27,515 bases of DNA, from the NCBI GenBank assembly GCA_038062155.1, contig JBBTXU010000006.1:1-27515 (forward strand), in the 5' to 3' direction. The stretch comes from Patescibacteria group bacterium (lineage in GTDB: Bacteria; Patescibacteriota; Minisyncoccia; Phycocordibacterales; JAGLPS01). The position numbers were made by a program, and so were the translations under genes. The notes under the pieces were generated by a model, which ran no database searches, was not told the DNA's origin, and saw nothing but the letters and a program-made list of their open reading frames with translations. Below are positions 1 through 27,515 of the stretch, piece by piece. Numbering within the stretch: the stretch's first letter is position 1; each line of letters starts with the position of its first letter.

Positions 1-436
1 GCCCGGGAGAAATCGTTGTTCCCCGTATGCTATTGCTCCATACGATGGTATTGACTGTAACGTTAAACATTTTGGCAATCTGTGAAAGAGAGTCGCCGTC
101 CCGAACAACATAGAGACTGATTTGGTCGCTTGACGGCTTGTCATCAAAACCCTCATTCGGACCGCTCTCCGAGCTAAGCGCTTTGCCATCTACAACAATA
201 ATGTCCCCTCCACCGCTTGCTGGATTAAACGTTGGGTTGATAACACCCTGAAGAATGGCCATATTTTGGAGGTTTTCTTGTTTTTCAAAGGATTTCACCG
301 AACTTGATAGAAAAGGGAAAATAGCCCCGTATACAAGGCCGGGAGTGACTAAAGTTAAGGCAAGAAAAACAGAGGTTCTTTTAGAAAACCCTGAAAATAA
401 GCCTTTTTTCTCTCGGAACTTCTTTTGTAAACTCAA
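1..436 (-). CDS. LysM peptidoglycan-binding protein, probably LysM/M23-type (C-terminal part runs off the left edge)
   Basis: Manual minus-strand translation, not in the ORF track: ...VFLALTLVTPGLVYGAIFPFL (hydrophobic anchor)...NLQNMAILQG...ISLYVVRDGDSLSQIAKMFNVTVNTIVWSNSIRGTTISPG, a LysM pattern. The frame is open from a stop near 482 to the window edge. The TTG start at 436 is a guess; any M23 domain would lie outside the window. Confidence 0.8.
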   Translation of the reverse strand, partial: MSLQKKFREKKGLFSGFSKRTSVFLALTLVTPGLVYGAIFPFLSSSVKSFEKQENLQNMAILQGVINPTFNPASGGGDIIVVDGKALSSESGPNEGFDDKPSSDQISLYVVRDGDSLSQIAKMFNVTVNTIVWSNSIRGTTISPG

Positions 437-771
437 AAGAGAAGAACCGGGGTCTTGTGAAGTAGATAAAATAAGCCTAATTTAAATGATAATTCAGCCT
501 TTTCAGAAATAAATGGCTCTGTTGAGCCATGGTAAAATCGGTATATCGTATTTATCTAACCTCCTAATTATAGGTCCGCCAGGACCTAAGTCAACCAGAA
601 AAGATAGGGAGTGTGCATAGCCTAATCCAGCAAATTTTATACAAAAAAGAGGGTTTCAACAGGGTCACGTGTTATAGTTTCTTTTATTACGACAAGCGAG
701 TACGCTGTGGACACATTCAGAATGTGGACATTACGTACGAGTCGTCGTCGCAACAAAGGTAATCCTTTATC

Positions 772-2730
772 ATGGATACTTCTCACCTAAATCTTCTTAA
801 TGAGCAACAAAAGGAAGCGGTTCTCATGATGGAAGGACCGCTTCTTATCCTCGCCGGAGCAGGGTCGGGAAAAACAAAGACGATTACAACCAGAATTCTC
901 CATCTCATTAAAGCGGGAATTGACCCTTCTTCAATACTGGCAATCACCTTTACCAATAAAGCGGCTAAAGAGATGCGAGAAAGGGTAATGAGAGCAGTAG
1001 AAGAGGACAAGTCTCTTAATTTCCCCGTGTCGTTCCGCGAACGACCGTTTGTGAGTACGTTTCACTACCTCGGGGTCCACGTCATAAAGGAAAATCACGC
1101 TTTATTAGGACTTCCTCGTCACTTTAAAATATTTGATGCGGGAGATTCGCGCCGGGCAGTACGGGAAGCGATTGAAGCAGCCGGTTGGAGTGGCAAGGAA
1201 ATGGATTCTGGGAAAATAGCGAACAGTATTTCTCGAGAAAAAGGAGAAGGAAAGACATTGGAGCAATATGTAGAGAGAGAAAAGGGAGGGTTTTACGAAG
1301 AAGTGATTCAAAAAGTCTGGCCTCACTATGAAAGAATCCTTCGTGAAGAAAAAGGTCTTGATTTCGACGACTTACTTCTCAAGTCGCTCTCGCTTTTAAG
1401 ACGTCCTGAAATAGGAGAGCGCTACCGAAACATCTGGAAGTATATTCATGTTGACGAGTATCAGGATACAAACGGCGTCCAGTATTCCATGACTCGTCTC
1501 CTGACGGGAGAACGGCACAACATTTGTGTTGTGGGCGATATCGACCAGAATATCTATACCTGGAGAGGCGCGCGGCTTGAACACATGTTTCAATTTGAAC
1601 GCGACTATCCGGAGGCAAAAATCATAGTCCTTGAAGAGAATTATCGCTCAAGCAAAACTATTCTCTCGGCGGCAAACACGATTATAGAAAAAAACACTCT
1701 TCGGAAAGAAAAGAACTTGTTCACAAAAAATGACGAGGGAGAAAAAATCTCCGTGTTCAAAGCGGATAATGAGCGCGACGAAGCGGTCTTTGTAGCCACC
1801 CGCACGGAAGCACTCATCAAACGGGGTACCCCACCGCAGGAAATTGCGGTCCTCTACCGAGCAAACTTTCAGTCTCGAGCGCTTGAAGAAGTGTTTCTTT
1901 CGCGCGGGATTCCGTATCAGCTCCTTGGGGTAAAGTTTTTTGAGCGCAAAGAAATCAAAGATGCTCTCTCTTTTGTCCGACTCGCGCTTGACCCTGAGAG
2001 CGTGAGCGACTTAAAGCGAGTTATTAATGTCCCTGCCCGCGGTATTGGAAAAATAACGCTACTTAAAATTGTTGAGAAAAAAGAATCGACTCTCTCGCCA
2101 AAAATCCAAGCAAAAATTGAGGAATTTAGGAAGATTATTACCGATATGCGCGGGGCTTTTTTAGCTCTTCCTCCCTCGCAAGCAGTGCTTTTCCTTATTG
2201 AGCACACAGGACTTAAACGACTCTATGAAAAAGGGGAAGAGAAAGATGATGAGAAATTGGAAAACCTTAAAGAGCTGGTATCGTTTGCTACGCGCTACGA
2301 CAATCTAGCCCCGCAGGAGGGAATAGAACTTCTACTTGCGGACGCAGCATTGACGACAGATCAAGACAATCTCGAAGTAAAAAATAATTCTGTTAAGCTT
2401 ATGACAGTGCACGCCTCCAAAGGCCTTGAATTTGACTGTGTGTTTATTTCTGGACTCGAGGAAGGATTATTCCCTCATGAGGGGGACGAAGGAGCAAGTC
2501 AGGAAGAGGTGGAGGAAGAAAGGAGGTTGTTTTATGTTGCTCTCACTCGCGCCCGAAAAAAAGTATTCCTTTCCTGGGCCGAAACACGAATGATTTTCGG
2601 CACAACATCCGTCTCTGCCCCTTCTCAATTCATCACTGATATTGAAGCAAAATATATCGAAAATGAGGTGTGGTCGACAGACGAGAAGAGGAGGCGAGGG
2701 ATTGAAGCTATTTTATCAATTGATTTCTAA
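772..2730 (+). CDS. pcrA: UvrD/PcrA-family SF1A ATP-dependent DNA helicase
   Basis: Motif I LAGAGSGKT, AITFTNKAA, motif II VDEYQDTN, VGDIDQNIYTWRGA, LEENYRS, LMTVHASKGLEF, EEERRLFYVALTRA. Confidence 0.97.
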   Translation: MDTSHLNLLNEQQKEAVLMMEGPLLILAGAGSGKTKTITTRILHLIKAGIDPSSILAITFTNKAAKEMRERVMRAVEEDKSLNFPVSFRERPFVSTFHYLGVHVIKENHALLGLPRHFKIFDAGDSRRAVREAIEAAGWSGKEMDSGKIANSISREKGEGKTLEQYVEREKGGFYEEVIQKVWPHYERILREEKGLDFDDLLLKSLSLLRRPEIGERYRNIWKYIHVDEYQDTNGVQYSMTRLLTGERHNICVVGDIDQNIYTWRGARLEHMFQFERDYPEAKIIVLEENYRSSKTILSAANTIIEKNTLRKEKNLFTKNDEGEKISVFKADNERDEAVFVATRTEALIKRGTPPQEIAVLYRANFQSRALEEVFLSRGIPYQLLGVKFFERKEIKDALSFVRLALDPESVSDLKRVINVPARGIGKITLLKIVEKKESTLSPKIQAKIEEFRKIITDMRGAFLALPPSQAVLFLIEHTGLKRLYEKGEEKDDEKLENLKELVSFATRYDNLAPQEGIELLLADAALTTDQDNLEVKNNSVKLMTVHASKGLEFDCVFISGLEEGLFPHEGDEGASQEEVEEERRLFYVALTRARKKVFLSWAETRMIFGTTSVSAPSQFITDIEAKYIENEVWSTDEKRRRGIEAILSIDF

Positions 2731-2737
2731 TTACTTG

Positions 2738-2850
2738 TCCCGTTAGAAACTGCGGTCACAACAATTACATTATGAGGAAAGAAAGCCGATTATCTCTTTA
2801 CAAGAAAAATAAGTTCGGGACGGGAAAACCGCGAATTGTTTCTAATGGGA
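2738..2850. repeat. 113-bp element with 13-bp terminal inverted repeats (MITE/REP-like)
   Basis: TCCCGTTAGAAAC (2738-2750) pairs with GTTTCTAATGGGA (2838-2850): 12 Watson-Crick pairs plus 1 G:U. Inner arms TGCGGT/ACCGCG also pair. The last base is the A of the likely rsmA ATG. Confidence 0.65.
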
Positions 2851-3647
2851 TGAGACCCAAAAAATCTCTCGGCCAGCATTTCTTACGCTCCAAAAGGGCA
2901 TTGGAGAAAATAGTTGATGCCGCGCATATACAAGAAGGGGAAACCGTGTTTGAAATCGGATCGGGAGAGGGGGTATTAACTAATTTACTTTTACAAAAGG
3001 CACGGGTAGTTGCGGTTGAAACAGACGCTCGTCTGTGTGAGAAGCTTCGAGATATTTATGCGAAAGAGATTTCGGAAGGAAAATTTATTCTGATTGAAAA
3101 AGACGTGCAGGAAATAGAAAATATTTCGGAAATTCTGCCCGAAGGTTACGTACTGGTCGCAAATATACCGTATTATCTAAGCGGTTATATTTTGAGGCGC
3201 TTTATTGGGGGAGAATATCCTCCGAAAAGAGTTGTGTTACTTCTCCAAAAAGAAGTGGTGAAACGAATTATTGCCCGCAATGGAAAAGAAAGCATTTTAT
3301 CAATAAGTATTACGGCCTACGGGGTGCCAAAAATGGCGGGAGTTGTGCCTAAAAAGGCCTTTGCTCCGGCCCCAAAGGTTGATTCGGCAATTCTTTCAAT
3401 TGAGCATATATCGCGAGATTTTTTTAATACCGTATCAGAGAAGGTGTTCTTTGAAGTTGTTAAAGCTGGATTTTCACAGAAAAGAAAGATGTTGGGAAAC
3501 AATCTTAAACGCTATGGCAAAGAAGAGTGCGAAACCGCGTGCTTCGCATGCAACATTAAGGCAGAAGAGCGTGCTGAAGACATTGCGCTTTCGGATTGGA
3601 AATGTTTAGCGGAGCATTTAGGGGTGAGTGGTACAATAAAGTCATGA
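2850..3647 (+). CDS. rsmA: 16S rRNA m6,2A1518/1519 dimethyltransferase RsmA/KsgA
   Basis: KKSLGQHFL, SAM-binding EIGSGEG, VANIPYY, LLQKEV, FAPAPKVDSA, GFSQKRKML. The start was moved from 2772 to ATG 2850 (MRPKKSLGQ) because the extra N-terminus is encoded by the inverted-repeat element. Confidence 0.95.
   Translation: MRPKKSLGQHFLRSKRALEKIVDAAHIQEGETVFEIGSGEGVLTNLLLQKARVVAVETDARLCEKLRDIYAKEISEGKFILIEKDVQEIENISEILPEGYVLVANIPYYLSGYILRRFIGGEYPPKRVVLLLQKEVVKRIIARNGKESILSISITAYGVPKMAGVVPKKAFAPAPKVDSAILSIEHISRDFFNTVSEKVFFEVVKAGFSQKRKMLGNNLKRYGKEECETACFACNIKAEERAEDIALSDWKCLAEHLGVSGTIKS
3629..3637 (+). promoter_or_regulatory. Extended -10 promoter element (TGgTACAAT) 6 nt before ATG 3644
   Basis: TG-n-TACAAT followed by 6 nt and then ATG; leaderless geometry. 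Confidence 0.55.
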
Positions 3648-4534
3648 AAGGAGTGAGGACATATATACTTCTTGGCGCACTTGTTCTTATTGGAATAATT
3701 ATTCTTGGTGTTTCATTCGGACGAAGTACCTATATTGCGAAAAAAAATCCGCTTGGGTTTTTGATTTCTCAAAAAACACTTGAAGATAGAGATGGTGATG
3801 GCCTTAAAGATTGGGAAGAAGCTCTGTGGAAAACTTCTCTTGATAACCCCGACACAGATGGAGATGGAACTCCTGATGGAGAAGAGGTAAACAAAGGAAG
3901 AAATCCTCTCGTACCCGGACCGAACGACCCCATGGAGAACGTTGCGCAAGAAGCAAATACTACAGAAAAAATAACGGCTACTGACCAACTGGCAAGGGAT
4001 TTATTTTCCCTCTATGTCGCAAAGAAAAAACTTGGAGAAAGCGTAAGCGAAGCGGACCAGAACGCTTTAATCAAAAGATTCTTTTCAGGAAGCGAAACGC
4101 TTCAAAATGCCCGTGTATACAACACAACCGATATACAGGTTGCGCAAAACACAGATGCTAAAACATACGCCAATGCGGTTATGGAGATTTTAACAAAGGA
4201 GGGTAATGTTATGAGCACTCAAGATGCTGTAGACATAGTACAAAAAGCGCTGGAGACCGAAGACGAGAACGAACTTAAAAAACTTGATGTTCTTGTCATC
4301 GCCTATCAAAAAATTACGGGAAAACTGCTTCTGGTGCCCACACCGCCCCAAACTGTGGGACTCCACCTCTCTTTGATTAACTCATTTGAGAGTTTGTCTG
4401 AAGATATCGTAGCGATACAAAAAATATTTAATGACTCGCTTCAGGGACTTTTCTATTTAAAGCGCTATGTGATTACCTCCATACCCACTGCGTCAAAAGC
4501 AGTGGGAGAAATCACCAAGCTTGTCGCTCCGTAG
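3644..4534 (+). CDS. Membrane-anchored protein with thrombospondin type-3-like Ca-binding repeats
   Basis: N-terminal TM (YILLGALVLIGIIILGVSF), then DRDGDGLKDWEE...DNPDTDGDGTPDGEEVNKGRNP, then a helical C-terminal domain. ATG 3644 overlaps the rsmA stop (ATGA) and is preferred over 3596. Confidence 0.75.
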   Translation: MKGVRTYILLGALVLIGIIILGVSFGRSTYIAKKNPLGFLISQKTLEDRDGDGLKDWEEALWKTSLDNPDTDGDGTPDGEEVNKGRNPLVPGPNDPMENVAQEANTTEKITATDQLARDLFSLYVAKKKLGESVSEADQNALIKRFFSGSETLQNARVYNTTDIQVAQNTDAKTYANAVMEILTKEGNVMSTQDAVDIVQKALETEDENELKKLDVLVIAYQKITGKLLLVPTPPQTVGLHLSLINSFESLSEDIVAIQKIFNDSLQGLFYLKRYVITSIPTASKAVGEITKLVAP

Positions 4535-4629
4535 AGCTTCCTTTCAACAGGTACGAGGTGAATAATCTTTACCAGTACTATATAATTGAGTGTGAGAGCC
4601 GAGGCACGCGGCGCCCATCGGCGTTTAAT

Positions 4630-5415
4630 ATGCATATACATAAGAAGTCAGTACTTTTTTTCATCATCGCAGTGCTCGTCTCGGGAACTTTCACCGTTGC
4701 CCCGCAAAAGGTGCACGCGCAATTCGGCGTTCTTGTTATTGACGACCTTTCTCGTTGGCTTAAACAAGCCCTTGACGCCGCAGGGTGGAATGTAGCAAAA
4801 ACCATCCTGGGTCAAATGGAGGGAAGTATTCTCCAGTGGGCCGCGTCAGGATTTGATGGCAATCCAGTATTTGTTCAAAATCCAGAACTCTATCTTAGAA
4901 ATCTTGGCGATTTCACCGCAAATAATTTTATTAGCATGGTGGGTCCTGCTGTCTACCCTTCCGCACAGGCACCAGTTCAACAAGCGCTCTCTCAAAAATA
5001 TAATCAGAGTATCCGTGAAGTATTAACCTGTCCAGAAACAGACAACGAGGCGTTTTTGGACGGCGATTTTTCCGCAGGTGGTCTCGACAAACTTTTTTTG
5101 ATTAGCCAAAATCCTCAATGCACCGCGCCAGGAGCTTATGAAATAGCTCGTGAGATGCAGATTAATGAAGTCGCAAACAGGCAAGCGGAAGAAATAGCGT
5201 TACTTGACCAAGGACAGGGGTTCTTGCCATTAAGAGACGCAGAAGGAAATATAGAAACCCCAGGATCAATCATCAACAAACAAGTTAACGATATTTTAGG
5301 GTCGCCAACCCGACAGCTTGAAAACGCTGACTCGTTTGAAGAACTGATTGCTTCTTTTGTAATCAATCTATCACAAAGAGTTCTCTCTGAAGGGATTAGT
5401 GATTTAGGGATTTAG
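4630..5415 (+). CDS. Exported/membrane-anchored hypothetical protein of the VirB-like cluster
   Basis: Signal-peptide-like N-terminus (MHIHKKSVLFFIIAVLVSGTFTVAPQKVHA-Q) and a helical body (WNVAKTILGQMEGSILQWAASGFDGNPVFVQNP; TPGSIINKQVNDILGS). ATG 4630 is preferred over GTG 4558. Confidence 0.65.
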   Translation: MHIHKKSVLFFIIAVLVSGTFTVAPQKVHAQFGVLVIDDLSRWLKQALDAAGWNVAKTILGQMEGSILQWAASGFDGNPVFVQNPELYLRNLGDFTANNFISMVGPAVYPSAQAPVQQALSQKYNQSIREVLTCPETDNEAFLDGDFSAGGLDKLFLISQNPQCTAPGAYEIAREMQINEVANRQAEEIALLDQGQGFLPLRDAEGNIETPGSIINKQVNDILGSPTRQLENADSFEELIASFVINLSQRVLSEGISDLGI

Positions 5416-5428
5416 CGGTTTTTAGAAT

Positions 5429-7459
5429 ATGTACCATTTTTTTTCTAAAAAAAATTACATTCACGGGAAAAAAATAGCATTCGTACTGCTCATTGCGCTG
5501 GTATGCGTGAGTGCACTGCCTATGGTGGTGCACGCAGCCGACCAAAAAACTCTTGATTCCAAATCTCATTCAGAACCGACAGGGTGGGTTGCAAAAATAG
5601 CAGCTGGAGTTTTTGATGCGCTAATGAGTTTTTTAAGCATTTTTAGTGGTTTGTTGCTTGGATTCACGGGGTTTTTGCTTTGGCTTTCGGGTAACTTGCT
5701 CGACGCCGTACTTGAAACATTTCTTGTCGGCATGCCTCGGCTGGTCAACAGCATAACTGGGATTGTCATCGCCTGGGCAGTACTACGCGACATGGGGAAT
5801 ATTTTCTTTATTTTCATACTCCTCTATGCCGCCATAGGAAAGATTCTTGACCTCTCGGGCGTGAATACGGAAAAAATCCTTCGCAACGTAATAATTCTCG
5901 CGTTGCTGATAAATTTCAGTCTCTTTTTTACGCGAGTTCTTATAGATGTTTCAAATAATCTCTCTGTCGCTTTTTACAACAAAGCACTGACTACGCAGAT
6001 TCAGGGAAAACCTGCAGGAAATCTCGCTTCGGCATTTCTGGAAGTGCTTGACCTTCAAACAATATTTAAGGCTCAAACAGGGTCAGATATTCTTGCCCAA
6101 TCCGGAGCGCGCAAGTTTACTGTGGGAATAATGGGGTCGGTGTTTAATCTTGTGACTACCTTCGTATTTTTCACAATATCTTTCTTTTTCATATCCCGTT
6201 TTATCGTACTCGTTATCCTTATGATTCTTTCGGGTGTTGCCTTCGCGGCGATGGCCCTTCCTAAAGACAAGTATTCAGGGGGATGGTGGGAAGCACTATG
6301 GAAAGAACTTATTTTCGCTCCCGTCTTTTTTGCCATGATGTGGGTAACAATCGTCGTGCTTGACGGAATTGTGGGTCAAATTACTTTAGTTTCTTCTACT
6401 GGGAGAATACCCCCCCTATCAAACCTTTTCGGTACGGGACAGGGGGCGTCAGTGGTCCCCACAAGCGATGCAGGAATTATTGTCATCAACTTCATTGTTG
6501 TTATTGGTTTTATACTGGCGTCTCTGATTGTTTCCCGAAAAATCGCGGGAACTACCAGCTCAGGAGTAAGTAAGTTCCTTGGAGGCGCCGTGTTTGGGGC
6601 AACTTCGTGGGCAGGAAGAAGATTTATTGGTGGCATCGCGGCAAACAGAATTTTGAATAACGAGAATCTCAAGGGCAAGGCCACTGAAGAAAAGGCTTCG
6701 GTTGGCAAGTTTGGTGCTCAATTTGCTCTGTGGGGTGCAGACAAAGCGCGAAAATCGTCTTTTGATTACCGTGCAACAAAAATAGCGGGCGGGTTCGGGA
6801 CAAAGGAGCTATCAGGACTTGACCTTGGTAAAACAACTGGGAAAGGCGGGTTTGAAGCATACCAAAAGGAGCAGATCAAAAAGGAAGAAGGATATGCAAA
6901 ATTGCTCAAACCCGCCGGATACGATAAGGCTTTGGGTGAAGTTAGCAGTCTTGAGAAAGAACTTAGAGAGAAGAAAGAGGAAGGGTCAGAAAAGAAAATA
7001 AAGTCAGAAATAAAAGAGGCGCTTAAAGAAGACGAAAATCTTAACTCTATTCGTGAAGAACTGAAACAGGCGCGTTCGATAGAACCGGCACTCCAGGACA
7101 CAAGCAAGATAGAGAAACTCCAGAGGGAAGAAAAAGAGCTGGTTGAAAACCTTAAGAAGGAAACGAGAGAGAAAATTGAATCAGCGGTAAAAGCTGGAAC
7201 TGGGGAAATTTTGGAGAAGTTGAGAGAGCCAAAAGGAGTAGTTAACGTAGGGAAACAAAGAAGTGAGTCATACCAAGCGCAAATTGAGAAACGCTGGTGG
7301 TCAACAATACGAAAGCAAAGGGCAGAAGCCGTAGAAAAAGCTTTCAAAGAAAAAGGTAAGGAAGAAAAAGCTCTTGAAACTCTGAGAAACGCTCTCAAGG
7401 AGGAAAAGGGAGAGGGAAAAGAGAAAGAGGAAAAAAAGGAAGAATCTGAAAAATCTTAA
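5429..7459 (+). CDS. VirB6/TrbL-like polytopic membrane protein with a long Lys/Glu-rich C-terminal tail
   Basis: Many hydrophobic segments (WAVLRDMGNIFFIFILLYAAI; LLINFSLFFTRVLID; FISRFIVLVILMILSGVAFAAMALP; WWEALWKELIFAPVFFAMMW) followed by about 200 aa of charged coiled-coil-like sequence; lies upstream of PrgI/VirB4. The VirB6 label rests on topology and context. Confidence 0.7.
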   Translation: MYHFFSKKNYIHGKKIAFVLLIALVCVSALPMVVHAADQKTLDSKSHSEPTGWVAKIAAGVFDALMSFLSIFSGLLLGFTGFLLWLSGNLLDAVLETFLVGMPRLVNSITGIVIAWAVLRDMGNIFFIFILLYAAIGKILDLSGVNTEKILRNVIILALLINFSLFFTRVLIDVSNNLSVAFYNKALTTQIQGKPAGNLASAFLEVLDLQTIFKAQTGSDILAQSGARKFTVGIMGSVFNLVTTFVFFTISFFFISRFIVLVILMILSGVAFAAMALPKDKYSGGWWEALWKELIFAPVFFAMMWVTIVVLDGIVGQITLVSSTGRIPPLSNLFGTGQGASVVPTSDAGIIVINFIVVIGFILASLIVSRKIAGTTSSGVSKFLGGAVFGATSWAGRRFIGGIAANRILNNENLKGKATEEKASVGKFGAQFALWGADKARKSSFDYRATKIAGGFGTKELSGLDLGKTTGKGGFEAYQKEQIKKEEGYAKLLKPAGYDKALGEVSSLEKELREKKEEGSEKKIKSEIKEALKEDENLNSIREELKQARSIEPALQDTSKIEKLQREEKELVENLKKETREKIESAVKAGTGEILEKLREPKGVVNVGKQRSESYQAQIEKRWWSTIRKQRAEAVEKAFKEKGKEEKALETLRNALKEEKGEGKEKEEKKEESEKS

Positions 7460-8023
7460 ATGGATAATATAAAGGATATAATCGGAGCGCAATATACAAA
7501 ACTTCCTAGTGAAGTGAAAAATTATATTTCCTCGCAGGAATGGGAAAATAAGGTTAAGGCAATTGACCTTAAATATGGACTCTCAGATGAAACTATGGAA
7601 ATACTACATGCTAAAGTAATTTCTGTTCTTCTTTGTCTTGAAAAAATTGAAGATTTCAAGACAAATATCGAGAAAGAACATCTCTTTATCCCACCTCAAA
7701 CAATTGAGGTTATTGCCGATGAAATAATAGCTTCAGTCTTTACTCCAATTAGAGAGGCTCTAGAAAATTTTATCCGCGCGGAAGAGGAAAATGAGCCAAA
7801 AATGGCTGAAAGTGGGGAAATGCTTAAAAAGACAGATGTGTTAAGCGGTATTGAGAACCCCACTCCATTTCCAGCGGTCTTTGAGAAACCCGGGCTTCCA
7901 GCTACCGGTTTTGTTGAGGACAAACTTTCAAAAGTCGTTACTGCTCCTAAAGCGGTCGGGGAAATAAAGACAGCCCCGGAACAGAAATACAGCCAAGACC
8001 CGTATCGCGAGTCCGTTGAATAA
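7460..8023 (+). CDS. Hypothetical cytoplasmic protein (helical N-domain, Pro-rich linker, DPYRES tail)
   Basis: 187-aa ORF starting immediately after the previous stop; no recognised family. Confidence 0.7.
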   Translation: MDNIKDIIGAQYTKLPSEVKNYISSQEWENKVKAIDLKYGLSDETMEILHAKVISVLLCLEKIEDFKTNIEKEHLFIPPQTIEVIADEIIASVFTPIREALENFIRAEEENEPKMAESGEMLKKTDVLSGIENPTPFPAVFEKPGLPATGFVEDKLSKVVTAPKAVGEIKTAPEQKYSQDPYRESVE

Positions 8024-8024
8024 A

Positions 8025-8492
8025 ATGCGATTCCAAGTTCCACAATTCATTGAGGTTGAAGATAAAATCTTCGGGCCCCTGACGTTTAAACAGTTTATCT
8101 ATCTTGCCGGAGGAGCGGGGCTAGTAACGATACTGTGGTCTCTGTTACCGAGCATCCTCGCGGTGCCACTTGCCATTCCTGTCATTGTGGTGTCGGTCGC
8201 TCTTGCCTTCTATCGAGTCAACGGGAAGCCATTTATTCATCTCATGGAATCATTTTTTTCATATGTTACAGGAAGCAGACTCTATATCTGGAAAAAAATC
8301 CCAAAAATAGTTCCGCAGGAAGCAGAAAAGAAAGAGAATGTTTCCTTATTCGTTCCGAAACTCTCGGACTCCAAACTGCGCGACCTCACGTGGAGCTTAG
8401 GGATAAAAGAAAATAGTAACCCGGTAACTCTCGGAAGCAGTTGGAAAGAAAGTAGAGGCACAAGACAGGAGGAAAAGAAGAAGAAGGTATAA
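8025..8492 (+). CDS. PrgI-family (VirB3-like) membrane protein
   Basis: MRFQVPQFIEVEDKIFGPLTFKQFIYL, two TM helices, then RVNGKPFIHLMESFFSY; this is the PrgI pattern. Confidence 0.85.
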   Translation: MRFQVPQFIEVEDKIFGPLTFKQFIYLAGGAGLVTILWSLLPSILAVPLAIPVIVVSVALAFYRVNGKPFIHLMESFFSYVTGSRLYIWKKIPKIVPQEAEKKENVSLFVPKLSDSKLRDLTWSLGIKENSNPVTLGSSWKESRGTRQEEKKKKV

Positions 8493-8500
8493 TAAGGACA

Positions 8501-9151
8501 ATGGCAACGCAAACACAAGCAACGCAGGAATTCATTCCGATACAGGATGTTAAAGATGGCATTGTCATGCTTAAAGACGGGTCGCTTCGAGCTGTCATCA
8601 TGGCCTCTTCTCTTAATTTCGCGCTCAAAGGCGAGGAGGAAAAGAATTCGATTATTTTTCAGTTCCAAAACCTGCTCAATTCTCTTGATTTCTCGCTGCA
8701 AATATTTATTCAGTCTCGCCGACTCGACATCAGGCCTTACCTTGCCCTTATTGAACAGCAGTACAAAGAGCAGGTAAATGACTTGATGAAGATTCAGATT
8801 CAGGAATACATGGGGTTCATTAAGAGTTTCACCGAGAGTACCAATATCATGACAAAGAATTTTTTCATGGTAGTGCCGTATTCTCCCGCATTTCTTCAGG
8901 GGAAAAATATCAGCGACTTGGGACGCTTGGGATTAGGGAAAAGAAAAGAAGATGCGGGAGAGAAGGCGCGCAACACGGAGGCCGCCTTTGAAGAGAATCG
9001 CACCCAGCTTGAACAGCGTGTCTCAATTGTCGAACAAGGACTTACTCGCTGTGGAATCAGGACAGTCATGCTCGGAACCGAGGAAGTAATTGAGCTTTTT
9101 TACAAGATATTTAACCCGGAGGAAACAGAGAGGCCGATAAAAATGAACTGA
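8501..9151 (+). CDS. VirB4/TraC N-terminal-domain-like protein
   Basis: IPIQDVKDGIVMLKDGSLRAVIMASSLNFALKGEEEKNSIIFQFQNLLNSLDFSLQIFIQSRRLDI resembles the N-terminal region of Gram-positive VirB4 (PrgJ/TraE-type) ATPases; sits between PrgI and VirB4. Confidence 0.7.
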   Translation: MATQTQATQEFIPIQDVKDGIVMLKDGSLRAVIMASSLNFALKGEEEKNSIIFQFQNLLNSLDFSLQIFIQSRRLDIRPYLALIEQQYKEQVNDLMKIQIQEYMGFIKSFTESTNIMTKNFFMVVPYSPAFLQGKNISDLGRLGLGKRKEDAGEKARNTEAAFEENRTQLEQRVSIVEQGLTRCGIRTVMLGTEEVIELFYKIFNPEETERPIKMN

Positions 9152-9152
9152 T

Positions 9153-10961
9153 ATGGCACTTTTTGACTTTTTAAAATCAAAAAAAGAAACGAAAGAAATC
9201 GGAACAGTGCTTCCGCAGGATGTCTATGCGGCAGAAGCACTTGACCTTAAAGATATTATTGCGCCGAGCGCGCTTAAGATAAATCCGAAAGAGCTCGCAT
9301 TGGGCGAGAAGATTGTCAGAAGCTTTTTCGTTATCTCTTACCCTAGATTTCTCGCCGAGAGCTGGTTTGCGCCAATTATCAACCTCGACAAGGTCTTTGA
9401 TATTTCAATTTTCATACATCCGATTGAAACTGCGACCATTCTCCGACAATTCCAAAAGAAAGTTGCCGAAGTACAGAGCCAAATCCATGAAAGGGAAGAG
9501 AAGGGGCTTGTGCGCGATCCCAAGCTTGACACCGCCTATCACGACCTTGAAGATCTGCGGGACAAACTTCAGCAGGCCCAGGAGCGCCTTTTTGACGTTG
9601 GACTCTATATTTCAATTTATGCGGGAAATGAAGACGAGCTCAATAAAACCGAGTCTGAAGTAAAATCCATCCTTGAATCAAAATTGGTCTATCTTAAGCC
9701 CGCTCTTTTTCAGCAAGAACAAGGGTATAAAAGTGTTTTGCCGCTTGGCACTGACCTGTTAAACGTTCATTCGAAATTTAACTCTTCCCCGCTTTCAAGC
9801 TTATTTCCATTCGTCTCTTTTGACCTCACGTCAGATAAAGGAATCCTCTATGGCATCAACCGCCATAACTCAAGCCTTGTTCTTTTTGACCGATTTTCCC
9901 TTGAAAACTACAATTCAGTGACATTTGCCAAGTCAGGCGCGGGAAAATCCTATGCAACAAAGCTTGAAATTCTGCGCAGCCTTATGTTTGACACCTCAAT
10001 CATCGTGATTGACCCGGAAAGAGAGTATGAATATATGGCGCAGGCAACCGGCGGCCGCTATTTCAAAATTTCCCTTACTTCAGAGCATCACATCAATCCG
10101 TTTGACCTACCCCTTCCACAACCAGGAGAGTCGTCAGCAAACATCTTGCGCTCAAATATCATCAATCTTGTCGGGCTCTTTCGTATCATGATGGGCGGGC
10201 TCACTCCGGAGGAGGATGCGATTATTGACCGAGCTATTACTGAAACATACGCTCTTAAAGACATTACCGCGGACTCCGATTTCTCTGCGGTAGACGCGCC
10301 ACTTCTCTCTGATTTTGAACTCGTGCTTTCAGGAATGGATGGAGGGGAATCTCTCGCGCAAAGACTCACCAAATACACCAAGGGAACGTGGTCGGGGTTC
10401 ATCAACCAGCCGACCAATATTGATATCAATAAGAAATTTGTTGTCTTTTCAGTTCGCGATATGGAGGATGAGCTCAAACCGGTTGCAATGTACATTATTA
10501 CCCACTATATCTGGAACGCTATCCGGAAAGAAATTAAAAAACGCCTCTTGGTGATTGATGAGGCGTGGTGGATGATGAAGTCTGAAGATACTGCGTCGTT
10601 CTTGTTAAGCTTGGTCAAGCGCGGTCGCAAATATTATTTGGGGGTTGCCACAATCACCCAGGACGTTGATGACTTTTTAAGCTCTCCTTACGGCCTCCCC
10701 ATTGTCACCAACTCTTCTATTCAAATGCTTCTCAAGCAAGCACCCCCCGCGGCTGAAAAGCTCCAGAAAATTTTCAACCTTACCGACGAAGAAAAGTATC
10801 TTCTTCTCGAATCTGACGTCGGCGAAGGCATATTCTTTGCGGGACTTAAGCATATAGCAATTAAAATCATTGCATCCTACACCGAAGACCAGATAATCAC
10901 CTCCGACCCGTCACAAATTCTCTCTATAGAAAAGGCTCGAAAGGACCTTGAGTCTGCATAA
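9153..10961 (+). CDS. virB4: VirB4/TraC-like type IV secretion ATPase
   Basis: Walker A FAKSGAGKS, IIVIDPEREY, HINPFDL, Walker B LLVIDEAWWMM, KRGRKYYLGVATITQDVDDF, GEGIFFAG. Confidence 0.9.
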   Translation: MALFDFLKSKKETKEIGTVLPQDVYAAEALDLKDIIAPSALKINPKELALGEKIVRSFFVISYPRFLAESWFAPIINLDKVFDISIFIHPIETATILRQFQKKVAEVQSQIHEREEKGLVRDPKLDTAYHDLEDLRDKLQQAQERLFDVGLYISIYAGNEDELNKTESEVKSILESKLVYLKPALFQQEQGYKSVLPLGTDLLNVHSKFNSSPLSSLFPFVSFDLTSDKGILYGINRHNSSLVLFDRFSLENYNSVTFAKSGAGKSYATKLEILRSLMFDTSIIVIDPEREYEYMAQATGGRYFKISLTSEHHINPFDLPLPQPGESSANILRSNIINLVGLFRIMMGGLTPEEDAIIDRAITETYALKDITADSDFSAVDAPLLSDFELVLSGMDGGESLAQRLTKYTKGTWSGFINQPTNIDINKKFVVFSVRDMEDELKPVAMYIITHYIWNAIRKEIKKRLLVIDEAWWMMKSEDTASFLLSLVKRGRKYYLGVATITQDVDDFLSSPYGLPIVTNSSIQMLLKQAPPAAEKLQKIFNLTDEEKYLLLESDVGEGIFFAGLKHIAIKIIASYTEDQIITSDPSQILSIEKARKDLESA

Positions 10962-10963
10962 TT

Positions 10964-11299
10964 ATGGAAGAAGAGCGCCCACAAAAGAAAAAGGGAGCTT
11001 TTTGGAGGCCGATTATTGCCGCGCTCTGTGTTGACCTTCTTCAAATGGGAGTCAATTTATTAAATTTTATCCCGGTGATAGGAATGATAATTGCAGTATC
11101 AATAAACTTTCTAGTGAGCGTTTTCGCCTTGCTTGGATTTTATACGTATTTCAAAATCCGGGGAGTGAATTTTGGCATTCCCAGAAAACTGCTCGGATTT
11201 GGCGGTGGGGTAGCTATTGAAATCATGCCCATACCCCTTTTAAGCGCTCTTCCAGGATGGACAATTGCAGTAGCGCTCGCTGCGGGCAAAGAGAAGTGA
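10964..11299 (+). CDS. Small integral membrane protein
   Basis: 111 aa, mostly hydrophobic, about 3 TM segments (IIAALCVDLLQMGV; IPVIGMIIAVSINFLVSVFALLGFY; AIEIMPIPLLSALPGWTIAVALA). Confidence 0.7.
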   Translation: MEEERPQKKKGAFWRPIIAALCVDLLQMGVNLLNFIPVIGMIIAVSINFLVSVFALLGFYTYFKIRGVNFGIPRKLLGFGGGVAIEIMPIPLLSALPGWTIAVALAAGKEK

Positions 11300-11327
11300 G
11301 AGAAGTTGCTATGATAGAATAAATACA

Positions 11328-12437
11328 ATGCGGGCGTACTTAAAAAAAGCGTTTTTTATATCTCTCTGTGCCACGTTTACGACCGTGAACTTCTCTTTTG
11401 CATATGCTCAAACACTCTTTCCAACTGACATCACGTCATCGATAAACCAGTTTCCAACTACTACACAACAGCAAATTAAGAGTGGGTTGGAGGCACTGAA
11501 GGAGGCGGCACAAAGTGCGGGAATAGAGCAGTATATTACTCTTTCAAGTAATCCAAAATACCCGAAGGCATATGAAACAGTCACTGTAAGTATTGAGGGG
11601 TTCTCTAATGAAGTAGGAGCTGCAGAGATTGAATGGAGGATAAATGGCGCTCGCGCAAGTCAAGGGAAGGGACAAAAAAACTTTTCATTCAAAACCGGCA
11701 CGTTGGGAAGCGTGTTTAATATTGAGGCTGTAATTGATACAGGAAGCGGCGCCCATATTGAAAAAAGTGTAACATTTTCTGCTTCTGATGTTGACCTCCT
11801 GTGGGAAGCAAATTCCTATGTACCTCCTTTTTATAAAGGAAAGGCTCTCTACCCACTGCAGGGAACCGTTGTGATAACGGCTCTGCCATCGGTATTTGAA
11901 AATGGAAGTAAGGTAAGTACAAAAAACCTTTTGTATACTTGGAAAAAAGATGGGTTAATACTTGGGAGCCTGTCGGGATATGGAAAAAACACACTCGCGA
12001 TTGAAGGTACATTCATTGGAAGCTCTGTTTCTGTTTCGGTGGAAGTGTCGTCAAGCGGTGGAGCTAAGGCAGCTGGCGCTATGAGTGTAAAACCACAGCT
12101 ACCGGAAGTGCTTTTGTACGAAGAGAGTCCTCTATATGGTGTACGCTTGGAAAGCGCGCTAAAATCTGCGTTTACAATGAAAGAAAAAGAAACAACCATT
12201 CTCTCAATTCCTTATTTCTTTAATCTTTCTGAGATAGGTGCGGGTGCTCTTGTGCGAACATGGGCCCTTAACGGAAAAACGATAGAAGGAAGGGAGAAAG
12301 AGGAGGCGGTTACCTTCAGACAGCCGGAGGAAGCGGGGTCATCTCAAGTGTCAGTAACAATTGATAACCCTTCAAAGGTCCTGCAATCAGCCCAGGGGAC
12401 CATGACACTGCGTTTCAATAAGACAAATACACAATAA
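11328..12437 (+). CDS. Secreted beta-rich (Ig-like repeats) hypothetical protein
   Basis: Signal peptide ending AYA-Q; repeated beta-strand modules (VTVSIEG...IEWRING; LYTWKKDG; RTWALNG...SQVSVTIDN). Confidence 0.65.
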   Translation: MRAYLKKAFFISLCATFTTVNFSFAYAQTLFPTDITSSINQFPTTTQQQIKSGLEALKEAAQSAGIEQYITLSSNPKYPKAYETVTVSIEGFSNEVGAAEIEWRINGARASQGKGQKNFSFKTGTLGSVFNIEAVIDTGSGAHIEKSVTFSASDVDLLWEANSYVPPFYKGKALYPLQGTVVITALPSVFENGSKVSTKNLLYTWKKDGLILGSLSGYGKNTLAIEGTFIGSSVSVSVEVSSSGGAKAAGAMSVKPQLPEVLLYEESPLYGVRLESALKSAFTMKEKETTILSIPYFFNLSEIGAGALVRTWALNGKTIEGREKEEAVTFRQPEEAGSSQVSVTIDNPSKVLQSAQGTMTLRFNKTNTQ

Positions 12438-12808
12438 TGAAACACTTTTTTCTTAAAACCTTTATCCTTTCGGTAATCTTCGTGGGGAAACTGGCACAAG
12501 CACAGAGGTTTCAATATCAGCCATTGGAGCCCTTACCAACACCCTCTGGAATTCAGATAAACTCCTCCGACATCGGGGCATACTTGCAAAATATTATCCA
12601 ACTCATCATAGGTATTGCCGGGGTGCTTGCGGTTATTATGATTGTGCTTGGAGGAGTCCAATACCTTTCAACAGATGCTATTGGTGGGAAACAGGACGGA
12701 AGAAAGAAAATTACTAATGCTCTGTGGGGACTCTTTCTTGCCGCCTTGGCGTGGCTTATTCTCAATACCATCAACCCGACACTGCTTGATATTAAAATCG
12801 GAAATTAA
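12437..12808 (+). CDS. TrbC/VirB2-like (T4SS-type) pilin
   Basis: Signal peptide (AQA-Q), then IGAYLQNIIQLIIGIAGVLAVIMIVLGGVQYLST...GRKKITNALWGLFLAALAWLILNTINP: two hydrophobic helices joined by a short basic loop. Confidence 0.8.
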   Translation: MKHFFLKTFILSVIFVGKLAQAQRFQYQPLEPLPTPSGIQINSSDIGAYLQNIIQLIIGIAGVLAVIMIVLGGVQYLSTDAIGGKQDGRKKITNALWGLFLAALAWLILNTINPTLLDIKIGN

Positions 12809-12810
12809 TC

Positions 12811-14055
12811 ATGAGAAAGGGAATTATAATTTCAGTTGTCGCCTTGGCAATTTTCGCCGCTCTGTGGTGGTACGTATCTTCTGTGTCACCCGCACCCTCG
12901 GAAGAAACGGGTACTGTGGGAGAGAGCGGATTTTCTTTGAGGAAATTCTTTCCGTTCGGGCAAGGAAGTACTGGGACAGAGAACCCAACTGGTAATACTG
13001 CGGATACAGGAAATACGACAGTAGAAGAAAATGTGGCAGGTCTTCCTGTGCCGGATCTTCGGAAAGTATCGGAGAGCCCGGTAGCGGGTGCTGTCGCGAT
13101 TGGGACAGGGACTTCAACAGTGATTCGATACCTTGATAAGGGAACAGGTCACATATACGATACGGGTACTAATTCACTCGCTCAGGAAAAAGTGTCCAAT
13201 ACAACAATACCGAAGGTTCACAGCGCTCTCTGGCTCTCAAAGGGCGAGTCGTTGGTGATGAGATATGTGAGAGACGACAGAGCAACGGTTGAGAGTTTTT
13301 ATGCAAAGCTCACCGCTTCAAAAACGCAAGGGAACGAAACCCTTAAGGAGCTTGAGGGAGTATTTCTTCAGAAAAACATAAAAGAAATTTCAGTATCACC
13401 AAACAAAACTCGTATTTTTTCTCTCATAAAGAATGGTACCAAGGGTACAGGGGTCATTTCCTTAGGGGACGGAAGCAAAAAAACTTCTTTTGATCTCCCT
13501 TTTTATGAATTCACTCCCTATTGGGGGGCAGAGGGCTCTATAACCCTCACCACGAAAGCAAGCGTGCGGGTACTAGGGTACGCATATACCCTCAATACCA
13601 GTACAGGTTCTTTTTCAAAGCTATTTGGGGGTGTGAGTGGACTTACCACACGAACAAATAATGATGGGGCCAAAGTACTCTTCGCTGACAACAGTCTCGC
13701 TCTTTCTGTGTTCGATACGGCAAAAGGAGGAGTAAGCTCGCTTCCTCTTAAAACACTTCCTGAAAAGTGTGTGTGGAGCAGTAAAGACAAAAATACTCTC
13801 TATTGCGCGGTGCCTATAAGCATCCCAATGGGTGACTATCCTGATGCGTGGTACCAAGGAGTAGTTTCTTTCTCTGACGGGCTCTGGAAAATCAATATTT
13901 TAACGGGAGAAACTACATTAGTTGCCGATTTTGGAAAACAAGGAAAAGATATTGATGCGACAGAGCTTCTTCTCACACCCCAAGAAAATTTCCTTGTGTT
14001 TTTGAATAAAAAAGATTCTTCGCTCTGGATTCTCAAAATTGTAAGCGAAATCTAA
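12811..14055 (+). CDS. Membrane-anchored extracellular protein, probably beta-propeller-like
   Basis: N-terminal TM (IIISVVALAIFAALWWYV), a Thr/Gly/Glu linker, then short beta-strand repeats (ISVSPNKTRIFS; VLFAD; LPEKCVWSSKDKNTLYCAVP; WYQGVVSFSDGLWKIN). Confidence 0.6.
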   Translation: MRKGIIISVVALAIFAALWWYVSSVSPAPSEETGTVGESGFSLRKFFPFGQGSTGTENPTGNTADTGNTTVEENVAGLPVPDLRKVSESPVAGAVAIGTGTSTVIRYLDKGTGHIYDTGTNSLAQEKVSNTTIPKVHSALWLSKGESLVMRYVRDDRATVESFYAKLTASKTQGNETLKELEGVFLQKNIKEISVSPNKTRIFSLIKNGTKGTGVISLGDGSKKTSFDLPFYEFTPYWGAEGSITLTTKASVRVLGYAYTLNTSTGSFSKLFGGVSGLTTRTNNDGAKVLFADNSLALSVFDTAKGGVSSLPLKTLPEKCVWSSKDKNTLYCAVPISIPMGDYPDAWYQGVVSFSDGLWKINILTGETTLVADFGKQGKDIDATELLLTPQENFLVFLNKKDSSLWILKIVSEI

Positions 14056-14765
14056 GAGATTTTTTTCTCGACCGTCATTCTCTTTCTTAAGAAAAGTTCC
14101 TGAACGACACTGAACATGTTGCTGGTAATCCAGTAGAGGCTTATTGCCGCTGAAAGCTGATATGAAATGAACCCCGTAAGAACGGGAAACATATACCTCA
14201 TTTGCAGCTGGAGACTTTTGGTGAACGCGTTGTCAGCCGAACCCGGAGCTGTTGGCATAAAATAGGACTGCAGGAAACCTGAAGCACCCACAAGAATTGC
14301 AAGTAAAATGTTTTTCCCTGCAACATCAACAAGACCCAGAAAAAGAAGGTTTATTGAGGCAGGTGGCGCTATAAACGAATAGAGAGACACGGTATCGATT
14401 GTAGAAAACCCCCTTTGAAATACGAAATAGAGCGCCAAGATTATTGGAAGTTGAGCAAGCGCAAGAATAATTCCTGAGAAAGGATTTATATTATTCTGCT
14501 TGTAGAGAGTGAGGAGATGTTCGGCTTGCTGTTGAGAGTTGCCTTTGTGTTTTTCTTTAAGGGCCTTTATTTCAGGGTCGAGAACCTTAAGCGCGTTTTG
14601 CGTTCTCATCATACTGCGGGAAAGCGGAAAGAGTGCGAGCCGAACCAAAAAGGTAAAGAGGATAACGGCGACTCCGGCATCAAGAAAGGGAAGAAGTGAC
14701 ATGAGTCCAATAAGCGCATTATAGAGAGGTTGGTAGAAAACTGCGTTGAAGATATTGGAAATCAT
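14052..14765 (-). CDS. yidC: YidC/Oxa1 membrane protein insertase (short form)
   Basis: AVILFTFLVRLALFPL, DPEIKALKEKHK...LYKQNNINPFSG, LAQLPIILALYFV, AAISLYWITSNMFSVVQE; context next to rnpA-rpmH. Confidence 0.95.
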   Translation of the reverse strand: MISNIFNAVFYQPLYNALIGLMSLLPFLDAGVAVILFTFLVRLALFPLSRSMMRTQNALKVLDPEIKALKEKHKGNSQQQAEHLLTLYKQNNINPFSGIILALAQLPIILALYFVFQRGFSTIDTVSLYSFIAPPASINLLFLGLVDVAGKNILLAILVGASGFLQSYFMPTAPGSADNAFTKSLQLQMRYMFPVLTGFISYQLSAAISLYWITSNMFSVVQELFLRKRMTVEKKIS

Positions 14766-14796
14766 CTTGATAGTGTATATAAAATTAAGGTTTCAC

Positions 14797-15117
14797 TCAA
14801 TTAAGGCTTTCGAGGACGCGCCTCATAGAGCTCTCTATGTTCTGAACGGACTCTTCTTTACCCGCGCTCTTAAGAATAAAAACCACGGTATGTGTGTGTT
14901 GAAGAGGCCCAACAGAAGCGAGTGCTCTATATGCTTTTCTTTTCAGAGCGACCCGCTTAACTGCGGAAGGAGCGACTGAAGATGGTACGATAATCGAATA
15001 ACGAGCGACACCGCTCTTTAGTGTACGCACAGAAAAGAGGGGAAAGTGGTATACAGAGCCTTCCGTAAAAACTTTTTTTATAAGTTCTGTGTCCGCTTTA
15101 CTTTTACGCGGAATCAT
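14797..15117 (-). CDS. rnpA: Ribonuclease P protein component (divergent RNR motif)
   Basis: 106 aa between rpmH and yidC; RYSIIVPSSVAPSAVKRVALKRKAYRAL aligns with the RNR-helix region; VVFILK strand. Confidence 0.85.
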   Translation of the reverse strand: MIPRKSKADTELIKKVFTEGSVYHFPLFSVRTLKSGVARYSIIVPSSVAPSAVKRVALKRKAYRALASVGPLQHTHTVVFILKSAGKEESVQNIESSMRRVLESLN

Positions 15118-15125
15118 TGGAGAAA

Positions 15126-15272
15126 TTAGCGGGACGCAGAAACCGAGAGAGATTTTCTTCCTTTTCTGCGACGGCGGGTAATAACACGCTTTCCTCCAGG
15201 ACGTCTCTGGCGCACTAAAAATCCGTGTGATTTAAGCCTTTTTCTCTTTTTAGGTTGATATGTTTGAGACAT
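15126..15272 (-). CDS. rpmH: 50S ribosomal protein L34
   Basis: Manual translation, below the ORF-track cutoff: [48 protein letters not shown] (48 aa). Confidence 0.97.
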
Positions 15273-15323
15273 AATTCGGAACTATACGCTATTTTAAGCT
15301 TCAACTCAAGAGAGTGCCTTTAG

Positions 15324-15351
15324 TCACAACATATCAACATTGTATCAACAT
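15324..15351. promoter_or_regulatory. Tandem DnaA-box-like sites upstream of dnaA
   Basis: ATATCAACA (15331-15339) and GTATCAACA (15342-15350), each 2 mismatches to TTATCCACA; CAACAT occurs three times in 28 bp. Confidence 0.5.
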
Positions 15352-15422
15352 AAATAAAAAGAAAGGGAAGTTTCAGAAAGTTTAATTAGGTCTATAATTC
15401 ACTACACGAAAGTAACGCATAT

Positions 15423-16763
15423 ATGGATTCTAAAAAACTTTGGGAGAGCGTGCTGACAGAAATAGAGCTTAATGTCTCGAAGGCAACGTTTAGTACTTGG
15501 TTTAAGGATACGGTAATCTCCAAGGAGGAAGAGGGAACTATATACCTGTGCGTCCCGAGCATGTTCGTCAAAGAATGGCTCTACACCAAGTACCACAACC
15601 TAATTTTGCGTAATTTAAGGACATTTTCGGACACCATTAGATCAGTTGAGTACATAGTTTCAAGGGGAGAGGAGCGAAAGAGACCGGAGGAGCGGGTGCG
15701 AGAAGTAGTCCCTGATGAGTTGCCGTTAAGCGATCTCTACATTAATAAGGAGGATAATCTCAACCCACGGTATACATTTGAATCGTTTGTGGTGGGGCCA
15801 TTTAACGAGCTCGCGCACGCAGCGGCCCAGGCGGTGATAAAAAAACCAGGAATTATATACAACCCCCTTTTCATATATGGAAACACCGGCCACGGAAAAA
15901 CCCACCTTATACAAGCAATCGGCAACTACATAAAAACAACTAGCAGTGATAAGAGAGTTCACTATGTCACGTCGGAAAAATTCGCATTAGACTATATAAA
16001 TTCTGTTCAAACAAATCGAACTAATTATTTTAAGCAAAAGTACCGAAAATATGATGTGGTGATAATGGATGACATTCATTTTCTCTCTAATAAAGAAAAA
16101 ACTCAAGAGGAACTTTTTCATCTGTTCAATAACTTATATGACGACAATAAACAAATTATATTTTCTTCAGACAAGCACCCAAACTATATCCCCCATCTTG
16201 AAGAGAGGTTGAAGTCCCGCTTTGCCGCGGGGATGATTATAGACATTCCAACACCAGACCAAGAGTCCCGAGGAGCAATTCTGCGTGCTAAGGCAAAAAC
16301 ACATAATTTCACCTTAACTGACGAGGTGCTTGAATTTCTTGCGTCAAATATTTCAAGTAATATTAGAGAGCTTGAGGGGGTGCTCAACACCATTATGTTC
16401 CAAACTCAAGTAAAGGGGAGAGAATTAGCCCTCTCTGAAGTGAGGGTGCTTATAAAAGACAGTAATAAACAGAAACGGGTTATATCAGCTAAAGAAGTAA
16501 TAAAGATAATTGCTGATTTTTACAATATTGATGAGGAGAATATTTACCGAAAAACCCGTAAAAAGGAAATTATTAAGCCTCGTCAAGTAACAATGTATTT
16601 ACTTAGAGAGGATTTTAATATTTCCTACCCTTCTATAGGGGAAAAGTTAGGTGGAAGAGACCATGCAACAATTATTCATTCTTGTGAGAAGATAAAAAAT
16701 GAGTTGAAAGGTAATATATTATTAGGGCAGGAGCTTAATCAAATTAGGGCGTTACTTATATAA
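15423..16763 (+). CDS. dnaA: Chromosomal replication initiator DnaA
   Basis: ATFSTWF, LNPRYTFESFVVG, YNPLFIYGNTGHGKTHL, VIMDDIHF, QEELFHLFN, RLKSRF, NIRELEG, IGEKLGGRDHATIIHS. Confidence 0.98.
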   Translation: MDSKKLWESVLTEIELNVSKATFSTWFKDTVISKEEEGTIYLCVPSMFVKEWLYTKYHNLILRNLRTFSDTIRSVEYIVSRGEERKRPEERVREVVPDELPLSDLYINKEDNLNPRYTFESFVVGPFNELAHAAAQAVIKKPGIIYNPLFIYGNTGHGKTHLIQAIGNYIKTTSSDKRVHYVTSEKFALDYINSVQTNRTNYFKQKYRKYDVVIMDDIHFLSNKEKTQEELFHLFNNLYDDNKQIIFSSDKHPNYIPHLEERLKSRFAAGMIIDIPTPDQESRGAILRAKAKTHNFTLTDEVLEFLASNISSNIRELEGVLNTIMFQTQVKGRELALSEVRVLIKDSNKQKRVISAKEVIKIIADFYNIDEENIYRKTRKKEIIKPRQVTMYLLREDFNISYPSIGEKLGGRDHATIIHSCEKIKNELKGNILLGQELNQIRALLI

Positions 16764-16968
16764 ATAAGGTGTGGAAAACAGATATATAATATGTTGATAA
16801 AATTAAAAAAAATAATAAAAAATAAAGGAAAAGAGGGTGTGTTAACATTTCATACATTCTTACAAACTTCTTATTATATTTTGAAACTTAAATATAAGGC
16901 TATCTTTCAAACTGTTTTCTTTCTACCAACATATCCACAGAGCTAATAATAGTATTAAGTATTTATAT
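16764..16968. other. Putative oriC with DnaA boxes and a DnaA-trio unwinding element
   Basis: AT-rich dnaA-dnaN gap with TGTGGAAAA (16770-16778), TGTTGATAA (16792-16800) and ATATCCACA (16931-16939), each 1 mismatch to the DnaA box. The last is followed by GAG and five NTA triplets (CTA ATA ATA GTA TTA, 16943-16957). Confidence 0.85.
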
Positions 16969-18069
16969 ATGAAATTAGAATGTATAATAGATAAACTTTA
17001 CTCCGCAGTAATAAAAGCGAATAGAATTTCAGGGAAAAAACTTTCTCTTCTTATTCTTAATAATATCTCTCTTAAAGCTAAGGATAATATATTAACAATA
17101 CAAGCAACTAATTTAGATGTTGGAATTAAAATCACTATTCCGGTAAAAATATATATAGAAGGAGAAATTATTATTTCTGGATCTATCCTTTCATCTTTTC
17201 TTAGTAATTTGAAAAATGACCAAAGTGTTATGTTAGAGAAAAAAGAAACAACTCTTTCTTTAAATACTAAAAAAACATCAACATTAATTAAATTACATCC
17301 TGAAACTGATTTTCCTACTATTCCTCAAACTAAAAAAACACATATAATTATTGTTAATAATAAAGAGTTATTAATAGGACTTAGGGCAGTGTGGTATGGC
17401 GCGACTAATATAAATATCAAACCAGAGCTTTCGAGTGTATATATGTCGCTTTCAGATAACACAATTACATTTGTTTCAACAGACTCATTCCGTCTCGCGG
17501 AAAAGAAAATTAAATGTAAAACAGTTGATAAAATTGAGCCTGTTCTTATCCCAATAAAGAATGTTTCTGAAATTATCAGTATTTTTGAGGAAGTGAATGG
17601 AGATATTGAAATAGTTGTTGATAAAAATCAAATAAGCTTTTTCTCTCAAAATCTTTTTCTTACCTCTCGTCTTGTAGTGGGCACGTTTCCTGATTACCAA
17701 CAAATAATACCTCGCATACCACTTACTTCAATTATTATCTTGAAAGAAGATTTGCTCAGCGCGCTTAATATGTCCCAAATATTCTCAGACAAGTTCAATC
17801 AAGTGAAAATAAGTGCTCTTATAAAGGATAAAAAGCTTGAAATTGTGACAAAAAATTCAGACATAGGAGAAAATACAACCTACATAGATTCAACCGTCTC
17901 CGGAGAAGACGTTTCTATTAATTTTAACCATAAGTATATAAAGGAATGTTTTCAGTCGCTGTACGGCGACAGCGTCTCTCTTGAATTAAGTGGGGTGGGG
18001 AAGCCTATGGTGATAAGAAGTGTGGGAGACAAGTCATTTCTCTATCTTGTGATGCCGATGAGTAAATAA
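16969..18069 (+). CDS. dnaN: DNA polymerase III beta sliding clamp
   Basis: IQATNLDVGI, DFPTIP, FVSTDSFRLAE, SRLVVGTFPDYQQIIP, INFNHKYI, YLVMPM; directly downstream of dnaA. Confidence 0.96.
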   Translation: MKLECIIDKLYSAVIKANRISGKKLSLLILNNISLKAKDNILTIQATNLDVGIKITIPVKIYIEGEIIISGSILSSFLSNLKNDQSVMLEKKETTLSLNTKKTSTLIKLHPETDFPTIPQTKKTHIIIVNNKELLIGLRAVWYGATNINIKPELSSVYMSLSDNTITFVSTDSFRLAEKKIKCKTVDKIEPVLIPIKNVSEIISIFEEVNGDIEIVVDKNQISFFSQNLFLTSRLVVGTFPDYQQIIPRIPLTSIIILKEDLLSALNMSQIFSDKFNQVKISALIKDKKLEIVTKNSDIGENTTYIDSTVSGEDVSINFNHKYIKECFQSLYGDSVSLELSGVGKPMVIRSVGDKSFLYLVMPMSK

Positions 18070-18070
18070 C

Positions 18071-18328
18071 ATGAATGGAATCGGTCACTTACTAGAGAAG
18101 CTTAAACGAACACTTTTTCTTCACACTGTGTTTGTTGAGTCTGTTTCAGAGACTGTCGCACACATCGTTGGTGTAAAGATTCCCAGCAAAAATATTTCTT
18201 TCAGGAACGGAAAAATTTTTATTTCAAGCTCTCCTATTGTAAAAAGCGAACTTCTCTTAAATAAAAGTAAAATCATCGAGATAGTACGCGCACAACATCC
18301 TGAAACGGCAATTTCAGATATTGTCTAA
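18071..18328 (+). CDS. DciA/DUF721-like small protein (putative replicative helicase operator)
   Basis: IVGVKIPSKNISFRNGKIFISSSPIVKSELLLNKSKIIEIV resembles the DUF721 core pattern (IVG...G.L.V...S....EL...K..I); position after dnaN. Aligned by eye only. Confidence 0.5.
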   Translation: MNGIGHLLEKLKRTLFLHTVFVESVSETVAHIVGVKIPSKNISFRNGKIFISSSPIVKSELLLNKSKIIEIVRAQHPETAISDIV

Positions 18329-20862
18329 TACAACACAATAAATTTCACAACACTCTCTTTTCTATTAAACACAGAATCCTGCACAATAACTTTTAATTCA
18401 TTTTCTCCTCCGCGCGCCTCGCTTATTTCCTGTGGAGTGAAAGAGATGCTGTAGGGCGAGCTGTTATTTTCTCCGACATAGACTCCATTAAGAAAGTATT
18501 CTGCGCGAGCGATCGGGTACGTGCCACTGTAGGAAAATAAGATAGTAATCTTCTCGTTTGCACTGTATGGGCGGCCGCCCGGGGACTCAATTGTGACCAT
18601 TGGGAAGGTGCTTGGCATGTGTATGTTGTCAAAAAGTTGCGGCACTGAGCTCTCGGTTGTCTCTGTAATATGCTGTGTTTCCACCCACGTGCGCACTTGG
18701 TACTCCCACCGCTCAAACTGGGGGTCATTTTGGGGGCTTGGGGGCTGTAATCCCCGCGGGTCGTCTTTATTAACCCAATACAAAATATCATGCACTCCGC
18801 CCACCAGAATCTCGTCAAGCGTTTCTTTCGGGGTGTATTCTGTCGCTCTCTTTTGAGAGATGCGGTCAATAGGGAATGAAATTCCTCCCTGCCACTTTCC
18901 CCGCAGTACAGGCTTGAGTTCTGTTAAGGAGAGTTCTTCCTCGATAGGCCTATTAAAACGCTCTTCAGGAATTAAAGGCAAGATTTCTTTCATAAAAGCA
19001 TTCCATAGCGGCGCAATAATAAATCCCGCCACCTTTTTTTCCATAGAGGTATAGTCATTGTTTCCTGCCCACGCTCCTACTGACACGCTGGGCGTATATC
19101 CGATAATCCACGCGTCTTTGTAGTCATTTGTCGTTCCGGTTTTCACCGCGACCTCTCTGTTCGGGAAATAAAGAAATGAATTTTCTCCAAATGCCGGTGC
19201 CCGCGCCGCATTATCAGAGAGAATATCGGAAATGTTTCGAGTAATTTCAGCAGGAATCACCTGTTGCGCCCGCGGAGTTATTTTTTCGAGCACAATTCCA
19301 TTTCTCTGGCGCACCTCAAGGATGGCAGTGTATGGATTTCTCAAACCTTCATTAGCAAATACCCCATACGCACTCGTCATATCAAGGAGCGACACCTCAC
19401 CGCCCCCGAGAACCAAAGTAAGCCCATAACGTCCAATATCAGTAAGGCTCGTCACTCCCATGTCTCGCGTAAGCCGCAATGTCTTATCCATGCCAGCGAG
19501 ATACATTGTTTTGACTGAAGGCACGTTTATAGACTGCGCAAGGGCCTCTCTCATGGTAATTGGGCCCCGGAATATGTTGTCGTAATTCTCCGGCATGTAA
19601 CAGACATCATCTTTATTCTGGAGCGGATTTATAGTGTTGCCCTCCGCATCGCAATATCCGGAAAATTCTGTTTTAAGGTCAAACAAGGTTGTTTCCGGAG
19701 TAAACCCCCTCATAAACGCCGCCGCATAAGCAAAGGGCTTAAACGCAGATCCTGGCTGGCGAGTATGGGCCGTTGCGACATTGTAATTCCCATCAATTTC
19801 CTTATCAAAATAATTCCGCGAGCCGACCATGGTAAGAATCCCCCCGGTTTTTGGGTCCACCGCGACAAGCGCCGCATTTTCAGCATTAAATTTTTCTTTA
19901 TTTTCCAACGCGTACTTCTCTACAATCTCTTCTCCCTTTTTCTGCATCTCATAATCAAGCGTGGTGATGACGGTCAGCCCCCCGCTTTCAACAAGGTCTT
20001 TCCCGTATGTTTCCTCCAAGTATTCTTTTACGAACAAAACAAAATGAGGAGCCTTAATCCCTTTCCCTTCCTGTGGGAGAAATGCGACCTGTTCTTTTTT
20101 TGCAGATTCATACTCTTCCTCTTTTATAAAGCCCACTGAAAGCATTTGGGAAAGCACCAGATTTTTTCTTTTTTCCAATTCATCACGATGCTGTCCGTAT
20201 GGCGAGTAGTAGGTCGGAGCTTGAGGAAGCGCCGCCATATAGGCGGACTCGGCAATGGTAAGTTCGCTCGCGTGTTTTCCGAAAAATACTTCGCTTGCTT
20301 TCTCAATGCCGTAGACACTTCCTCCATAAGGGATTTCATTGAGATACATGCTCAAAATCGCGTCTTTGCTTAACTCTTGTTCCAGTTTGAGAGCTAAAAT
20401 CCATTCCTTGAGCTTTCGAGCGACACTCTTCTCCTTGGTAAGAATTGAATTTTTTATTACCTGCTGGGTAATAGTTGAACCACCCTGGCTGAATTCTCCA
20501 GTTTGGAAGTTGACGAGTATCGCGCGCAGGAGAGCTGTCGGCTGGACACCGCTATGCGTATAGAAATCCTTATCCTCTATCGCGATTGTGGCACGTACCA
20601 CGTTGGGCGAAATCTCCGAGAGCGCGACGACAGTGCGCTTCACATTTTCGAACACGTCATAGAGAAGCACTTTCCCCGTTTTGTCGTAAATTTTAGTTGA
20701 CTGGTCAACCCGCCTCTCTTCAAAAGAATCAAGAGACGGAATTTTAAAACTTGCGGCCCAAAACAAAAGGCTTCCCAAAGAAAAGAGAATGACAATCCCA
20801 GCAATAACAAGTGAGCGTCGGACAATCTTCTTCTCCAACCCCAGTTTTTTCCGGAGAGGCAT
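18325..20862 (-). CDS. Class A penicillin-binding protein (transglycosylase + transpeptidase, C-terminal Ig-like domain)
   Basis: TM anchor; GT51 motifs IAIEDKDFYTHSG, GGSTITQQVIKN, RKLKE; transpeptidase motifs PGSAFK (SxxK), SIN (SxN), KTG; beta-rich C-terminal extension (IARAEYFLNGVYVG). Confidence 0.95.
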   Translation of the reverse strand: MPLRKKLGLEKKIVRRSLVIAGIVILFSLGSLLFWAASFKIPSLDSFEERRVDQSTKIYDKTGKVLLYDVFENVKRTVVALSEISPNVVRATIAIEDKDFYTHSGVQPTALLRAILVNFQTGEFSQGGSTITQQVIKNSILTKEKSVARKLKEWILALKLEQELSKDAILSMYLNEIPYGGSVYGIEKASEVFFGKHASELTIAESAYMAALPQAPTYYSPYGQHRDELEKRKNLVLSQMLSVGFIKEEEYESAKKEQVAFLPQEGKGIKAPHFVLFVKEYLEETYGKDLVESGGLTVITTLDYEMQKKGEEIVEKYALENKEKFNAENAALVAVDPKTGGILTMVGSRNYFDKEIDGNYNVATAHTRQPGSAFKPFAYAAAFMRGFTPETTLFDLKTEFSGYCDAEGNTINPLQNKDDVCYMPENYDNIFRGPITMREALAQSINVPSVKTMYLAGMDKTLRLTRDMGVTSLTDIGRYGLTLVLGGGEVSLLDMTSAYGVFANEGLRNPYTAILEVRQRNGIVLEKITPRAQQVIPAEITRNISDILSDNAARAPAFGENSFLYFPNREVAVKTGTTNDYKDAWIIGYTPSVSVGAWAGNNDYTSMEKKVAGFIIAPLWNAFMKEILPLIPEERFNRPIEEELSLTELKPVLRGKWQGGISFPIDRISQKRATEYTPKETLDEILVGGVHDILYWVNKDDPRGLQPPSPQNDPQFERWEYQVRTWVETQHITETTESSVPQLFDNIHMPSTFPMVTIESPGGRPYSANEKITILFSYSGTYPIARAEYFLNGVYVGENNSSPYSISFTPQEISEARGGENELKVIVQDSVFNRKESVVKFIVLY

Positions 20863-20912
20863 ATATAGCTACCAGTATACCGTCATAGAGCCTTTATACC
20901 AGTGCCTAAAGA

Positions 20913-20921
20913 TGCTAAAGT
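20913..20921 (+). promoter_or_regulatory. Extended -10 (TGcTAAAGT) 6 nt before the tyrS ATG
   Basis: Leaderless geometry; a divergent TATACT on the minus strand (20874-20879) could serve the PBP gene. Confidence 0.5.
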
Positions 20922-20927
20922 TACGCT

Positions 20928-22148
20928 ATGTTTGGGGCCTTTTCTCGGAAAATAAATACCGACCCATCAGAAATTGAAAACCTCCTTTCTCGGGGGGTGG
21001 AAGAGGTATTTGTTAAAGATTCTTTGTATAAGAAACTTATTTCAGGGAAACCGCTTCGGGTAAAACTTGGCTTTGACCCCACAGGGTCAAAGATTCACAT
21101 TGGCAGAGCTATTATTCTGCGCAAATTGAAGGTGTTCCAAGACCTGGGCCATACGGCTGTATTCATTGTTGGTGATTTTACAGCCGCGATAGGCGATCCT
21201 TCCGACAAGCTTGAAAAGCGTCCGACGCTTGGAAGGGAAGAGATAGAAAAAAATCTTAAAGACTATAAGACTCAAATCGGAAAAATTATTAATCTTGATA
21301 AAACGGAGTTTCATTACAACAGCAAATGGCTTAGAAAACTTACCTTTGAAAAAGCCGTTGAGCTTGCGGAAAGCTTCTCTGTCCAGCAGATGTCCGCGCG
21401 AAGAAACTTTAAAGACCGTTTTGAGAAGGGTGAAGAGGTTTCACTTCGTGAATTTCTGTACCCTTTAATGCAAGGCTACGATTCGGTTGAGGTGAGGGCT
21501 GATGTAGAAATAGGCGGATTTGACCAGTTGTTTAATCTGAAGGCCGGACGCATCGTTCAGAGACACTACGGACAAAAAGAACAAGACATTCTCACCACCA
21601 CAATGCTTGAGGGAACCGACGGTAGAAAAATGTCTACCAGTTTGGGCAACGTAATCAACATTACAGATGAGCCGGAAGATATGTTCGGAAAGGTAATGTC
21701 GGTGCAGGATTCTCTGATGGAACAATACTTTCTTCTTGCGACCAACATGCCCCTTTCCGAAATACATTCAATAAAAGAATCACTTAAAGAAAGCGTGGTT
21801 AATCCTCGGGATATAAAACTCCGCCTCGCTCGCACAATTGTTACTCTTTATCACGGAGCACAAAAAGCAGAGAAAGCAGAGAAACATTTTATCAATGTGT
21901 TCAGCAAGGGAGGTGTTCCGGAAGATGTCTTGGAAGTTAATGTTTCTCCCAACACTCTTTTAGTGGATATTTTGATAACTCAAAATATTGTTAGCTCTAA
22001 ATCAGAATTTGCTCGGTTAATTTTAGAAAAAGCGATAACAAAAATGCATCCCCAAGGTGATATAAAAATTATCAATGGGGCTGCGCCAGCTCTAAACGGA
22101 GTCTATAAAATAGGCAAACGCAGGTTTATAAAAGTAGTAGTAAGGTAG
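20928..22148 (+). CDS. tyrS: Tyrosyl-tRNA synthetase
   Basis: KLGFDPTGSKIHIGR (HIGH), IVGDFTAAIGDPS, EFLYPLMQGYDS, EIGGFDQLFN, KMSTS (KMSKS), C-terminal S4-like domain ending KIGKRRF. Confidence 0.97.
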   Translation: MFGAFSRKINTDPSEIENLLSRGVEEVFVKDSLYKKLISGKPLRVKLGFDPTGSKIHIGRAIILRKLKVFQDLGHTAVFIVGDFTAAIGDPSDKLEKRPTLGREEIEKNLKDYKTQIGKIINLDKTEFHYNSKWLRKLTFEKAVELAESFSVQQMSARRNFKDRFEKGEEVSLREFLYPLMQGYDSVEVRADVEIGGFDQLFNLKAGRIVQRHYGQKEQDILTTTMLEGTDGRKMSTSLGNVINITDEPEDMFGKVMSVQDSLMEQYFLLATNMPLSEIHSIKESLKESVVNPRDIKLRLARTIVTLYHGAQKAEKAEKHFINVFSKGGVPEDVLEVNVSPNTLLVDILITQNIVSSKSEFARLILEKAITKMHPQGDIKIINGAAPALNGVYKIGKRRFIKVVVR

Positions 22149-22155
22149 CCGCAAC

Positions 22156-22190
22156 AAAAAACCCCAAGCCTTAGGCTTGGGGTTTTTTTT
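22156..22190. terminator. Bidirectional intrinsic terminator
   Basis: A6-CCCCAAGCC-TTA-GGCTTGGGG-T8, between convergent tyrS and the acidic microprotein gene. Confidence 0.9.
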
Positions 22191-22331
22191 CTACTCTTCT
22201 TCCTTATCCCATCCGTCTCCACTGCTGTCTGGGGCGTCATCTTCATCTGTCTTTTCTGCCTTCTTCACTCCATCAACATCTTCTTCTGTTTCTTCCAATT
22301 CTTCTTCATTGAGAATTTCGTCTGTCATCAT
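22191..22331 (-). CDS. Highly acidic 46-aa microprotein
   Basis: MMTDEILNEEELEETEEDVDGVKKAEKTDEDDAPDSSGDGWDKEEE*; 22 of 46 residues are D/E; the stop abuts the terminator. The 106-aa ORF-track version overlaps ruvC and is probably over-extended. Confidence 0.65.
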   Translation of the reverse strand: MMTDEILNEEELEETEEDVDGVKKAEKTDEDDAPDSSGDGWDKEEE

Positions 22332-22446
22332 GATATTTTTTATAACTATTGCTCCTTTACACCGATATGCAAAGGAAAACTCCTTATGTTGTATCAAATG
22401 CGCAATAGTTTGCCAATAAGCATTCGCTATTAACTGTTGATAAGGC

Positions 22447-22941
22447 TTAGGAGGTTTTCTTGCGAGAGATAAGGTGAGTAAGGCCCACCGCAATCGCATC
22501 ATACTCATCATCGTGCTCTATCTCCTTTTCTATACTAACGAGTTTTCCTAGCATAAATTCTATCTGGCGTTTATCGCTTCCCCCATGGCTGGTTACCGCG
22601 ATTTTTACCGCTGAAGGCACGTACTCAAATACAAGGAGCCCCAGGCGCGAAACTATCGAAAGCACCGCCCCCCGTGCTTCAGCAACAAGAATCGCAGTTT
22701 TTCTATTTTTCCCAAAAAACAAAGACTCTATCGCGCACACATTCGGCTTCCACTCCTTCACGCACGCTTCAACCGCTCGTGAGAGTATTGCCAAGCGCTC
22801 GCTGTGGGGAATTTTTGGTGAAGTTTTTATACAATCCGAAAATAGGACAATTTCTCTCCCATCTTTTTTTTCAAGTACGGCAATACCCATCCGCTCGTAG
22901 CCCGGGTCAATCGCAAGCACCCGCGTATCTTTATTCAACAT
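22447..22941 (-). CDS. ruvC: Holliday junction resolvase RuvC
   Basis: RVLAIDPGYERMG, AIESLFF, AEARG, YVPSAVKIAVTSHGGSDKRQI, HDDEYDAIAVGLTH (catalytic acidic residues present); start trimmed to ATG 22941. Confidence 0.95.
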   Translation of the reverse strand: MLNKDTRVLAIDPGYERMGIAVLEKKDGREIVLFSDCIKTSPKIPHSERLAILSRAVEACVKEWKPNVCAIESLFFGKNRKTAILVAEARGAVLSIVSRLGLLVFEYVPSAVKIAVTSHGGSDKRQIEFMLGKLVSIEKEIEHDDEYDAIAVGLTHLISRKKTS

Positions 22942-23461
22942 TCGTGTAGACGTCTTGGATATCTTCATGTGCTTCAAGTTGTTCAACAAGTGTTCCGAGC
23001 ACTTCCGTATCAGTGTCGGAAAGCGCCACCGTACTTTTAGGCACCCACCCACCTGCCGCCTTTTCAAATGCCCACGTCGCCGCTCCGCTTCCCGCAAGAG
23101 AGAAGCCGAGCTCGGAGAGTATGTGCCTGATTTCCGCCGCAGTTTTGTTTCTGTTTGAAGTCAGCCCCTCAATCACAATCGCGCATCCGCCCGGCCCGTA
23201 TGTCTCATATGTCACCACATCAACCGCTTCGCCCCCCGCATCTTTCGCTTTTTTTATCGCACGCTCAATATTGTCACTAGGCATATTTGCCGCACGCGCT
23301 TTTTCAATCGCTGCTCGCAGCCCTGGCGCTTCCATATTTCCATTCGCATTCTTTGCCTCGACAGTAATAAGCCGTATGACCTTTGAAAAAATCCGGCTTT
23401 TTTGAGCGTCTGTTGTCGCCTTTTTATTTTTTATTTGTTTCCACTTGCTGTGTCCTGCCAT
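22931..23461 (-). CDS. yebC: YebC/PmpR-family protein, shortened form
   Basis: MAGHSKWKQIKNKK, NMPSDNIERAIKKA, YETYGPGGCAIVIEGLTSNRNKT, LEAHEDIQDVYTN; 176 aa. Confidence 0.95.
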   Translation of the reverse strand: MAGHSKWKQIKNKKATTDAQKSRIFSKVIRLITVEAKNANGNMEAPGLRAAIEKARAANMPSDNIERAIKKAKDAGGEAVDVVTYETYGPGGCAIVIEGLTSNRNKTAAEIRHILSELGFSLAGSGAATWAFEKAAGGWVPKSTVALSDTDTEVLGTLVEQLEAHEDIQDVYTNVE

Positions 23462-23464
23462 ATA

Positions 23465-24448
23465 TTATTTATCTACATGCCGTTTGCCTTCGTCCGTTAT
23501 CACGCGGCCGCGCGCCGTTCGCTCTATGAATCCGATTTGCAAAAGATACGGCTCATTAAACTCTTCAATAGTTGACTCTTCTTCCGCGAGAGCTGCTGCA
23601 ATAGTATTGAGCCCCACTGGTCCTCCTCCGAATTTCTGCAATATTGTTTCAAGAATAGTGCGGTCGGCGGGTGAGAGTCCTCGTTCATCAACGCCGAGCA
23701 TTTTTAGTGCTCCATGTACGACGTCTTGTGATAAATCAACTTTATTTACTTGAGCGAAGTCTCGACAACGCTTCAAAAAGTAATTTGCGGTGCGCGGAGT
23801 AAATCTGCTTCTTAGCGCAATCTCATGTATGGCGTCTTCACTTATAGAAACTCCAAGCACGCGTGCCGAGCGCCTGACAATGCTTTCAATTTCTTCTGGG
23901 CTATAGAATTCTAGTCTGAAAATTCCTCCGGAAAAACGGCTTCGCAGGGGCGATGAGATAAGAGCGATGCGAGTTGTTGCCGCAATGATGCTGAATGGCG
24001 GAAGTTCAAGTTGTACCGTGCGCGCCGAAGGGCCCTTGCCGATAATGATGTCTAAAGACCCTGACTCCATGGCAGGATAGAGTACCTCCTCAATTGTTTT
24101 ATTGAGCCGGTGTATTTCATCTATGAAAAGAATGTCTCCTGGCGAGAGATTGGTCAAAATCGAAGCTAAATCCGCCACTCGCTCGATTGCGGGACCGGAA
24201 GTTGCCTTCATTTGCGCGCCCGTTTCCTTTGCGATAAGATGTGCGAGCGTCGTTTTACCCAGCCCCGGCGGTCCATAAAAGAGGACATGCTCGGGGGTAT
24301 GGCCTCGCTCTTTGGCAGCTGTTAGGAGAACACGCAGGTTTTCCTTGATACTTTGCTGTCCTACGTATTCATCCCAAGTAGCAGGCCGCAGTGTCGCATC
24401 AAATGAAGCGTCGCTGTCAGTTGATGGGTTAGAGGGTGCTCTTGACAT
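23465..24448 (-). CDS. ruvB: Holliday junction branch-migration ATPase RuvB
   Basis: LRPATWDEYVGQ, HVLFYGPPGLGKTTLA, TSGP, LFIDEIHRL, LYPAMES, ATTR, SRFTPRTAN, EPYLLQIGFIERTARGR. Confidence 0.98.
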   Translation of the reverse strand: MSRAPSNPSTDSDASFDATLRPATWDEYVGQQSIKENLRVLLTAAKERGHTPEHVLFYGPPGLGKTTLAHLIAKETGAQMKATSGPAIERVADLASILTNLSPGDILFIDEIHRLNKTIEEVLYPAMESGSLDIIIGKGPSARTVQLELPPFSIIAATTRIALISSPLRSRFSGGIFRLEFYSPEEIESIVRRSARVLGVSISEDAIHEIALRSRFTPRTANYFLKRCRDFAQVNKVDLSQDVVHGALKMLGVDERGLSPADRTILETILQKFGGGPVGLNTIAAALAEEESTIEEFNEPYLLQIGFIERTARGRVITDEGKRHVDK

Positions 24449-24470
24449 GTTAATCTTTTTATGCTACGAT
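24442..24470 (+). promoter_or_regulatory. Near-consensus sigma70 promoter driving the structured RNA
   Basis: TTGACA (24442-24447), 17-nt spacer, TG-c-TACGAT (24462-24470); predicted TSS about 24476-24478. The -35 overlaps the ruvB start codon on the opposite strand. Confidence 0.7.
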
Positions 24471-24476
24471 TTTCCG

Positions 24477-24690
24477 TAGAGGTGAATCGTCGCAATTCTT
24501 TATTCCAACATACAAATCTCTAAGCAACGGAGCCCTTCGGGGCTTTCTAGAATTTCTTTGAGGATGTCGTGGCTTCGGCTGAGGCTCTCCTTGAAAGAAC
24601 TACTTAGCTTTTGATACGCCTATTAAAAGTGTTGCTTGGAGATTTGTGTTTTGGAATCTTTCTCAATTCTAGTACGTATTGATTTCTCCG
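24477..24690 (+). ncRNA. Putative structured ncRNA (6S-like outline, four-way junction head); family unknown
   Basis: 27-bp stem 24502-24528/24631-24657; hairpins 24531-24544 (cUUCGg), 24554-24599 (cUUCGg) and 24608-24629; G:U pairs consistently favour the plus strand; upstream promoter; no ORF of 60 aa or more. Folded by hand. Confidence 0.6.
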
Positions 24691-24753
24691 CAAGATTGAC
24701 GGGCAAACAACTTCAATCTGCTGTTTCGCTGTCAAAACAGGAAAGGTTTTTAT

Positions 24754-24791
24754 TGTACTAGTACAGTGAGTGAAGTGAACATGTTCACTTC
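24754..24791. promoter_or_regulatory. Two adjacent perfect palindromes (operator- or terminator-like)
   Basis: TGTACTAGTACA (24754-24765) and GAAGTGAACATGTTCACTTC (24772-24791). Confidence 0.45.
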
Positions 24792-24824
24792 TAAACGAGA
24801 CGACAAGAAGAGGCTTGATAACTC

Positions 24825-26504
24825 TTATTCGTAGTCAACATCTACAACACGCTTGAGCTCCTCGAGCGAGGTGATGCCCGTGAGCACTTTTAAGACGCCG
24901 TCTTGTCGGATGGAGAGCAAATCTTGATGTTCTGCCGCTTTTTTGATTTCCCGCTCGCTTGGATTCTCTCGCACCACGCGCTCAATCTCTTCGTCGGTTA
25001 CGATTGCTTCAAAGATGCCGACTCGCCCTTTGAAGCCCGTAAAATTGCATTTCTCGCATCCCTGATGCTCCCATACCGTTTCTTTTTGAATACCTTTTAT
25101 ATAACTTTTGTCTCTAATGCTCCCGAGTACGTCTTCAACAAGCTTTTTCTCTTCTCCCACAAGCGTCACCGCTTTTCTGCAGGTAGTGCAGAGCTTGCGC
25201 ACGAGTCTTTGGGCCATTGATATCGCGATTGAGGAGGTGAGGACCTTTGGATTTGCTCCCAAATCAATTAGTCTTGGATACGCTCCAGCCGCATTGTTCG
25301 TATGCAGTGTTGAAAATACGAGGTGGCCGGTCAAGGATGAGTTAATGGCAATCTCCGCGGTCTCTCGGTCTCTGATTTCTCCCACCATGATGACATCAGG
25401 GTCTTGTCGAAGGGCACTGCGTAGTCCTTCCAAAAAGGTGTAGCCTTTTTCGGTATCTGTCTGCGTCTGCACAATGCCTGGAATGTGATACTCAATCGGA
25501 TTTTCAATTGTAATAATTTTTATTTGGGGCGTGTGCACTTTCTTTAAGAAGGCATACAAAGTTGTCGTTTTGCCCGACCCAGTAGGGCCTGTGGTTAAAA
25601 TCATGCCGTTGGGCTTTTTAATTTCGTGGTCAAGGATGGCAAGAAGCCGCGGGTGGATGCCGAGCTCTTCTAATGGCACCGCAATGCTCTTAGGATTGAG
25701 CACGCGCAGCACAACCGCTTCATTGTATGCTCCAGGGAGAACGGAGGTTCTCACTTCAATATCCTCTATTCCCATTTTTATGGTGAAGCGTCCGTCCTGT
25801 GCGGTTTTTTTAATATTAAGTTTGAGGCCTGATATAAGTTTCACTCGCGAGAGAAGAAGCCCGAATGTTTCGTGGTCAAAGGTAAGAATATCAACGAGCA
25901 CTCCGTCTAAACGATAGCGCAGACGCACATACGTTTCCTCGGCCTCCAAGTGCACATCGGACGCTTTCGTAGCGAGTGCTCCCGCGAGAATAATTTCAAG
26001 AATTCTGGAAATTCGAAATCCTTTTTTCATCGCCAAGACATTTTCAATGAGGCCTTTGACGTCTTGGATATGCTTGACGCTCTTCACTGCTTCAAGAATT
26101 TCTTCATTGGAAATATCAAGCGCCCCCCCTTTCGTTTCAAATGAGTACGAGAGGTCCTTGTATCGCTCCCACGTACTCTCCAAACTCCGTGAAGAAACCA
26201 AAAACACTTCAGGGCGATATCCGCGGTCCGTGAGCTCTTGGAGCGCCTCTTTTGTTACAGAGAGCGATGGAGACTGCACTGCGACACTTATGTTTTTATC
26301 TATGATGTTAAATACCGTAAGTTTCGCCATGCGCGCTTTTTCCTGTGTGATGACGCGCAGGGCATCGCGGTTTATGGGAGCATTGGTGAGGTCAAGATAG
26401 GGGAGGCCGTACTTTTTTGAAAGAATTTCGGTCAACTGTTCTTCCTCGTCGCGGCGCAAGTCGCGCACGCGTTTCTCCTGACGCTCTTCATTGAATTGCA
26501 CCAT
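24825..26504 (-). CDS. pilB: PilB/GspE-family type IV pilus assembly ATPase
   Basis: ASDVHLE, RLRYRLDG, AQDGRF, RTSVLP, Walker A LTTGPTGSGKTT, LRQDPDVIMVGEIRD, GHLVFSTLHTN, AQRLVRKLCTTC...GCEKC...GFKGRVGIFE. Start set at ATG 26504 (MVQFNEE), which has TACTAT 6 nt upstream. Confidence 0.92.
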   Translation of the reverse strand: MVQFNEERQEKRVRDLRRDEEEQLTEILSKKYGLPYLDLTNAPINRDALRVITQEKARMAKLTVFNIIDKNISVAVQSPSLSVTKEALQELTDRGYRPEVFLVSSRSLESTWERYKDLSYSFETKGGALDISNEEILEAVKSVKHIQDVKGLIENVLAMKKGFRISRILEIILAGALATKASDVHLEAEETYVRLRYRLDGVLVDILTFDHETFGLLLSRVKLISGLKLNIKKTAQDGRFTIKMGIEDIEVRTSVLPGAYNEAVVLRVLNPKSIAVPLEELGIHPRLLAILDHEIKKPNGMILTTGPTGSGKTTTLYAFLKKVHTPQIKIITIENPIEYHIPGIVQTQTDTEKGYTFLEGLRSALRQDPDVIMVGEIRDRETAEIAINSSLTGHLVFSTLHTNNAAGAYPRLIDLGANPKVLTSSIAISMAQRLVRKLCTTCRKAVTLVGEEKKLVEDVLGSIRDKSYIKGIQKETVWEHQGCEKCNFTGFKGRVGIFEAIVTDEEIERVVRENPSEREIKKAAEHQDLLSIRQDGVLKVLTGITSLEELKRVVDVDYE

Positions 26505-26573
26505 ATTAGAATAGTATCGTTTTTTCACCCGTGAGACAATTTTAACGGCCTCACAACGCCCTTGACGCAGCGC

Positions 26574-26594
26574 GGTGAGCGAGTCCAACCATTG
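26574..26594. repeat. Left copy of a 21-bp imperfect direct repeat
   Basis: GGTGAGCGAGTCCAACCATTG; 18/21 identical to 27193-27213. Confidence 0.65.
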
Positions 26595-26620
26595 ACTTTT
26601 AGTTAAAATTGTGATACTAT
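26592..26620 (+). promoter_or_regulatory. sigma70 promoter of the orphan gene
   Basis: TTGACT (26592-26597), 17-nt spacer, TG-a-TACTAT (26612-26620); SD AGGAGG at 26649-26654. Confidence 0.7.
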
Positions 26621-26658
26621 AGACCCTGGAAAATAACAGACCTTTTACAGGAGGATGT

Positions 26659-27132
26659 ATGAAAAAAACACTAATGATGTGCGCCATACTCGCGTTATTT
26701 TTATCGGGTAGCGCGCAGGCTTCGCAAGTGGTCGTTATCAATGACACACCGGAGACCACAATGGCGGTGCTCGACATGTATAACCGCCCGATCGGCTCGT
26801 GGATTTCTTACGGAGAAAGTCTGCCGCTCTCTGTGCAAGGGTTGCAGCTTCTTCAGGTGAAGATTTACGAGAACAAGAAGGGCAAAATCGGCAAATACAT
26901 CAAGACGGAGTCGGTGTCAGCAGGGATGCCTTCCTACACTCCGCCCGCAAGTGTTTCCTATTATTTGGGGACTGGCGCAAAGATGTTTAGTCCTTCGGCA
27001 CACGGCAGTTACAACGGTCAGTTCGTGAGCGTTTCTCCCGGGGGTATTTTCGCCGGGGGATACCAGACCTTTCGAGCTCCCAACGGTGATCAAATCATCC
27101 GTATCGGACCTAGAGGGACAGGTCAGTTTTAA
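26659..27132 (+). CDS. Orphan secreted protein, 157 aa
   Basis: Sec signal peptide MKKTLMMCAILALFLSGSAQA-S, Gly/Ser/Tyr-rich beta-type mature part; own promoter, SD and terminator; no family recognised. Confidence 0.75.
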   Translation: MKKTLMMCAILALFLSGSAQASQVVVINDTPETTMAVLDMYNRPIGSWISYGESLPLSVQGLQLLQVKIYENKKGKIGKYIKTESVSAGMPSYTPPASVSYYLGTGAKMFSPSAHGSYNGQFVSVSPGGIFAGGYQTFRAPNGDQIIRIGPRGTGQF

Positions 27133-27149
27133 TACTGACAGAGAGAAAC

Positions 27150-27184
27150 AAGGCGCGCGAGTTAATTCTCGCGCGCCTTTTCTA
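27150..27184 (+). terminator. Intrinsic terminator
   Basis: AAGGCGCGCGAG-TTAATT-CTCGCGCGCCTT followed by TTCT; 12-bp stem just after the orphan gene. Confidence 0.8.
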
Positions 27185-27192
27185 TGTAGCAT

Positions 27193-27213
27193 GGTGAGCC
27201 TGTCGAACCATTG
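27193..27213. repeat. Right copy of the 21-bp imperfect direct repeat (within ATGGTGAGCCTGTCGAACCAT)
   Basis: GGTGAGCCTGTCGAACCATTG; this copy also forms a small hairpin ATGGT...ACCAT (27191-27211). Confidence 0.65.
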
Positions 27214-27228
27214 TGCTAGAATCACCTC

Positions 27229-27515
27229 ATGAAAACGCGCAAAGTGACTCTCGTGGAGCTCCAAGCGCTTGCCCACAGCTTCGCGCAAAAGTCTTCTCCT
27301 CTCGGCAAACGCGCAAAAATTGTAGGGCTCATTGGCGAATTGGGCGCGGGCAAAACTGCCTTTGTCAAAGAGGTTGCGCACTTACTTGGAGTCAAAGATA
27401 CCCTCACCAGCCCCACCTTTGTCATTGAAAAAATATATCCGCTCAAAGGAAAACAATTCAAAAAGCTCATTCATATAGACGCCTATCGACTTTCGGAGGG
27501 AAAAGAGCTCACCGC
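27229..27515 (+). CDS. tsaE: tRNA threonylcarbamoyladenosine biosynthesis ATPase TsaE (runs off the right edge)
   Basis: Manual translation, not in the ORF track: MKTRKVTLVELQALAHSFAQK...IVGLIGELGAGKTAFVKEVAHLLGVKDTLTSPTFVIEKIY...KLIHIDAYRL. Confidence 0.95.
   Translation, partial: MKTRKVTLVELQALAHSFAQKSSPLGKRAKIVGLIGELGAGKTAFVKEVAHLLGVKDTLTSPTFVIEKIYPLKGKQFKKLIHIDAYRLSEGKELT

Follow-up and report, generated by a model that had tools for sequence, protein, structure and literature searches.

A predicted structured RNA gene between pilB and ruvB, and a separate divergent 6S RNA, in the Paceibacteria

The 376-bp gap separating the start of ruvB from the stop of pilB in the window (the whole stretch of DNA analysed, 27,515 nt) houses a structured RNA gene, designated here X. 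As judged from comparison with its homologues, X is a real plus-strand RNA gene with its own consensus σ70 promoter, including an extended −10 element, and represents an uncatalogued RNA family of the Paceibacteria (Parcubacteria, CPR), without relatives in Rfam and conserved in most of this group. With a little better than even confidence, we interpret X as a gene in its own right, probably expressed at a high level, for a stable structured RNA of ca. 165 nt that belongs to a new paceibacterial family and would act in trans as a scaffold or decoy and be coupled to ruvB. New here is that X is not the 6S RNA of these cells; the divergent 6S RNA of this lineage is encoded at a separate locus.

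The window corresponds to contig 6 of a 0.52-Mb genome (hereafter G000; 57 contigs, 89 % complete), whose nearest named relatives are the Minisyncoccia/Parcubacteria lineages Zambryskibacteria, Nomurabacteria, Kaiserbacteria and Ryanbacteria. The two genes flanking the gap, ruvB and the gene for the PilB/T2SSE ATPase, are both on the minus strand (Table 1), and X, on the plus strand, is antisense to both of them. Past ruvB, the gene order continues with a short yebC and then ruvC. Genome G000 also encodes RNase III, at G000:C30:23235–23627.

Table 1. Coordinates of X, its flanking genes and the divergent 6S RNA. Positions are those of the window except where a contig of G000 is given.
Feature	Coordinates	Strand	Remarks
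ruvB, start codon (ATG)	24448–24446	−	
X promoter	24442–24470	+	−35 TTGACA, 24442–24447; 17-nt spacer; extended −10 TGcTACGAT, 24462–24470 (TG, 24462–24463; −10 TACGAT, 24465–24470)
Predicted 5′ leader of X	24477–24501	+	ca. 25 nt, not conserved; interval from predicted start to stem
Closing stem, 5′ arm	24502–24528	+	Core AAAUCUCUAAGCAA, nearly invariant within the order
Hairpin H1	24530–24545	+	AGCCC-UUCG-GGGCU; 5–6 bp, UUCG loop
Long hairpin H2	ca. 24554–24599	+	Capped by cUUCGg
Hairpin H3	24607–24630	+	9 bp, A/U- and G:U-rich, CUUUUGAUA/UAUUAAAAG, variable loop
Closing stem, 3′ arm	24631–24657	+	
U-rich 3′ tail	24658–24675	+	AUCUUUCUCAAUUCU; degenerate in G000
pilB/T2SSE ATPase gene, stop	24825	−	
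Divergent 6S RNA	G000:C3:2620–2762		Weak RF00013 match, fold and covariation

The promoter that the initial annotation had described as TTGACA-N17-TGcTACGAT, pointing into the gap, is indeed present (Table 1). It scores 10/12 with an extended −10, as compared with 0.6 such sites in shuffled sequences, and transcription is predicted to start at around position 24477. The upstream motif TTGAC-N(17±1)-TAnnnT occurs no more than 150 nt from the closing stem of the RNA in 56 out of 63 homologues, and a TG or TA precedes the −10 box in 54 of these 56; when the same stretch was read on the opposite strand, the motif appeared in one of the 63. The −35 box and the start codon of ruvB overlap in the window, as they do in 27 of 61 loci; there, the hexamer plus the next base is the reverse complement of the ruvB ATG followed by TCAA (Met-Ser…). 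In those genomes, the 5′ region of ruvB must therefore overlap the promoter of X or the gene itself.

Both ends of the predicted transcript differ among relatives. Between the −10 box and the closing stem lie 3 to 113 nt, and the leaders are hence of variable length. Terminator calling in the window found none for X; in most relatives, a clean U-run immediately follows the stem, or else a GC hairpin with a U-run is found 10–40 nt beyond it. Among public sequencing runs, those listed with the region were all DNA runs. At least 120 contigs of at least 1 kb came up in a metagenome scan, none of them usable as a transcript end. Many relatives also contain a terminator-like hairpin between the promoter and X, for which our best explanation does not account, and a palindrome situated 3′ of X, CCGCAAtATTG, is limited to ca. 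9 related genomes.

The RNA is ca. 165–190 nt long and folds as a four-way junction, in which a closing stem of 25–27 bp encloses two short hairpins, H1 and H3, and one long hairpin, H2, with junction linkers of only ca. 1–7 nt. The 27-position closing stem advanced in the initial annotation could be reproduced exactly, with 24 Watson-Crick pairs, two G:U pairs and a single C:U mismatch (24509/24650), and the three hairpins that it had placed inside the stem were also recovered (Table 1). An outer pairing that it had predicted between positions 24479–24488 and 24681–24688 was not borne out, since these flanks are unconserved even among the four genomes of the family. Within hairpin H2, two helices are invariant, AGGA/UCCU and UGG/CUG, the latter containing tandem U:G and G:U pairs; the tip of the hairpin varies in length, being 13–20 nt longer in most relatives, and is capped by a tetraloop.

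Compensatory changes maintain this fold across more than 100 families. Among 63 sequences aligned to the model, 94.6 % of the cells were paired and 45 of the 54 pairs showed compensatory changes, among them 24 of the 25 that were modelled for the closing stem and six of the nine pairs of H3, for which 97.7 % of the cells were paired. The sequence of H1 is variable and its pairs covary, with both sides changed in five out of five. The covariation score reached 0.436, as compared with 0.198 in shuffled alignments (none of 500 shuffles attained the observed value) and 0.07–0.11 when the pairing partners were slid. In distant members the sequence of the closing stem is altered and its pairing retained, and hence the invariance of the stem sequence holds within the order, not across the class.

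The strand of X is fixed by the invariant U:G and G:U pairs in H2 and by the frequent G:U pairs in H1 and H3. The copy in the window contains 10 G:U pairs, each of which becomes A:C if read from the other strand, in agreement with the minimum of seven that had been claimed to work on the plus strand. The plus strand also folds with a lower energy (−129.1 kcal/mol, z −8.4) than the minus strand (−99.4 kcal/mol, z −4.9), and in the window the covariance model gives it 159.8 bits, versus 59.9 bits for the minus strand, with a similar result at every locus.

By BLAST, X was identified in all four members of the family and in 61 out of 401 genomes belonging to the order. The covariance model R1, for which 27 sequences were used, matched X in 137 of 151 genomes from the order, corresponding to 120 of 133 high-quality genomes and to 119 of 131 genera, and in 27 more genomes from other orders of the same class. 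Conversely, a broader model (R2) found essentially nothing in ca. 143 genomes from other classes of the phylum; the sole match outside the class (G569, 38.6 bits) does not lie between pilB and ruvB and is probably unrelated. The order pilB-X-ruvB was found at every primary locus examined, excepting those truncated by a contig end, and holds even where PilB is only 43–55 % identical to the protein from the window.

Two genomes contain additional copies. In G021, a diverged second copy follows a small DUF1059-like ORF and is situated between a GAF gene and a Mur-ligase gene; its closing stem shows compensatory changes, and it does not have a consensus promoter. The genes in its surroundings (GAF, DUF1059-like, Mur ligase, YqeY and RmuC) are uninformative. 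A tandem duplicate of X is present in G052. A phage or viral origin of X was considered and rejected, because phage records did not contain any match and the four 17-mer matches in IMG/VR are due to chance; these four contigs have neither a match to the covariance model nor pilB or ruvB nearby.

The distribution of X bears directly on the suggestion that the element could be a MITE remnant or, more generally, a DNA-level inverted repeat instead of an RNA. This idea draws on its 27-bp inverted ends and on the sequence TCTTT adjoining each arm. Copy number and synteny refute it, since the element is single-copy in its own genome and occupies the same place in more than 160 genomes; for the same reason, the TCTTT flanks are not target-site duplications. 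The strand-specific G:U pairs, the compensatory changes inside all helices, the conserved promoter and the absence from phage records also speak against it, and we consider the probability of this explanation to be practically nil.

None of the families in Rfam 15 matched X at the gathering threshold in the window, and lowering the stringency to E ≤ 10 for positions 24350–24900 did not produce a match either, RF00013 included. The proposal of an undescribed ncRNA is supported by the consensus promoter of X, its strong covariation and the lack of an Rfam match. The locus has the properties of an independent structured sRNA gene with predicted ends, combining the promoter, the U-runs or terminators that occur downstream in relatives, and the covariation. 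A literature search on 6S RNA, SRP or ncRNA in CPR did not find any relevant description.

Several known RNAs were evaluated individually as candidates for X and discarded. X does not match RNase P RNA (RF00010), which in relatives is found at other loci with 40–111 bits. The tmRNA (RF00023) of G000 is encoded elsewhere, at G000:C24:70–497 (110.6 bits), and ARAGORN did not identify any tRNA-like gene in the window. For SRP RNA (RF00169/RF01854), there was no match in G000 or in four near-complete relatives, and neither the Ffh M domain nor the SRP54 GTPase domain was found in these five genomes; a tblastn search of G000 with Ffh from E. coli returned nothing, and RpsP, TrmD and GrpE were recovered. 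An identity as bacterial Y RNA was rejected because the TROVE protein (Rsr) occurs in two of 101 genomes of the order, as opposed to X in 137 of 151. As for a riboswitch or another cis-regulatory leader, the sole neighbour downstream on the plus strand is pilB, which is antisense.

The initial annotation had proposed, as one of its possibilities, a divergent 6S RNA, an RNA that mimics an open promoter. However, RF00013 has a single, weak match elsewhere in the genome (G000:C3:2623–2753, 19.8 bits), resting on the most conserved segments of 6S RNA, GGGAGCC...GGCACCCACCU. This RNA on contig 3 has a promoter with an extended −10, TGcTATAAT, and a terminator, and is predicted to fold with a closing stem of 17 bp, a 5′ bubble of ca. 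20 nt that is single-stranded, an internal stem and a small hairpin on the 3′ side, followed by the terminator. In this model, its outline is that of the canonical 6S architecture, which in the genomes with this RNA includes a bubble of 20–29 nt. BLAST recovered the sequence from 33 of 201 genomes of the order, and an alignment of 14 sequences showed compensatory changes in 17 of 32 consensus pairs (0/500 shuffles).

A covariance model of this second RNA (R3) matched 137 of 151 genomes in the same sample of the order that was used for X, always at loci other than X; from a comparison of the negative lists, 127 of the 151 genomes carry both RNAs. In other classes of Patescibacteria, RF00013 detects 6S RNA in 19 genomes, seven of them above the cut-off, and R3 matched all six of the RF00013-positive loci that were fetched, at the same coordinates and with E values of 3e-7 to 1e-3. 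On the evidence of these searches, the lineage has a divergent 6S RNA of its own, from which X is distinct. X is not the 6S homologue, because a separate 6S RNA co-occurs with it and because what had been read as the strands of its bubble are covarying hairpins.

There is a precedent for two 6S RNAs in one organism, 6S-1 and 6S-2 of Bacillus subtilis, and X could accordingly be imagined as a second, aberrant RNA of this type that mimics an open promoter and binds σ70 RNA polymerase beside the canonical 6S RNA. Its size, its closing stem with a long internal hairpin and its strong promoter all recall 6S RNA, and H3 is rich in A/U and G:U pairs and could melt. Nevertheless, we judge this explanation quite improbable, given that no Rfam family matched at E ≤ 10, that hairpins backed by covariation occupy both strands of the supposed bubble and leave only the short linkers of the junction, that the closing stem is a near-perfect helix of 25–27 bp, and that the RNA of canonical architecture is separate and widespread, with its model recognising every RF00013-positive locus to which it was applied.

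Most probably, X is a stable RNA that binds protein and whose promoter interlocks with ruvB. The long closing stem joins its two ends and would probably serve for processing or protection, since RNase III is encoded in the genome and the lengths of the 5′ leader and the 3′ trailer vary between species. In contrast to the loops, which are variable, certain helical faces are invariant in sequence, and it is most likely there that a protein partner would dock; the candidates comprise the core of the closing stem (AAAUCUCUAAGCAA), two helices of H2 (AGGA/UCCU, and UGG/CUG with its tandem wobbles) and CUUUU/AAAAG in H3. The compensated copy unlinked to ruvB in G021 and the tandem duplicate in G052 suggest that X may act in trans, as a scaffold or decoy within an RNA-protein particle. 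Additionally, RNA polymerase sitting on the promoter of X, or firing from it, should interfere with transcription of ruvB, and from the overlap between the −35 box and the ruvB start it is predicted that the synthesis of X and that of RuvB, the Holliday-junction motor, are coupled and antagonistic. This promoter interference is not universal, as there is no overlap with the start of ruvB in 34 of the 61 loci.

Alternatively, the fixed location of X between the two genes might reflect an antisense role in cis. In our main rival explanation, which we consider unlikely, X regulates ruvB, or the read-through from pilB to ruvB, as a cis-encoded antisense RNA or by transcriptional interference; strong convergent transcription, together with pairing of X with the complementary pilB–ruvB spacer, would uncouple or repress ruvB, and RNase III would cut the duplex. 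This agrees with the antisense position of X at every primary locus examined, even with strongly diverged PilB proteins, with the loci in which the 5′ region of ruvB overlaps the promoter of X or the gene, and with the presence of RNase III. However, the four-way junction, the covarying pairs and the strand-specific G:U pairs amount to far more structure than antisense pairing requires, and the second copy in G021 is structurally intact away from ruvB. A weak promoter-like site does exist on the minus strand of the window, at 24779–24752, which would fit this explanation, but there is no conserved minus-strand promoter for ruvB inside or downstream of X, only matches of 9–10/12 in about a third of the loci. 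A regulation in cis could also coexist with a function of X in trans.

In a more speculative reading, X would serve the machinery for DNA uptake and recombination whose genes surround it (PilB; RuvB-YebC-RuvC), as its RNA partner or as a decoy. It could, for instance, mimic the Holliday junction and titrate junction-binding proteins such as RuvA or RuvC, much as 6S RNA imitates an open promoter, while its promoter shuts down ruvB. Three features inspire this reading: X has the shape of a four-way junction, it is almost invariably linked head to head with ruvB, and its −35 box overlaps the start codon of that gene. Holliday-junction mimicry is an attractive long shot to which we assign very little probability; RNA helices, being A-form, imitate a DNA junction poorly.

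The Paceibacteria/Parcubacteria are a very large uncultured group with genomes of 0.5–1 Mb and with selection acting on nearly every base. A near-universal, intricately folded and probably strongly expressed RNA that does not belong to the universal families would thus be a hidden piece of the core cell biology of these organisms. Locating the true 6S RNA of the lineage removes the default explanation for X and sharpens the questions of which protein is its partner and of why it is interlocked with the gene for the Holliday-junction motor. The models R1 and R2 for X, and R3 for the divergent 6S RNA, would permit the annotation of both RNAs across CPR genomes.

Among the known systems, 6S RNA (SsrS; RF00013) resembles X in length and in the closing stem that its ends form, and likewise combines a long internal hairpin with a strong promoter of the housekeeping type. 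X differs from it in not matching RF00013 and in having no single-stranded bubble, with the corresponding strands forming the covarying hairpins H1 and H3. The bacterial Y RNAs associated with Rsr/Ro60, of the YrlA type, also have a conserved stem of the 5′ and 3′ ends that closes a multi-branched module; in X, however, there is no T-loop-like motif and no Rfam match, and TROVE is rare (2/101) where X is present in ca. 90 % of the genomes. The RNase III processing stems of the rRNA type resemble X in that the flanks form a long, near-perfect helix, beyond which leader and trailer are variable, whereas the stem of X is itself highly conserved in sequence within the order, encloses a small RNA and is only a putative site of cleavage. 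A further parallel is with the orphan structured ncRNA classes, such as raiA, OLE and the ROOL/GOLLD motifs, which reportedly came from the comparative-genomics motif surveys of Breaker and Weinberg. Like X, these are stand-alone RNAs with an intricate fold, strong covariation and their own promoter, restricted to certain lineages yet near-universal there, and without a known partner or function. X shares neither sequence nor structure with any Rfam 15 family, and it is set apart from these classes by its smaller size (ca. 165–190 nt) and its fixed place in the genome, head to head with ruvB.

The promoter of X, the structured plus-strand RNA gene lying between pilB and ruvB, is intimately associated with the start of ruvB: its −35 box, TTGACA, overlaps the ruvB start codon (window 24442-24448), TTGACAT being the reverse complement of the ATGTCAA with which ruvB starts. 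This overlap recurs in 27 of the 61 homologous loci and, in the window, the 53 bp preceding X contain no obvious Shine-Dalgarno sequence or promoter belonging to ruvB itself. In many X homologues, the stretch separating the consensus promoter from the closing stem contains a small GC-rich hairpin with a run of U behind it, an element absent from the window copy. In these relatives, it might act as an attenuator or as a 5′ stabiliser, or might form a tiny transcript of its own.

Several small sites were found between X and pilB (see table). The perfect palindrome has no U-run beside it on either strand, and a weak promoter-like site faces X and ruvB. The short palindromic motif is not general: it occurs in about nine related genomes, 30-80 nt 3′ of X, and may represent a site where a protein binds or, on the minus strand, a −10 box (TACAAT). 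Outside the class, R2, the broader covariance model of X, gave a weak match (38.6 bits) to an intergenic sequence that is closed by a long stem. This sequence differs from that of X and adjoins neither pilB nor ruvB, and it may be another structured RNA. Elsewhere in the window, the product of the YebC/TACO1-family gene is below the usual length for this family.

Features identified in the window, in the source genome (G000) and in other genomes
Feature	Location	Strand	Remarks
YebC/TACO1-family gene	window 22931-23461		between ruvB and ruvC; only 176 residues
Short palindromic motif CCGCAA(G/T)ATTG(A/T)	window 24690-24702, and relatives		downstream of X
Weak promoter-like site TTCACT-16-TACAAT	window 24779-24752	minus	oriented towards X and ruvB
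Perfect palindrome, 20 nt, GAAGTGAACATGTTCACTTC	window 24773-24792		just past the pilB stop
GC-rich hairpin and U-run	loci L035, L037, L058, L025, L028, L049, L060, L069 (examples)		5′ of X
Intergenic R2 match	locus L193, 1490-1660 (genome G569, another class)		closing stem CCCGCUUUAGCGACCUGCA / UGCAGGCCACUAAAACGGG
Divergent 6S RNA	G000 contig 3, 2620-2762 (locus L007, 1498-1640)	plus	outside the window; ~135-145 nt

The signal recognition particle (SRP) was searched for in the whole of G000 and in genomes sampled from its order, its class and its phylum. Neither SRP RNA (RF00169, RF01854) nor the Ffh M domain (PF02978) was found in any of them, and the SRP54-type GTPase domain (PF00448), common to Ffh and FtsY, gave only marginal matches of 24-26 bits, in two of 151 genomes from the class and one of 151 from the phylum. 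Likewise, E. coli Ffh used as a query found no match in 151 Patescibacteria genomes, nor in G000 by tblastn. All 14 control genomes yielded matches. If this apparent absence is genuine, a near-universal system would have been lost, which would be notable.

The genuine 6S RNA of G000 appears to be a divergent RNA on contig 3. Its score against the Rfam 6S family (RF00013) is only 19.8 bits, and the Rfam model leaves this RNA undetected in the relatives. It contains the GGGAGCC/GGCACCCACCU core, is flanked by a TGcTATAAT promoter and a terminator, and adopts the canonical fold of closing stem, bubble and internal stem. Within the order, a separate covariance model of this RNA, R3, found it in 137 of 151 genomes. 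R3 also ties it to the 6S RNAs that are RF00013-positive in other classes of Patescibacteria.
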